Source: Pirellulimonas nuda
GTDB lineage: Bacteria > Planctomycetota > Planctomycetia > Pirellulales > Lacipirellulaceae
Assembly: GCF_007750855.1 (NCBI RefSeq)
Contig: NZ_CP036291.1
Coordinates: forward strand, 5,180,905-5,244,904
DNA length: 64,000 nucleotides
Reading direction: 5' to 3'
The position numbers and the translations under genes were made by a program. The notes beneath the pieces are model-generated. The model was not told the DNA's origin, did no database searches, and saw nothing but the letters and a program-made list of their open reading frames with translations. Shown here in pieces: positions 1-64,000 of this stretch; the stretch's first letter is position 1; every line of letters starts with the position of its first letter.

Positions 1-350
1 TGCCCTGGGCCGCGTGCATCTTGTCGCGGGCGCTGGCACTCCCCAGGTGGGTCAGCCCCGTTCCGGTCACCCACTGGTGGGCCGGGTCGCGGTGTGAGAC
101 GGGGGGGAGCAGCCGGCGCTGGGCGATCGCTTCGTCGTACGACAGCGAGTCGTCCGTGACGAGGCTGTCGATCAGCGTGCTCAGGTCGATTCCCTCCGTG
201 TAGGCGCGGGTGGCTAATTCGGCGACGTTGGCGCTTGACTGGCAAAGACGCAAGCGGTCGCCAGCCACTAGGGCGACGCGCTGCTGGTCTTGTGCGTCGA
301 GCAACTGCACCAGTCGCATGGTCGTACCGGGGTCGTGGGTCGGCGGTGAA

Positions 351-1514
351 CTATCTGGCGCCTTCGCGCTTTTGCCAGTTGTCTGCGAAGAGGTTGAAGT
401 GGGCTGTCTGCTGTGGGTGTTCGGCGATGAGCGCCTCGTCGACCTCTAACCCTAGTCCCGGCCCCTGCGGCAGCGGGAAGCAGCCGTCTGTGTCGAGTGC
501 GGGCAGCCCCGGCGCCGCGTCCAGCACGTACGGCTCGTCGAAGTCGTTGAAGTTTTCTTGGATGCGGAAGTTGGTGGTGCAGGCGGCCAGGTGGAGTGCG
601 GCGACCGTAGAGACCGGCCCCCCGACGTTGTGGGGCGCCATCTGCAGGTAGTAGGCGTCCGCCCAGCCGGCCAGCTTCTTGGTGTTCAGCAGGCCGCCGT
701 AGTGGGTGATGTCTACCTGAAGCACGTCGGCCGCTTGCAACTCCAGCAGCTCCGCGAACTCGTGCGGCGTGTGCATGCGCTCGCCCACGGCCACCGGCAC
801 GCCGAGCGGGCGGATCGCGTCGGCCACCTTCTTCAGGGTGCGGAGGTTCTCCGGCGGCACGGGCTCTTCGAACCAGCCGGGGTCGAACCGCGCCAGGTCG
901 CGCGCCAGCGCGATCGCGGTCGGCGGGCTGAACCGGCCGTGCATCTCAATCAGCAACTCAACGTCGGGCCCCACCGCGTCGCGGACCGCCTCGACCAGCG
1001 CGACCGACCGCAACCGCTCGCTCCGCTCGAGTTCGTAGAATCCTGGGCCAAAGGGGTCGAACTTCAATGCGCGGTAGCCGCGGGCCACCGCGGTCCGGGC
1101 CGCCTGCTGGAACTCGTCCGGCGTCCGCTCGACCTTGTACCAGCCGTTGGCGTAGGCCTTGATCCGATCGCGCACGGCGCCCCCGAGCAGCGCGTATACC
1201 GGCAGCCCCAGGGCCTTGCCCATGATGTCCCAGCAAGCCATCTCGATGACCGCGATGCCGGTCATCACTACCTCACCGGGGCGCCCGAAGTCGTTTCGGG
1301 AGAGCTTGTGAACCAGCGCCTCGATCCGCATCGGGTCGCTCCCCAAGAGGTGGCGGGGCGTCGTTTCCTTCAGGTACCCAAGCAGCGACTCGGTTCGGTT
1401 CAGCGCCCGGGCTTCGCCGTAGCCAACCAGCCCCTCGTCGGTCTCTACCTTGACGAAAGTCAGGTCGCGCCAAGGGGTCCCCAGCACTAGCGGCGTAACG
1501 CGGCTGATCTTCAT
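351..1514 (-). CDS. Enolase-superfamily (mandelate racemase/muconate lactonizing enzyme family) sugar-acid dehydratase
   Basis: 387-aa ORF with MR/MLE hallmarks (KFDP...ELLIEMHGR, EEPVPPEN, GERMHT). Divergent from the downstream phoD-like/gntP pair. Confidence 0.75.
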   Translation of the reverse strand: MKISRVTPLVLGTPWRDLTFVKVETDEGLVGYGEARALNRTESLLGYLKETTPRHLLGSDPMRIEALVHKLSRNDFGRPGEVVMTGIAVIEMACWDIMGKALGLPVYALLGGAVRDRIKAYANGWYKVERTPDEFQQAARTAVARGYRALKFDPFGPGFYELERSERLRSVALVEAVRDAVGPDVELLIEMHGRFSPPTAIALARDLARFDPGWFEEPVPPENLRTLKKVADAIRPLGVPVAVGERMHTPHEFAELLELQAADVLQVDITHYGGLLNTKKLAGWADAYYLQMAPHNVGGPVSTVAALHLAACTTNFRIQENFNDFDEPYVLDAAPGLPALDTDGCFPLPQGPGLGLEVDEALIAEHPQQTAHFNLFADNWQKREGAR

Positions 1515-1703
1515 GGGCGGAGCGGGGCGACGCGAACGCGGACTGATGACAAGCGGAAAAGAATCTAGAGAATGCGACTGACGTTTCGGTTAGACTACTT
1601 TCGACTTGCGGGTCTTGGCAAGGATGCGCCTGCCCGGCCGGTTCCTTGTCGCTTCTCGATCCCCACCCGTCCAACCGCTCTTCACCGCCAACGGGACCGC
1701 CCG

Positions 1704-3590
1704 ATGCGTACTCGTTCACTCCCGCTCTGGCTGCTCCCCTTTTCGCTCGGCTGGCTGGCCAACACCGCGGCTGCGTACGCGGACGATTCGGGGGCCCCGG
1801 CCGCGGGCGCCGAACAAGCCACCGCTACGATGTCGCACGGACCGATGCTCGGCCGGCCCAGAAGCCATGGGATGACCGTGTGGGCGCGGACCACGCGTCC
1901 CGCCGAGCTGATGGTCAAATACCGCGACACGCGAGGCGTTGGCGGCTGGAGAAGTTCGGCGGCGGTCGCCACGACGATCGAGCACGACCTGTGCGGTGTC
2001 GTCCAGCTCAAGGGTCTGGCCCCGGACGCGCAGTACGACTACGCCGTCTACGTCGATGGTCGCCGGCAGTTTCCCGCCGGCGACTTCCATACGCTCCCGG
2101 ACCCTCAGGAATTGAAGGACCCCGAGCTCAACCCCGAGGGGCTGTTCAACTTTTCATTCCAGTTCGCCTGCTGCAACAACCAAAGCCCAACTGACGGGCT
2201 CGGGCCGACGCTGCCGGCTTTCGACACGCTCAACCGGGACGTCGCCGGCAAGGTCGATTTCGCGATCCTCAACGGCGACTGGATTTACGAGGAAGACCGC
2301 GACTACCCCCCCGAGGCCTGGCGCCGTCAAGTGGGGCTGACGCATGAGAAGTCGCCCGCGATCGTCGACGTCATGCCCCAGGTCTGCGGTGTGTGGCAGA
2401 ATTACAAGACCTACGCCGCGCGAGCGCAGAACCTGCGCGCGTGGCACCGCCGTGTGCCGAGCTACTTTACGTTCGACGACCACGAACTGGTGAACGACAT
2501 CATCGCCAGCGGCGAGACCGGGTACCGCAACCGCCGCAGCGTGTTCCGCGACATTGCAATCGCCGGTTGGTTCGACTACCTCGGCTGGAGCACGCCGGCC
2601 GTTCACCAGCAACCCGTCCAGTTCGGGCGCTGCCGCCTGGCCGACGGGAGCGACGTTTTGTTCGACCCAGACGCTGATTTTTCGCGGCTCGACCTGCGTC
2701 AGGCCGGCAACCTGCACGTGCTATGGGGCACGCCCGACTCGGGGGTCAAGGACGTTCCGACCGGGGACGTGGTCGGGGGCGACCCCAACGCGAGGGTGTA
2801 CGACATCGTGAAGGTGATCGACCCCCACCGGCTGCGGATCACGCCTGCCGCGTCCGCGACCGGCGAGAGCGCGTACACGATCGGCCGCCGCTCGTACGGG
2901 GCTTTCCGCGTGGGCAATTGCGAGTTCTTCCTGCTCGACACACGCTCGCACCGCCAGTTGCACGACCTCCAGCGTCCCGACAAGCCGGGCCTCTCGATGC
3001 TGGGCAATCAGCAGGCAGACTGGCTGCTGCGGGCGATGCAGGCGAGCGACGCCGATTTCTTCTTTGTGGTCTCGTCCGTCAACTTCATGGTCCCCCACGT
3101 CGGGGGCGGCGGCCACCACTTCGACGCCGCGACTAAGGACGACGCCTGGACCGCCTTCTTGGACGAACGCGAACGCCTGATTGACGCCTGGGACGCCCTC
3201 GGCAAGCCGGTGTTCGTGCTCACCGGCGACCTCCACAACAGCTTCGCCGTGAAGATCACCGACAAAGTCTGGGAGTTCGCCGCGGGGCCCCACAACTCCG
3301 TCAACCACCGCCTCAGCGACGAAGGGGACCGCCCGCTGAACGGCGCCTTCCAGCACGGTCCGCGCCCGTGCGAGGTGCGTTGGTCCACCACTGCCTGGGA
3401 CGACATCCCCCGCGATCAGCGGATGTTTCCCCACTACTGCGTGGCGCGGGTCACCAATGTGCTGAACAACCCGGTCGAATTAGGTGGGACGCGCGCCATC
3501 GCTTACCCCAAGCCGATCGTGACCTTCACGTTCTACAACGCGCTCACCGGCGAGCCGGCGTACGCCGAAAGCATCCTCTCCGGAGAATAG
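1704..3590 (+). CDS. PhoD-like phosphatase / metallophosphoesterase (secreted)
   Basis: Sec signal MRTRSLPLWLLPFSLGWLANTAAAYA. PhoD-type motifs (DFAILNGDWIYEED, FTFDDHELVNDI, VLTGDLHNSF). Start taken at the internal ATG 1704 of ORF 1572..3590. Confidence 0.7.
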   Translation: MRTRSLPLWLLPFSLGWLANTAAAYADDSGAPAAGAEQATATMSHGPMLGRPRSHGMTVWARTTRPAELMVKYRDTRGVGGWRSSAAVATTIEHDLCGVVQLKGLAPDAQYDYAVYVDGRRQFPAGDFHTLPDPQELKDPELNPEGLFNFSFQFACCNNQSPTDGLGPTLPAFDTLNRDVAGKVDFAILNGDWIYEEDRDYPPEAWRRQVGLTHEKSPAIVDVMPQVCGVWQNYKTYAARAQNLRAWHRRVPSYFTFDDHELVNDIIASGETGYRNRRSVFRDIAIAGWFDYLGWSTPAVHQQPVQFGRCRLADGSDVLFDPDADFSRLDLRQAGNLHVLWGTPDSGVKDVPTGDVVGGDPNARVYDIVKVIDPHRLRITPAASATGESAYTIGRRSYGAFRVGNCEFFLLDTRSHRQLHDLQRPDKPGLSMLGNQQADWLLRAMQASDADFFFVVSSVNFMVPHVGGGGHHFDAATKDDAWTAFLDERERLIDAWDALGKPVFVLTGDLHNSFAVKITDKVWEFAAGPHNSVNHRLSDEGDRPLNGAFQHGPRPCEVRWSTTAWDDIPRDQRMFPHYCVARVTNVLNNPVELGGTRAIAYPKPIVTFTFYNALTGEPAYAESILSGE

Positions 3591-3593
3591 CCG

Positions 3594-4997
3594 ATGCCCG
3601 AACTCCCCCCGCTGGCGATCTTCGCGGTCGGCATCGTCACGGTGCTCGGCCTGATGATCGGCCTGAAGCTGCACGCCTTTGTGGCGCTCATCTGCGCTGC
3701 GCTGGTAGTGAGCCTGCTGAGCCCCGGCGACCCGGCCGACGTGGTGCCGCGGCTCACCAAGGCGTTGGGCGAGAGCGCGGGCAAGATCGCCGTCATCATC
3801 GCGATGGCGGCGGTCATCGGGCGGTGCATGCTCGACTCGGGCGCTGCCGACCGCATCGTGCAGGCCATGCTGCGCCTGTTCGGGCCCAAGCGTTCCAGCA
3901 CGGCGCTGGCAGCGAGCGGGTTCTTCCTCTCGGCGCCGGTCTTCTTCGACACGGTCTTCTTCTTGCTGGCGCCCCTGGCGCGGTCGCTCTACAAGCAGAC
4001 GCACCGCGACTACCTGAAGTACCTGATGGCGATCTGCGCCGGCGGCGTAGTCACCCACACGATGGTGCCCCCCACCCCCGGGCCGGTCGCGGCCGCCGAG
4101 GAGCTATCGGTCGGCTTCGGCATGATGATGCTGGTGGGCTCGGTCATCGGCGTGCCGATGGCGGTCGCGGGGCTCGCGTTCACCGCGTGGTGCAACCGGC
4201 GGATGCCGATCGCCATGCGCCCCTTCGCGGGTGACGACGAACCGCCGGAGACCGACGAGCCGGCCACGCTCCCCCTCCCACGCCTGATCCCTGCGCTGTT
4301 GCCGGTGGTGCTGCCGGTGCTGATGATCGCCACCGGCGCGCTTTCGAGCTACCTCGCAAAGGACGCCGACCCGGCCAGCTTCGCCGCCAGGTCCGCCCCC
4401 TACGGGGCGCTGGTCGGAAACCCCAGCCTGGCGCTCATCGCCTCGGCCGCGGTCGCGCTCACGCTGCTGGTCGCCATGCGGCGGCCGACGCGGCGCCAGG
4501 TCGCGGAACTGGTCGAAGAGTCGCTGGGCAGCGCCGCGGTCATCATCCTCATCACGGCCGCGGGGGGCGCGTTCGGCGCGATGCTGGCCGCGGCGGGGAT
4601 CGGCGGCGTGATCACCCAGCAGTTGGGCGACGTTTCGCAACTGGCCGACAAGGGCGAGCTGCTGCTGGTGATGGCGTTCGCCACCGCCTCGCTGCTCAAG
4701 TTCAGCCAGGGCTCCAGCACCGTGGCCATGACCACCACCAGCGCGCTGCTGGCCGGCGCGCTCTCCGACACGGGGCTGGCGGCGTTGCCGTTCCACCCCG
4801 TCTATCTGGCGGCCGCCATCGGCGCGGGCTCGCTGGTGGGCTCGTGGATGAACGACAGCGGGTTCTGGATCTACTGCAAGATGGGGGGCCTGACCGAGGT
4901 CGAGTCGCTCAAGACCTGGACCCCGCTGCTGGCGATCATGGGGACCGTCGGCCTGCTCACAACGCTCGTGGCGGCCAACGTCGCCCCGCTGCAATAA
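3594..4997 (+). CDS. GntP-family permease (gluconate/sugar-acid:H+ symporter-like)
   Basis: 467-aa polytopic membrane protein with the GntP/DsdX architecture. Starts 4 nt after the phoD-like stop, so likely translationally coupled. Confidence 0.75.
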   Translation: MPELPPLAIFAVGIVTVLGLMIGLKLHAFVALICAALVVSLLSPGDPADVVPRLTKALGESAGKIAVIIAMAAVIGRCMLDSGAADRIVQAMLRLFGPKRSSTALAASGFFLSAPVFFDTVFFLLAPLARSLYKQTHRDYLKYLMAICAGGVVTHTMVPPTPGPVAAAEELSVGFGMMMLVGSVIGVPMAVAGLAFTAWCNRRMPIAMRPFAGDDEPPETDEPATLPLPRLIPALLPVVLPVLMIATGALSSYLAKDADPASFAARSAPYGALVGNPSLALIASAAVALTLLVAMRRPTRRQVAELVEESLGSAAVIILITAAGGAFGAMLAAAGIGGVITQQLGDVSQLADKGELLLVMAFATASLLKFSQGSSTVAMTTTSALLAGALSDTGLAALPFHPVYLAAAIGAGSLVGSWMNDSGFWIYCKMGGLTEVESLKTWTPLLAIMGTVGLLTTLVAANVAPLQ

Positions 4998-5040
4998 GCC
5001 GCTGCTGCGCCGGCACGTTCGGGGTCACGACCCGTGTGGG

Positions 5041-6060
5041 CTACTCGTCTGCGCTGGGTTCTGGCCCGCAGAAGAAGGTCTTGATCTCGTCCATCGTGGC
5101 GTCTGTTTGGCCCCCCATTAGCACGTACACCATCGCTGCATCAGAGGCGTCCCCCTCGGCGTTCGCGTTATGCCCAAGCTCGGGGGCGCCGGCGGCCTTC
5201 AAGCGGGTCAGCAGCCACTCCCCCTTGGTCCCAGAGAACCCGAACCCCTGGACGGCGTCTCCGTAGTCAGCCAACCACTGCCAGTCCTTGACCCCTTGCC
5301 CCTTGCCCCCGCGGGGCCCCTGGTTCCAGGCCGATGAGTTCTGCGAGGGCTGCACCCCGCCGGTACGCCGGGCGTTCACCAGGGGAGAGCGGTAGTCGAT
5401 GAAGCGGGAAGCGGGAGCGAGCGTCTTCAGATTCTGCCAGTTGTTACGGTAGTCCTCGTGGTCGTCTCTCTTCGTCTTCTCGTTCGCGTCGCTGTGGGAG
5501 AAGAAGGTCGTGCTCCGGAGCGCTTCTTCCGTGGCGCCCTGGGCAATGGCCTCCTCAACGGCCAGGTACACCGTCTGCACGCCGCCGGCGCAGACAACCA
5601 TGAGCGGGTCGGAGGCCTTTGTCTTCTTGATCTCCCCGGCAAAGTGGTCGATGGCGTCTAGGCGTTCTTGTGGAGACCGGGCGACGTCGAAGAAGGCGTC
5701 GTTGCCATTCTCCTCTTCAATGATGCCGAAGAGAACGGCCGTTTGCAGCGCGCTCTTGCGGTGCTCCTGGGCGTGCGAGGGCGCACCGCCGAAATTGGTG
5801 TTGAAGTGGAAGTGAGCGATCCGGTCGGCCTTGCCGGCGCGGTCGAAGATGGCCACGGCCATGGCTGAACCCGCCACGTCATCGCGGTCCTGGTTGTAGC
5901 CGTCTGCCGAGTAGGCGTACCGGTAGGGCCCCGAGATTTCTGCCGGGAGCGACCCCCACTGCTTGTCGATCGCCGCGGCCATCTCTGGTCGCGCCGACTG
6001 CGACCAGCCGGTAGTCGCCGACGAGACAAAGCACGCCATCAACATTGCCAGAATGCGCAT
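5041..6060 (-). CDS. Hypothetical secreted protein
   Basis: 339-aa ORF with N-terminal signal peptide (MRILAMLMACFVSSATTG). No family recognised from sequence. Confidence 0.45.
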   Translation of the reverse strand: MRILAMLMACFVSSATTGWSQSARPEMAAAIDKQWGSLPAEISGPYRYAYSADGYNQDRDDVAGSAMAVAIFDRAGKADRIAHFHFNTNFGGAPSHAQEHRKSALQTAVLFGIIEEENGNDAFFDVARSPQERLDAIDHFAGEIKKTKASDPLMVVCAGGVQTVYLAVEEAIAQGATEEALRSTTFFSHSDANEKTKRDDHEDYRNNWQNLKTLAPASRFIDYRSPLVNARRTGGVQPSQNSSAWNQGPRGGKGQGVKDWQWLADYGDAVQGFGFSGTKGEWLLTRLKAAGAPELGHNANAEGDASDAAMVYVLMGGQTDATMDEIKTFFCGPEPSADE

Positions 6061-6126
6061 CGCTGCCCTCCTTTGCGTTCTGTCGTTCTGTCGCTCGACC
6101 GCTCGCCCCCGATCCCCAACCGCCCG

Positions 6127-6933
6127 CTAGACCTGCGAGAACGCCGCCGGCTTCAAGAACAACTTCTCGATCTTAGACACCGTGTCGGCGTAGCGCGGCA
6201 GGTCTTTCATCGCCGCCCAGTCGGGGTGGCCGATGAACCCCTTCCAGCCCGCCTCGTTGGCCGTCATGTCGTCGGCGGCCAGCATGTACTTCAGGTTGGG
6301 CAGCCCGGGGCCGATCAGCGACTCGCCGAAGAACACCGTCTCGAACCCCGCCTTGCGGAAGATCGGGATCTCGCCTTCGTTGAACATCTCTACCTTGCGA
6401 CGCGCCTTGGCCTCGCTGTGGCTGTGGTAGGTCCGCAGCTCCAGCACCCGCGGCCGCTGGCGCGGGGTCTGCAGCTTCGGCTGACCTGCAAATGCGACGA
6501 GCAGCGAGCTGTCGATCTGCCCGAACGCGGGGTCGTCCTTCCCCGCCGCCAGGTAGCCGGCCGCGGCGTCGCGGTAGGGGGCGTCTGCTTCGAGGCCGGT
6601 GCGCTCGCCGAGCAACTGCTCGTGCGTGTCAAACGTCAGCAGCACGTGCACGTCGCTGCCGGCCTGCGGGCCGATCTCGGTGAACACCCCCACGGGGCCG
6701 ATCCCCAACCGGCCCCAGGCGGGTAGCGCCGCGGACTTTAGGTACTCCAGCACCCGAGCCTGCTGCGACGCCCCGGCCAGGCGCATCGACCGCCACTCGT
6801 AGAACTGGCGCCCCGCCGCGGGCGGACCGGCCCCTTCCTGCGAGGCGGCCTGCGCCAGGCCGCTGGCGGCGCCCCAGGCGCCGGCAACCGCGGCGGACTG
6901 CGAAAGAAACTGTCGACGGGGGAGTGCGGCCAT
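6127..6933 (-). CDS. NIPSNAP-family protein with Tat signal
   Basis: Twin-arginine signal MAALPRRQFLSQSAAVAGAWGAA...AQA. C-terminal half resembles the NIPSNAP dimeric alpha/beta-barrel repeat. ORF in the track extends to 6969. Confidence 0.55.
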   Translation of the reverse strand: MAALPRRQFLSQSAAVAGAWGAASGLAQAASQEGAGPPAAGRQFYEWRSMRLAGASQQARVLEYLKSAALPAWGRLGIGPVGVFTEIGPQAGSDVHVLLTFDTHEQLLGERTGLEADAPYRDAAAGYLAAGKDDPAFGQIDSSLLVAFAGQPKLQTPRQRPRVLELRTYHSHSEAKARRKVEMFNEGEIPIFRKAGFETVFFGESLIGPGLPNLKYMLAADDMTANEAGWKGFIGHPDWAAMKDLPRYADTVSKIEKLFLKPAAFSQV

Positions 6934-7374
6934 AGGAGCTATTTCGAAGAGGGGACGGGATGGAACCAAACCGAGCCGATGCGGACTAGCCTAACCCACC
7001 AAACCCCCGTCGCCAGCCCAGGGGTCCAGGCGAGCCTAGCCAAGTTTTCCCCCCGGCCGTGGGGGAAGGCCGCTCTGGGCGCCCAACCCATGTCTAAACG
7101 GCTCCGCGAAAGCCCGCCGACGCTTGTCGGCCGCGAGGCAGCGGGGATATTTCTTGGAGCAATCGTCGCGACGCCTCGCGAGGCCTGTTGAATCCTGCGG
7201 CTCGGCTGCGTTATTGAGGGTGGGGGACGCGAGGACGCGGGGCGCCGGCGTTGCAGCGCCCCGCGTCCTCGAAAACCGCCTGCCAATCCGTTCTTCGACC
7301 GGCTGCTAAGATCCTTCGAGGCGCCTACCCTACCAAAACCCAGCCCCGGTTGTCCCCTACCCAGCGGAATACCT

Positions 7375-8709
7375 TTGATCAAACGCTACCCCCCGTCTGC
7401 CCTGCTCCGCACGATCGCCGGCGGATTGCTCGCTTTCGCTGGCTGCGGGCAAGGCCCCCCGGTTCAGGTGGTCGAGGTGACCGCCGTCGCGGCCTCCAAT
7501 GACAGCGTTAAGCCGCTCGAGTTCTCGGCGGCCGACTGGCCGCAGTGGCGGGGGGCGACCATCGACGGCGCCACGAACGCCACCGGGCTGGCCACCCAGT
7601 GGGACGCCTCGACCAACATCGCCTGGAAGGCAGACGTGCCGGGCCGCGGCCACTCGTCGCCGATCGTCATTGGGGACACCATCTACCTCGCCTCGGCGGT
7701 TACCGGCCCCGACCGCCAGGTGGTGCTGGCCTACGACCGGGCGACCGGCCAGAAGCGTTGGGAGACCACGGTCCACGAAGGGGGCTTCCCGAGCGACCGC
7801 CAGGTGCACCAGAAGGGGTCCAACGCCAACGGCACGCTGGCCAGCGACGGCGAGCGCGTGTTCGCCACCTTCCTGAACGACGGCAAGATCGTCGCCACCG
7901 CGCTCGACACCGCGGGCAAGCAGGCGTGGCAGCAAGAGCTGGGCGCGTTCCGCCCCAAGTTCGGCTACGCCCCGTCGCCGGTGCTGTACCGGTCGTTGGT
8001 GATCGTGCCGGCCGACAACGCCGGCGGCGCGTTCATCGCCGCGCTCGACCGCGAGTCGGGCGAGATCGTCTGGCGCCGCAAACGGGCGAACATCGACACC
8101 TACTCGTCGGCCCTGCTGGCCACGATCGCCGGCCGCGACCAACTGGTGATCACCGGCGGCGACAAACTCGCCAGCTACGACCCCGCGACCGGCGAGGAGC
8201 TGTGGACCTGCCAGGCGATCTCCGAGGCCACCTGCGGCACGCCGATCACCAACGGGACCGAGATCTTCGCCAGCGGCGGCTTCCCCGCCCGGCAAACGGT
8301 CTGCGTCGCCGGCGACGGCACGGGCGAGACCCTCTGGAGCAACAACACCAAGGTCTACGAGCCCTCGATGCTGCTGGCGGGAGGGAACCTGTTCGCCGTG
8401 ACCGACGAGGGGATCGGCTGGTGCTGGGACGCGGCCACCGGCGCGGTGAAGTGGAAGCAGCGGATCGGCGGCGCCTTCAGCGCCTCCCCCATCCTCAGCG
8501 GCAACCTGGTCTACGTCCCCAACCTCTCCGGCGAAACGGTCGTCTTCGAGGCGAGCTCCGAGGGCTACCACGAGGTCGCCCGCAACCCGCTGGGGGACGA
8601 CTGCTACGCCAGCCCCGCGGTAAGCGGCAGCGACCTGTTCCTGCGCGTGGGCGTCGGTTCCGGCGACCAGCGGAAAGAGCAGCTCGTGTGCATCCGACCC
8701 GCAACTTAA
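7375..8709 (+). CDS. PQQ-like beta-propeller repeat lipoprotein (BamB-like)
   Basis: Lipobox LAFAGCGQG. Repeated W/G-rich beta-propeller blades (WPQWRG, PQQ-like repeats). Confidence 0.7.
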   Translation: MIKRYPPSALLRTIAGGLLAFAGCGQGPPVQVVEVTAVAASNDSVKPLEFSAADWPQWRGATIDGATNATGLATQWDASTNIAWKADVPGRGHSSPIVIGDTIYLASAVTGPDRQVVLAYDRATGQKRWETTVHEGGFPSDRQVHQKGSNANGTLASDGERVFATFLNDGKIVATALDTAGKQAWQQELGAFRPKFGYAPSPVLYRSLVIVPADNAGGAFIAALDRESGEIVWRRKRANIDTYSSALLATIAGRDQLVITGGDKLASYDPATGEELWTCQAISEATCGTPITNGTEIFASGGFPARQTVCVAGDGTGETLWSNNTKVYEPSMLLAGGNLFAVTDEGIGWCWDAATGAVKWKQRIGGAFSASPILSGNLVYVPNLSGETVVFEASSEGYHEVARNPLGDDCYASPAVSGSDLFLRVGVGSGDQRKEQLVCIRPAT

Positions 8710-8952
8710 GCAAGGAACCCCGCGGGTCAGGCTCTGCCTGACGCAGCTTGGGGCCCTCGTACTCTCGCCAAAGGTTTGGGTGCGCCCCGGCGGAAGAAGC
8801 CTGTTTCAGCACGCCGCGCCATCAGGGCGCCGGCCGCGTTGGGCTGCAACCTCGGCTCGGGGCCGGCGCCCCCGTGAGTGGCGCTCGCCGAGGCTGCTTG
8901 CTATACTGTTGCGACCTGAGCAATTCGCTTCTTCTCAACCAGGGCAAGACAT

Positions 8953-10410
8953 TTGGCAAACTCAATCCATCCGACGGCCGCGGGTGACGCAGAAGTTACG
9001 GCCGCACGCGCGGACGCGGCGTCTCAAACAGCAGCGCCTCAGGTCGTCTCGCCGCGGTACGTTTTCCCCTTTATCTTAGTTACCTCGCTGTTCGCCCTGT
9101 GGGGGTTTGCGAACGACGTGACCAACCCGATGGTCAAGTCGTTTCAGCAGATTTTTCAGTTGCCCGCTTGGCAGGGCAACCTGGTGCAGATGGCCTTCTA
9201 CGGCGGCTACGCCACGATGGCCATCCCCGCCGCGTTGGTGATCCGCAAGATCTCGTTCAAGGCGGGCATCGTCATCGGATTGGCGCTGTACGCCATCGGG
9301 GCGCTGCTGTTCATCCCGGCGAGCATCAGCCAGAACTACTGGCTGTTTCTTGGCTGCTTCTACATCATCACGTTCGGCCTGGCGTTCTTGGAGACCTCGG
9401 CCAACCCCTACATCCTCTCGATGGGCGACCTGCGTACCGCGACGCGTCGGCTGAACCTGGCCCAAGCGTTTAATCCCGTGGGCTCGCTGACGGGCATGTT
9501 TGTCGCGGCCGTGCTGGTGCTGCCCAACCTGCAGGTGAACGAGTTCCGCCAGCAGCATATCGACGCGAACCCTCAGTACAAGGAAATGGGGATCTCGCCC
9601 GGCGAGATCGGCCAGAACGTGTCGGCGGCCATGGAGACGTTCTCGGTAGAGGAGCCCGAAGCGTACGCGGCCCTCAGGACGCACGACCTGGGGGTCATCC
9701 GCGTGCCGTACGTGGCGATCGCCATCGTGGTGCTCGGCGTCTTGATCGCGTTCCTGTTCTCGCACATGCCGCACACCGGGCACAGCGAAGACCCCATCCA
9801 CCTGACCGAAACGCTGGCGAACCTGGCGACCTTCAAGTACCTGGGGGGGGTGCTCGCGCAGGGGCTGTACGTTGGCGCGCAAATCATGTGCTGGACCAAC
9901 ATCATCGAGTACGGCATGAGCGTCTTGGGCGTCACGGCGTCGGCGGCGCAGTGGTACAACATCGCCGGCATGTGCCTGTTCCTCTGCAGCCGCTTTGTCT
10001 GGACCTACGTGTTGGGCTTCGTCCGCCCGGGGCTGCTGCTGGGGGTGTTGGCGATCGGCGGGATCGCGTTCAGCCTGGGGTCGGTGGTGCTGCCGGCCCA
10101 GGCCGGCATTATCAGCCTGGTGCTGGTCTCTACCTGCATGGCCGCGATGTTCCCCACCATCTACGGCATCGCGCTGGATGGGCTTACCGTCGACGACGCC
10201 AAGCTGGGCTCCGCGGGCTTGATCTTCGCGATCGTCGGCGGTGCGTTGATGCCGCCGCTGCAGGGGTACGTGATCGACTGGGGGAGCGGCTTCTGGGGCG
10301 ACCCCACCACCGCGGTCCGCGCCTCGTTCATGCTGCCGGCGGCCTGCTTTGTGTTCGTCGCGGTGTACGGGTTCATGGTGAATACCCGCGGCGGCCGGAC
10401 AACGGCATAA
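8953..10410 (+). CDS. fucP: MFS L-fucose:H+ symporter (FucP family)
   Basis: 485 aa with 12 TM segments and FucP/glucose-galactose transporter-like sequence. Directly upstream of the L-fuconate dehydratase gene. Confidence 0.8.
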   Translation: MANSIHPTAAGDAEVTAARADAASQTAAPQVVSPRYVFPFILVTSLFALWGFANDVTNPMVKSFQQIFQLPAWQGNLVQMAFYGGYATMAIPAALVIRKISFKAGIVIGLALYAIGALLFIPASISQNYWLFLGCFYIITFGLAFLETSANPYILSMGDLRTATRRLNLAQAFNPVGSLTGMFVAAVLVLPNLQVNEFRQQHIDANPQYKEMGISPGEIGQNVSAAMETFSVEEPEAYAALRTHDLGVIRVPYVAIAIVVLGVLIAFLFSHMPHTGHSEDPIHLTETLANLATFKYLGGVLAQGLYVGAQIMCWTNIIEYGMSVLGVTASAAQWYNIAGMCLFLCSRFVWTYVLGFVRPGLLLGVLAIGGIAFSLGSVVLPAQAGIISLVLVSTCMAAMFPTIYGIALDGLTVDDAKLGSAGLIFAIVGGALMPPLQGYVIDWGSGFWGDPTTAVRASFMLPAACFVFVAVYGFMVNTRGGRTTA

Positions 10411-10532
10411 GCCAGGTTCATCCATTGAACCCTTGCAAACGCCACGCAGCGGGCGCCGGGCCCGTTCAACCGCCAAGCAGAGCCACACACACAGTTCGAA
10501 CCGTCCCGCGGCAGCGGGCGACCAGCACGACC

Positions 10533-11849
10533 ATGACCCAAGCGATTCGTATCACCGCCTGCGAGGTCATCGACCTCCGGTTCCCGACGTCGGAAGAAGC
10601 GCACGGCTCGGACGCCATGCACACCGACCCCGACTATTCCGCCGCGTACGTCACGCTGGCGACCAACCGCCCCGACCTGGTGGGCCACGGGCTTACCTTC
10701 ACGCTGGGGCGGGGGACCGACCTCTGCGTCGCCGCGGTGAGGGCGCTCGCCGATCAGGTCGTTGGCTGGACGCTCGAGGAGCTGGTCGGCGATTTTTCAG
10801 GAACCTGGCGGAGGGTGACCAATGACTCGCAGATGCGGTGGCTGGGGCCCGAGAAGGGGGTCGTGCACCTGGCGGCCGCGGCGCTGCTCAACGTGGTGTG
10901 GGACCTGTGGGCGAGGGCCGAGGGGAAGCCGCTGTGGAAGCTGGTGTGCGACCTGTCGCCGCAGCAACTGGTGGACTGCATCGACTTCCGCTACCTCGAC
11001 AACGCCCTCACCCGGGCCGAGGCGCTGCAGATCGTCCAGGCCAACGAGGCGACCAAGCCGGCGCGTGAAGCGCAGATGCTGGAGTCTGGGTTTCCGGCGT
11101 ACACCACCTCCGCGGGGTGGCTTGGCTACTCCGACGACCGCATCCGGAAGCTGTGCCGGGCCGCGCTCGCCGAGGGCTGGGACCACTTCAAGCTCAAGGT
11201 GGGCGCCAACCTGGAAGACGACCGCCGCCGCGCGGCGATCATCCGCGAAGAGATCGGCCCCGACCGCCGGCTGATGGTCGACGCCAACCAGCGTTGGGAG
11301 GTCGCCGAGGCGATCGATTGGGTGCGGGCCCTGGCCGAGTACGACCTGTGGTGGGTCGAGGAGCCCACCTCGCCCGACGACGTCGTCGGTCACGCAGAGA
11401 TCGCCAAAGCGATCGCCCCGATCGGCGTGGCGACCGGCGAGCAGTGCCAGAACCGCGTGGTGTTCAAGCAGTTGCTGCAGATGCGCGCCGTCTCGTTCTG
11501 CCAGATCGATAGCTGCCGGCTCGGCAGCGTGAACGAGGTGCTCGCCGTGCTGCTGCTGGCCAAGAAGTTCGGGGTCCCCGTCTGCCCGCACGCCGGGGGC
11601 GTAGGGCTGTGCGAGTACGTCAGCCACCTAATCATGATCGACTACATCCGCGTCGGCGCGTCGCTAGACAACCGGGTCGCGGAGTACGTCGACCACCTGC
11701 ACGAACACTTCGTGCACCCCACGGTGGTCCGTGGCGGACGCTACCTGGCCCCCGACAGCCCCGGCTACAGCGCTGAGATCCACCCGTCGACCCTCGACCA
11801 GTACCGCTACCCAGACGGCCCCGTGTGGCGGGCCAAGACCGGCGGCTAG
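10533..11849 (+). CDS. fucD: L-fuconate dehydratase (enolase superfamily)
   Basis: Begins MTQAIRITACEVIDLRFPTSEEAHGSDAMHTDPDYSAAYV, which closely matches characterised FucD N-termini. Start is the internal ATG 10533 of the long ORF 9888..11849. Confidence 0.8.
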   Translation: MTQAIRITACEVIDLRFPTSEEAHGSDAMHTDPDYSAAYVTLATNRPDLVGHGLTFTLGRGTDLCVAAVRALADQVVGWTLEELVGDFSGTWRRVTNDSQMRWLGPEKGVVHLAAAALLNVVWDLWARAEGKPLWKLVCDLSPQQLVDCIDFRYLDNALTRAEALQIVQANEATKPAREAQMLESGFPAYTTSAGWLGYSDDRIRKLCRAALAEGWDHFKLKVGANLEDDRRRAAIIREEIGPDRRLMVDANQRWEVAEAIDWVRALAEYDLWWVEEPTSPDDVVGHAEIAKAIAPIGVATGEQCQNRVVFKQLLQMRAVSFCQIDSCRLGSVNEVLAVLLLAKKFGVPVCPHAGGVGLCEYVSHLIMIDYIRVGASLDNRVAEYVDHLHEHFVHPTVVRGGRYLAPDSPGYSAEIHPSTLDQYRYPDGPVWRAKTGG

Positions 11850-11892
11850 GGGCGGCGTACGTGCAGACTTCATCCATGGTGCGAACACGACA

Positions 11893-12636
11893 ATGAGCAA
11901 ACGACTCGAAGGCAAGAAGGTCCTCGCCACCGCGGCGGGCCAGGGGATCGGCAGAGCGGCGGCCCTGGCGTTTTGTCGCGAGGGCGCCGAGGTGCTGGCC
12001 ACCGACATCAACGAACCGATGCTCCAGCGGCTGCAGCAAGAGGAGCCCCGCCTGCGGATCGCCACCCTCGACGTGTGCGACGTCCAGGCGATCGACCGCT
12101 TGGCGAGCGAGGAGGGGGAAATCAATGTGTTGTTCAACTGCGCGGGCTACGTCCACCACGGCACGATCCTCGACTGCACCGCCGATGCGTGGCGCCGCTC
12201 GTTCGACCTGAACGTCACGTCCGCCTACCAGGTGACGCGGGCCTTTTTGCCCGCGATGCTCGCCCGCGGCGGCGGCAGCATCGTCAACGTGGCGTCGGTG
12301 GCCTCGAGCGTCACGGGCGTCCCCAACCGGTTCGCCTACGGCGCCTCCAAGGGGGCCCTCATCGGCCTCACCAAGGCGATCGCCGCGGACTTCGTCGGCA
12401 AGGGGATCCGCGCCAACGCCATCTGTCCCGGCACGGTCCAATCCCCTTCGCTGGAAGAACGGATCCGCGCCCAGGGAGACTACGAGGAAACACGCAAGGC
12501 GTTTGTCGCCCGGCAACCGATGGGGCGGATCGGAACGCCCGAAGAGGTCGCGTCGCTGGCCGTCTACCTCGCCTCAGACGAGTCTGCGTTCACCACAGGC
12601 GCCATCCACGTGATCGACGGCGGCTGGTGCATCTAG
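11893..12636 (+). CDS. SDR-family 2-keto-3-deoxy-L-fuconate dehydrogenase-like oxidoreductase
   Basis: Rossmann motif TAAGQGIGRAAA and SDR catalytic region (YGASKGAL). Operonic with fucD. Start is the internal ATG 11893. Confidence 0.75.
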   Translation: MSKRLEGKKVLATAAGQGIGRAAALAFCREGAEVLATDINEPMLQRLQQEEPRLRIATLDVCDVQAIDRLASEEGEINVLFNCAGYVHHGTILDCTADAWRRSFDLNVTSAYQVTRAFLPAMLARGGGSIVNVASVASSVTGVPNRFAYGASKGALIGLTKAIAADFVGKGIRANAICPGTVQSPSLEERIRAQGDYEETRKAFVARQPMGRIGTPEEVASLAVYLASDESAFTTGAIHVIDGGWCI

Positions 12637-12661
12637 ATCCGTTACAACCCGCGAGAGCAAC

Positions 12662-13510
12662 ATGAAACTCCTACGCTACGGCGCCCCCGGACAAGAGAAG
12701 CCCGGCCTGCTGCACACCGACGGCACCCTGCGGTCATTGGCGGGCGTGATCGAAGACGTGTCGGGCAAGGCGTTGTCCGGCGCGTCGCTCGACGGGCTGC
12801 GCCGGCACGAGATCGACAAACTCCCGGTCGTGGACCCGGCGACCCGCCTGGGCCCCTGCGTCGCGGGGGTGGGCAAGTTCATGTGCATCGGCCTGAACTA
12901 CTCCGACCACGCCGCCGAGTCGGGCATGGACGTGCCCGCGGAGCCGGTGCTGTTCATGAAGGCCACCAGCGCCATCGTCGGCCCCAACGACGACGTGGTG
13001 ATCCCCAAGGGCTCGGAGAAGTCGGACTGGGAGGTAGAGCTGGGGGTCGTCATCGGCGAAACGGCGAAGTACGTCAGCGAGCAGGAGGCGCTCAACTACG
13101 TGGCGGGGTACTGCGTGGTGAACGACCTCTCGGAACGCGAGTACCAGCTCGAACGCTGCGGCCAGTGGGTCAAGGGAAAGAGCTGCGACACCTTCGCCCC
13201 GCTCGGCCCCTACCTGGTGACGAAGGACGAGGTCGCCGACCCGCAGAACCTGGACATGTGGCTCGAGGTCGACGGCCGGCGCTACCAAGACGGCAACACC
13301 CGCACGATGGTGTTCGGGGTGGCCAAGCTAGTGAGCTACCTCAGCGGGTTCATGTCGCTGCACCCGGGCGACATCATCTCTACCGGCACCCCCCCGGGGG
13401 TCGGGCTGGGCCAGAAGCCCCCCGTCTACCTGCGGCCCGGCCAGCAGATGCGGCTCTCCATCGCGGGGCTCGGAGAGCAGACGCAGCGTACGGTGGCGTG
13501 GGACGCCTAG
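12662..13510 (+). CDS. Fumarylacetoacetate hydrolase (FAH)-family 2,4-diketo-3-deoxy-L-fuconate hydrolase-like enzyme
   Basis: 282-aa FAH-fold protein (KFMCIGLNYSDHAAE, DWEVELGVVIG). Last gene of the fucP-fucD-SDR-FAH block. Confidence 0.75.
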   Translation: MKLLRYGAPGQEKPGLLHTDGTLRSLAGVIEDVSGKALSGASLDGLRRHEIDKLPVVDPATRLGPCVAGVGKFMCIGLNYSDHAAESGMDVPAEPVLFMKATSAIVGPNDDVVIPKGSEKSDWEVELGVVIGETAKYVSEQEALNYVAGYCVVNDLSEREYQLERCGQWVKGKSCDTFAPLGPYLVTKDEVADPQNLDMWLEVDGRRYQDGNTRTMVFGVAKLVSYLSGFMSLHPGDIISTGTPPGVGLGQKPPVYLRPGQQMRLSIAGLGEQTQRTVAWDA

Positions 13511-13731
13511 CCGCGAACCGTACGATTACGATTGCCACGAGGGGGCACGAAGAGAAGCGATCCTAGATCAACACGCTCGGGGCGTTTGCTGTCGCGACTT
13601 CACAAATGACCGTGGAGTTCGTGTGTTCCTGAACGCTTGTGCCTATCCCCACCTTTTGTGCTTTCTTGTGCCTTTTCGTGGCGATCCTTCTCCATCCCTG
13701 CTTTGCGTTGCCGCTCGCTTGGCGCCCTCGC

Positions 13732-15117
13732 CTAAAAGAGCCGATGCGTGTCGGTGACCAGCGGCCCCGTGCTGTCGGCGAACTGCTCGGTTTCGATCCC
13801 GACCGTGTTGAGCATGCTCACGAACAGGTTCGAAAGCGGCGTCTCTTTCTGCTGCTTCAGGTAGCGCCCGTGCCGGACGCCCATCGCGGCGCCCCCGGCC
13901 AACACTAGCGGGTAGTTCACCGCGTTGTGCGTGGTGCTGCAGGCGCTGCCGTAGAGCACCAGCGTGCTGTCCAGCAGCGAACCGTCCCCGTCGCGCACCT
14001 GGTCGAGCCGGGTCAGGAAGTAGGCGAACTGCTCGGCGAGCCAGCGGTCGTAGCTCCCCCACTCTTCCCAGTGCCCGTCGGCCTGGTCGTGGCTGATGCC
14101 GTGGTGCCCCTTCTTGATCCCCAACGCCAGCTTCGGGAAGTTCTCGCCGAAACCCATCCCGTCTTCGCGGGCCATCATGTAGGTCAGAACCCGCGTCATG
14201 TCGGTCTGAATCGCCAACACCATCAGGTCGAACATCGTCCGCAGGTACGCGGTCGGGTCGACCGCGGGGTTGCTGTCGAAATCGATCTTCCCCCCGTCGA
14301 CCTGCGGCAGCGGGATGTCCAGCCACTCTTCATTGTGGGCGATCTGCTCTTCGACCGAACTCAGTGAGGTCAGGTACTCGTCCACGCGGTTGCGGTCGTC
14401 CTGGCCGAGCCTGCGTTGCAGGCTGGCGGTGTCTTCCATCACCAGGTCGACGATCTTTTTGCGCCGCTCGAGGCTCTGCCTCCGCTCGCTGGTGGTCGCC
14501 CCGCCGCTGGGGGCGAAGTAACGCTCGAAGATCTGCCGCTGGCGGTTCTCGGAGGGGATCGGGCGGCCGCCGTCGGCAAACGACAGCGTCGACACGCGCG
14601 ACTTGTAGCCGATCCCGCCGTCGGTCGACAGTACGAGCGACGGGTACCGCGTGTACTTGCCAAGGCGGCGCGCCGCGAACTGATCGACCGAGATCCGGTT
14701 CTGGTACGTCGAGCCGCGGAGGTCGCCGCCGGTCAACCAAGTGTCCCCCGCCAGGTGCCCCAACACCTGCCGGCTGTTGGGGTGGCTCAGCCCACCCAGC
14801 ACGGTCATTTTCTTGCGCAGCGGCTCGAGCGGCTCGAGCACCTTGGTGGTTTGATAGTCCGCCCCCTCACCCAGCGGGAACCAGCTCCAGTCCCGGTGCG
14901 CGGGGTTCGACTCGGGGGGAAGACTCGCCCCGTTCGGAAAATAGACGTAGCAGAGCCGCTTGGGCGCAGCGCCGGTCGGGTCTCCCGCGAGGCCGGCGGC
15001 TTGCCCGTTTCCCATGGCCCCCCTAACACCCATGGCCTCTAGGTACGGCAGCGCACAGGCCACTCCCGCGCCGCGTAGCCAGGTCCTTCGGCTCAATCGC
15101 CATGGTTGTCGGCTCAT
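13732..15117 (-). CDS. DUF1501 domain protein (Tat-secreted, sulfatase-like fold)
   Basis: Tat signal MSRQPWRLSRRTWLRGAGVACALPYLEAMG, typical of planctomycete DUF1501. Overlaps the upstream DUF1553 gene stop by 4 nt. Confidence 0.8.
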   Translation of the reverse strand: MSRQPWRLSRRTWLRGAGVACALPYLEAMGVRGAMGNGQAAGLAGDPTGAAPKRLCYVYFPNGASLPPESNPAHRDWSWFPLGEGADYQTTKVLEPLEPLRKKMTVLGGLSHPNSRQVLGHLAGDTWLTGGDLRGSTYQNRISVDQFAARRLGKYTRYPSLVLSTDGGIGYKSRVSTLSFADGGRPIPSENRQRQIFERYFAPSGGATTSERRQSLERRKKIVDLVMEDTASLQRRLGQDDRNRVDEYLTSLSSVEEQIAHNEEWLDIPLPQVDGGKIDFDSNPAVDPTAYLRTMFDLMVLAIQTDMTRVLTYMMAREDGMGFGENFPKLALGIKKGHHGISHDQADGHWEEWGSYDRWLAEQFAYFLTRLDQVRDGDGSLLDSTLVLYGSACSTTHNAVNYPLVLAGGAAMGVRHGRYLKQQKETPLSNLFVSMLNTVGIETEQFADSTGPLVTDTHRLF

Positions 15118-18100
15118 GGTAGGTCTCCTTGACGCTCGGGCGTCGGCGGCTCTGCGTCGAGTCCGCTGAACGCTGGGCTTTCTGCTATCGCCAGCACGGC
15201 GGTTTGCAAGTTGTAGTCGTCGGCCGCGACGCGAGCAACGATGTCGTCGATGGCCTGTTCATCGGTATACGATACATCTCTGCCCAGCGCGTAGGCAAGC
15301 AAGTGGCTTACGACGGAGCGTGTGACCACGTCGCGCTGGTGCTCTAGCAGGTACGCCTTGAGCTGGTCGACCCCGTCGATCTCGGCCCCCTCGGGCAGCA
15401 CCGACCGGGCGTCAACCGGCCTGCCCTTGGCCTGCGTGCGGAAGCGTCCGACGGCGTCGTAGTTCTCGAAGACGACGCCGTACGGGTCGATCGTGCGGTG
15501 GCAGTCCGCGCAGGACGGCTTGTCGCGGTGCAGGTCGAGCTGCTCCTTGAGCGTCAGCTTCTCGAATCCAGGCGTCTCGGGGTTGAGCGCCGGGACGTTA
15601 GGCGGCGGCGGCGGAACGGGAGACCCCAGGATCTTCTCTTTCAGCCAGACGGCCCGCTTGATGGGGTGGGCCTGCGTGCCGTCCGAGTGCCCGCAGAGGA
15701 ACGCCCCCTGCGACAGCAGGCCGCCACGGTGCATCTGGGGCGACACCGACACGGGCCGGAAGTGCGTCCCCTCGACCCCCGAGATCCCGTAGAACTCGGC
15801 CAGGTTCTGGTTGAGCATGGCGAAGTCCGAGTCGATGAACGTCAGCAGGCTCAGCTTCTCACGCAGCACGTGCAGCAGAAACGCCTTCGTCTCCAACGCC
15901 ATGTCCCGCTTCACGAACCGCGTGTAGTCCCGGTAGGCGTCCACGTTCACGTCCATCGACGCGTGGCGGTCCAGGCGGAGCCAGTCGGTGGCGAACGTGT
16001 CGATAAACCGCTCGATCCGCGCGTCGGCGATCATCCTCTCGACCTGCCGGGGCAGCTCGCGCCGCAGGGTCCCGTCGGCCGCAAGGCGGCAGAGCTCTTC
16101 GTCGGGCGGAGAGTTCCACAAGAAATAGGCCAGCCCCTCGGCCAGGGCCGCGTCGCCCGCGGCCGGCCCATCGGGCGCCGCGATGTACAAGAAATGGGGC
16201 GAGCAGAGCACCGCCACCAGCGTCTCCTTCACGCCCTCGTAGTAGTTGTCGTAGTCGACGCGGGTGGCGGTCCAGAAATCGACGTAGCGATCGACTTCTT
16301 CTTGATCGACCGCCCGCCGAAAGGCCCGCGTCATAAACCGAGAGATTACTTCGCGGGTATAGCCGTCGGGGTCGGTCTCGCGCAGCGGCGACTCGAAAAA
16401 CACCTGTTGATGGCTCTCGGGGGGCCAGACGGGATACGACGGGCCCTCAAACTCGATCGAACGCACCACGATCGGCACGCCGCAATCGGAGAAGTCCTTG
16501 ACCAGATGATCGTTCCAGACCCCGACCACCATGATGTTGGACAAACTGCTCTTCTCTGTTTCGTCCAAGATCGGGATCGGCAGGTTCTCTAGGTACCCCC
16601 GAAACTCGTAGGTCTCGAGATCGTCTGAGGGCGAATCGACGACGCGCGGCTGGCCGAGCTCTGCGTACTCCATCCCGTCATCGGTGCGCGAGCCGACAAA
16701 GGCCCTCAAGGCAGAGTCGCGGCCGACGGGGCCTCCCTGGCTCCGCGAACGCTCTTCGCGGAGCGAGAGGCTAACGGGGTGGTCGTCGGGGATGGGCGAC
16801 ACCACGACCTCGCGGAAGCCGACAAAGAACCTGCCCCCCACCTTGAGCCGATGCCTCCCGGCAGAAAGCTGGGCGTGGGCCATCGGCGTCACGGACAGTC
16901 CTTTTTGCCCTGGGCGCCCCGGCTCGACGCGCAAGTGTTGGGCCGACTTGTCGAGCTCCAGCGACACCGAGGGCATGCCGTCCGCCGCCGCGGCCGGATG
17001 CACCAAGTCGATCTGGTACAAGCCCGGCTCGGAGACCCGAAAGCTGAGACTGCCGCTAGACGTCTTGGTGACGTCCTCCGGCACCAGCGCCGCGCCCTGC
17101 ATCGTGAGCCCGCTCTGCCGCTTGCAGTCGGCCGCGGTCAAGACAACCGCATCCGCCGGCGCGACGAGCCCGCTCGAGTCGCTCGCCAACCGGGCCATCG
17201 GCTCGGACGAGCGGAGCTGCAGCAGCCCTTCTTCCTGGTAGCAGTCCGCGTAGTCGGCCAGCGACGCCGTGACCCGCGTCACAAACGGCCCCTCGCTCGG
17301 AAAGCAGCGTCGCAGCAGCAGCTTCATGTTGGGCGACGGACCCTGCCACGACTTGGGGGCTTGTTCCTTGTGCGGCAGGGCCGAGAAAAGGATCAGACCG
17401 TCGTCAACGATGCGGTAGCGGTCGCTGCTAGAACCCCGCATGCCGACGCCGATGTTGCTCTCGATCTCTCTTAGCTCGGCGACCTCGGCGGGCGTCTGGC
17501 CGACGCGTGGCCGCCCTTGTTCGTCCAGGACCTCGACAAGCACGTGCTCGCGTGGGATGGGCGCCGACTGGTAGCCGCCGATCACCGCGGCGTGCCGCCC
17601 GACGCCGACGTTGGCGCCGAGGGTCGCTCGGTAACGCTTGGGTTCCGGACGGTCGCCGGTCTTGATGGCTTTGTCGATCGCTTCGCGCGCGATGGACTGG
17701 TAGTACTCAACATGCAGCGGCGAGGTAAGCAGCGATTCGCTGCTGTTAGAGAACCCCATGCGTGACTTGGCTTCATTGGGAAGGTTCCGGCCAAAGTCGA
17801 TCGGCAGGCTCAGCAGCTCGGCGAGCGAGTTGGAGTACTGCTCGCGCGTCAGCCGACGGACCGCCCCCGCGGAGGGCCGTTTGCGAAACCGCTTCGCCAG
17901 GTCGATGGACTGGGTCATCCAATCGACCAACTCCCTCCGCTCGGCGTCGCTGGGCTGGGGCTCGTCCTCCGGGGGCATGTAGCCCATGTTGATCATGTCG
18001 AGCGCCGCGTCCCAGCGGTCCGCGTCGCCGCCGCCGATCGTGTCGGGGTCGAGCACGTCGAGTCGCACGTCGCTGTACTGCTCTTCGGGCCCGTGGCACC

Positions 18101-18326
18101 CGAAGCAATACTTGCCGAGCAACGGACGCACGCGCTGGGAGTAGTCCCGCAGGTGCGCCTGACGCCCTTCGCCATCGGCCGCCTGCAACACCGCGGCGTC
18201 CGCGGCGGGCTGCTCTGCTCCAAGGGCGATCGGCGACGCCAACCCTCCCGCGGCGACCGCCACGGTCCAAACCGCCACACGTTCAGCGAGGAAGGATCGA
18301 GTAGCCGCTAAAACTCGCTCGGTCAT
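15114..18326 (-). CDS. DUF1553/DUF1549-type planctomycete cytochrome-c-domain protein (PSCyt/PSD family)
   Basis: 1070 aa with signal peptide. CxxCH-like motif (CFGCHGPEEQ) and PSCADCHRTIDPYGVVFENYDAVGRFR. Canonical partner of DUF1501. Confidence 0.75.
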   Translation of the reverse strand: MTERVLAATRSFLAERVAVWTVAVAAGGLASPIALGAEQPAADAAVLQAADGEGRQAHLRDYSQRVRPLLGKYCFGCHGPEEQYSDVRLDVLDPDTIGGGDADRWDAALDMINMGYMPPEDEPQPSDAERRELVDWMTQSIDLAKRFRKRPSAGAVRRLTREQYSNSLAELLSLPIDFGRNLPNEAKSRMGFSNSSESLLTSPLHVEYYQSIAREAIDKAIKTGDRPEPKRYRATLGANVGVGRHAAVIGGYQSAPIPREHVLVEVLDEQGRPRVGQTPAEVAELREIESNIGVGMRGSSSDRYRIVDDGLILFSALPHKEQAPKSWQGPSPNMKLLLRRCFPSEGPFVTRVTASLADYADCYQEEGLLQLRSSEPMARLASDSSGLVAPADAVVLTAADCKRQSGLTMQGAALVPEDVTKTSSGSLSFRVSEPGLYQIDLVHPAAAADGMPSVSLELDKSAQHLRVEPGRPGQKGLSVTPMAHAQLSAGRHRLKVGGRFFVGFREVVVSPIPDDHPVSLSLREERSRSQGGPVGRDSALRAFVGSRTDDGMEYAELGQPRVVDSPSDDLETYEFRGYLENLPIPILDETEKSSLSNIMVVGVWNDHLVKDFSDCGVPIVVRSIEFEGPSYPVWPPESHQQVFFESPLRETDPDGYTREVISRFMTRAFRRAVDQEEVDRYVDFWTATRVDYDNYYEGVKETLVAVLCSPHFLYIAAPDGPAAGDAALAEGLAYFLWNSPPDEELCRLAADGTLRRELPRQVERMIADARIERFIDTFATDWLRLDRHASMDVNVDAYRDYTRFVKRDMALETKAFLLHVLREKLSLLTFIDSDFAMLNQNLAEFYGISGVEGTHFRPVSVSPQMHRGGLLSQGAFLCGHSDGTQAHPIKRAVWLKEKILGSPVPPPPPNVPALNPETPGFEKLTLKEQLDLHRDKPSCADCHRTIDPYGVVFENYDAVGRFRTQAKGRPVDARSVLPEGAEIDGVDQLKAYLLEHQRDVVTRSVVSHLLAYALGRDVSYTDEQAIDDIVARVAADDYNLQTAVLAIAESPAFSGLDAEPPTPERQGDLP

Positions 18327-19025
18327 ACGGGCGCCTAAAAGAGACTAGATTGCCAGGCCTGCGGCCAACTCATCGCGGCATCCGGGCGATACAACTATAC
18401 ACAACGGGCTCTGGCAGGCGAAGCGACTCGCGACAGAGCGCCGCGGGAAACCGCGGGCGCCCGCGGTCGCGTCTGGAGCCGCCCGGGCCCGCAGATCCGC
18501 GGGCAAAACCAACGAATTTGCAGCACAAGCGAGCGTCGCGCTATCGCCCCGCCAGCCCGCGACGGTCCCCATTTATTTACGCATAGCGGACTTCGCTTGC
18601 TCGCTACGCGGGGACTCCAGGCCCGGCCCGAGCCGCTTGTTTTTGGGTCGCAAATAGCCACCCGGTCGCGGACAATCACGACAGCCCGGCGTGGTCGCCG
18701 GGCGTGGCGCAAAGGGTGCGCGCCGCGGATGCCGCGGCCAACAAAGGGGCGGGGTTTTGTCCACGAGGTGTCCGCTAGATCGCAGGGGGGTGTCCGATTG
18801 GAGGGGTTTTTGTCCACCGACCGGTCGCATATCGACCCATCCGGCGCCCAATCGCGCCGGCACGCTAAGGGAAGCACGCCAAAATCAAAGCCCCTCGCAG
18901 GCCCAGGCAGGGTTTTGTCCGATTTTCGGCGCCCCAGAGGGGTGGACAAAAGGACAAAACCCCCTGACCCACCCGCGCAGCAAAGAACCCCACAGAAACA
19001 AGCGTTTCCGCGGGGCTCTCGTGAG

Positions 19026-19099
<74 letters not shown>

Positions 19100-19270
19100 G
19101 TGGGTCTACTAGGATAGCGAGGGGGCGGCTTGGCCGAAAGGGCGGCGTTGGACCGGCCACAGCGCGGCGGGCTGGGCCGCTGGTTGCGGGTTTGCGGCTC
19201 TCGTATATTCGGACGCCCACGGCGGAGGGTGAGTTCGCGCTCCGCTGCCTATTTTGCCCCGGCAGCCATT

Positions 19271-20485
19271 ATGAAGTACGTGATTGTGATCCCCGACGGC
19301 GCCGCGGACGAGCCGCAGCAGTCCCTCGGGGGCCAGACCCCGCTGGAAGCGGCCCGGACGCCCCATATGGACGCCCTGGCCGCTGCCGGCGTGGTGGCGC
19401 GGGCGTGCCACACCCCCCGCGAGCTGCCGGCGGGTTCGGAGATCGGCAACCTCTGCCTGCTGGGGTACGACCCGTTCGAGCACTTCACCGGCCGGGCGCC
19501 GATGGAGGCCGCTGCCCAGGGGATCGAGCTCGGCCCCGACGACTGGGCGGTGCGCTGCAACCTGGTGACGATCGAAGACCAGGTGATGGTCGACTTCACG
19601 GCCGACCACATCGCAAACGCCGAGGGCGCCGAGCTGCTAGCGGACGTGCAGCGTGCGATCGCCAGCGACCCCAAGTGGCGCGGCGCCTTGGAGTTCGTGC
19701 CCGGCGTAAGCTACCGCAACCTGCTGATCTGGCGTGGCCAAAAGCTGGCGGCGCCCTTTTCGGCAGAGACCCGCACCCAGGCGCCGCACGACTGGACCGA
19801 CCTGTCGATCGCGGACGCCCACCCGCGAGGGCCCGGGGGCGACACTCTGGTCGAGCTGATGGACGCCACGGTCGAGCTGTTCCGCAACCACCCGGTCAAT
19901 CAGCGGCGGCTCGCCGAGGGGCATCGGGCCGCGACCAACGTCTGGCTGTGGGGCCAGGGGGGGGCGCCGACGCTGCAGCCGTTCGCCCAGAAGTACGGCC
20001 CCCGCGGTGCGATGATCACGGCGGTCGATCTGCTGCGTGGCATCGCCGCGCTGGTGGGCTGGGACCGCATCGAGGCGCCGGGCGCCACGGGCTACCTCGA
20101 CACCGACTACGCGTCGAAGGGGCGGGAAGCGATCGCGGCGCTCGATCGCTACGACATTGTTTGCGTGCACGTCGAGGCGCCCGACGAGGCGAGCCACGAG
20201 GGCCGCGTCGAGGAGAAGGTCAAGGCGATCGAACAGATCGACCGGCACGTGGTCGGCCCGCTGGTCGAGGCGCTCGGCCGCCACGGCGACTGGCGGATGA
20301 TGATCAGCCCCGACCACCCGACCTACCTCAGCACCAAGAAGCACACCCACGGCGACGTGCCCGTAGCGATGGCGGGCGCCGGCATCACACCGGACCGCTT
20401 CCAGCAGTACGGCGACTCCAACGCGGCGGCGTCGGACCTGGCGTTCGAGAAGGGCTGGGAAGCGATGCGGTGGTTCATCGGCTAG
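19271..20485 (+). CDS. apgM: Cofactor-independent phosphoglycerate mutase, archaeal type (ApgM-like)
   Basis: MKYVIVIPDGAADEP...; alkaline-phosphatase-superfamily iPGM of the ApgM type. Start at the internal ATG 19271. Confidence 0.75.
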   Translation: MKYVIVIPDGAADEPQQSLGGQTPLEAARTPHMDALAAAGVVARACHTPRELPAGSEIGNLCLLGYDPFEHFTGRAPMEAAAQGIELGPDDWAVRCNLVTIEDQVMVDFTADHIANAEGAELLADVQRAIASDPKWRGALEFVPGVSYRNLLIWRGQKLAAPFSAETRTQAPHDWTDLSIADAHPRGPGGDTLVELMDATVELFRNHPVNQRRLAEGHRAATNVWLWGQGGAPTLQPFAQKYGPRGAMITAVDLLRGIAALVGWDRIEAPGATGYLDTDYASKGREAIAALDRYDIVCVHVEAPDEASHEGRVEEKVKAIEQIDRHVVGPLVEALGRHGDWRMMISPDHPTYLSTKKHTHGDVPVAMAGAGITPDRFQQYGDSNAAASDLAFEKGWEAMRWFIG

Positions 20486-20518
20486 CGCATGGTAACCGCC
20501 AAGACGCGACGAAAGGGT

Positions 20519-20547
20519 GAACCGCCAAGGACGCCAAGAGCGCCAAG
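20519..20547. repeat. Left 29-bp terminal inverted repeat (GAACCGCCAAGGACGCCAAGAGCGCCAAG) flanking the GxxExxY gene
   Basis: Perfect reverse-complement match to 20993..21021. Confidence 0.8.
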
Positions 20548-20582
20548 AAGACGAAGAAAAGACGACGAAGAAATCACTAGCG

Positions 20583-20975
20583 ATGAATGAGCCCAGCGAG
20601 CAGGTAGACCAACTGGCGTATCAAGTGGTTGGCGCTGCGATTGAAGTGCACCGCGTGCTTGGCGCGGGCTTCCTTGAGTCGGTCTACGCCAAAGCGATAG
20701 CGGTTGAATTGTTGCTGCGAGGCGTCGCTTTCGAGATCGAGCACCCGATCTCGCTACGGTACAAGGGGCAGCCAGTTGGCGACGCAAGGCTCGATTTGCT
20801 AGTGGGCGGATTGCGCATCGTTGAGCTCAAAGCAGTTGAGCGCATCATCCCGATCCATCACGCCCAAGTGATCAATTATCTTAGGGCGACCGAACTTCAG
20901 CTTGGTCTGCTCATCAATTTCAACGTATCCAAGTTGACCGACGGCATCGAACGCGTTGTTCTCACCTCACACTGA
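20583..20975 (+). CDS. GxxExxY family protein (PD-(D/E)XK nuclease-like)
   Basis: Contains GAGFLESVYAKAIAVEL, EHPISLRYKG and RLDLLVGGLRIVELKA, characteristic of the GxxExxY family. Start at the internal ATG (MNEPSEQ). Confidence 0.7.
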   Translation: MNEPSEQVDQLAYQVVGAAIEVHRVLGAGFLESVYAKAIAVELLLRGVAFEIEHPISLRYKGQPVGDARLDLLVGGLRIVELKAVERIIPIHHAQVINYLRATELQLGLLINFNVSKLTDGIERVVLTSH

Positions 20976-20992
20976 CCCGACTTCTACACGTC

Positions 20993-21021
20993 CTTGGCGC
21001 TCTTGGCGTCCTTGGCGGTTC
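20993..21021. repeat. Right 29-bp terminal inverted repeat of the GxxExxY cassette
   Basis: CTTGGCGCTCTTGGCGTCCTTGGCGGTTC is the reverse complement of 20519..20547. Confidence 0.8.
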
Positions 21022-21051
21022 CCTTCTTAGGCGTCCCTCCCCCAGCGAGCT

Positions 21052-22830
21052 ATGGCACTCATCGTTCAGAAGTTTGGCGGCACTAGTGTGGCGGATGCCG
21101 AGAAGATTCGGGCCGCGGCGGGGCGGGCTCTGCGGGTGCAGCACCAGGGCAACCAAGTGGTGATGGTGGTCTCCGCGATGGGCAAGAACACCGACATGCT
21201 GGTCGACCTGGCCCAGCAGGTGTGCGACGACCCCCCGGCACGCGAGATGGACATGCTGCTCTCGACCGGCGAGCAGGTGTCGGTCGCCCTGGTGGCGATG
21301 GCCGTGCACGACCTGGGCGGCAAGGCGGTCTCGCTCACCGGCGGTCAGATCGGCATCCGCACCGACAGCTCGCACACCAAGGCGCGGATCCAGTCGATCT
21401 CTTCCGACCGCATGCAGAAGCACCTGGACGAGGGCGCCATCGTGATCGCCGCCGGCTTCCAGGGCGCCGACGACCAGCTCAATATCACCACGCTGGGACG
21501 CGGCGGGAGCGACACCACCGCGGTGGCGCTCGCCGCGGTGCTGGGGGCGGACATCTGCGAGATCTACACCGACGTCGACGGCGTTTTCACCACCGACCCG
21601 CGGCTGGTGGCCGAGGCCCGCAAGATGACCCACGTCAGCTACGAGGAGATGTTGGAGCTGGCGAGCCTGGGCGCCGGCGTGATGCACAGCCGGAGCATCG
21701 AGTTCGGCAAGAAGTTCCGCGTGCCGATCCACGTCCGCAATAGCGCGGTGTTCACCGACACGCCGGGTTCGATCATCGGGGCGCTGCCGGAGTCGCTCGA
21801 CCGCCCGGTGAGCGGGTGCGCGCTGACCAAGAACGAGGCCCGGATCGCGGTGGCCGGCGTCCCCGACAAACCCGGCACCAGCCTGACGATCTTCGCCCAG
21901 TTGGCGGCGCTGAACGTCGCGGTCGACATGATCGTGCAGGACGTCGGCTACGAGGGGCGTGCGGACATGTCTTTCACGGTGCTGGAGGCCGACCTCAACA
22001 AGGCCCTCAAGGCGGTGCGCGAAGCGGCCGACGCGATGGGCGCCGAGGGGGTGACCTGCGAAGAGGGCCTCTCCAAGGTGTCCGTGGTGGGCCTGGGGAT
22101 GGCGACCCAGCCGGGCGTGGCCGACCGCATGTTCCGCGCCCTGGCAGAGCACGACATCAACATCGAGGCGATTACCACCAGCGACATCAAGGTCTCTTGC
22201 CTGGTGCGACGCGAGAAGGGGATCGAGGCGCTGCGTGCGGTCCACTCCGAGTTCGAGCTGGAGAAGCCCCCCGCGGACCGGGCGACTTACGATGAGACGA
22301 TCGCCGCCAGCAAGAAAGTGGACGCGAGCGCCGTGGTCAGCGAGCTCAAGGCGATGGAAGACCTCACGATCCACGGCGTAGCGCTCGACGCTACTCAGGC
22401 GCGGATCACCCTGTTCGACGTGCCGGACCACCCGGGCATCTGCGCGGACGTGTTCGAGGCGGTGGCCGCGGAGGGGATTGTCGTCGACATGATCGTGCAG
22501 GGCTTCGGCGCCGACGGGCTGACCAGCGTGTCGTTCACTGTGCCGGCCGCCAGCCACGACGCAGCAAAAGAGGTCGCCGAAGGGCTCGCCGGGCGGCTCG
22601 GGGGCGAGGTGGCCACGAAGCCGCGGATCGCGATCCTTACCGTCACCGGCATCGGCGTCCGCAGCCACACCGGGGTCGGCCTGCGGATGTTCAGGGCGCT
22701 CAGCGGGGCGGCGATCAACGTAGAGATGATCAGCACAAGCGAGGTGAAGGTGAACGTCGTGGTGGCGCCAGAACACGGCGACGCCGGCATCGAAGCGCTC
22801 AAGAGTGCGTTCTCGGACGTGCTGACCTAG
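21052..22830 (+). CDS. lysC: Aspartate kinase (long form with duplicated ACT regulatory domains)
   Basis: MALIVQKFGGTSVADAEKIRAAA... kinase core followed by repeated ACT domains, 592 aa in total. Confidence 0.85.
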   Translation: MALIVQKFGGTSVADAEKIRAAAGRALRVQHQGNQVVMVVSAMGKNTDMLVDLAQQVCDDPPAREMDMLLSTGEQVSVALVAMAVHDLGGKAVSLTGGQIGIRTDSSHTKARIQSISSDRMQKHLDEGAIVIAAGFQGADDQLNITTLGRGGSDTTAVALAAVLGADICEIYTDVDGVFTTDPRLVAEARKMTHVSYEEMLELASLGAGVMHSRSIEFGKKFRVPIHVRNSAVFTDTPGSIIGALPESLDRPVSGCALTKNEARIAVAGVPDKPGTSLTIFAQLAALNVAVDMIVQDVGYEGRADMSFTVLEADLNKALKAVREAADAMGAEGVTCEEGLSKVSVVGLGMATQPGVADRMFRALAEHDINIEAITTSDIKVSCLVRREKGIEALRAVHSEFELEKPPADRATYDETIAASKKVDASAVVSELKAMEDLTIHGVALDATQARITLFDVPDHPGICADVFEAVAAEGIVVDMIVQGFGADGLTSVSFTVPAASHDAAKEVAEGLAGRLGGEVATKPRIAILTVTGIGVRSHTGVGLRMFRALSGAAINVEMISTSEVKVNVVVAPEHGDAGIEALKSAFSDVLT

Positions 22831-22849
22831 CACGGGGAACCCGTCGCCG

Positions 22850-23629
22850 TCACTCTTGGACGACCGGCTTGGCGACCACGTGTGCTGCTAGCTCGATGTT
22901 GAGGGGGCTCTCGCTGGTGTGCCAGACGGCGGCCTTCTCGACAAACAACATGCGCCTGACGCCGCGGGCGACGCCCGTTACGGAGAGCTCGCCCGCTTGC
23001 CAGTCGGCGGGAGCGTCGAAGGTGATCTTGAGCAGGTGCTCTCCTTCAAGCGTGGTCTGCGACGATTGCTGCAGCTTAAAGAACACCCCCTTCCGACCGC
23101 CGGTGGTGCCGCTGACAACAACGGCCTCCTTGGGCGCCAGTCGCTTCCTCGTCTCGGTGGTCGCTTCCCGCGAGGTAACGCCGGTGGAGACGCCGGGCGT
23201 GATGTGTGCGATGGCGCCCGCCAGCGGCAGGTTGGCGCCCAACGAGGCGTCGAGGTGCTTCGACTTGTCGTCGGTCGACGTGGTTTCGATCGGCTCGACA
23301 AAGTCGGTCGATAGCTGGGTAGCGGGGGCGTAGTCGTAGACCGAGAGACCCGAGCCCGCCCCGCTGATCTCGATCACCACGTTGCGGACCCGGTCGGCAT
23401 CGCCACGGAAAACAACCACGGAGATGGGCAGCTCGACCTCGATCAGCCGACGCCCCGGACGGGCCGCGGTGAAGCTATCGGTGGTGACGTCGCGGCAGAA
23501 GACCTTGGGCGGGAAGTCGAACTCGACGTCCGGCGACCGACTATTCAGGTCGAGCAGGTCGCTCGCTGGCGCCGCCGGCGCCAGCGTGAGCAGCAACAGC
23601 GGAAGCAGTAGGGTTTTTGCAGCGTGCAT
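22850..23629 (-). CDS. Hypothetical secreted protein
   Basis: Signal peptide MHAAKTLLLPLLLLTLAPAAPA. No recognised domain. Confidence 0.45.
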   Translation of the reverse strand: MHAAKTLLLPLLLLTLAPAAPASDLLDLNSRSPDVEFDFPPKVFCRDVTTDSFTAARPGRRLIEVELPISVVVFRGDADRVRNVVIEISGAGSGLSVYDYAPATQLSTDFVEPIETTSTDDKSKHLDASLGANLPLAGAIAHITPGVSTGVTSREATTETRKRLAPKEAVVVSGTTGGRKGVFFKLQQSSQTTLEGEHLLKITFDAPADWQAGELSVTGVARGVRRMLFVEKAAVWHTSESPLNIELAAHVVAKPVVQE

Positions 23630-23749
23630 GGTTTCCTCCCAGCAAGTGACTGCGGTAGTTTCATCGGGCTCCTTGCCGAAGCCAGCGGCCGCAAACTACG
23701 GACCGTTCTGCGTGGCTTCTGGTTCCCGTGTTGATACGCGGCGAGTTGG

Positions 23750-24418
23750 CTAAAGGTTTGCGCCGGGCGCCGTGACAAGTTCATCCGTCCGCTGGGCGAC
23801 GTCGTTCCGCATTGCCGGCAGCAGCGTTGCTAGCTGCGGCGGGAGCGGCGGCAGGCCAACGCGCTCGCACACCTGCCCCAGGCGGAACGCGAGCCGGTCG
23901 TCGTCTGCGTAGTCCGCTAAAAAACGGACCTCCACAAAGCGAGGAATGAACTCGGCCAGCCGACCTACAGGCCTGCCGGCCATCGAGGCGACCGACGCAG
24001 CGACCAGCTCGGGGTCGACGCGCTCCACGACTCGGTAGTACCCATCGAGCAATCCCGGCGTGCGGCGGTCAAGCTCCGCGTCGAGCAGCAGCTCCACCAG
24101 CACATGCCCAAGAAACCAAGGCCGCACCCCGGAGCTGTCCGCGAACGCCTCGCGGATGCGCCGGGCGAATTCGAGGGATAACACCGCGAACGCCGGACAC
24201 TCATGGAACCAGGCGTCGTCCCAGTGGTGCTGCATGATGCCGCGAGCGAGCGAGGCGACGCGAGGATCCATGTCGCCCAGGAACGGGGCCGCGTGCTTTG
24301 AGCGGCATTTGGTGCGCCGCGCCGCGACACCCAGCCAGTCGGGGACCGCGACGCCTGCCACCAAGTAGGGGTCGGGGTCCGTCGTGAGCAGTGGGGCTGC
24401 GTGGGCGAGGTAGTTCAC
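23750..24418 (-). CDS. Acyl carrier protein phosphodiesterase-like protein (AcpH/DUF479-like)
   Basis: VNYLAH... and HHWDDAWFHE motifs resemble the AcpH N-terminus and its WDH region. Probable GTG start at 24418 inside ORF 23750..24583. Confidence 0.4.
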   Translation of the reverse strand: MNYLAHAAPLLTTDPDPYLVAGVAVPDWLGVAARRTKCRSKHAAPFLGDMDPRVASLARGIMQHHWDDAWFHECPAFAVLSLEFARRIREAFADSSGVRPWFLGHVLVELLLDAELDRRTPGLLDGYYRVVERVDPELVAASVASMAGRPVGRLAEFIPRFVEVRFLADYADDDRLAFRLGQVCERVGLPPLPPQLATLLPAMRNDVAQRTDELVTAPGANL

Positions 24419-24602
24419 AGGATCAGCATAACCAATGCCCGCGGCATCGATGCTAAGTTTCAGCCTCGACCGGCTTGAGCGCCGGACAACGCCCTCGAAG
24501 AGCCTCAGCAACCACCGAAGAGCATCGAAGACCCCGCCGCGGCCGCAGTCGATCATCTGCGAGAACGTTGTTGTAGCGTCCACTCATTGATATCCTGCCC
24601 CC

Positions 24603-25889
24603 ATGCTCACTCAAGAAGACCTCCGCATCGCCACGCTGGGCGAGCCGACCATCCCGTCGCCGATTCACCGCGGCGCCTCGGGCAAGTACGTGCCAGACAC
24701 AATGCGGGTGCTGTACGACATCGAATGCCACGAGGGCTCGGCGCCCCCCACGCTGGGATTCGAGAAGGCGGGCCCACGCGAGAAGCTGTTCTTCGATCCG
24801 GCGCGTTGCCGTGCGGCGATCGTCACCTGCGGCGGCCTTTGCCCCGGGCTCAACAACATTATCAGGAACCTCTTCTACACGCTGCACAGCACCTACGGCG
24901 TGCCTCAAGTGCTCGGCATCCGCAACGGCTTCGCGGGCCTCAACCCCGCTACAGGCCCCTCGCCGGTGTGGCTCACGAGCGACATGGTTGAGCACATCCA
25001 CCACATGGGCGGCACCATCCTTGGAACGTCGCGGGGGCCGCAGGACCCGTCCGTCATGGTGGACTTCTTGCGTTCGCATGGGGTGAACCTGCTGTTCACC
25101 ATCGGCGGCGACGGCACCCAGAGCGGCGCCCACAAGATCGCACAAGAGGCGCAGCGGCGCGGCGCCAAGATCGCGGTGGTGGGTATCCCCAAGACGATCG
25201 ACAACGACATCAAGTACTGCTACCGCACGTTTGGGTTCCTGTCGGCCATCTCCGAGGCAGAGCGGGTCATCGACCGCGCCCACGTCGAGGCAAAGAGCGT
25301 GGTGAACGGCGTCGGGCTGGTGAAGTTGATGGGGCGCGAAGCCGGTTTTATCGCCGCGGCGTCGACCATCGCTAGCGGCGAGGTAAACTTCACGCTAATC
25401 CCGGAAGTGCCGTTTGAGCTCCAGGGGCCTGGGGGATTGCTCGCGAAGCTTGAGGCCCGTCTTCGCGCGCGGCAGCACGCCGTAATCGTGGTTGCCGAGG
25501 GGGCGGGCCAGCACCTGCTTACCCAGCACTCGATACGCACCGACGCTTCGGGGAACCCGAAGCTAGGCGACATCGGCGTGTTCCTGAAAGAACAGGTCAC
25601 CGACCACTTCCGCGGCCGCGAGATCCCCGTCTCGGTCAAGTACTTTGATCCCAGCTACTACATCCGCAGCGTCCACGCGGGCGCCGCGGACAGCCTGCTG
25701 TGCGAGCAGCTCGCCCGCTACGCGGCGCACGCGGCGTTGGCGGGCAAGACCGATCTGCTCGTCAGCCTGTGGCACGAGCACACGGTCCACGTCCCGCTGG
25801 CGATCTCAACCGGGGAGGTCAAACGCCTCGACACCAGCCGCGATATGTGGAACGCGGTGCTGGCGATCACCGGTCAAGAGCGTTGGTAG
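24603..25889 (+). CDS. pfk: 6-phosphofructokinase (PfkA family, long form)
   Basis: GGLCPGLNNIIRNLF, TIGGDGTQSGA and IPKTIDNDI motifs. Confidence 0.8.
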   Translation: MLTQEDLRIATLGEPTIPSPIHRGASGKYVPDTMRVLYDIECHEGSAPPTLGFEKAGPREKLFFDPARCRAAIVTCGGLCPGLNNIIRNLFYTLHSTYGVPQVLGIRNGFAGLNPATGPSPVWLTSDMVEHIHHMGGTILGTSRGPQDPSVMVDFLRSHGVNLLFTIGGDGTQSGAHKIAQEAQRRGAKIAVVGIPKTIDNDIKYCYRTFGFLSAISEAERVIDRAHVEAKSVVNGVGLVKLMGREAGFIAAASTIASGEVNFTLIPEVPFELQGPGGLLAKLEARLRARQHAVIVVAEGAGQHLLTQHSIRTDASGNPKLGDIGVFLKEQVTDHFRGREIPVSVKYFDPSYYIRSVHAGAADSLLCEQLARYAAHAALAGKTDLLVSLWHEHTVHVPLAISTGEVKRLDTSRDMWNAVLAITGQERW

Positions 25890-28033
25890 ACGCGCGTGCC
25901 TGCGAGAAGCAGCACGCCAATGAGCACGAGGCTAGACGGCTCCGGCACGCCCGCCGACGCCAGCCCGGCGACGGCCGCATTGCCGAAGTTGGCCTTCCAT
26001 AGGGTGTAGTCGGCCTGCGTGTAGAACGTGCCAAGCCCATCACGCCAGACCGTGTAGTCCGCGGCGTCGACGAATCCACTGCCGTTGAAGTCGCCGGGGG
26101 CGAAGACGGAGAGCGTCAGCGAGGTCTCGCCGTAGCCGATCCCCCAGGTGATGCCTGCGGGGAGCGTCGCCGAGTCGAACCTCCCGCCTTCCTCGTCGTA
26201 GGTCGCAATCGTGAAGGTGTCGCCCACGCTGGGTGTGAAGCCGGCCGAGAGCAGCACCTCAAGGGCGCCGCCAAAGGCCGCCGGACCATCGATCAACAGC
26301 TCGTCATGCTGCGTGCCCGCCGTGAGGCCCGCGAGCTCAAACTGAATCTTGCCGGTTGCGGTGTTTGAGAATCGGCCCGCGATGGCCAGCGATCCAATCC
26401 CGCCGCTGGCGGCGTCGCCCGGGGCTACGAGGCCGCCTGCGTTCTCCACCTGGCCGGGGATCGGCCCGCTGCCGGTGCGGATGGCGCCTTCGCCGGTGAG
26501 CCGGCCGCCGGCGTAGATCTGCACGTACTGTGCGTCGACCACGGCGTCTGCAAGGGATAGCACTCCGCCGGCTTCCACATTGACGCCCGTGAAAGTCGTG
26601 AGCTCGGCGCCGGCGTCGAGCCGGAGCGTCATAGTCTGGCCGCCAGCGCCCCCCGAGATATTCACTTCCCAGGCGTCACGGTCGCCCGCAAGCGTGGCGA
26701 CCTGATCGCTACCCGCAACATGACGCAGGTTTGCAACTCCTAGAATGGTAGGAGACGTGGAACCGGACCAGTTCCCGCCGGTGGACCATGCGCCTGTGGC
26801 GGCCGGACTCACCCAGTTGTGCGTGGTGGTGACAGGATCGCTGATATAGACGCCGGCGCTTGCGCCGCCGCCCCCCAGCGAGGGGTTCGGATCGATCACG
26901 ATGTCACGCCCGGCAAACACGTTGGTGCCAACAATTCCTGGAACGATGTTCCCCGGGTTGGCGGGATTGGTCACGTCCAGAACCAAGACCGGCACGTTGT
27001 TTAGCACGATGCTTCCGCCGAGCGCCTGCACCGTGAACTGATCGAGGTAGAAACCAGGAACCCCTTCGCTCACGCCCCCGGAGCCGACGATCGCGATGGT
27101 GAAGTCGGGCTCGTCGAGCACAACGTCAAAGCCCAACTGCAGGGCGGTGAGCTCAGAAACCACCGTAACGCTGGCGCCGGTGTCGAAGAAGAACTGCGAG
27201 TTGGTGAGCTGCGCGCCGTTGTTGGCGAGGTTGACGTTGAGGAAGTGCCCTCCCTGCACAAACGTTGGCTGCGAGGGGTCTTCGTACGGTTTGTCTAGGT
27301 TGAAGTCACCAAGGTTCGGGAACGACAACGGGGTCGAAGGCGAGTCGCCAAGCAGGCTCATCGGCGCCTTGCGGGCAATGCCCTGGGCGTTTCCGGTGCC
27401 CAGCGGCAAGAAGTCGATCGCGGGTGTGCGGACGGTCTTGCCGTTCAGCTCGAACACCTGCGGCTGGCTGTTGCGGATGCGGGTGGCGTACTGGCTCGCG
27501 AACGATAGGCCGAGCACGTTCGGAAGGTCCGACTCCGGCGGGACGGTAATAATCGACGAGTTGGTTTGTCCCAAGTACGCCGAATTCGGGATGCTCAGTG
27601 AAGCACCGGCTCCTGTGCGATTCTGCAGCCCAGCAGCAAAGAGCCCCAACGGGTCGCCGATGCGGGCTTCCAGAAACCCAGTGGCCCCGCCGATGGTGAT
27701 CGGCTCGGTGCCGCGGTAGCCGTCCGATTCGCCGGGGTAGGGACCGCGGATGTTGAAGGCGGCATCGGACGCGGTCGTAATCAGCGAAACCGCGGCGCCG
27801 GTGTCCAGCAGCGCGATATCGGTGTGACCGCCGCCTAGGCGCGAACCGCCGCCAATGTTCGTGCTGGGAACCGGGAAGAAGTTGAGGTCGTCGTCGAACT
27901 GGTCCGTCAACCCGATCCCAACCATCGGCAAGAAGCCGTCGATAGGTACTCCGGTGGCCGCTGCCCGCGGGGCCAAGAATGAAAGCGTGATCGCCGCGCA
28001 CAGCGCGGCCCACAAAGCGTAAATCCCCTTCAA
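25874..28033 (-). CDS. PEP-CTERM-anchored secreted protein with two retropepsin-like (DTGA) aspartic protease domains and a dockerin-like repeat
   Basis: Signal peptide. ALLDTGAAVSLI and FFFDTGASVTVV motifs. DFNGSGFVDAADYTVWRD dockerin-like repeat. C-terminal VPEPSSLVLIGVLLLAGTRVYQRS PEP-CTERM sorting signal. Confidence 0.7.
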   Translation of the reverse strand: MKGIYALWAALCAAITLSFLAPRAAATGVPIDGFLPMVGIGLTDQFDDDLNFFPVPSTNIGGGSRLGGGHTDIALLDTGAAVSLITTASDAAFNIRGPYPGESDGYRGTEPITIGGATGFLEARIGDPLGLFAAGLQNRTGAGASLSIPNSAYLGQTNSSIITVPPESDLPNVLGLSFASQYATRIRNSQPQVFELNGKTVRTPAIDFLPLGTGNAQGIARKAPMSLLGDSPSTPLSFPNLGDFNLDKPYEDPSQPTFVQGGHFLNVNLANNGAQLTNSQFFFDTGASVTVVSELTALQLGFDVVLDEPDFTIAIVGSGGVSEGVPGFYLDQFTVQALGGSIVLNNVPVLVLDVTNPANPGNIVPGIVGTNVFAGRDIVIDPNPSLGGGGASAGVYISDPVTTTHNWVSPAATGAWSTGGNWSGSTSPTILGVANLRHVAGSDQVATLAGDRDAWEVNISGGAGGQTMTLRLDAGAELTTFTGVNVEAGGVLSLADAVVDAQYVQIYAGGRLTGEGAIRTGSGPIPGQVENAGGLVAPGDAASGGIGSLAIAGRFSNTATGKIQFELAGLTAGTQHDELLIDGPAAFGGALEVLLSAGFTPSVGDTFTIATYDEEGGRFDSATLPAGITWGIGYGETSLTLSVFAPGDFNGSGFVDAADYTVWRDGLGTFYTQADYTLWKANFGNAAVAGLASAGVPEPSSLVLIGVLLLAGTRVYQRS

Positions 28034-28252
28034 CCGATCGCCCCATTGGTAACTGCCGCGCGGCGTCCAGGCCTATGTGCCCAGTGCCCGATCGCCGCGG
28101 GCGCGTAAACGCTCCTGCCCAACCTCTACGCTAGGCAGTAGCTGCGAGGGTGTCAAGAATTCGGGCGAGGGGGGCGTATCACTGGTTTCTCAGTTGATTT
28201 CACCCTCCGACCGGCGGGGATACCGACGCTCTATCGTCGTTGTTGCTCCTCG

Positions 28253-29596
28253 CTATTCCCGCCCGCCCTGCTTCGCCTTCCGCCCGTCGACCGGCGGCCT
28301 ACCAATGCTGTGGTAGCAGAACCCTCGGCGTCGCATCCGCTCGCTCTCATAGAGATTGCGTCCGTCGAACACTACCGGCTGGTTCATTACGTGCAGCATC
28401 TCGGCAAAATCGGGGGAGTGGTAGTCCTTCCACTCGGTGAGGATGCAGAGCGCGTCAGCGCCTTCGAGGGCCTCCATCCGCCGGCAGTATGCGATTGCGT
28501 CGCCGAGTTCTGCGCGGACGTTGTCGATCGCCTCGGGGTCGTGGGCGCGGACCTTGGCGCCCCGCTCCAGCAGCCAGCGGATCAGCACCAGCGCCGGCGC
28601 CTCGCGGATGTCGTCCGTGCGAGGCTTGAACGCCAGACCCCAGACCGCGATCGTCTTTCCGGCGAGGTCGTCGCCGAAATGAGCGGCGAGTTTCTCGGAC
28701 AGCACGCTCTTCTGACGCTCGTTCACCTCGTCGACCGCCAGCAACATCGCAGGCGTGCAGCCGTGCTCACCGCTCATGGCGGTGAGGGCCCGCACGTCTT
28801 TCGGGAAGCAACTGCCGCCGTACCCCACGCCCGGGAACAAGAACGAGAACCCGATCCGGCTGTCGTGGCCGATGCCGCGGCGGACGTCGTTGATGTCGCC
28901 CCCCATGCGCTCACACAGGTTCGCCATCTCGTTGATGAAGCTGATCTTGGTGGCCAGCAGCGCGTTGGCGACGTACTTGGTCATCTCCGCGCTCTGCGGG
29001 CTCATCACGATAAACGGCTTCTCGGTCCGCAAGAACGGCGAGTAGAGCTGCTGAAGGATTTCGGCCACTTCCGGGCGCCGGACGCCCACCACGACGCGGT
29101 CGGGCTTCATGAAGTCCTCGATCGCGGCGCCTTCCTTTAGGAACTCAGGGTTGCTCGCCACATCGCACTCGCGCCCCGTGAACTCCTTGAGCATCGCAAA
29201 GATGCGCGCGTTCGTGCCGACCGGCACGGTGCTCTTGGTCACCACGACGGCGTCTTCACGCAGGTGGGGGGCGATGGCTTTCACCACGGACCACATCGCC
29301 GATAGGTTCGCCGAGCCGTCGTCTCCCTGGGGCGTGCCAACGGCCAAATAGATGACGTCGGCAGGCGCCACGCCCGCGGCGGTGTCGGTGGTGAAGGTCA
29401 GCCGCCCCGCCTCGGCGTTGTGCTCAACCAACTCGGCAAGGCCGGGCTCGAAGATGGGGACCTCTCCCTTCTTCAGGGCCTCGATCTTCTTCGCGTCGAT
29501 GTCGATGCAGGTCACGTCGTTGCCGGAATCGGCGAAGCAAGCGCCGGTCACAAGGCCAACGTATCCCGACCCAATTACAGCTATCTTCATGCTCAA
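28253..29596 (-). CDS. ugd: UDP-glucose 6-dehydrogenase
   Basis: [20 protein letters not shown]... with GGSCFPKD catalytic motif. Confidence 0.9.
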
Positions 29597-29736
29597 ACTT
29601 CTCTAAATAAGGCGGCTGGCGGAGCGAAGCTCCATAATAGTAGGGGCTTCGGGGCCGTCGAGGCAGCCGGTCCCAAAACGGGCGCTGCTAGGGGTCCGGA
29701 TATAACGATGGCGCCGACCGATCCAAACCGTACGCT

Positions 29737-30246
29737 CTACGGCTGCGGGTCTGCCAATACGGCTCCTAGCGCGGAGTGGAGGTCCCGACGGCTAGAGATC
29801 CCCCATTCGATGTCGAACCACAAGATCCGGCCATTCGAGTCCAACAGGTAGACCCGCGGCCAGCGGCCCGTGCCAAGCTGCGACTGCGCTTCTGCAGTGA
29901 GCGTAAACCTTTGAACGCCTGGGTCTGCCGGTTTGCCGCCGGGCCTGGCATCCAAAAGCACGGCCGCGACTCCCTTTCCGCCGAGCGGCTGGGCGACGTC
30001 GTTCGTCAGGTCCACCACAAGCTGCCGCGACATCCAGCCCGCGCCGTTAACCACCGCCACTACGGTCGCGACATCACCGGGCTTCATCGGAGCGCCGCTC
30101 ACGGCGGGGAAAACGTCGCCAACCGCGACGTTGCACATAGCGCTGTGTTGACCCGACAGCAGCACGGGGGGCATGCCGGTCGGCGCTACGGCTGACGCAC
30201 CGGCCGCCGTTAGGACTACGAAAAAGAGCAAGGTTTTAGCGGTCAT
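29737..30246 (-). CDS. Hypothetical secreted protein, possible thioredoxin-like fold without CxxC
   Basis: Signal peptide. C-terminal VYLLDSNGRILWFDIEWG resembles the TlpA/redoxin beta-strand region, but there is no CxxC motif. Confidence 0.4.
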   Translation of the reverse strand: MTAKTLLFFVVLTAAGASAVAPTGMPPVLLSGQHSAMCNVAVGDVFPAVSGAPMKPGDVATVVAVVNGAGWMSRQLVVDLTNDVAQPLGGKGVAAVLLDARPGGKPADPGVQRFTLTAEAQSQLGTGRWPRVYLLDSNGRILWFDIEWGISSRRDLHSALGAVLADPQP

Positions 30247-30550
30247 CGCGGTCGCGGCAGGGGTGCTGGGCGGTCATTGTTGGCTGTCCCGCCCGCACGG
30301 TCAACGTGCCGCCCAGCCCCGGACGAGGCGGCGGCCGCCGGAGGCTCGGCCGCTCAGAATGACAGAATCTGCCGGCATTTCTGATAGCGGCAGCGGTTGA
30401 TTGCGCACGCTGACTGCGCAAATCTTTCTGCGTTTTTGACGCCGGACCTAGGAAAAGCGATAGTTGCGGAACACTGCAACTAGCAAGATTGTCGCATCGG
30501 CGGCGAATTGCTGCTGAATCGCTGTCCAGACCCTGTGCGAGAACCCGGCA

Positions 30551-31117
30551 ATGCTCGACCAATTGTTCCTGTTCGCCGCCCTTCTTGGAGGGGGCGTGCT
30601 GGTGGTGCAACTCGCCATGATGCTGCTCGGCCTTGGGGGCGACGGGTTTGATTTTGACGTGGATGTCGACGCCGACCTCCCCGACGGCGACTCAGGGCAC
30701 TCCGGAGTGTGGTTCTGGGAAGTCCTTTCGATCCGCACACTCAGCGCATTCGGCGCTGCGTTTGGCATGGTTGGCATGGCCTGCAGGTCGTACGGCCAGT
30801 CGCCGTTGGCCGCGGGAACCTACGCTTCCCTGGCCGGTCTCGCCGCCATGTACGGCGTCTACTGGCTATTCAAGCAGATCTACCGGCTCGAATCGGCCGG
30901 CAACGAAGACATCCAGAACGCGCTCGACCTACCGGCCAAGGTTTACGTCCCGATCCCCGGCGAACACCGCGGCAAGGGAAAAGTGACGCTGACCATGCAA
31001 AACCGCACCGTCGAGTACCAGGCCGTTACCGATGAATCGCACGACCTAAAGACGGGCGAGCAAGTCACCGTCACAAGCGTCGTTTCGCCCGACACGCTAT
31101 GTGTCCGCAAGCTCTAG
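30551..31117 (+). CDS. NfeD-like membrane protein with C-terminal OB-fold (YqiJ-like)
   Basis: N-terminal TM helices and a C-terminal beta-rich OB-fold domain. Immediately upstream of a flotillin gene. Confidence 0.65.
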   Translation: MLDQLFLFAALLGGGVLVVQLAMMLLGLGGDGFDFDVDVDADLPDGDSGHSGVWFWEVLSIRTLSAFGAAFGMVGMACRSYGQSPLAAGTYASLAGLAAMYGVYWLFKQIYRLESAGNEDIQNALDLPAKVYVPIPGEHRGKGKVTLTMQNRTVEYQAVTDESHDLKTGEQVTVTSVVSPDTLCVRKL

Positions 31118-31184
31118 CTCTCAATCCAAAATTCGCTGAACTGATTCCTCCCCACGACTCCCACCAAGCAATCCAGGCGACGCC

Positions 31185-32816
31185 ATGACTACTACGCTCA
31201 TCCCCCTCGCCGAGTTTGAACTCCAAGGTTGGATGTGGATCGCCATGGGCGTAGGCGCCCTGCTAGTGATCGGCCTGACGGTGATGGCCACAGTGCTGAG
31301 CTACATCAAGCGTTGCAGCAGCAACCAAGTGCTCGTGGTCTACGGCATGACCGGCAAGGGGAAGTCGGCAAAGACAGTTCACGGCGGCGCCGCATTCGTG
31401 TGGCCCGTGATTCAGGACTACCAGTACCTGAGCCTCGAACCAATTCAAATCGAGATCCCGCTCCGCGGCGCCCTCTCGATTGAGAACATCCGCGTCAACG
31501 TACCAAGCGTCTTCACCGTCGCCATCGGCACCCAGCCCGACGTGATGGGCAACGCCTCGATCCGGTTGCTAAACCTCTCTACCGAAGAGATCCGTAAGCA
31601 GGCCGAGGAGATCATCTTCGGCCAACTCCGCCAGGTGATCGCCTCGATGGGGATCGAGGACATCAACCGCGACCGCGACACGTTCCTGCAGCACATCCAG
31701 AACTCGGTCGAACCAGAGTTGCAGAAGATCGGCTTAGTGCTGATCAACGTCAATATCACGGACATCACCGACGAGTCGGGCTACATCGACGCGATCGGCA
31801 AAAAGGCGGCCGCCCGCGCCATCCAGGCCGCCCGCGGCGACGTTGCCGACCAAGAGAAGGCGGGCGAGATCCGCGTCGCGGACGCGGAGAAGGAGCGGTA
31901 CATCTCGGTCGCCAACGCCACCAAGCTGCGTGAGATCGGCACCCGCGAGGCGATGCGTGAGCAGGCGGTGCGGATCGCCACGCTCGAGAAGGAACAGACC
32001 GTCGGCGAGCAGACCGCCGCGTTCGAGCGCGACGTGCAAGTCGAGCAGGCCGACCAAGAGAGGCGGATCGCGGTCGCAAACGCCCAGGCGCTGGCGATCG
32101 ACGGCGAGAACATCGCCGAAGCAAGGGTCGCCGCCTCAAAGGCGACGCTCCAGGTCCAACAGGCCGAGGCGTACGAGAAGGGCGAGTCCCGCAAGCGGGA
32201 GTCCGAAGCGGCGGTCATCGAGATCCAGAACCGTGCGATGGCCAAGGCAGCGTTGGCCGAAGCGGAGCGCATCGAGGCCGAAGAGCGGGCCAAGTACGAG
32301 GCGCCCGCCAAGGCCGCCAAGGCCCGCATCATCGTCGACGCCGAGGCAGAAGCCGAGAAGCGCCGCCTGGAGGCGATGGGTGAGGCGTCCGCCATCTACG
32401 CCAAGCTTGAGGCCGAAGCCCGCGGTCAGTACGAGATCCTGGCAAAGAAGGGCGAGGGCTTGAAGCAGATTGTCCAGGCCTGCGGCGGCGCCAGCCAGGC
32501 GTTCCAGCTGATGATGCTCGAGCACCTCGACACGCTCGCCGAGAGCAGCGCCAAGGCGATCAGCAACATCAAATTCGACAAGGTGGTGGTGTGGGAGAGC
32601 GGCGGCAAGGACGGCCGCAGCAGCACCGCCGACTTCCTGCACGGGATGGCCGGCACCCTCCCCCCGATGATGCAGGTGATGAAGGACATCGGCGGCGTCG
32701 ACATCCCCGAGAGCCTGGCCCGGTTGGTAGGGACAGAAGGCGCCTCGGAGTCCTCGGCCCCGAAGACGCGGGAGAACGGCGTGCCGAAGGCGCCGCAACC
32801 CACCCCAGAGATCTAA
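31185..32816 (+). CDS. Flotillin / band-7 (SPFH) family protein (YqiK/FloA-like)
   Basis: N-terminal TM segment and SPFH domain, followed by a long A/E/K-rich coiled-coil repeat region. Confidence 0.8.
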   Translation: MTTTLIPLAEFELQGWMWIAMGVGALLVIGLTVMATVLSYIKRCSSNQVLVVYGMTGKGKSAKTVHGGAAFVWPVIQDYQYLSLEPIQIEIPLRGALSIENIRVNVPSVFTVAIGTQPDVMGNASIRLLNLSTEEIRKQAEEIIFGQLRQVIASMGIEDINRDRDTFLQHIQNSVEPELQKIGLVLINVNITDITDESGYIDAIGKKAAARAIQAARGDVADQEKAGEIRVADAEKERYISVANATKLREIGTREAMREQAVRIATLEKEQTVGEQTAAFERDVQVEQADQERRIAVANAQALAIDGENIAEARVAASKATLQVQQAEAYEKGESRKRESEAAVIEIQNRAMAKAALAEAERIEAEERAKYEAPAKAAKARIIVDAEAEAEKRRLEAMGEASAIYAKLEAEARGQYEILAKKGEGLKQIVQACGGASQAFQLMMLEHLDTLAESSAKAISNIKFDKVVVWESGGKDGRSSTADFLHGMAGTLPPMMQVMKDIGGVDIPESLARLVGTEGASESSAPKTRENGVPKAPQPTPEI

Positions 32817-32820
32817 GCCC

Positions 32821-32920
32821 CCAGTAGTCCCAACTAACCGACGGGCTCCGCACCGTGGGGGTATCAAGAGCTAATTCGACCCAAGTGCACCCCGACGGGG
32901 CGGAGCCCGTCGGCTATTGG
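32821..32920. repeat. REP-like composite palindrome (two inverted CCAGTAGCCGACGGGCTNCGCCCCGTCGGG-type arms)
   Basis: Arm 32821..32861 pairs with arm 32891..32920. Same consensus as the elements at 35618, 43181 and 63778. Confidence 0.6.
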
Positions 32921-32984
32921 AAATCCCGCGTGTCGCGTCCACAATCGCTATCCGTCAGGCGCAGGATTACGCACGGGGACATGG

Positions 32985-33890
32985 ATGAAGGTTTCGGTCA
33001 TCGGCCTCGGCCACGTCGGTTCGGCGGTTGCCTACACGCTGCTCTCGCGTAGCGTCGCCAGTGAATTGATGCTGGTCAGCGGCCGGCTCAGCCGCGCCGA
33101 GGGTGAGGCGGCCGACCTGACGCACGCGAATGCCCTGCTGGGAACCCCCACCGAGGTCGTCGCCGGAGAGGCAGCCGACACCGCCGGTTCCGGGCTGATC
33201 GTGCTTTGCCACTCGGTCCCAACCCAGCGCGCGGGTCGCTACCTATTGGCCGAGGGGAACGGGCGGCTCTTTCGCGATACGCTCCCTCTGCTGGCCGAAC
33301 AGAGCCCCAATGCCATTTTTCTGGTCGTCTCCAACCCGGTCGACGCACTAAGCTACGTAGCCCTCCGGGCCACCGGCTTTCCGCCCGAGCGGGTCTTTGG
33401 CGCCGGCACGGTGATCGACAGCGGGCGATTCCGCGCCGCACTCTCTGAAGAAGAGGGGGTCCACCCCGAAGACGTCCGGGCGTACGTGCTCGGCGAGCAC
33501 GGCGACACGCAGTTTGCCGCCCTTAGCCTGGCCCGTACGGGCGGCGTTCCGCTGGCCAACCCGGCTCGGGCAGCCGAAATCTTCGAAGAAGTCAAAGACG
33601 CGGCCTATTACGTGTTCCAGCGCAAGGGCTATACCAACTACGCCATCGCGGCCGCGGTCGGCATGATCGCCGGCAGCATCGCTCAGGACGAGTGCCGGAC
33701 AATGCCCGTTTCGGTGCTGATAAACGGATACCTGGGGGTGAGCGGCGTCTGCCTGTCGCTACCTTGCGTGGTGGGGCGCGGGGGGGTTCACCGCGTGTTG
33801 CACCCAGAATTGACTCCAAGCGAGGCGGACTCTTTCCGGGCCAGCGCTCAAGTAGTGCGGACGCACATCGAACAGGCGCTGGCCGACTAG
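32985..33890 (+). CDS. ldh: L-lactate/malate dehydrogenase family protein
   Basis: MKVSVIGLGHVGSAVAY... Rossmann fold with LDH/MDH catalytic region (GEHGDTQ). Confidence 0.75.
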   Translation: MKVSVIGLGHVGSAVAYTLLSRSVASELMLVSGRLSRAEGEAADLTHANALLGTPTEVVAGEAADTAGSGLIVLCHSVPTQRAGRYLLAEGNGRLFRDTLPLLAEQSPNAIFLVVSNPVDALSYVALRATGFPPERVFGAGTVIDSGRFRAALSEEEGVHPEDVRAYVLGEHGDTQFAALSLARTGGVPLANPARAAEIFEEVKDAAYYVFQRKGYTNYAIAAAVGMIAGSIAQDECRTMPVSVLINGYLGVSGVCLSLPCVVGRGGVHRVLHPELTPSEADSFRASAQVVRTHIEQALAD

Positions 33891-33926
33891 CGGTGCGGCT
33901 TCCGGATCACGGCTCGGCCAGCAAGA

Positions 33927-35606
33927 ATGGCGCCCATGCCCTCCCTGGCCGAACCACCTACGAACGTGGCCGACCGCCTTGCTGTTTTGGCCGGTTCCCG
34001 CGGCGATGCGATCGCCGTGGTGCAGTGCGCGCGCCGCGGAGGTCGATCGATCACCTTCGCCGAGCTCGACGCCGACGCGACCGCGATCGCCCGAGGCTTG
34101 GCCGCAATGGGCGTCGGCCGCGGTGACCGGATCGCCCTGCTGGTGCGTCCGGGGGTGGAGTTTGTGACGCTGGTGTTTGCCCTGCTGCGGAGCGGCGCCG
34201 CGATGGTGCTGGTCGACGCCGGCCTGGGCAAGCAGAACATCGTCCGCTGCCTGCAAGCAGCTCGGCCCGACGGGTTTGTGGCGATCCCGCAGGGCCAAGC
34301 GTTGCGGGTCGCACTGCGCGGTCGGTTCCGGGATGCTAGAAAGAACGTGACCGTAGGACGGCGTTGGTTCTGGGGGGGCGAAACCCTCCAGGGCGTGCGA
34401 ACGGCTGGCCAGAGCGGGAGCTTGCCCCCCACTTCGGCGGACGAACCAGCGGCGATCGTGTTCACCTCCGGCAGCACCGGCCCCCCCAAAGGGGTGCTCT
34501 ACACGCACCGCACTTTCGTGACGCAGGCCGAAGAGATTGAGCGGCAATACGGCCTGACCGCTGGCGGGGTCGACCTCGCATGCTTTCCGCTGTTCGGCCT
34601 GTTCAACGTCGCCTGCGGGGTGACCACGGTATTCCCGCAGATGGACTTCAGCCGCCCCGCGAGTTGCGATCCAAGGAAGCTTCTCGCGGCTGCAAATGTT
34701 TGGAAGTGCACGCAGGCGTTCGCGTCCCCAGCGGTGTGGGACCGGCTGGGTCGGCATTGCGAACGAACCGGCCAGTCCATCCCAACACTCCGCAGCGTCT
34801 TCAGTTGCGGCGCCCCAGTGCCGGCCCCCGTGATCCGCCGCTCGCTGGCGTGCGTTCACCCGGAAGCCAGGCTCCACACCCCGTACGGGGCCACCGAGGC
34901 TCTGCCGGTCGCCACGATCGAAGCCCAAGAGATCCTCAGTGAAACCGCGGAGAAAGCCGCCGAAGGCGCTGGCGTTTGCGTCGGCCGCAGGTTCGACACG
35001 ATCGACTGGCGGATCATCCGCATCACCGACGACCCGATCCGGGTGATCGATCAAGCAGAAGAACTCCCGCTAGGCGAGCTCGGCGAGTTGATCGTCCGGG
35101 GCCCTCAGGTAAGCCTCACCTACCTAGGCGAGCCAAAGGCGTCGGAGCCCGGGGTTGCGCCCGAGCGATCCATTCACAACGCAATCGCCAAGATTGGCGA
35201 CGGCCCGGTCGTCTGGCACCGCATGGGTGACGTCGGCTATTTCGACCCCGAACAGCGATTCTGGTACTGCGGGCGCAAATCACAGCGGGTGGTCACCACA
35301 GCGGGTACGCTATTCACGGAGTGCGTCGAGGCGAGGTTCAACGCGATCGCGGGGGTGGCGCGGTCGGCGCTGGTCGGCGTCGGCGATCGTCCCAACCAGA
35401 CGCCGGTGGTTATTGTCGAGCTAGAGCCCGGGGCGCCCGAAGCAGTGGTGCGTGAAGAGCTGCGGGCGCTGGTCGGCTCGGACACACAACTTGGGATGAT
35501 TGTGAACATCCTGTTTCATCACAAACTCCCGACCGATGTGAGGCACAACTCGAAAATCCAGAGAGAGAAACTATCGCTTTGGGCGGCGCAGCGATTGGAG
35601 GCTTAG
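33927..35606 (+). CDS. oleC: OleC-like AMP-dependent synthetase (olefin beta-lactone synthetase family)
   Basis: FTSGSTGPPKGV, HRMGDVGYFDPEQRFWYCGRKSQRV and DVRHNSKIQREKLSLWA. To my recollection these closely track the characterised Xanthomonas OleC. Confidence 0.7.
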   Translation: MAPMPSLAEPPTNVADRLAVLAGSRGDAIAVVQCARRGGRSITFAELDADATAIARGLAAMGVGRGDRIALLVRPGVEFVTLVFALLRSGAAMVLVDAGLGKQNIVRCLQAARPDGFVAIPQGQALRVALRGRFRDARKNVTVGRRWFWGGETLQGVRTAGQSGSLPPTSADEPAAIVFTSGSTGPPKGVLYTHRTFVTQAEEIERQYGLTAGGVDLACFPLFGLFNVACGVTTVFPQMDFSRPASCDPRKLLAAANVWKCTQAFASPAVWDRLGRHCERTGQSIPTLRSVFSCGAPVPAPVIRRSLACVHPEARLHTPYGATEALPVATIEAQEILSETAEKAAEGAGVCVGRRFDTIDWRIIRITDDPIRVIDQAEELPLGELGELIVRGPQVSLTYLGEPKASEPGVAPERSIHNAIAKIGDGPVVWHRMGDVGYFDPEQRFWYCGRKSQRVVTTAGTLFTECVEARFNAIAGVARSALVGVGDRPNQTPVVIVELEPGAPEAVVREELRALVGSDTQLGMIVNILFHHKLPTDVRHNSKIQREKLSLWAAQRLEA

Positions 35607-35617
35607 AGCGTCATGCG

Positions 35618-35643
35618 TCGACGGGGCGGGGCCCGTCGGCTGT
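35618..35643. repeat. REP-like palindromic unit (GACGGGGCGGGGCCCGTCGGCTG)
   Basis: Member of the CCGACGGG...CCCCGTCGG family, lying just downstream of oleC. Confidence 0.5.
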
Positions 35644-35711
35644 TCGCGAATTAGCGGGAGCGTCTGCTCGTACATCCTTCGTTCATCACTCATCGTGCGG
35701 CGTTTGGGTTT

Positions 35712-36797
35712 ATGCTTGCTTTGGTCACCGGTCCTGGGGGGTTCCTGGGCCGGTATATCGTCGAACAGCTGCTCGCCCGTGGAGACCGGGTGCGGGGGCT
35801 GGCGCGCGGAGACTACCCGGAGCTCGCGATGCTCGGCGTCCAGATGCATCGGGGCGACCTTGCGGATCGAGCCGCGGTGGTGCGGGCCTGCGACGGCGTC
35901 GACTGCGTGTTTCACGTCGCCGGCAAGGTGGGCGTATGGGGGCACTGGTTCGACTATTTCCAGGCGAACGTGCAGGGGACACTCAACGTGCTGGGCGCCT
36001 GCCAGGAGGTAGGGGCGCCCCGCCTGGTATTCACCAGCAGCCCCAGCGTTACGTTTGACGCCGCCCGATGGCAGGGCGCCGATCAGCGGGGCGTCGACGA
36101 GCGGGCGCCCTACCCCGAGTCGTGGCTCGCCCACTACCCGCACTCCAAGGCGCTTGCCGAGCAGCTCGTGCTAACCGAGAACGGCGAGCGGATCGCCGGA
36201 GGCGGCGTGCTGCAAACCTGCGCGCTGCGTCCCCACCTAGTCTGGGGTCCGCGAGACCATCACCTCGTCGCCCGGCTGATCGACCGGGCAGAATCGGGGC
36301 GCCTGCGCCGCGTCGGCGATGGTCAGAACCGCGTCGACATCACCTACGTCGAAAACGCCGCCCACGCCCACCTGCTGGCGGCCGACGCTTTGGCGACGCC
36401 CGGCTCCCCCGCGGCGGGTAAGGCCTACTTTATAAGCCAGGGCGAACCGGTCGCCTGCTGGCCCTGGATCGATCAGGTCCTCGGGCTTGCCGACCTTCCG
36501 CCGGTAGCACGCTCAATCTCCGAAGCCACTGCTTGGCGGGTCGGCTGGCTGCTGGAACACGCCCACTGGTGGACCCGCCGGTGGAACCACGAACCGCGCA
36601 TGACCCGCTTCGTCGCCCGCTCGCTAGCGACCGACCACTGGTTCGACATCTCGGCCGCGAAGCAAGATTTTGGCTACGAGCCCCAGATTTCGACAGCAGA
36701 GGGGATGCAACAGCTGAGGAAGTGGCTGCAAACCCCGGGCGCCGCCGACCTACGGTCGGGCCGCAGCAGGAATGGGGCCGCCACGCGCCGACCCTAG
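35712..36797 (+). CDS. oleD: OleD-like NAD(P)-dependent reductase (3-beta-hydroxysteroid dehydrogenase/epimerase family)
   Basis: VTGPGGFLGRYIVEQL Rossmann motif and the YPHSKALAE catalytic YxxxK. Adjacent to oleC. Confidence 0.65.
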   Translation: MLALVTGPGGFLGRYIVEQLLARGDRVRGLARGDYPELAMLGVQMHRGDLADRAAVVRACDGVDCVFHVAGKVGVWGHWFDYFQANVQGTLNVLGACQEVGAPRLVFTSSPSVTFDAARWQGADQRGVDERAPYPESWLAHYPHSKALAEQLVLTENGERIAGGGVLQTCALRPHLVWGPRDHHLVARLIDRAESGRLRRVGDGQNRVDITYVENAAHAHLLAADALATPGSPAAGKAYFISQGEPVACWPWIDQVLGLADLPPVARSISEATAWRVGWLLEHAHWWTRRWNHEPRMTRFVARSLATDHWFDISAAKQDFGYEPQISTAEGMQQLRKWLQTPGAADLRSGRSRNGAATRRP

Positions 36798-36921
36798 GTC
36801 GGCAGCAAGCGACCTCTCCCCAAAGCCGCCAACTCGCAGCCCCTCGCCCCTAACCCCTCGCCCCCCGTACAATCCGCGTCCATCCGTCCCGCACTCCGAA
36901 TTCCCTATTCCGCACCCCACA

Positions 36922-38694
<1,773 letters not shown>

Positions 38695-38747
38695 TTGGCC
38701 GTGAGCGCTCGATACTGGACTGCGTTTGACGGGCTAAGGGCGGACCA

Positions 38748-39473
38748 GTGAATCGCATTCGCGCCAGAATCGCCGCTGTCGTCGATGACCCAACGACTCG
38801 TATCGGCTTCGCGTTTGCGATCACGATACAGTTGTTGATTATCGCGTCATTGGTGACCTTCGCTGTAGACACGCTACCCGACCTGCCTCCACGAACGCGT
38901 GACTACCTCGAACTATTTGAGGTAGTCACCGTCGGCGTATTTTCGTTGGAGTACCTACTGAGAATCTTCGCTTCCCCGGGGCCGATTCGGTTCATCTGTA
39001 GTTTCTTCGGCTTGATGGACTTGCTGGCGATCCTGCCCTTCTATCTTACAGCTTCGCTCGACCTGCGTGCGGCTCGGTCGTTCCGGCTGCTGCGTCTCTT
39101 CCGTATCTTCAAACTCGCACGCTACAGCGCAGCGGTTCGGCGGTTTCATCGCGCCTTTCTGATCGCGAAGGAAGAGCTTGTCCTTTTCTTGATGGTTGCG
39201 CTGATCCTGCTCTATCTCTCAGCAGTCGGGATCTACTACTGCGAGAATGAGGCGCAGCCCGAAAAGTTTTGCTCAGTATTCCACAGCCTATGGTGGTCCG
39301 TCGCGACGCTCACGACGGTTGGATACGGAGACATCTATCCGGTAACCGTCGCAGGCAAGGCGTTTACCTTTCTTGTGCTGCTCGTGGGGCTGGGCGTCGT
39401 GTCGGTGCCAGCCGGGCTCGTGGCGTCTGCGCTCGCAAAGGCGCGAGAAATGGAGTCCGTCGAACGCAAGTGA
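38748..39473 (+). CDS. Voltage-gated-like potassium channel (6TM, Kv-type)
   Basis: S4-like RSFRLLRLFRIFKLARY. Selectivity filter TTVGYGD. Confidence 0.75.
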   Translation: MNRIRARIAAVVDDPTTRIGFAFAITIQLLIIASLVTFAVDTLPDLPPRTRDYLELFEVVTVGVFSLEYLLRIFASPGPIRFICSFFGLMDLLAILPFYLTASLDLRAARSFRLLRLFRIFKLARYSAAVRRFHRAFLIAKEELVLFLMVALILLYLSAVGIYYCENEAQPEKFCSVFHSLWWSVATLTTVGYGDIYPVTVAGKAFTFLVLLVGLGVVSVPAGLVASALAKAREMESVERK

Positions 39474-39610
39474 CAACGACTTGAGTTCGGGAGTGCATCG
39501 CCCAACCGATCTGCTTTGACAACGAAGGTCGCCGTCCGAGCAACGCGACCGTCTGGCGTTAGAAGGGATCGACGCCGGGCGTACATGGATTACGTGTTGG
39601 CCACGTACGA

Positions 39611-39690
<80 letters not shown>

Positions 39691-39939
39691 AGCGGTCAAG
39701 CCATTCGCGGCCGACGCCGGACTTCAGCCACTTCTCCCGCTGCATTGCGAGGGCTCGAGTCGGAAACGACTCCGAGTGGATTAGCACCCACGGGCCAGAG
39801 TTCCGCGTCGTGAACTTGCGTGGGTTGTGAGCCGGATCGTTGTGCTCGGCGACCCGCCGCTCTAGATCGTCGGTCTGGCCGACGTAACGCTTGCCAGTTG
39901 TCTCACTGATGAGAACGTAGACCCAAAAAGCCGCAAGCA

Positions 39940-40015
<76 letters not shown>

Positions 40016-40019
40016 ATAT

Positions 40020-40253
40020 GTCTTATTCTTCTCCGGCAGCTAGCGGTTAATCCGCCTGCGGCGGACCTGCTCTACCAACTGAGCTACAGGGGAATATGTC
40101 TTATTCTTCTCCGGCAGCTAGCGGTTAATCCGCCTGCGGCGGACCTGCTCTACCAACTGAGCTACAGGGGAATATGTCTTATTCTTCTCCGGCAGCTAGC
40201 GGTTAATCCGCCTGCGGCGGACCTGCTCTACCAACTGAGCTACAGGGGAATAT
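40020..40253. repeat. Three tandem 78-bp repeats immediately 5' of tRNA-Asn, each containing a truncated tRNA-Asn 5' half plus a GC hairpin and variant ATTAA anticodon-like loop
   Basis: The unit GTCTTATTCTTCTCCGGCAGCTAGCGGTTAATCCGCCTGCGGCGGACCTGCTCTACCAACTGAGCTACAGGGGAATAT is repeated three times without mismatch. Confidence 0.8.
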
Positions 40254-40348
40254 CCCGGCGGAACGTTTCCGCCGAGTTCTCTATTCTAGCTCGCCCGCCG
40301 GCGCCATCAAGTCCGGGCGATTCTCAATGTTTTGGCGGCATTTTCTGC

Positions 40349-40963
40349 CTACCCCGCCCGCTTCGTCCCGTAAACCGCCGGGTTCAAGGTGGGATCGTTG
40401 TACATCTTCATTTGGCGATAGACCCGCAGCAGCTTCCGCCCGGTGAAGACATCGGAGAGCAGCTCTTCGAGCGAACCCGACAGGTCGGCCCTCTGGATCC
40501 GACAACGGCGCAGCTTTTCGGTAACCCGCTGGCGGTGGGCGTCGTCCACTTCGGGGCGTTCGAGCTCTTCTTCTAGGTGGTACACCCGCAGGGCCATGAT
40601 CGAGAGCCGGTCGATGGCGCTGCCAGGGGTCTCCGTGTTCAGCGTCGCGTCGCCCGAGGGCAACACGCCGGCGCTGGCGAGCATCTCGACCAGCGTCTCG
40701 TCCGTTCGCTCGATGTAGTCGTTCCTCTGCTGGTTGAACCCGTCGATCGCCCGCTTCACCTCAGCGATCTTCTGATCGGTGGCCTCCGGGCAGCGGGCCA
40801 GGTCTTCTTGGTGCCAAAGCTGGAAGTTGAACTGGTGCTGTTGGCACACAACCGCCAACAGGCCCGTGTAGGGATTGTTGAGCGGCTGGTGATGCCAACG
40901 CTCCACGGTGGTTGCGTGTAGGTCGCTGACCTGCTGGATGATCGTACGGCTGTCGAGCAACAT
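40349..40963 (-). CDS. Hypothetical protein (possibly DUF4254 family)
   Basis: About 204 aa starting at the internal ATG (MLLDSRTII). Contains LWHQEDLARC and a charged helical C-terminus. The family assignment is from memory of a motif only. Confidence 0.45.
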   Translation of the reverse strand: MLLDSRTIIQQVSDLHATTVERWHHQPLNNPYTGLLAVVCQQHQFNFQLWHQEDLARCPEATDQKIAEVKRAIDGFNQQRNDYIERTDETLVEMLASAGVLPSGDATLNTETPGSAIDRLSIMALRVYHLEEELERPEVDDAHRQRVTEKLRRCRIQRADLSGSLEELLSDVFTGRKLLRVYRQMKMYNDPTLNPAVYGTKRAG

Positions 40964-41024
40964 CACGCTCTCCTCAGACTTTTTGGGAAACGGCCCGGCT
41001 TGAGTGCCGGGGTGGCATTGATTC

Positions 41025-41933
41025 TTAGGCCGCAAGCCGAGCCGCGGCGGCTGCGCTCGGCAGCACAACGACACTCAGACCGAACTTCTCGGCGGTTTCG
41101 CGGAAGGCTTCTTCGTCTAGCAGGATGGTCTTGTCCGCCTCGATAGCCAGCACCTTGGCGCCCGCCTCCACCATCGCGTGCAGCGTGCCGACCCCCACGG
41201 TTGGGACATCGAAACGCATGTCTTGGTTCGGCTTGCTGACTTTGACGACCGTCAGGCCGCCGGCGCGACACAGCCCGCCGGCGCGGCGGATCGCGGCGTC
41301 GGTCCCTTCAATGGCTTCGACAGCGAACACGGCCCGGTCCTTGATGCAGACGCTTTGGCCGATGTCGAGGCCTCCCATCTGCTTCGCCATCTCCCAGCCG
41401 AACTCAACGTCGGCTTGTTGGGCTGGTGTGAGCGATCGGCCAGTTAGCGATCCGGCTTTCACGAGGAGCTCCGGGGCGAAATCGGTGGGGGGAAGGAACT
41501 CGACGCCGCCGCTGGCAAAGGCGTTCACCAGCGTCGTCAGCAGCGTGTCGTCTCGTTGGTCGGCGGTGCGGGCGAACACGTGGGGCCAGAACGCCCGCAC
41601 GAAGGCGAGGTCGGGCAAGTGATAAAGCAAAGCGTTAGGGCGGTAGAACTGAGCCTTGTGCAGCTTGCCGGCCATCGTGGCGTGGCGGGCCCCGTGGCGG
41701 CGGAAGAAGCGGATAGCGCGGCCGAGCCGGGTGGCGCCGGTCCACTCAAACCGATTGGCGATCTTTGCCAGGGCCGGGTCGGCGTGACCGCGCAGCCCGA
41801 GGCACACCACTGGATTGCCCTGCTCGCGCAGCGCCTCGGCTACGGTAATCGGGAATCGGCCCCAAGCGGCTAGCAATCCGATCGGGGCGTCGGGCGCCGG
41901 AATCGATGGAGGTGTCGTCGACATAGTCGTCAA
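41025..41933 (-). CDS. lpxI: UDP-2,3-diacylglucosamine hydrolase LpxI (DUF1009)
   Basis: GLDIGQSVCIKDRAVFAVEAIEGTDAAIRRAG and DVPTVGVGTLHAM motifs. Immediately downstream of lpxD. Confidence 0.7.
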   Translation of the reverse strand: MTTMSTTPPSIPAPDAPIGLLAAWGRFPITVAEALREQGNPVVCLGLRGHADPALAKIANRFEWTGATRLGRAIRFFRRHGARHATMAGKLHKAQFYRPNALLYHLPDLAFVRAFWPHVFARTADQRDDTLLTTLVNAFASGGVEFLPPTDFAPELLVKAGSLTGRSLTPAQQADVEFGWEMAKQMGGLDIGQSVCIKDRAVFAVEAIEGTDAAIRRAGGLCRAGGLTVVKVSKPNQDMRFDVPTVGVGTLHAMVEAGAKVLAIEADKTILLDEEAFRETAEKFGLSVVVLPSAAAAARLAA

Positions 41934-41950
41934 AGCTGATTTCGAACTGC

Positions 41951-43057
41951 TTAAGCGGCCCGGTCTACCCTTGTTGCAGCCGACGGCTGCCCAGCGGTCG
42001 CCGCGAGTTGCTTTTCGATCTCCGCGATCTTGCTGCGGAGCGTCTTGAAATCCTTCCGCATCTCAACAAGCTTGGCGAACGCGGCGAGGCGGAGCCGCTG
42101 CTCGCGGACCGGTGTCGCCGGCGCCCCAAGCATGGTTTCGCCGGCGCGGACGTCGTTCGAGACGCCGCTCATAGCACTAATTACGGCGTTGTCGCCTACT
42201 GTTACATGGTCGCGTACGCCGGCCTGCCCTCCCATCACCACGTAGTCTCCCGTGTTGCTGCTGCCGGCGATGCCGACCTGCGAGCAGATAAGATTGTGGC
42301 GACCGATCTGGCAGTTGTGAGCGATCTGCACCAGGTTGTCGATCTTCGTTCCATCGCCGATGCGCGTCGCCCCGTAGGCGCCCCGATCGACGGTGCTGCC
42401 GGCGCCGATCTCGACCTCGTCACCTAGTTGCACCGATCCGAGCTGGGCGGAAAGGCAGTGCCGCCCTTCGTGTTGGCGGTAGCCGAACCCGTTGGCGCCC
42501 AACGAAGCGCAGGCGTGGATGATGCAGCGCTGGCCCAGCACGGTGTCGTGGTAGAGCACGGCGTTCGGAAAGATGGTGGTCCCGGCGCCGATCCGGCAGC
42601 CATCCATAACGACGACCCCCGCGTGCAGCGTAACGCCGGCGCCGATGACGACCTCCTCGCCAATCGATACGTTGGGCCCGATACACACATCGGCGCCTAG
42701 ACTGGCGGTCGATGCGATCACGGCCGTACGGTGGATAGACGCCTTCGGCTTCGGGCGCGCCGCTTTGCTGAAACGAGCGATGATCAGGTCGAAAGCCGCG
42801 TAGACATCGTCTACCAGCACCATCGGGCAATCTGCTCCGGTGGCATCTCGCGGCGCCACAACGGCCGCTACGCCAGAAAGCGTCCGCAGGCGGTCGGCGT
42901 GGTCGATGAAGGTAATCTGACCGGCGCCCGCTTCGCTGAGCACCGCGGCGCCTTGAATCGGCGTCGTCGGATCGCCAATCAGGTCGCCAGAAACCAGACG
43001 GGCCAGTTCCCCTATCGGGGCCGCGTCGGCGTAGCTCATCGCTGCCATCCTTGCCAT
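41951..43057 (-). CDS. lpxD: UDP-3-O-acylglucosamine N-acyltransferase
   Basis: Left-handed beta-helix hexapeptide repeats and the LpxD N-terminal domain. Start at the internal ATG 43057 (MARMAAMSYADAAPIGELARL). Confidence 0.8.
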   Translation of the reverse strand: MARMAAMSYADAAPIGELARLVSGDLIGDPTTPIQGAAVLSEAGAGQITFIDHADRLRTLSGVAAVVAPRDATGADCPMVLVDDVYAAFDLIIARFSKAARPKPKASIHRTAVIASTASLGADVCIGPNVSIGEEVVIGAGVTLHAGVVVMDGCRIGAGTTIFPNAVLYHDTVLGQRCIIHACASLGANGFGYRQHEGRHCLSAQLGSVQLGDEVEIGAGSTVDRGAYGATRIGDGTKIDNLVQIAHNCQIGRHNLICSQVGIAGSSNTGDYVVMGGQAGVRDHVTVGDNAVISAMSGVSNDVRAGETMLGAPATPVREQRLRLAAFAKLVEMRKDFKTLRSKIAEIEKQLAATAGQPSAATRVDRAA

Positions 43058-43180
43058 TCTACTTGGGTGCGCTGCCACTCGCGCTCGCGATCCCTGCGAG
43101 CCGGCGGGGATGTTAGTGCAAGGCCAGCCGCAGGGACAAGAGCGATCGGCGCCAACCAAACGAGCTTTCCATAGCACCGC

Positions 43181-43205
43181 TAGCCGACGGGATACGCCCC
43201 GTCGG
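43181..43205. repeat. REP-like palindromic unit (TAGCCGACGGGATACGCCCCGTCGG)
   Basis: Self-complementary 8-bp stem. Same family as the elements at 32821, 35618 and 63778. Lies in the lpxD/surA divergent intergenic region. Confidence 0.5.
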
Positions 43206-43405
43206 TGGTGCGCGATGACGCCCGCACCGCGAATTCGTCGACATGCGGTGCGAGGTAGCCGAGCGAAGGCTCTGTGCTAGCAGCCGCGCCCGCATCGCTA
43301 TTGTTGCTCAGCGGATGGCGCCGTATTCTCCCCGGCGCATTTCCTGGCGCAATCGCTCCCCGCGCGGCGCCGAAACACTTGACCCCGCGTATTGGAGACT
43401 CTGCC

Positions 43406-45310
43406 ATGGCCCGCAAGGACGCCGGCCCTTCCGTCAACCACGGCCCTAACCGCTGGGCGCTCGCCGCGATTTTCACGGCCGTTGTGCTGAGCTTGATCGC
43501 GTTTCGCCGCTTAGCGGGAGACGCCCAGGCCGAAGCCCAGACGCCAACCACTCGGCAGCAAGCGGCCGACTCCCAGCGGGCCCTGCCCCGGCCGGGGCAC
43601 CCACAGCACGACGTCATGGCCATCGTCAATGGCCAAGACATCAGCCGCCAGGCGCTGGCCCAGGCTTGTGTCGAGCGGCACGGCGAAGAGGTGCTCGAGA
43701 GCCTAGTCAACAAGCGGCTCATCCAGCACCACTGCCACAACCGCGGCATTAATGTCACCGACGCGGAGATCGACGTCGAAGTGACCCGGATGGCTGAACG
43801 CTTCAAGATCACCCGTGAACAGTGGATCGAGCTGCTTAAGAACGAACGCAACATCACAGCCGAAGAGTACAAGCGAGACATCCTCTGGCCAACCCTCGCT
43901 TTGCGGAAGCTGGCCGCCAAGGACCTCGAGGTTTCGCAGGCCGAGCTGCAGAAGGCCTACGAGATGCGCTACGGCCCGTCCGTGCAGGCGCGGTTGATCG
44001 TGGTGTCGGACGCAAAGCGCGCCGCAGAACTGCAGCGTCAACTCGCCGCCAACCCAGACGACTTCGCCCGCGTGGCAATGCAGGAGTCGGAAGACGAAGG
44101 GAGCGCCAGCATCGGGGGGCTCATCCAGCCCATCCGCAGGCACCTCGCGGGACCGGAGTTCGAGAAGATCGCGTTTGACCTTCAGCAGAACCAGGTGTCG
44201 GCCGTGGCGCCCATCGGCGATCAGTTCGCTATCCTCAAGTGCGAGGGCCACCTGCCGGGCGCCAACACGCCTTTAGAGATGGTGCGGAATGAGCTGACCG
44301 AACAGATCCGCGAGGAGAAGCTCCGCGAGGTCGCGAACAATCTGTTCGCCACCCTGCAGAGGAGCGCGACCATCAAGAACATCTACAACGACCCGCAGCT
44401 CCGCCAGCAGATGCCCGGCGTTGTGGCGACGGTCAACGGCGAGCAGGTCGCGATGGCCGACCTCGGTAAGGAATGCCTCCTCAGGCACGGTGACGAGGTG
44501 CTGGAGATGGAGATCTCGCAGCTCTTGCTCCGCCAGGAGCTGAAACGCGCCAACATCACGGTGACCGACGCCGAGGTCCAAGCCGAGATGGCCCACGCGG
44601 CGACGCTCGCCGGGGTGGTCGATCCGCAGGGCAAGCCCGACATGCAGGCCTGGGTGAAGGCCGCCACCGAAGAACAGGGCGTCAGCTACGACCTCTACGT
44701 CCGCGATTCCGTCTGGCCGTCGGCCGCGCTGAAGAAGCTCACGGGCGGCTCGGTTCAGGTCACCACGGACGACCTCCAAAAGGGATTCGAAGCCAACTAC
44801 GGCGAGCGCGTGCGTTGCCGGGCGATCGTGCTGGGCGACATGCGTCGCGCCCAGGAGGTGTGGTCGAAGGCCCGCCGCGACGGGTCGATTGAGTTCTTCG
44901 GCAAGCTGGCCGCGGAGTACTCCATCGAGCCCACCAGCAAGAACCTTGAGGGCGAGGTCCCGCCGCTCCGCAGGAACGGCGGTCAGCCCCAGTTGGAAGA
45001 CACCGCGTTCGCACTCAAGCCGGGCGAGATGTCGGGCATCGTGCAGGTGGCGGACAAGTACGTCATCCTCTTCTGCGAAGGACGCACCGAGCCGGTCTCG
45101 ATCCGCCCCGACGAGGTCCGCGACGTGCTCACCCGCGACATCTTCGAGAAGAAGATCCGCATCGCCATGGCGGACCGCTTCGAGATGATCCGCAAGTCGG
45201 CCAAGATCGACAACTACTTGGCGGGCACCTCCCAGTCCCCCGCGACCAAACAAGCCGGCACGCCGGCACGGGTCGATTCGGCCGTCCGCCAGACCAGCGA
45301 TCAGCGCTAG
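43406..45310 (+). CDS. SurA-like periplasmic chaperone / PpiC-type peptidyl-prolyl cis-trans isomerase
   Basis: Signal-anchor after MARKDAGPS. Two parvulin (PpiC) rotamase domains (LIVVSDAKRAAELQRQL...; AIVLGDMRRAQEVW...) flanked by SurA-N-like chaperone regions. Confidence 0.7.
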   Translation: MARKDAGPSVNHGPNRWALAAIFTAVVLSLIAFRRLAGDAQAEAQTPTTRQQAADSQRALPRPGHPQHDVMAIVNGQDISRQALAQACVERHGEEVLESLVNKRLIQHHCHNRGINVTDAEIDVEVTRMAERFKITREQWIELLKNERNITAEEYKRDILWPTLALRKLAAKDLEVSQAELQKAYEMRYGPSVQARLIVVSDAKRAAELQRQLAANPDDFARVAMQESEDEGSASIGGLIQPIRRHLAGPEFEKIAFDLQQNQVSAVAPIGDQFAILKCEGHLPGANTPLEMVRNELTEQIREEKLREVANNLFATLQRSATIKNIYNDPQLRQQMPGVVATVNGEQVAMADLGKECLLRHGDEVLEMEISQLLLRQELKRANITVTDAEVQAEMAHAATLAGVVDPQGKPDMQAWVKAATEEQGVSYDLYVRDSVWPSAALKKLTGGSVQVTTDDLQKGFEANYGERVRCRAIVLGDMRRAQEVWSKARRDGSIEFFGKLAAEYSIEPTSKNLEGEVPPLRRNGGQPQLEDTAFALKPGEMSGIVQVADKYVILFCEGRTEPVSIRPDEVRDVLTRDIFEKKIRIAMADRFEMIRKSAKIDNYLAGTSQSPATKQAGTPARVDSAVRQTSDQR

Positions 45311-45337
45311 TCGCACGTTGCCAACAAGGCTTTAATG

Positions 45338-45372
45338 CAGCCGCGGCCGTTTGGCCGCGGCTGTTTTTGTTG
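45338..45372 (+). terminator. Rho-independent terminator downstream of the surA-like gene
   Basis: GCAGCCGCGGCC-GTTT-GGCCGCGGCTG hairpin followed by TTTTTGTTGG. Confidence 0.7.
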
Positions 45373-45450
45373 GCGTGCTCGGACGAACTCCGGCGGCTGA
45401 CGCCGACGGCTCGCCTAGTGGCTAAGACCTAACGCCTAGCACCTTCACGC

Positions 45451-46227
45451 ATGCCCCCACAGTGGCGACTCCCCCCTGGCGTGACGCGCGGCGCGTGGGA
45501 CTACTTCCAGTCGCCGCAGGTCGCCGAGAAGTACGACGACTACTTCGCCGAGGAGCCCCTCTTCGCCTTCGATCAGCAGGTGCTCGCCGAGCAGTTCGCC
45601 CCGCCTGGCGTGGTCGCAGACCTGGGCTGCGGCACCGGGCGGGCGCTCGTGCCTCTGGTCCGTGCGGGCCACCGCGGGATCGCGGTCGACCTCTCGCCCC
45701 ACATGCTGCGGGTGGTGCGAGAGAAGGCCGACCGCGAGCAGCTCGCGATTGAGTGTGTCGAAGCAAACCTTGTCGATCTCAACCCCATCGCCGACGCCGC
45801 CTGCGACTACGCGATGTGCCTCTACAACACGCTGGGCATGGTCCGCGGTCGGGCGAACCGACGCCAGGCGCTGGGCGAGTTCGCCCGCATCCTGCGGCCC
45901 GGCGGCCGGCTGGTGCTGCACGCCCACAACTGGTGGTTCAACCTCTACGACCCCGGCGGGCCCTGGTGGCTGTTGAAGAACACCCTGCAATCAGCGGTCT
46001 CACGCGACCTCGAACTCGGCGACAAGTACTACAGCTACCGCGGCGTGCAAAACTTCTTCCTCCACGTCTTCCGCTCAAGAGAAATAGCCGCCGACCTACG
46101 GTCGGCCGGCCTCACGATCACCAGACGCATCCCTCTAGACTCCCGCACCCGTGGCTCGCTCTCCCACCCATGGCTCGTGAGCGGCCTACGCGCCTACGGC
46201 TGGGTGCTAGTCTGCCGCCGGCCCTGA
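45451..46227 (+). CDS. Class I SAM-dependent methyltransferase
   Basis: VVADLGCGTGRALVPL motif I and LRPGGRLVLHA motif. Confidence 0.75.
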   Translation: MPPQWRLPPGVTRGAWDYFQSPQVAEKYDDYFAEEPLFAFDQQVLAEQFAPPGVVADLGCGTGRALVPLVRAGHRGIAVDLSPHMLRVVREKADREQLAIECVEANLVDLNPIADAACDYAMCLYNTLGMVRGRANRRQALGEFARILRPGGRLVLHAHNWWFNLYDPGGPWWLLKNTLQSAVSRDLELGDKYYSYRGVQNFFLHVFRSREIAADLRSAGLTITRRIPLDSRTRGSLSHPWLVSGLRAYGWVLVCRRP

Positions 46228-47118
46228 CCGGCGGGGCTCCTCCCGGTCGTTGCCCCGGGCCGTATCGCCCGCGGCGTCGCCCCGTTCGGTGGTGCGTCCC
46301 CCACGGCGGGCGCCCCCGTCCTCAACCGGCGCCGGGGGGACCAACGTGATCTCTACCTTTTGCGCCGTCGCCATGTACGGCGGCCGGTCGTTCGGCGCCC
46401 TTTCGGTGACGCCCTCGATAGTAATCGTGTCCCCGATCCGCGCCGCCGCATGCGTCGTGAAGTCGGCCTTCACCGTCGCGTCCTCGGCAATCTCGCCGCG
46501 CACCTTGCCATCCTCGCCCGCGTCGACCGTAAACCGTCCACGACGGATGCTCGTAAGCACCCCCATCACCGTCACGCGCCGGGTCTGGGCGGCTTCTCGG
46601 GCCGCTGTGGCAGAGCGGGTCGTCGAACGTCGCACCGGCCGCTCCGGCTCCACCGCTTCCTCCTGTTCAACCCCTTCGCCTTCTTCCCCTTCCGCGACTT
46701 CTTCCAGCATGGGCTGGAAGCCCTCGCGGGGTTGGAAGATCGTCAGCTCGGTCACCGGCTCTTCGACCACGCCGCGGGCGTTTACCGACGCCTCGAACCG
46801 CACGGCCGAACGCGGCTTCAGCAACTCGACTCCGCCCTCGCCAGCAACCTTGACCGCGGTGTTCTCCCTCAGCATCACCTGCCAAGGCTCGCCCGCATCG
46901 GTGATGACGTTGATCTGCCGAGCATTCATCGAATGGATCCGCCCGCTCGCCTGCCACTTCTCGGGCCGGGGCCGTTCGCGTCGGTCGGCGCCCATGGGTC
47001 GCTCGACCCCGAACTGCTGCTCCGCCGCCCGCTTTGCCGCCATCGCCGCCGCGGACTGGGCCCCGCAGTAGTCCCCCGCACAAACGAACGACGCCAGAAC
47101 CGCCAATCGAATAAGCAT
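46207..47118 (-). CDS. Hypothetical secreted protein
   Basis: Signal peptide MLIRLAVLASFVCAG. E/A-rich central region. No recognised domain. Confidence 0.4.
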   Translation of the reverse strand: MLIRLAVLASFVCAGDYCGAQSAAAMAAKRAAEQQFGVERPMGADRRERPRPEKWQASGRIHSMNARQINVITDAGEPWQVMLRENTAVKVAGEGGVELLKPRSAVRFEASVNARGVVEEPVTELTIFQPREGFQPMLEEVAEGEEGEGVEQEEAVEPERPVRRSTTRSATAAREAAQTRRVTVMGVLTSIRRGRFTVDAGEDGKVRGEIAEDATVKADFTTHAAARIGDTITIEGVTERAPNDRPPYMATAQKVEITLVPPAPVEDGGARRGGRTTERGDAAGDTARGNDREEPRRSGPAAD

Positions 47119-47345
47119 TTGAACGCCCTCGGACGCGAAGCCAACCAAACCGGACAACCTAAGCCTAGCCTTCGCCTGCCCTCAAAGCCAGCAAAGAGAG
47201 ACGCCGCCAACCGCGTCCAGACCCCCAAACCCGGACGAAAACGCCCCCCGCCGGGGCGACCGGCCGCGGTTGGCGTCTTGGCGGTTCCCCTTTGTTCTAG
47301 GTACGCTGAAGCGCTCCCAACCAGTTCTCCGGCAGCCCGCACGTC

Positions 47346-48143
47346 ATGGCCAAACCTTCCCGCATCACCGTCCCCCGCTTCCGCGCCATGAAGCGCGAGG
47401 GGCAGAAGATCACGATGCTCACGGCCTACGACTACCCCACCGCCCGGCTGGTGGACGCCGCCGGCATCGAGGCGATCCTGGTCGGCGACAGCCTGTCGAT
47501 GGTGGTCCAGGGGAACGAGAACACGCTCCCCGTGTCGATGGACGAGATGATCTACCACGCAGAGATGGTCGGCCGGGCGGTCGACCACGCGTTGGTGGTG
47601 GTCGACATGCCCTTCCCCAGCTACCACCTGGGCGCCCACCGCGCCATCGAGAACGCGGGCCGGATCCTCAAGGAAACCCGCTGCCAGGCCGTCAAGCTGG
47701 AGGGGGGCGCCGAGCAGGCCGGCGTTATCTCGTCGCTCACCGCCGCGGGGATCCCGGTCATGGCCCACGTAGGGCTGCGGCCGCAGAGCGTCCACCAGCT
47801 CGGCGGCTACCGTGTGCAGCGCGACCGCCGCGGTCTGCTGGCGGACGCCCAGAGCGCCGAGGCGGCGGGCGCCTTCGCGGTGGTGCTGGAGTGCATCCCC
47901 AACGACATCGCGGACGCCATCACCAAGAAGCTCACGATCCCCACCATCGGCATCGGCGCCGGCCCCAAGTGCGACGGCCAGGTGCTGGTGCTGCACGACG
48001 TGCTCGGCCTGTCGACCGGCTACATGCCCCGCTTCGTCAAGGCGTACGCCGACATGCGCGGCGAGGTGGGCCGGGCCGTGGCCGCGTTCCGCGACGAGGT
48101 CCGCGAAGGGCAGTTTCCGCTGCCAGAGCATGGCTACGAGTAG
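47346..48143 (+). CDS. panB: 3-methyl-2-oxobutanoate hydroxymethyltransferase
   Basis: KITMLTAYDYPTARLVDAAGIEAILVGDSLSMVVQG and VKLEGG motifs. Confidence 0.9.
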   Translation: MAKPSRITVPRFRAMKREGQKITMLTAYDYPTARLVDAAGIEAILVGDSLSMVVQGNENTLPVSMDEMIYHAEMVGRAVDHALVVVDMPFPSYHLGAHRAIENAGRILKETRCQAVKLEGGAEQAGVISSLTAAGIPVMAHVGLRPQSVHQLGGYRVQRDRRGLLADAQSAEAAGAFAVVLECIPNDIADAITKKLTIPTIGIGAGPKCDGQVLVLHDVLGLSTGYMPRFVKAYADMRGEVGRAVAAFRDEVREGQFPLPEHGYE

Positions 48144-48150
48144 CGGACGC

Positions 48151-48178
48151 CCCGCGGGACAGTCCCGCAGAGTTTTGT
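48151..48178 (+). terminator. Rho-independent terminator after panB
   Basis: GCGGGAC-AG-TCCCGC hairpin followed by AGAGTTTTGT. Confidence 0.6.
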
Positions 48179-48909
48179 CCCAATGTCCGGTCCCTGGCCG
48201 GGCGCAAAATCGGACAAAACCCACCCCCGGCGCCAAAAACCCGCGGTTTTGGGCGGTTCGACTGGCTCGGGTGGGCGTTTGCATAGGAGATCGCCGGGGT
48301 TCTGTCCCCCCTGAGTGGACACAAAGAAGCTCCAACGGACACCAGAGGGACAAAAGTGTGCGCACGTTTCTGCGTGACGGACCCCACATTATCGCGTGAA
48401 AGAGAGGCCTTGCGAGGCAAAAATTTAGCCACGCAGCGATCGACTTCTCCCGCCGACGGCCAAATGAAGCAGTTTGTAGGGTGCGATGAAGCCGAAGGCG
48501 GAATCGCACCTCGGCCCGCCAATTCAGAAGGCCTTCTCGCGCTCGCCCCCCTTTGAGCAGCCGACATGCTTTCCCAAGAAGTCTGCGAGAAAGCCGCAAG
48601 CGATGTAGCAATCCTCCTCCAGGGGCGAGCACCCTCGCGTCGGGGGGCGTGACGGTGCGATTCCGCTGCGCTTCATCGCGCCCTACAGGGCTGGTATTCC
48701 CCCTGCGGCGTCTCAAACCTCGCTGCCTTCCGCGGCGGAGACGGGGGCCAAGGTTGGGCGCCCGACTTGGTTGCAAGGACCAATCCGGCTGGGTCAAATA
48801 GTCTCTCGCCCGCAGCGATCCTTGCCTCGTCAAGGAACCGGCGGACTTCTCCTGTCCGGGTCCGGTTGCGCTGCGACCGGCGTCTCGTTCGTCACCTGCG
48901 GGGGAACCC

Positions 48910-49905
48910 ATGATGAAACACGTCGTGACCATCGGTTTGATCGTGCTTGGGGGCGCGAGCGGCGTGTTCGGGGCCGGAGAGACGGAGCACTCGTCCGGCA
49001 ACACCGACGTCCGAACGCCGGCCGTCCGTCGGGCGATCTACGCCCGCCACGCCGCGGGCTTCAGCCAGCCCGGCATCGACCTGCCAGCGGGCGGAATCAC
49101 CAAGGGCCGGATCGCGATCGACAGCGACGGCAACGTCTTTGCCTCGGACGACCTGGGCGCCATCCCGTTTGGCGTGGGCATCCTTTGGAAGAAGAACCTG
49201 TTGGGTAAGGTTGTGCATGTCGGTTTCAACAACAACCCAAACCCGGACCGCTGGGCCAACGCCGCTAAGGACCAACCGGGGCTGAAGCAGGACGAGGAGT
49301 TCGCGGCGATTATCGCCGGCACGGTCGATCGGTTCGGCCTCAAGCCGGAGTCGGTGTTCAACTACGCCAACGCGGCCGATGTTTCCAAAGCGACCCAGAA
49401 CCTGGTGAAGGAGATCAACGCCAGCAGCGCCGACGACCCGCTGTACATCGTCGAGGCCGGCGCGATGAAACACCTCTACGACGCCCTGGCTGCATCGGAC
49501 GCGAGCCGGCGACCCTTTGTCACGGTGGTCAGCCACTCGGGCTGGAACGACATCGAGTGTCACGACAGCGCGCAGAACGAGAACATCGTCGACATCCTTC
49601 GGGACTTCCCGAACGTCAAGTTCGATCACATCGCAGACCAGAACCGGGGGCTGCGTGCGCGGGGCGCCGCGGGCTGGGACGCCATCGCCTGGATGAAGGA
49701 TTCCGCCGACCCCAGGGTCCGCTGGCTGCACACGTGCGCCCAGAAAGGGGACCCGAATCGTTGGGGGTTCCTCAACCTGGGGACGGAAGTCGATATCTCC
49801 GACGCGGGGATGTACTACTACTTGTCGACCGGCCGCGAGGACGCAGACCTCGACGACCTGAAGGAGCTTTTTTCTGCGGCAGAGCCCGGGCCGGCCGGCC
49901 GCTAA
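48910..49905 (+). CDS. Hypothetical secreted protein
   Basis: Signal peptide MMKHVVTIGLIVLGGASGVFGA. No recognised family. Confidence 0.45.
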   Translation: MMKHVVTIGLIVLGGASGVFGAGETEHSSGNTDVRTPAVRRAIYARHAAGFSQPGIDLPAGGITKGRIAIDSDGNVFASDDLGAIPFGVGILWKKNLLGKVVHVGFNNNPNPDRWANAAKDQPGLKQDEEFAAIIAGTVDRFGLKPESVFNYANAADVSKATQNLVKEINASSADDPLYIVEAGAMKHLYDALAASDASRRPFVTVVSHSGWNDIECHDSAQNENIVDILRDFPNVKFDHIADQNRGLRARGAAGWDAIAWMKDSADPRVRWLHTCAQKGDPNRWGFLNLGTEVDISDAGMYYYLSTGREDADLDDLKELFSAAEPGPAGR

Positions 49906-50006
49906 AGCGAGGACGGCAGCATCGATGTGGGCGCCACGGGCTGCGTTGCACATTCCCCCCACCACCCGTGCCCCCAATGGAAGGCGACCGGTCAGGCGCC
50001 ACGACG

Positions 50007-50525
50007 ATGCTGAGCCGCACGGCAACAAAGCGATGGGCGTGGGCCGGCCGCACCTTCGTGGGGGCGGTTTGGGCGGTCGCGGCGGTGTGTGCGATCGGGT
50101 ATCTGCTCGGGGGCCCCGGCTGGACGCCGATCGATTCCGCGGCGTCCCCCGATGGCGGCACAACCGCCGTGGTCTCGCAGAATTGGTCGTTCATCGACCG
50201 CAACCTCCGCGTAACCCTCCAACGACGCGGCGAGGGCGCCGAGCGGGTTGTGTTCACCTCGCCCGACGAGGGGGCGCCCGACGAGGGAGCGCGGGGCGAG
50301 ACCGAGCGGCTGCACTGGTCGCCGGACGGCGATTTCCTGCTGCTGACCGGCGAGCACTTCTTCGTGGAAGCAGACGCCCCCAGGGACGGCGACGCGGCGC
50401 TGTACTGGCTCTACGCGGCGGACACGGGTGAGATGTGGTGCAATTCCCCGCAGACCAGCCTGCCGCGGTTTTCGTTGAGCGACGCCCAGTCGAAGGGGCT
50501 CGATTTCGTGCGGGGGGCGCCGTAG
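50007..50525 (+). CDS. Hypothetical membrane-anchored protein
   Basis: An internal start (MLSRTATKRW) is followed by a TM helix (FVGAVWAVAAVCAIGYLLG). The much longer ORF 49557..50525 is probably a GC-driven extension. Confidence 0.3.
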   Translation: MLSRTATKRWAWAGRTFVGAVWAVAAVCAIGYLLGGPGWTPIDSAASPDGGTTAVVSQNWSFIDRNLRVTLQRRGEGAERVVFTSPDEGAPDEGARGETERLHWSPDGDFLLLTGEHFFVEADAPRDGDAALYWLYAADTGEMWCNSPQTSLPRFSLSDAQSKGLDFVRGAP

Positions 50526-50578
50526 CTTCGTACAGTGAAAAAGACGAGCGACACGCACCCAACTGACGCAGAATCCGC

Positions 50579-52435
50579 ATGGACGAAAGACGCGAAGCCG
50601 AATCGGCGTCGGTCGATGGATTGACCCTGGCCCCGTCGCTGGACCAAGTGGTCTCCGCGGCCCAGGTCCCTGCGCAGCACTCGGTGATCGACGGGCGCAC
50701 CCTGCAGATGTGCGCCGTGGCGGTGTTGTTGGGCGCCGTCGCGGCGTTTGTCGCCCAGGCGCTGCTGATGCTGATCGCGTTGACTACCAACCTGGCGTTC
50801 TTCGGCCGGCTTTCGGTCGGCCACGCGAGCCCGGCAGACGCGGTCCCCGCGCTGGGCTGGTGGGTCGTGCCGATCCCGGTGGTCGGGGCGCTGGTGATCG
50901 GCCTGATGGCCCGCTACGGGTCGAAGGCCATCCGCGGGCACGGCATCCCGGAAGCCATGGAGCAGGTGCTGACCAATCAGAGCCGCATCCCGGCGCGGGT
51001 GACCTTCCTCAAGCCGGTGTCGTCGGCGATCTCGATCGGCACCGGCGGGCCGTTCGGCGCCGAGGGGCCGATCATCGCGACCGGGGGCGCCTTGGGCTCG
51101 TTGATCGGGCAGCTGATCAAGACGACGGGCGCCGAACGCAAGACGCTGCTCGCCGCGGGCGCCGCCGCGGGCATGGCCGCCACGTTCGGCAGCCCGGTGT
51201 CCGCGGTGCTGCTGGCGATCGAGCTGCTGCTGTTCGAGTACCGCCCGCGTTCGATCATCCCGGTGGCCCTGGCCTGCGTGACCGCGGCCGGCATCCGCAT
51301 GGGCTTCGAGGGGACCGAGCCGGTGTTCGCGATGACCGACTTGGCGCAGCCCCCTACAACGGCGCTCGCCGCGTACATCCTGCTGGGCGGGGTGATGGGC
51401 CTCTTCGCCGTGCTGGTGACCCGCGCGGTGTACGCGATCGAGGACGGGTTCGAGCGGCTGCCGATCCACTGGATGTGGTGGCCGGCGATCGGCGCGGTGG
51501 CGGTCGGCGTGGTCGGACGCTTCGCCCCAGACACCCTGGGGGTGGGCTACTACAACATTAGCGCCATCCTATCGGACGGACTCACGCTGCCGGCCGTCGT
51601 GTTCCTGTGCGGGATGAAGTTCGTTTCCTGGTCGATCGCGTTGGGCAGCGGCACCTCGGGGGGGACCCTGGCGCCGCTGTTCACCATCGGCGGCGGGCTG
51701 GGGGCCGTGATGGGCGCGGGGCTGGTTGCGTTGGCGCCCGGCCTGGGCGTCGACGTGCGTATCGCGGCGCTGGTGGGCATGGCGTCGATCTTTGCGGGGG
51801 CGTCGCGGGCCATGCTGGCCTCGGCGGTGTTCGCGTTCGAGACCACGCTGCAGCCGTTCGGGCTGCTGCCGCTATTGGGGTCGTGCTCCGCCGCCTACCT
51901 GGTGTCGTGCCTGTTGATGCGTAACTCGATCATGACGGAGAAGATCTCGCGCCGCGGCGTGCACACCCCGGCGGAATACGTGGCCGATCCGCTGGCCCAG
52001 GAGCTGGTGCGGGACATCGCCACCGGTGCGGTGGACACGCTGCTGGGGAGCCAAACGGTCGCCCAAGCGCAGGCGACTTTTACAGCGAGCGACGGCGGTC
52101 GCCAGGGATACCCCGTCGTCAACGAGGCGGGGGGCCTGATCGGCGTGCTCACCCGCCGAGACCTGCTGACGCCGACGCTCGACGGGAATCTACCCCTGGC
52201 CGAGCTGATCCGCACGCCGCCAAAGTTTGTCTACGACGACTGCACGGTCCGGCAGGCCGCCGACCACATGGTCAACCACAACATCGGCCGGCTGCCGGTG
52301 ATGACGCGCGCCACGCCGCCGCGGCTGGTGGGGATGGTCACCCGCAGCGACATCCTTTCAGGGTACCGACGGCGGCTGAGCGAAGGCTCGATGGAAGACC
52401 CATCGATCCGCTTGTTTAAGCGACGCAGAAAGTAG
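50579..52435 (+). CDS. ClC-family voltage-gated chloride channel with C-terminal CBS-domain pair
   Basis: GSGIPE-like GHGIPEAM, GKEGP-like GTGGPFGAEGP and GSGTSGGTLAPLFTIGG selectivity motifs. Two C-terminal CBS domains. Confidence 0.85.
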   Translation: MDERREAESASVDGLTLAPSLDQVVSAAQVPAQHSVIDGRTLQMCAVAVLLGAVAAFVAQALLMLIALTTNLAFFGRLSVGHASPADAVPALGWWVVPIPVVGALVIGLMARYGSKAIRGHGIPEAMEQVLTNQSRIPARVTFLKPVSSAISIGTGGPFGAEGPIIATGGALGSLIGQLIKTTGAERKTLLAAGAAAGMAATFGSPVSAVLLAIELLLFEYRPRSIIPVALACVTAAGIRMGFEGTEPVFAMTDLAQPPTTALAAYILLGGVMGLFAVLVTRAVYAIEDGFERLPIHWMWWPAIGAVAVGVVGRFAPDTLGVGYYNISAILSDGLTLPAVVFLCGMKFVSWSIALGSGTSGGTLAPLFTIGGGLGAVMGAGLVALAPGLGVDVRIAALVGMASIFAGASRAMLASAVFAFETTLQPFGLLPLLGSCSAAYLVSCLLMRNSIMTEKISRRGVHTPAEYVADPLAQELVRDIATGAVDTLLGSQTVAQAQATFTASDGGRQGYPVVNEAGGLIGVLTRRDLLTPTLDGNLPLAELIRTPPKFVYDDCTVRQAADHMVNHNIGRLPVMTRATPPRLVGMVTRSDILSGYRRRLSEGSMEDPSIRLFKRRRK

Positions 52436-52485
52436 CGTTGCAGCGTGCGGCGAGGGGCGCCGAGGCGTCCCAGCGGCGCGGCACG

Positions 52486-53328
52486 CTACTTCTCGGCTTT
52501 TTCGTGCTTCGCCTTCAGCTTGCCCGACGCGTCGATCCCCATCAGGTGCCCCATCGCGGCGCCGGCGATCTTGGGGACGATCATGACCTGCGGGAAGAAC
52601 AGCCCGGCTTGACCGCCGATCTCCGAGCCGATCTGGGGGTAGAGCACCTCGCGGGCCTCGGTCTGTTCCTCGAGCGCGCCGTTACGGTCGACGTAGTCGA
52701 AGACCGCGATCTTGCTCTTGGTCTCGTGCTGCAGCCCCACCACCGGCAGGCTCTGGGCCGTGGCGTACAGGCCCGGGCGGTCGCGGCTGTGCACGTCTTC
52801 GGCGTAGGCCGCCTGCTCCATCCCCAGGGCGGGGATGTCCGAGTAGAGGTGGATGGTGTCGGTGTACGGGTTGTACCAGTCGCTGCCAAACAACCGACCG
52901 GGGACAAGCGTGTAGCCCAGCGTGTAAACGCCGCCAACGGTGTAGCGCCAGCCGGCGCCGACCTTCTCGTTCTCTCGCAGCCGGCGCCACTCGCCGAGCG
53001 GGTCGTACTGGTTCACGCGCACCTTGACGCCGGTAAGTTCCTTCTCGGCGAGGTAGTCGACCACTTTCTCCTGGGTGGCCTCCGAGACGTCGTGGTTCTC
53101 TGCGCGGCGGTCCCACAGCAGCAGCTTCGAAGGGATCCCCATCACCCAGCCCACGCCGTCGACGATGGGGCGCGGCTTGCCCCGCTCGACCTCGATGTAG
53201 TTGGTGGTCCCGACGTCGTCGATGACTTCGACGCCTTCGACGCCTTCGACGATTTCTTCAACCTCTTGGCCACAGAGCCCCGGCGCGTAAGCAAGCGCCA
53301 ACACCAAGCAAACGAACCAACGATGCAT
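52486..53328 (-). CDS. Hypothetical secreted or lipoprotein
   Basis: Internal start MHRWFVCLVLALAYAPGLCGQ (signal peptide). No recognised domain. Confidence 0.45.
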   Translation of the reverse strand: MHRWFVCLVLALAYAPGLCGQEVEEIVEGVEGVEVIDDVGTTNYIEVERGKPRPIVDGVGWVMGIPSKLLLWDRRAENHDVSEATQEKVVDYLAEKELTGVKVRVNQYDPLGEWRRLRENEKVGAGWRYTVGGVYTLGYTLVPGRLFGSDWYNPYTDTIHLYSDIPALGMEQAAYAEDVHSRDRPGLYATAQSLPVVGLQHETKSKIAVFDYVDRNGALEEQTEAREVLYPQIGSEIGGQAGLFFPQVMIVPKIAGAAMGHLMGIDASGKLKAKHEKAEK

Positions 53329-53582
53329 GACGATTCCTCCAGTGGGATCGACGGGCCATACCGGACCGCGGCAGCGCGGACCGATCGCCCGTGGGCCTGC
53401 CATCCCAGACCCTTCGTATCGGCGGGTATTAACGGCAGGCTTGACCTTGCCGCAAGCCCAAGGGGGCGCCCCGGGGGAGGTAGGCAATCTGAGCAAACCC
53501 CCGAAGGGCCCGCCTGCGGCGCCTCGCAGGTCCGTTGATGGCGCCGCCAGCGTGGGTCGCCCGCAAGTGAGGCCGGCGGGCG

Positions 53583-53945
53583 CTAGGCGCCCGCTTCCTT
53601 CTGCTCGACGTGGGCCTTCAGGCGGCCTAGGGCGTCGTCCCATTGGCGGCCGATGTCGGCGAGCGCGTCGCGCGCCTCGTCGAGGGGCTTGGGCTCGAGA
53701 TGGAACAGGGTCTCGCGCCCCCGGCGAGCGCTACGCACCAGCCCAGCCGACTGCAGCACGCGCAGATGTTTGGCCGTGGCCTGCCGAGTGACAGCGGTGG
53801 CCTCGGTGAGCTGTGAGATGGACAGCGGGGCGTCTTCGCCGAGCCGCACGAGCAGCGTCAGCCGCGTTGGGTCTCCCAACGCGGCGAACAGCGGCGCGTT
53901 GCGACGCAGCCGCCGCGAGGCGGCGCTACGGGTTGCTGTGGACAT
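53583..53945 (-). CDS. ArsR/SmtB-family transcriptional regulator
   Basis: wHTH with LGDPTRLTLLVRL and SISQLTEATAVTRQATAKHLRVLQSAGLV. Confidence 0.8.
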   Translation of the reverse strand: MSTATRSAASRRLRRNAPLFAALGDPTRLTLLVRLGEDAPLSISQLTEATAVTRQATAKHLRVLQSAGLVRSARRGRETLFHLEPKPLDEARDALADIGRQWDDALGRLKAHVEQKEAGA

Positions 53946-54390
53946 GCCGCTCGATGTTGTTCATCTGCGCGGCCCAGCCGCCGTCGTTCATGCGGAACGC
54001 CTCGTCACGCCGGTGGGCGGGGATGCCGTCGAAGCCCGACTCGGTGACGCGGAGAAGCGTCCCCGTTTCGTTCGGCGTCAGGGTGAACTCGACCAGCGTG
54101 CGAGGTTCGGCGGCATAGTCGACCTCAGGGTCGATCGCGTAGGGCCGCCAGCGGAATGAGAACGTGTGCTCGGGGGTCATCTGTTCCACGATGGCCTCGA
54201 ACACCACGTGCTCGTACCCCGGGTAGGTGATTTGCCCGCGTACGGTTTGGCCGGTCACGAAAGGGGACTCCAAATTTGCGCGGAACCACTCGCCGAACTC
54301 GCGGTGATCGGTCAACGCCCGCCACACACGGGAGACCGGTGCGGCGATCTCGATCTGTTTTTCGATACGGTCTGGGGTCGATCCACTCAT
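53926..54390 (-). CDS. SRPBCC-family (AHSA1/activator of Hsp90 ATPase-like) protein
   Basis: IEKQIEIAAPVSRVWRALTDHREFGEWF marks an SRPBCC fold. Overlaps the arsR start, which is the classic ArsR-SRPBCC operon arrangement. Confidence 0.7.
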   Translation of the reverse strand: MSGSTPDRIEKQIEIAAPVSRVWRALTDHREFGEWFRANLESPFVTGQTVRGQITYPGYEHVVFEAIVEQMTPEHTFSFRWRPYAIDPEVDYAAEPRTLVEFTLTPNETGTLLRVTESGFDGIPAHRRDEAFRMNDGGWAAQMNNIERHVHSNP

Positions 54391-54526
54391 TGCTGGACTC
54401 CTGAGGCGGGCAGAATTTATGCAACCATTTGGTTGCATAATAACCGGGGCGACAGGCCGGTCAAGATCCAGCAAGAAAAGTCGGCCCCGGGGCGATAGTC
54501 TGCGCCTGCGAGCGAGACCCCACGGT

Positions 54527-54904
54527 CTAGTTCAGCGACACCTCGTACGTCCCGGCCTGCTTGATCTCCAGCCGGCGGTCGAGCGCGCCAGTTCGATAGG
54601 CTTCGGGGATCGCCTTCAGGTCGGCCGGCTGTTTGCCTCGGTCGACGTAATACGTGTAGGTGCCGGGCACGACGCTCGCGACCAGTTGGCCGTTCACCAC
54701 GTCGCCGACCGCTTGCCCCCCGCCGACCAGCGGTTGGAGCGTCATCGCCACGTTTTTCACCGGTTGCCCCTTCGCGGTCACTTTGATTGTTACTTGTACC
54801 GGGTCCGAAGTGGGGGTAATCGCCGCGCCACACCCCGAAGTAACTATCATCGTCAGCGCCGCCGCCGCACAGTGGAGCGGGCTAGCAACAATGACTTTCT
54901 GCAT
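54527..54904 (-). CDS. Carboxypeptidase-regulatory-like domain lipoprotein
   Basis: Lipobox MIVTSGCGA. Small beta-sandwich protein. Typical planctomycete partner encoded downstream of DUF1559 genes. Confidence 0.55.
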   Translation of the reverse strand: MQKVIVASPLHCAAAALTMIVTSGCGAAITPTSDPVQVTIKVTAKGQPVKNVAMTLQPLVGGGQAVGDVVNGQLVASVVPGTYTYYVDRGKQPADLKAIPEAYRTGALDRRLEIKQAGTYEVSLN

Positions 54905-55002
54905 CTTTCTATCCTATGGAGTACCAAGACATCGCTGCGGCTCGTGGCAGGTGACGGCCGCAGCGATGATTCCTTGAGATGTTAAAGATCGCTAGTTTGC
55001 GT

Positions 55003-56133
55003 CTAGATCTCTTCGCTGATGACCACGCCGTCTTGCGAGCCGGCCATTGCCTTCAGAGGCGCCCAGTTGATCGCCTCTTGCAGAAACCGCACCGAGCCAT
55101 CGGTCATCACGCAGTTCACACCGCCGGCGTGGAAGCTGAACGGCTCGTCGTTCGGACCGCAGTTGTTCTGCTGCCACTTGCAGGCTTCGGGTCCGCCGAA
55201 GGGCGAAGCGTTCTGATTGACGGCCAGCAGCCGCGAACCGAGCGAGTTGCTGGGGCCCGACAGACCGTTCGTGCCCGAATCGGGATCGGCCCACGCGTAC
55301 ATCCGCCGGCCGCCGCTCGCACCGCCCGTCCACTGCACCGTATTGTCGGACATCGCGGCAGGACGGGTCGACAGCGTGGCGAACTCGCCGGCATCGGGGT
55401 GCGAACGGCCCGCGTCTTCAATGCATAGGATCGTGTGCGACGTGCCATCGGTGATGTTCTTGAAGCCCCAGTTGCTCTTGCACGCCAGCGCTCCCTGACG
55501 GGTCATTGCGAGTCGTCGCGCCGAGTCGGTGGGGCGAGTTCCGGCGGCGGCGCCTTCCTCTTCCACGTCGGTTACCGAGATGAACATGTAGTCCCACACG
55601 CCAAACCCATCGGGCGCGCGCTGCTCGGGACTTACCGGCGTCGTGGGGCAAACAAACGACGGGATCTGCGTCTTCGCGGCCTGCACGGTGTTGGGGTACT
55701 TCGGATCGTGATAAACGGCGCCGCGCGAGTCTGGATGCGTAACGCTCATGTTGTAACTCGCCGCCGACATCGTCGCGGCGGTAAGGGTGTTGTCCATCAG
55801 GTCGTAGACCTGCTGCTCTTCGATGTAGGGAAGCAGCAGGGTGGGCGTCGACTGCGTCATGTACACCGTGCTCGCCCCTCCCGTGCTGTCGCACTGGCCC
55901 GGATGCGGCAGCTTGTTGGTCGCGCTGGCGTAGTTCTGCGCCGCGAGACCAAGCTGCTTCATGTTGTTTGTACACTGCGATCGCCGCGCCGCTTCGCGGG
56001 CGGCCTGCACGGCCGGGAGCAGCAGCGCCACCAAGATCCCGATGATCGCGATCACTACCAGCAGCTCGACTAGCGTGAAGCCCGCGGAATCTTTCCGCGA
56101 TCGACTCGGCCCACGCTCCCTTTGCATGTTCAT
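55003..56133 (-). CDS. DUF1559 domain protein with N-terminal prepilin-type cleavage/methylation motif (type II pseudopilin-like)
   Basis: GFTLVELLVVIAIIGILVALLLPAVQAAREAARRSQC is the hallmark DUF1559 / H-X9-DG N-terminus. Confidence 0.85.
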   Translation of the reverse strand: MNMQRERGPSRSRKDSAGFTLVELLVVIAIIGILVALLLPAVQAAREAARRSQCTNNMKQLGLAAQNYASATNKLPHPGQCDSTGGASTVYMTQSTPTLLLPYIEEQQVYDLMDNTLTAATMSAASYNMSVTHPDSRGAVYHDPKYPNTVQAAKTQIPSFVCPTTPVSPEQRAPDGFGVWDYMFISVTDVEEEGAAAGTRPTDSARRLAMTRQGALACKSNWGFKNITDGTSHTILCIEDAGRSHPDAGEFATLSTRPAAMSDNTVQWTGGASGGRRMYAWADPDSGTNGLSGPSNSLGSRLLAVNQNASPFGGPEACKWQQNNCGPNDEPFSFHAGGVNCVMTDGSVRFLQEAINWAPLKAMAGSQDGVVISEEI

Positions 56134-56383
56134 GTTTTTTCCCTTGCGGCCCCCGGCTTCTGCCGGCGGCGGGTTGCCAGCAATCGAACCACTCGATCGC
56201 TCATGCGGGAAATGCTAGCGACGGTCGATGAAGAAAATGTGAAGAAGGGTGCGGCGGGGCGCAGGAAGTCAAGAGGCCTGCTCTTTGGGCCCGGAATGGG
56301 CCCAGCCGGGTTCTCCGTCGATCGGAAACCCCTGCCCTCCGCTCGGGGCGCGGGCGGGGGAAAGCCGAATCGCTAAGGGAAAA

Positions 56384-56791
56384 TCAGCGTGAAAGACGCT
56401 CCTCTTGTTCACGCAGCTCGGGCGTAAACGCCTCGCCAAAGTCTTCCGGCTCGAACACCGGGCGGATCTCGATCTCCGAGTCTTCGAGCATCGGGTTCGG
56501 GCAACGCTTGACCCACGCGATCGCGTCGTCCATCGAGTCAACCTTCCACATCCAGAAGCCGGCGACCAGTTCCTTGGTCTCGGCGAACGGGCCGTCAACG
56601 ACCGTGCGGCCCGCGCCGGAGAAGCGGACGCGGACCCCCTTGCTGCTGGGGTGCAGCCCCTCGCCCGCGAGCATCACCCCCGCGTCGACCAGTTGCTGGT
56701 TGAACGCGCCCATCTCGGCCAACAGCGTCTCAGAGGGCATCACGCCCGCCTCGGAGCTGGGGGAGGCTTTTACCATGACCATAACCTTCAT
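56384..56791 (-). CDS. YciI-like (DGPF domain) protein
   Basis: VVDGPFAETKELVAGFWMWKVDSMDDAIAWVKRCP. Confidence 0.7.
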   Translation of the reverse strand: MKVMVMVKASPSSEAGVMPSETLLAEMGAFNQQLVDAGVMLAGEGLHPSSKGVRVRFSGAGRTVVDGPFAETKELVAGFWMWKVDSMDDAIAWVKRCPNPMLEDSEIEIRPVFEPEDFGEAFTPELREQEERLSR

Positions 56792-56794
56792 CGC

Positions 56795-57181
56795 TCACGC
56801 TCCTTGGGACTGCGTTTGTGGGGCGGCGAGCTCCGGCAGGTTGGGGAGCTCAAAGATGGGGCGGACCTCGACCGTACCCTTGGTGGCCGGCGGCAGGCGC
56901 GCGGCAATGGCGATCGCTTCGTCGAGGTTCGCGACATCGATGATGTAATAGCCGCCGAGCTGCTCGGTGGTCTCCGCGAACGGCCCGTCGGTCACCATCC
57001 GCTTGCCGCTGCGGACGCGGACGCTGGTGGCCGTTGCTACCGGGTGGAGAGGCGAAGAAGCGATCCACTGGCCACGGGCGGCCAGCTCGTGACAGATGGC
57101 GGTCGACTCCTCCATGCAGGCGGAGCGCTCTTCGGGGGTGTAGCAGTCTTCGGAGCTGTAGATTAGCAGCATGTACTTCAT
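56795..57181 (-). CDS. YciI-like (DGPF domain) protein, paralog 2
   Basis: MKYMLLIYSSED...MVTDGPFAETTEQLGGYYIIDVANLDEAIAIAARLP. Start at the internal ATG 57181. Confidence 0.7.
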   Translation of the reverse strand: MKYMLLIYSSEDCYTPEERSACMEESTAICHELAARGQWIASSPLHPVATATSVRVRSGKRMVTDGPFAETTEQLGGYYIIDVANLDEAIAIAARLPPATKGTVEVRPIFELPNLPELAAPQTQSQGA

Positions 57182-57225
57182 GGGAAGATTCCTTGTTGCG
57201 CTGAGTGGGAATGTCCAGGGGAGGC

Positions 57226-57954
57226 CTACCCGTAGGTCGGCCGCTGGGGCCAGCCGGACGGGGAGTCCTCGAAGTCTTCCTGCCGGCCGTAGGGGGTGAT
57301 GTCGAGCAGTCGGTACGCGTCGGTGAGGCTTTCCACGCCGCGGGCGTACGCCGAGTAGGTATGGTAGACGTTGTCGTCGAGCCGGAAGAAGACGCTGATG
57401 CCGTGGGTCTCGCCCTTCTGGAAATAGGGCTCGGCGTCTTTGCGCGACTCCATCTCGTCTGGCTCGCGGTAGTTGTGCCGCAGCGGCACGACGGCCGGGT
57501 CGAGCGTGACGTGAAAGTCGTAGTTGAAGTCGCCGCCAAACGAGGAGTACCACGGCAAGTTCCAGCCGCGTTCTGCCTTGTACTTCTCGAGCTTGGCGAG
57601 CGGGGCCCGCGAGATGAGCACGTAGGTGGTGTTGCGGTCGGCCAGCATCGAGAGGTCGCCCAACGCGTCCACCATGCCCGTGCAGCCCGAGCACCCCTGC
57701 TCCCAATCGGGGTCGAACATGAAGTGGTAGACGATCAACTGCCGGCGGCCCTCGAACAGGTCGAGCATCGGCACACGCCCCGCCGGGCCGTCGAACTCGT
57801 ACGCCTTCTCTAGCTTGACCATGGGCAACCGCCGCCGCGCGGCGTTGACGCGGTCGTACTGGGCGGTCAGCTCCTTCTCCTGAGCCAGCAGCCCCTTGCG
57901 TTGGGCCAGCCAGGCCTCTCTCGATTCGACCGGTGGATGGGGCACAGTGTTCAT
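57226..57954 (-). CDS. DUF899 thioredoxin-like protein
   Basis: MNTVPHPP...[17 protein letters not shown] carries a CxxC motif. Start at the internal ATG 57954. Confidence 0.7.
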
Positions 57955-57983
57955 GGAAGACCTCTCCACAATGGACGGGGGAA

Positions 57984-58268
57984 TCAGGCTCTTGGAGCTC
58001 GCCGCGCAGTCAATCGCAGCAAACCCCGCGCCGCCGCGTAGGACAGCAGCGCTGCGCACATCAACACGAGACCTGCGTGCAGGCAGCCGGCGACCGTCGC
58101 CGACAGCCCCACGCCGGTCGCCAGCGCTACGTACGCGGCAAGGCACAGCGGGCACTTGGGGGTCGCGGCTAGCAGTACGCTCGGCACGACCCAAACGGCG
58201 GCTTCGGCGACGGGGCGGCGCCGACGGCCAGCCGGCCGACTGGTGCGACAACAACACGGCTTGCTCAT
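57984..58268 (-). CDS. Hypothetical small Cys-containing membrane protein
   Basis: 94-aa ORF with TM helices and a CPLC motif. Fits exactly between the DUF899 start and the VOC stop. Confidence 0.35.
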
Positions 58269-58298
58269 TGCGGAGGCTCCTGGGGGGGACGCGCCGGT

Positions 58299-58781
58299 CT
58301 AGGGGCCGTCGTACGCCTGCTGAAGCGCGGCGATGTCAAGCTTCTGCATCGACATCATCGCCTGCATCGCCCGGCCGCTCTTGGCGGGGTCGGGGTCGGC
58401 CAGCATCTCCGGAAGCACGGCCGGCACCACCTGCCACGACACGCCGTACTTGTCGGTCAGCCAGCCGCACATGCTCGGCTCGCCGCCGTCGGCGGTCAGG
58501 CGATCCCAGAAGTAGTCAACCTCCTCCTGCGTCTTGCAATCGATCGAGAACGAGACCGCCATCGTAAACTCGCAAGGGGGCCCTCCGTTGATGATCAGCA
58601 TCTGCTGGCCGTCGAGCTCGAACGCGGACACCAGCACCGTCCCTTTGGGCCAGGGCCCGGCATCGCCGCAGCGGCTGACGCGGTGCACCTTCGAGTTTTT
58701 AAAGGTGGCGACATAGAAGTTGGTCGCCTCTTCTGCCTTGCCGTCGATGATTAGGCAGGGGGTGATCCTTGGGATACTCAT
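58299..58781 (-). CDS. VOC-family (glyoxalase/PhnB-like) protein
   Basis: [18 protein letters not shown]...[10 protein letters not shown] is characteristic of PhnB/3-demethylubiquinone methyltransferase-like VOC proteins. Confidence 0.7.
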
Positions 58782-58802
58782 CGCACGACTCCGGGTAGAG
58801 GA

Positions 58803-59279
58803 TCACTTGATCCGGCGGTGATGGCCTTCCATGAACCGATTCCACTGGCCATCGTCGCCGCGCATCTGCGACCACAAGAGCCAGTGGTCGTCGCCGACGA
58901 ACTCGACCACGTCCTGGTAGGTCGCGACACAGACGCCGTCGAAGCCCGGCCCCTGGGTGTCCAGCACCAGCTTGGCGCCCGAGGCGTCGACCGCGCCCGA
59001 GTAGACGAACATGTGGGTCATCATCGAACCGACAAACGTGCCCACGTACTTGCCGACGACCGGGTCGTAGCCAAGGGTCATCTGCGTCGACCAGGCGCCC
59101 GACTCGGGGTCTTCCCCGGCGCCGTCGGCGATCAGCCACAGCCCGCCGAGCGACCGGCAGGTGAGGCGGCCTTCGGACCGGTGGCTCGACCCGTCCGGCA
59201 TCTGGCACGAAGCGGACGTGGTCCACTCACCGACCAAGCGGTCGAGCCAAGCGTGTTCTTGTTGGGGCTTTGCGAACAT
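58803..59279 (-). CDS. DUF1579 domain protein
   Basis: LDRLVGEWTTSASCQMPDGS...LGGLWLIADG pattern. Confidence 0.65.
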   Translation of the reverse strand: MFAKPQQEHAWLDRLVGEWTTSASCQMPDGSSHRSEGRLTCRSLGGLWLIADGAGEDPESGAWSTQMTLGYDPVVGKYVGTFVGSMMTHMFVYSGAVDASGAKLVLDTQGPGFDGVCVATYQDVVEFVGDDHWLLWSQMRGDDGQWNRFMEGHHRRIK

Positions 59280-59409
59280 GAGAATCCTTTTTCAAGATGA
59301 TGTGTTGAGCCGAAAGCGTCGGCGCCCGGAGGCGCCTCCGCGTCCAACCTCCGGTCGCCGACGCTTCCGGCTCACGTCGCGATCGGGGGACCAAGTTCTT
59401 CGCAACAAT

Positions 59410-59835
59410 CTAGCAGCCGGCCTCGCCCTGGGTGATCACCATCCACGACACGCCGAAGCGGTCGGCGACCATGCCGAACATGGGGGAGTAGAAGGTCGGC
59501 GTCAGCGGCATCTGCACCTCCCCACCTTCGGCCAACGCGCCGAACAACCGCTGGGCCGTCGCTACGTCGGGCACGGCGAGCGAGAGCGACACGCCCCGGA
59601 AATTGGGCTGGCCCGAGGCCATGCCGTCGGAGGCCATGATCTGCGAATCGCCGATCTTGAAGCTGGCGTGCATCACCATCTCCGGGTCGATGTTGCCGCC
59701 GTCCGGGCACATCTGCGGGTCGGGGTTCTCCTTGTAGCGCATCAGCATCTCGACCTCGGCGCCCAGGGCCGTGCGGTAAAACTCGATCGCTTCTTCGCAG
59801 CAGCCTTCGAAGAACAAGTAGGGTTGAACGATCAT
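59410..59835 (-). CDS. VOC-family (PhnB-like) protein, paralog
   Basis: MIVQPYLFFEGCCEEAIEFYRTALGA...DRFGVSWMV. Confidence 0.7.
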   Translation of the reverse strand: MIVQPYLFFEGCCEEAIEFYRTALGAEVEMLMRYKENPDPQMCPDGGNIDPEMVMHASFKIGDSQIMASDGMASGQPNFRGVSLSLAVPDVATAQRLFGALAEGGEVQMPLTPTFYSPMFGMVADRFGVSWMVITQGEAGC

Positions 59836-59955
59836 CAGAATCTCCTTGAAAGGTGTCTGGCCCGCCGCGGCGGGCCGGCAAGTAGGTTTGCGAAAACGTA
59901 GGCCGAAACAAGTCCGCCGCAGGCGGGCGCGGTTCCGGCCTACGGCTCCTCCGGT

Positions 59956-60348
59956 CTACGTTTTTTTCAGTGCGGCATCGCGTGCGGCGATCAGCGCGTT
60001 GATGGCTTCGTCGGCCGGGCGGATCTCGAACGGTCCGAACCGCACGCCCGGGTGTTTGGACATCAAGGCGATGGCGTGGTTCAGGTCGTTGGCCTCGAGG
60101 ATCAAGATGCCGCCGAGCTGCTCCTTGGTCTCCGCGTAGGGGCCGTCGGTCACCGCGACCCGGTCGCCCGCCATCCGCAGCGTGACCCCCTGGTCGGCGC
60201 CCTGCAGGGCCTCCCCACCGGCGAAGTGCCCGCCGCGACGCAGCTCGTCGTCGTAGTCAAAGCACTCCTGCATCGCGGCGTTCATTTCTTCTGGCGAGAG
60301 CGATTCGAAAACAGACGGGTCTGCGTACCCCAGGCAGATGAACTTCAT
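59956..60348 (-). CDS. YciI-like (DGPF domain) protein, paralog 3
   Basis: [10 protein letters not shown]...[32 protein letters not shown]. Start at the internal ATG 60348. Confidence 0.7.
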
Positions 60349-60531
60349 CGCTATTTCCCTTGGTTTGGCGGGCGCACTGTCGATGCCTTCACCCACTAGT
60401 CGATTGGCCAGCCGCCAGATCGACACCCGATTGAAAAGTTTCTCAGAATTCTGGCCGGTGGGCCCCTGCCGGGCGAGCGGGAGCGAAAAGCCAGCGGTTT
60501 TGGTGCGGCTGGCGCGGTCCGCGGCGGCGGA

Positions 60532-61800
60532 TCACTGCAGCTCTTCGATGCGCTTTTCTAGGAACCGGCGTTCGGGCGCCTGCTTGGCCAGCCCCAGCGC
60601 CCGCCGGTACGCCTCGCGTGCTTCGGCGGTGCGGCCGAGCCGGCGGCAAAAGTCGGCACGCGCCGCGTGGGCCAGGTGGAAGTCGGCCAGCTCCCCACGG
60701 GCGACGATCGCGTCGACCAGCGCCAGCCCCGCCTCGGGGCCGTCGCGCATCGCCACCGCAACGGCGCGATTGAGCTCGACGATCGGAGAAGGCTCCGCGT
60801 CCAGCAGCACGTCGTACAGCGCCGCGATCTGCGCCCAATCGGTCTGAGCGGCCGTGGGGGCGCCGGCGTGCACCGCGGCGATCGCTGCCTGCAGCGTGTA
60901 GACGCCGAACCGGCGCGAAGCAAGCGACCGCCGGACCAGCCCGGCCCCCTCGTCGATCTGCGGGCGTTTCCACAGCGTGCGGTCTTGGTCTTCCAGCAAG
61001 ATGAGGTCCCCCCCGGGGGTGGCTCGGGCGTCGCGGCGGGCGTCGTGCAGCAGCATCAGCGCTAGCAGCCCCTCGACCTCGGGGTCGGGCAGCAACGCGG
61101 CCAGCAGCCGACAAAGGCGGATCGCCTCGCCGGAGAGCTCTTGACGGATCGCCGCGTCCCCCCCCGAGGCCGAGTAGCCCTCGTTGAAGACCAGGTAGAT
61201 GACCGCCAGAACCGAGTCGAGCCGTTCGGGCGCCTCGTCGAGCGACGGCACCTCGTACGGGATCCGCGTGTCGCGGATCTTTGCCTTGCCGCGGACGATG
61301 CGCTGGGCGATGGTCGGCGGCGGCACGAGGAAGGCGGCCGCCACCTCTTCGGTCGTCAGGCCGCACACCTCGCGCAGCGTCAGGGCGATCTGCGTCTGGG
61401 GCGCAAGCGCCGGGTGACAACACGTGAAGATCAACCGCAACTGGTCGTCGGGCAGCGCCGGGTCGTCCGGTGGGGGCTCGCTCAGCGTGGCGGTCGGGCG
61501 TTGTTCCGCGATCGCGGCGACCGACTTATCGAACCGCGCGCGGCGGCGCACGGCGTCGATCGACTTGAAGCGGCCGGTCGACACCAGCCACGCCCGCGGG
61601 TTGGCCGGCACGCCGTCGGTGGGCCAGCGCTCGACCGCGGCGGCGAACGCCTCGTGCAGCGCCTCTTCCGCTTGGTCGAAGCCCCCCAGCAGCCGCACCA
61701 GCGACGCGAACACCCGCCGCGATTCGTCGCGATAGAGCGCGTCGATCTTCTCGCGGATCGCGGCCTGCTGGCGGCTCGCGGCGTCGGGTTGCTGGATCAT
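60532..61800 (-). CDS. ECF-type sigma-70 factor with long C-terminal TPR-like extension (SigJ-like)
   Basis: Sigma region 2 (DESRRVFASLVRLLGGFDQAEEALHEAF) and region 4, then a ~250-aa C-terminal extension. This sigma class characteristically sits next to YciI (DGPF) genes. Confidence 0.75.
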   Translation of the reverse strand: MIQQPDAASRQQAAIREKIDALYRDESRRVFASLVRLLGGFDQAEEALHEAFAAAVERWPTDGVPANPRAWLVSTGRFKSIDAVRRRARFDKSVAAIAEQRPTATLSEPPPDDPALPDDQLRLIFTCCHPALAPQTQIALTLREVCGLTTEEVAAAFLVPPPTIAQRIVRGKAKIRDTRIPYEVPSLDEAPERLDSVLAVIYLVFNEGYSASGGDAAIRQELSGEAIRLCRLLAALLPDPEVEGLLALMLLHDARRDARATPGGDLILLEDQDRTLWKRPQIDEGAGLVRRSLASRRFGVYTLQAAIAAVHAGAPTAAQTDWAQIAALYDVLLDAEPSPIVELNRAVAVAMRDGPEAGLALVDAIVARGELADFHLAHAARADFCRRLGRTAEAREAYRRALGLAKQAPERRFLEKRIEELQ

Positions 61801-61849
61801 GGGCGGCGGCCTGCGGGGGTGAGCCGCCGCCCATTATCGCACAAGCGGC

Positions 61850-63271
<1,422 letters not shown>

Positions 63272-63379
63272 GGCTCCCTCCTTGGATCAAAGCGCGTCGT
63301 AGTGTGGCTATCGGACGCCAACCGCCCCAGGGCCGTGCTTCACCAGAACCGCCGTTAAAACCGGTACAACCCGTCAGGC

Positions 63380-63426
63380 AAAAAAATGCGGCCGGAGGGG
63401 GGCAAGGCGGGCCCCTCCGGCCGCGG
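63380..63426 (-). terminator. Rho-independent terminator (minus strand) following the small-peptide gene
   Basis: On the minus strand: CCGGAGGGGCCCGCCTTGCCCCCCTCCGG hairpin followed by CCGCATTTTTTTG. Confidence 0.6.
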
Positions 63427-63435
63427 AACAGACTA

Positions 63436-63573
63436 CCTAGCGTGATGCACGTGGATCGTTGACGGAGACTGGTTGTGGATGAACGCCTGCCGGCCAAAGT
63501 GAGATGACGCCTGGGCGGCGCCCGCGGCAGAAACCGCCGCCAGAACAAGCAGTGCAAGCAACCAACGCTTCAT
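63436..63573 (-). CDS. Small secreted His-rich peptide (46 aa: MKRWLLALLVLAAVSAAGAAQA | SSHFGRQAFIHNQSPSTIHVHHAR)
   Basis: Hand-translated ORF below the 60-aa cutoff of the track. Clear Sec signal peptide with AQA cleavage site, and its own downstream terminator. Confidence 0.35.
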
Positions 63574-63777
63574 GGCGAAACCCTCACATCAAGGGAAACG
63601 CGGATCGAGGCGCCCCAACGCGAGACGCCAAACACACGGTCCGCCTACCACTATTATCGCGTATGAGCGGCGCATCGTTCGCCGCGGAATCGTTACGATT
63701 CCGTAGGCGGCGAAGTGGAGAGGAGGCCCCACAGCAACCGCAATAATCGGTCAATGCAGTCGCCCACCTCCACCAAC

Positions 63778-63867
63778 CAGTAGCCGACGGGCTACGCCCC
63801 GTCCGGGCGCTTCGGTAGACGTGGAGCACCGAGCCACTCCGACGGGGCGTAGCCCGTCGGCTACTGG
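63778..63867. repeat. REP-like composite palindrome (two inverted CCAGTAGCCGACGGGCTACGCCCCGTCCGGG arms)
   Basis: Arm 63778..63808 pairs with arm 63839..63867. Same family as the elements at 32821, 35618 and 43181. Confidence 0.65.
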
Positions 63868-63909
63868 CCCTTGGCTCGCAGATAAGTCGCTAGCGGATAG
63901 CCACTCCGC

Positions 63910-64000
63910 TTAACGCGACTTGCTCATCGCTCCCTCGAGGTCGTCGCGTAGGTCTTCGAGCGCCTCGAGTCCTACGCTCAGGCGGATCAGCCCGTCGGCG
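63910..64000 (-). CDS. C-terminal fragment of a Cys/Met-metabolism PLP-dependent enzyme (cystathionine gamma-synthase/lyase-like); partial at the window edge
   Basis: Minus-strand translation ...ADGLIRLSVGLEALEDLRDDLEGAMSKSR* matches the conserved C-terminus of trans-sulfuration enzymes. Confidence 0.45.
   Translation of the reverse strand, partial: ADGLIRLSVGLEALEDLRDDLEGAMSKSR

Follow-up and report, generated by a model that had tools for sequence, protein, structure and literature searches.

The intergenic space between an apgM-like gene and lysC in Pirellulimonas nuda holds one small gene placed exactly between two perfect inverted repeats, which raises the question of what the repeats are to the gene: the ends of a mobile cassette, or sites that its protein binds. 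Both possibilities had been raised by a sequence-only reading of this DNA, and its description of the locus stands within the window, the whole 64,000-nt stretch that was analysed. The small GxxExxY gene, the apgM-lysC location and the bounding 29-nt repeats are confirmed, and both the purine-rich stretch of the left flank and the partial third copy of the repeat (AACCGCCAAG, 20494-20503, within the outer degenerate arm) were found (Table 1).

The two arms (GAACCGCCAAGGACGCCAAGAGCGCCAAG and its reverse complement) are the only matches to this sequence in the window when up to three mismatches are allowed, none of 100 dinucleotide-preserving shuffles contained any match, and the pair forms the longest inverted repeat within 5 kb anywhere in the window. 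Each arm consists of AAC and three CGCCAAG heptamers separated by 2-nt spacers, and the inverted repeat reaches 40 nt inward, with mismatches, at 88% complementarity. Because a degenerate inverted repeat is also present outward of the arms, the inverted-repeat structure spans the entire 566-nt intergenic space. The cassette is atypical in composition, with a GC content of 56% and a GC3 of 66% compared with a GC3 of 92% in the flanking genes, the upstream one of which has as its best NCBIfam match the 'proposed homoserine kinase' family TIGR02535 (E 3e-150). The ORF listing includes a 152-aa frame (20517-20975) that opens at the GTG directly 5' of the left arm; use of this start would turn the arm into coding sequence for an N-terminal extension, which is possible, and an in-frame ATG/GTG-AACC arrangement occurs in 12 other cassettes. 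No sigma-70 promoter or intrinsic terminator was found in scans of the cassette, tRNA scans found none, and Rfam gave no match to positions 20300-21200 at a permissive threshold or to three cyanobacterial loci at the gathering threshold.

Table 1. Features of the apgM-lysC intergenic region of P. nuda and its flanking genes (positions in the window)
Feature	Position	Strand	Remarks
apgM-like gene	19271-20485	+	PF10143/PF01676; cofactor-independent phosphoglycerate mutase family; upstream flank
Outer degenerate extra arm, AACCGCCAAGACGCGACGAAAG	20494-20515	+	Direct repeat and inverted repeat; kept in L226
GTG directly 5' of left arm	20517-20519	+	In frame with ORF; possible alternative start
Left arm	20519-20547	+	G, AAC, CGCCAAG units 20523-29, 20532-38, 20541-47; spacers GA, AG
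Purine-rich, T-poor leader from arm to ATG	20548-20582	+	Partly complementary to 20982-20992
GxxExxY / PDDEXK_3 nuclease gene Pla175_41070	20583-20975	+	130 aa; profile matches
Stop-to-right-arm spacer	20976-20992	+	Unconserved
Right arm	20993-21021	-	Exact reverse complement of left arm; units 20993-99, 21002-08, 21011-17
Outer degenerate unit, reverse complement, GGGACGCCTAAGAA	about 21024-21037	-	Inside a 12-nt stretch missing from L226
Aspartate kinase gene (lysC)	21052-22830	+	NF005656, E 1e-213; downstream flank

The family assignment of the enclosed gene rests on profile matches of its product, Pla175_41070, to PF13366 PDDEXK_3 (E 1.9e-38; 131.9 bits against a cut-off of 22) and TIGR04256 GxxExxY (E 5.6e-39; 133.1 bits against a cut-off of 35). 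The GxxExxY motif is formed by G29, E32 and Y35, and E21, D71, E81 and K83, the residues of catalytic type, do not vary among 35 homologs. An AlphaFold2 model (mean pLDDT 92.7) has an alpha-beta core that comes closest to the folds of the nucleases lambda exonuclease, Cas4 and MGME1, and Pla175_41070 is a predicted hydrolytic PD-(D/E)XK nuclease, outside the known transposase types. A search of the PDB sequences with the family profile matched no solved structure, PADLOC returned only a weak Cas4b match for the protein (E 0.012), and PHROGs returned none. A scan of viral-contig proteins gave a single weak match, indicating that the family is not phage-borne, and plasmids account for only seven records, none of them mobilizable and several being large replicons. 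The family has thousands of members and is widespread, often with many copies per genome. Searches of the literature under the family names found no functional study of GxxExxY/PDDEXK_3, and searches with 15-mer arm strings found the arms nowhere described; matches to 10-mer arm strings proved to be Widom-601 nucleosome DNA and were discarded.

The repeats belong to the gene and do not represent a local palindrome. Arm-type inverted repeats flank 65 of 79 homolog loci from Planctomycetota, Cyanobacteria, Chloroflexota, Proteobacteria, Bacteroidota, Myxococcota and other phyla, where the flanking inverted repeats score 15-77 and shuffled flanks score 15 at most. Nearly all of the 65 carry the arrangement of AAC and a heptamer array (L032 is one exception), which generalizes to AAC followed by three CRCNRAG units per arm, and such arms also flank distant GxxExxY subfamilies; some subfamilies have other flank motifs or none. 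Between the left and right arms of a cassette the unit bases are 96.4% identical and the spacer bases about 50-58%, the majority unit type agrees in 48 of 58 cassettes, and the spacers between units range from 0 to 3 nt in length. Nested and tandem arm arrays also exist (L021, L037 and L201). A small ORF between inverted heptamer arrays was considered as a more general architecture on the example of a 122-aa Posidoniimonas zinc-ribbon gene, and was rejected as three homologs of that gene elsewhere lack flanks of this kind.

The link between gene and repeats extends to the sequence of the unit itself. Across about 90 bacteria, three positions of the heptamer covary with three residues of the protein, with normalised mutual information of 0.89 for position 2 and residue 3, 0.82 for position 4 and residue 9, and 0.93 for position 5 and residue 12; the corresponding residues of Pla175_41070 are E3, D9 and A12. 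Asp9 is present in 40/40 cassettes with C4 and in 0/33 with another base at this position, Glu9 accompanies G4 in 8/8 cassettes, and Thr12 accompanies G5 in 13/15. On a tree built from residues 21-130 only, Asp9 and C4 changed in perfect step over at least 12 independent switches (Fisher 7e-22), and with the right arm alone, which lies about 400 nt from the covarying codons, the counts are 34/0/0/31. Synonymous codons at the covarying positions vary freely, and the constraint thus acts on the amino acid. Two paralogs of one Chloroflexi MAG (L022 and L037) are 73% identical; within the first 24 residues only positions 2, 9, 10 and 12 distinguish them, and the arm units of their cassettes are CGCCAAG and CGCAAAG, respectively. 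The rule, set beforehand, was obeyed by all three of the distant members then checked, from Bacteroides, Bernardetia and Sphingomonas (39-42% identity), and extra arms near a cassette share its unit type in 26 of 47 cases against 13.9 +/- 5.2 expected (p = 0.006). From this covariation we conclude that the GxxExxY protein probably reads its own flanking repeats. The idea that the arms are binding sites for the nuclease, offered by the earlier reading as its alternative, is accordingly the part of it that the residue-base covariation supports best. We infer that binding to the units would be direct and that the substrate would be DNA rather than RNA.

How long the module has been in place is indicated by its neighbors. 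The cassette lies between the apgM-like gene and lysC in several genera of Lacipirellulaceae (L001, L002, L003, L007, L223 and L226), and in distant orthologs a single arm begins at the apgM stop codon. The nuclease gene can be present or absent within one genus; in L220 and in Posidoniimonas corsicana (L221) it is absent and only decayed arm remnants are found, and at L222 the apgM-like gene and lysC are 4 nt apart, providing the empty site that the earlier reading had proposed to look for. Comparison of P. nuda with its closest available relative (L226) shows left and right arms that are 93% and 97% identical, respectively, whereas the third codon positions of the ORF are saturated at 45% identity and the leader and the stop-to-arm spacer are 60% and 41% identical, a pattern that shows constraint on the arms. 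Cyanobacterial cassettes are also syntenic, adjoining valS (an apparently ORF-free 3 kb upstream of them, initially considered as rRNA, is the long valS gene on the opposite strand), and at one syntenic cyanobacterial locus the unit and protein types differ between species. Where the flanks of two cassettes with ORFs at least 90% identical could be compared, they proved to be shared, except in two pairs that differ downstream, and nearly identical cassettes in different contexts, a sign of recent transposition, were not found among the close pairs. Target-site duplications were looked for in the window and in a set of hairpins, and no direct repeat adjoins the arms in either; the window contains no further copy of cassette or arm. 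The P. nuda module has thus long been resident in the apgM-like/lysC operon, in the same direction as the genes on either side, and is not a recent insertion.

Arms are far more common without the gene than with it. A search of metagenome and viral contigs with the arm pattern yielded 139 loci with 375 arms and 94 adjacent +/- pairs, 72 of which enclose loops shorter than 150 nt that are mutually unrelated. The gene-less arms occur as hairpin pairs, solo copies and tandem arrays, some of them on contigs that carry a GxxExxY gene, and they keep intact units while having only the arms, and not the interiors, in common. GxxExxY is the only recurrent protein cargo; no other recurrent family was found among arm-enclosed or arm-led ORFs. 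In many phyla the arms are found where housekeeping genes end, and many have the junction TGA-ACC, with the arm beginning right at the stop codon. Of the solo arms within 150 nt of a stop codon, 42 are sense and 16 antisense to the upstream gene, and on two phage-like contigs 11 and 8 solo arms, respectively, share one orientation. This orientation bias, which a pure double-stranded DNA reading does not foresee, may reflect an RNA-level role or selection of insertion sites. Mechanical ORF calling through arms yields spurious peptides such as LGVLGVLAV or NRQDAKDAK.

The best reading of these observations, one that we consider a little better than an even bet, is a partnership of nuclease and repeats like that of RAYT and REP, in which the enzyme is of the PD-(D/E)XK kind. 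The module would have three parts, a GxxExxY nuclease gene and the two inverted arrays of its own recognition heptamer that bracket it. Reading of the variable unit positions would be colinear and would fall to the protein's N-terminal segment and first helix (residue 3 for base 2, residue 9 for base 4 and residue 12 for base 5). Each unit would bind one protomer and each arm three, with double-stranded DNA as the most likely form. The enzyme gene would be resident, mostly vertically inherited and flanked by repeats that the enzyme recognises, and the nuclease would act in trans on the gene-less hairpin pairs, solo copies and tandem arrays, probably cleaving at or near the arms, which may be spread or maintained by cutting and subsequent host repair.

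In REP/REPIN-RAYT systems the enzyme gene lies near its cognate repeats, the repeats are dispersed as inverted doublets, singlets and clusters, and repeat and enzyme diversify together, with largely vertical inheritance and occasional distant transfer (PMC3116915). The GxxExxY system shares the cognate flanking repeats, in the 65 of 79 loci as well as in distant members, the same three dispersed forms, in metagenome and viral contigs and in gene-bearing ones, and the co-diversification of enzyme and repeat at residues 3, 9 and 12 and unit positions 2, 4 and 5. In contrast, a RAYT is an HUH/Y1 (IS200/IS605-like) transposase while GxxExxY proteins are PD-(D/E)XK hydrolases of about 130 aa, and a REP is a short imperfect palindrome while a GxxExxY arm comprises three tandem non-palindromic heptamers. 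The GxxExxY unit sequence is, moreover, common to many phyla, one genome can hold several paralogs of differing types, and no excision or transposition footprint is known for the cassettes. Several observations also count against the partnership: spacers of 0 to 3 nt are awkward for a rigid oligomer on B-DNA, a PD-(D/E)XK hydrolase alone is incapable of strand transfer, the left arm is translated in some cyanobacterial cassettes, and some subfamilies lack this type of flank. Dispersal is seen in other contigs and not in the P. nuda window, and the close cassette pairs show no recent transposition. It is possible, though we lean against it, that GxxExxY proteins make up a large unrecognised class of small sequence-specific nucleases with a simple, evolvable helix-to-base rule, each in long-term partnership with heptamer-array repeats. 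In that event, the nuclease would maintain, cut or regulate repeats chromosome-wide by means mechanistically unrelated to REP/RAYT, transposons and homing endonucleases.

The covariation, in which a protein appears to read its own flanks, would also be expected if the arms were only DNA or mRNA operators by which a nuclease that may be toxic keeps its own message repressed or destroys it. The module would then be immobile, and the gene-less arms would belong to a regulon or be what is left of decayed cassettes. The left arm overlaps or adjoins the start region, and in some cyanobacterial cassettes arms encode extensions or uORFs; the module is vertically inherited and embedded in operons; and where the gene has been lost (L220 and L221) the arms have decayed. 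We nevertheless consider autoregulation alone unlikely, since an operator 3' of the stop codon and conserved equally with the upstream one would be unusual, the gene-less arms outnumber the gene-bearing ones with their units intact and their loops unrelated, arms form nested and tandem arrays, and the catalytic-type residues are invariant.

More doubtful still is a homing-type element, in which the nuclease would cut between inverted arms and repair would copy the gene into the gap, such that the gene splits its own recognition site and gene-less hairpins are vacant targets. Free-standing homing endonuclease genes include PD-(D/E)XK types such as I-Ssp6803I, and the resemblance lies in a small predicted site-specific nuclease gene amid what may be its own split recognition site. 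Inverted half-sites enclose the gene in every case, short-looped arm pairs that lack the gene are common, and outer and inner arms can be nested, in the P. nuda window and L226 as well; the gene's variable presence within a genus and the different unit and protein types at one cyanobacterial locus also speak for homing. However, the loops of the putative targets vary from about 10 to 190 nt, which makes for a variable central gap, and the targets would be dispersed repeats. Gene-less hairpins often have a polypurine tail after the arm, like the P. nuda leader, and an ATG before it, as cassettes do, and thus look like deletion derivatives and not virgin targets. The element lies outside any intron, intein or conserved host gene, nearly identical cassettes in different contexts were not found, and no homing event has been observed.

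Intervening sequences of 23S rRNA that contain a small ORF and transcribed hairpin repeats of the Correia/ERIC type provide the comparison class for a purely RNA-level element, whose arms would form a stem in the apgM-lysC transcript that is cut by RNase III or hides a ribosome-binding site with little harm to the operon. The cassette is similarly a small insert bounded by inverted repeats and presumably co-transcribed with host genes. It is co-directional inside operons, folding predicts a long stem of paired arms that closes off the entire intergenic space (minimum free energy -236 kcal/mol, z = -5.0), and solo arms after stop codons have the sense bias described above. We consider such an element quite improbable, however, because what is conserved is the unit sequence and not the pairing. 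The spacers between units are only about 50% identical from one arm to the other, mutations in orthologous arms occur without compensation, and in gene-bearing cassettes the inter-arm differences (28 G-to-A versus 41 A-to-G) have no wobble signature, such that selection for arm-arm base pairing was not detected. Pairing explains neither the conservation of the unit across phyla nor its covariation with the protein, solo arms have no partner, Rfam recognises nothing here, and no rRNA context was seen.

A highly improbable account dispenses with recognition altogether and holds that the left arm and the first 14 codons, the covarying ones being 30-60 nt from this arm, were repeatedly swapped as a block, after which gene conversion between the arms, of which inverted repeats are capable, homogenised the right one. 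The sister paralogs argue against such linkage, with point changes at residues 9, 10 and 12 in an otherwise shared N-terminal context, as do the diverse contexts in which Thr12 occurs with one unit type (SQLTG, NRVTE, NVLSG, EQLTY and NRLTH) and the compliance of members that are only 39-42% identical.

The proposal of the sequence-only reading that the locus is a mobile cassette fares unevenly. Gene-less, MITE-like derivatives of the arms exist, gene presence varies among relatives and other paralogs are flanked by inverted repeats, yet many relatives carry the gene at this very locus, and neither a simple transposon nor a recent insertion is borne out. Insertion sequences and MITEs with terminal inverted repeats resemble the module in having a single ORF between inverted repeats that appear to be protein-binding sites and shorter gene-less versions that retain the ends; they differ in that the GxxExxY cassette lacks a target-site duplication, encodes no DDE, HUH, serine or tyrosine recombinase but only the 130-aa PD-(D/E)XK protein, leaves gene-less copies that share arms and not interiors, and is stable and syntenic across genera, with close pairs that nearly always share flanks. 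An ordinary transposon or MITE-like cassette of this kind, recently inserted between apgM and lysC, has in its favor the perfect 29-nt arms, the atypical composition and the empty site in L222, and is largely refuted by a position and architecture common to several genera (including the outer extra arm in L226), by arms conserved while third codon positions are saturated, and by the lack of a target-site duplication, of a known transposase fold and of a second copy in the window.

The proposed nuclease-repeat partnership, none of which is described in the searchable literature, gives the GxxExxY family its first testable job, the reading of flanking repeats. The unit that the protein appears to read is a 7-base sequence present three times on each side of the gene, and two or three residues appear to set which unit is read. 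The function of the family, the capacity of a PD-(D/E)XK hydrolase to sustain dispersed repeats as RAYTs are thought to, and the re-engineering of the residue-base rule are thereby open to direct testing. The analysis also accounts for the short repeats that, across many phyla, follow housekeeping genes and give rise to spurious peptides in mechanical ORF calls. If the less favored reading of an unrecognised nuclease class is true, the large paralogous GxxExxY families would be sets of orthogonal enzyme-repeat pairs.

The cassette between the apgM-like gene and the aspartate kinase gene of P. nuda has the architecture that the sequence-only reading had described, as its two arms are exactly complementary and enclose one PF13366 ORF; the purine-rich left leader and the partial extra arm copy upstream were likewise confirmed in the sequence. 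Each arm consists of AAC followed by three CGCCAAG heptamers (units) with 2-nt spacers. The arm pair is the longest inverted repeat in the window at separations of up to 5 kb, no further arm match with three or fewer mismatches occurs in the 64 kb, and 100 shuffles of the window returned no match. The ORF product is identical to Pla175_41070 (P. nuda Pla175), and the cassette has a GC content of 56% and a GC3 of 66%, the neighbouring genes having a GC3 of 92%. An in-frame GTG lies ahead of the left arm, arranged like the arm-preceding starts of cyanobacterial cassettes.

Features of the P. nuda window and of the comparison loci (L numbers; positions within each locus)
Feature	Position	Strand	Remarks
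apgM-like gene	19271-20485		best NCBIfam match TIGR02535 'proposed homoserine kinase'
In-frame GTG	20517		
Left arm GAACCGCCAAGGACGCCAAGAGCGCCAAG	20519-20547	+	perfect reverse complement of right arm
GxxExxY / PDDEXK_3 ORF	20583-20975		130 aa; single ORF between arms; PF13366 E 1.9e-38; TIGR04256 E 5.6e-39
Right arm GAACCGCCAAGGACGCCAAGAGCGCCAAG	20993-21021	-	perfect reverse complement of left arm
Inverted repeat CCGACGGGCTCCGC	32838/32900		14 nt; related to CCAGTAGCCGACGGGCTACGCCCCGTC
Inverted repeat CCAGTAGCCGACGGGCTACGCCCCGTC	63777-63803 / 63841-63867		perfect; 27-nt arms, 37-nt loop
Divergent PDDEXK_3 paralog	L002 ~1266-1660; L003 ~1290-1680		between hom and apgM-like gene
Uma2-family gene	L222 477-878	opposite	hom/apgM slot
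122-aa zinc-ribbon gene	L223 330-780; L221 690-1130		hom/apgM slot
Mixed-type hairpins	L134 3206-3378		CACAGAG arms outside, CGCCAAG arms inside
Cyanobacterial ORF starts before arm	~2950-3000		L039, L059, L031, L064, L015, L024 and others
AATCCGTGT flanks	L237 ~540-600, 1000-1040		24-nt direct repeat
AATCCGTGT flanks	L234 ~1430, 1870		short inverted repeat

An alignment of 35 homologs and a scan of a single genome per species gave 80 loci in Planctomycetota, Cyanobacteria, Chloroflexota, Proteobacteria, Myxococcota, Bacteroidota, Acidobacteriota and others. We then compared the two 250-nt flanks of the gene with each other and scored their best ungapped inverted repeat. Scores of 15-77 were obtained in 65 of the 79 testable loci, the maximum for shuffled flanks being 15. 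In nearly all of these 65 (L032 is an exception) the arms comprise AAC and two to four C-R-C-N-R-A-G units at 8-10 nt spacing, with the unit type (CGCCAAG, CGCAAAG, CGCAGAG, CGCGAAG, CACAGAG, CACGAAG or CACAAAG) differing by locus and a single type running through all units and both arms of a cassette. The majority type of the left and right arms is concordant in 48/58 cassettes, and within a cassette the two arms are 96.4% identical in their units and ~50-58% in their spacers, indicating that the unit sequence is conserved rather than perfect arm pairing. Two of the loci (L002 and L003) also carry a second, divergent paralog (Pfam E 6e-40) with inverted arms of its own, TGAACC plus three CACGACG; no paralog of this type is present in the P. 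nuda window. The GxxExxY genes of a Fusobacteria plasmid (L237) and a Treponema replicon (L234) are flanked by another motif, AATCCGTGT. In many cyanobacterial cassettes the start codon precedes the arm by 6 nt (ATG GAA ACG, then AACC), so that the left arm is translated as an N-terminal extension (METNRQDAKDAKRR...); in the L015 variant the arm lies within a short uORF that ends 1 nt before the main ATG.

Comparison of the protein alignment with unit type over 88 cassettes uncovered three residue-base pairs in colinear order, which fall in the N-terminal segment and first helix (residues 6-26 in the model). Unit position 4 covaries with residue 9 (normalised mutual information 0.82): Asp accompanies C in 40/40 cassettes and other bases in 0/33, with Glu at G (8/8) and Glu, Asn or Ser at A. 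Position 5 covaries with residue 12 (0.93), A being paired with Ala, Ser or Val and G with Thr (13/15), and position 2 with residue 3 (0.89), where G is paired with Glu or Gln in a small sample. On a neighbour-joining tree built from residues 21-130 only, C at position 4 and Asp9 make at least 12 switches, always together (contingency 40/0/0/33, Fisher 7e-22). The association holds for the right arm alone (34/0/0/31), which lies at a distance of ~400 nt and, in most cassettes, beyond the ORF (in Sphingomonas L232 it falls inside a 3' extension of the ORF), and codons vary freely at the covarying residues, which places the constraint on the amino acid. Two paralogs from one Chloroflexi MAG that are 73% identical overall (L022 and L037) differ within their first 24 residues only at positions 2, 9, 10 and 12, and their arms are of the CGCCAAG and CGCAAAG types, respectively. 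The rule was also obeyed by 3/3 distant members (35-44% identity) from plasmid records that served as a prospective set: Bacteroides finegoldii and Bernardetia combine Asn9 and Thr12 with CACAGAG-type arms, and Sphingomonas combines Glu9 and Ala12 with CGCGAAG arms. This comparative pattern is strong evidence for a GxxExxY protein that reads its flanking units directly, and since solitary arms and both orientations alike appear to be read, double-stranded DNA is the more probable target.

Used as the sole query, the arm pattern recovered 19 viral-contig loci and at least 120 metagenome loci. The 139 loci listed hold 375 arms and 94 adjacent +/- pairs; in 72 of these pairs the loop is shorter than 150 nt, and these loops are mutually unrelated. 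A GxxExxY gene lies inside only three or four of the pairs listed, and there is no other recurrent protein cargo among the matches listed. Of ~180 exact arms listed, 103 face an inverted partner on their inner side, and 44-73 look solitary. Arms are also found in tandem arrays, in some of which two unit types alternate (L201, L160). At L134, two hairpin-like units adjoin with the inner arms facing outward, pointing to an element that lies within or directly beside a second one. Two phage-like IMG/VR contigs are rich in solo arms, with 11 all on the - strand (L098) and eight all on the + strand (L099), and four and three inspected arms, respectively, lie shortly upstream of ORF starts.

Solo arms among the matches listed show a preference for sites just after the stop codon of a same-strand gene (42 sense versus 16 antisense), and in 26/295 of the arms listed an ORF of 120 or more codons ends in a stop codon that shares bases with the arm start (TGA-ACC or TAA-CC). 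Both this placement with its strand bias and the translated cyanobacterial arms go beyond a pure double-stranded-DNA model and keep alive an RNA-level or insertion-tolerance component at the arms. A plain RNA stem is disfavoured, as spacers are unmatched between arms, arm changes are uncompensated, a wobble signature was not found, and pairing leaves the covariation of protein and unit unexplained.

Homologs occupy the same position between apgM-like and lysC genes in L001 (Bythopirellula), L002, L003 (Aeoliella), L007, L223 (Posidoniimonas polymericola) and L226, the closest available relative, and in several of them (L001, L002, L003, L007) the left arm starts at the apgM stop codon. Between P. 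nuda and L226, identity is 93-97% in the arms, 88.5% at second and 45% at third codon positions of the ORF, 60% in the leader and 41% in the stop-to-arm spacer, and an outer degenerate arm is common to both. Gene-less junctions, one of the checks attached to the sequence-only reading, do exist in three relatives: the two genes are separated by 4 nt in L222, by 144 nt in L221 (Posidoniimonas corsicana), where decayed remnants of the arms can still be recognised, and by 230 nt in L220, which form a hairpin with degenerate arms. The target-site duplications also raised there were looked for and none was seen. Synteny, conserved arms and these absences together indicate an old module with mostly vertical inheritance here; judging from the junctions, the gene is sometimes lost by internal deletion, and the arms seem to decay afterwards, in two cases only. 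Where comparison was possible, cassette pairs whose ORFs reach 90% identity or more have common flanks, save two pairs with differing downstream flanks.

In relatives the apgM-like gene is preceded by homoserine dehydrogenase and followed by aspartate kinase, so that the cassette interrupts an apparent operon of the threonine pathway; P. nuda differs in having a 1070-aa ORF upstream, on the opposite strand. The hom/apgM slot of L222 holds a restriction-endonuclease-like Uma2-family gene (PF05685), and that of Posidoniimonas a gene whose 122-aa product has a zinc ribbon at its C-terminus and falls in no Pfam family. This gene is flanked by inverted tandem-heptamer arrays (GATTGCG/GATTTCG) that are absent from three homologs elsewhere (L228-L230). 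The second long inverted repeat of the window, CCAGTAGCCGACGGGCTACGCCCCGTC, contains a palindrome (GTAGCC..GGCTAC) in each arm and looks like a separate REP-like element of the P. nuda genome.

Elsewhere, cyanobacterial cassettes are syntenic, beside a divergent valS, yet unit and protein types differ between species. Distant GxxExxY genes on plasmid or megaplasmid records (L231, L232, L233) sit co-directionally and with tight gaps within housekeeping operons (radA-[gene]-FAD protein, fabD-[gene]-fabG-acpP-fabF and ade-[gene]-mannose-1-phosphate guanylyltransferase). Members of the family are rare on plasmids, and almost none turned up on viral contigs. The AlphaFold2 model is confident (mean pLDDT 92.7), and its nearest Foldseek matches are the PD-(D/E)XK nucleases lambda exonuclease, Cas4 and MGME1, all weak (E ~5e-4, TM ~0.5). 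PADLOC gave only a weak Cas4b match and sequence search found no solved relative; E21, D71, E81 and K83 are invariant in the 35-homolog alignment.

In the searchable library, mention of GxxExxY was incidental where read and the arm sequences are printed nowhere; within the limits of that literature, neither the family-repeat link nor the residue-to-base rule seems to have been described before. The closest parallel is the REP/REPIN-RAYT system, in which dispersed short repeats lie immediately beside the gene of their tyrosine transposase and are arranged as inverted doublets, singlets and clusters, the repeats diversify along with their enzyme, and inheritance is vertical with occasional distant transfer (PMC3116915). 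GxxExxY genes also adjoin their repeats, the arms take the same three arrangements, protein and units diversify together, and the modules pass vertically with occasional distant transfer. Yet the enzyme does not belong to the HUH transposases, and a heptamer array stands in place of the palindromic repeat; with the defining RAYT features absent, the system works like REP/RAYT and is not a member of it. The best-supported reading is a nuclease-repeat partnership, in which the gene would be bracketed by its own predicted recognition heptamers; the same arrays are also dispersed without it. The nuclease could cut at the arms and spread via host repair, home into vacant hairpins, regulate its own gene or process RNA.
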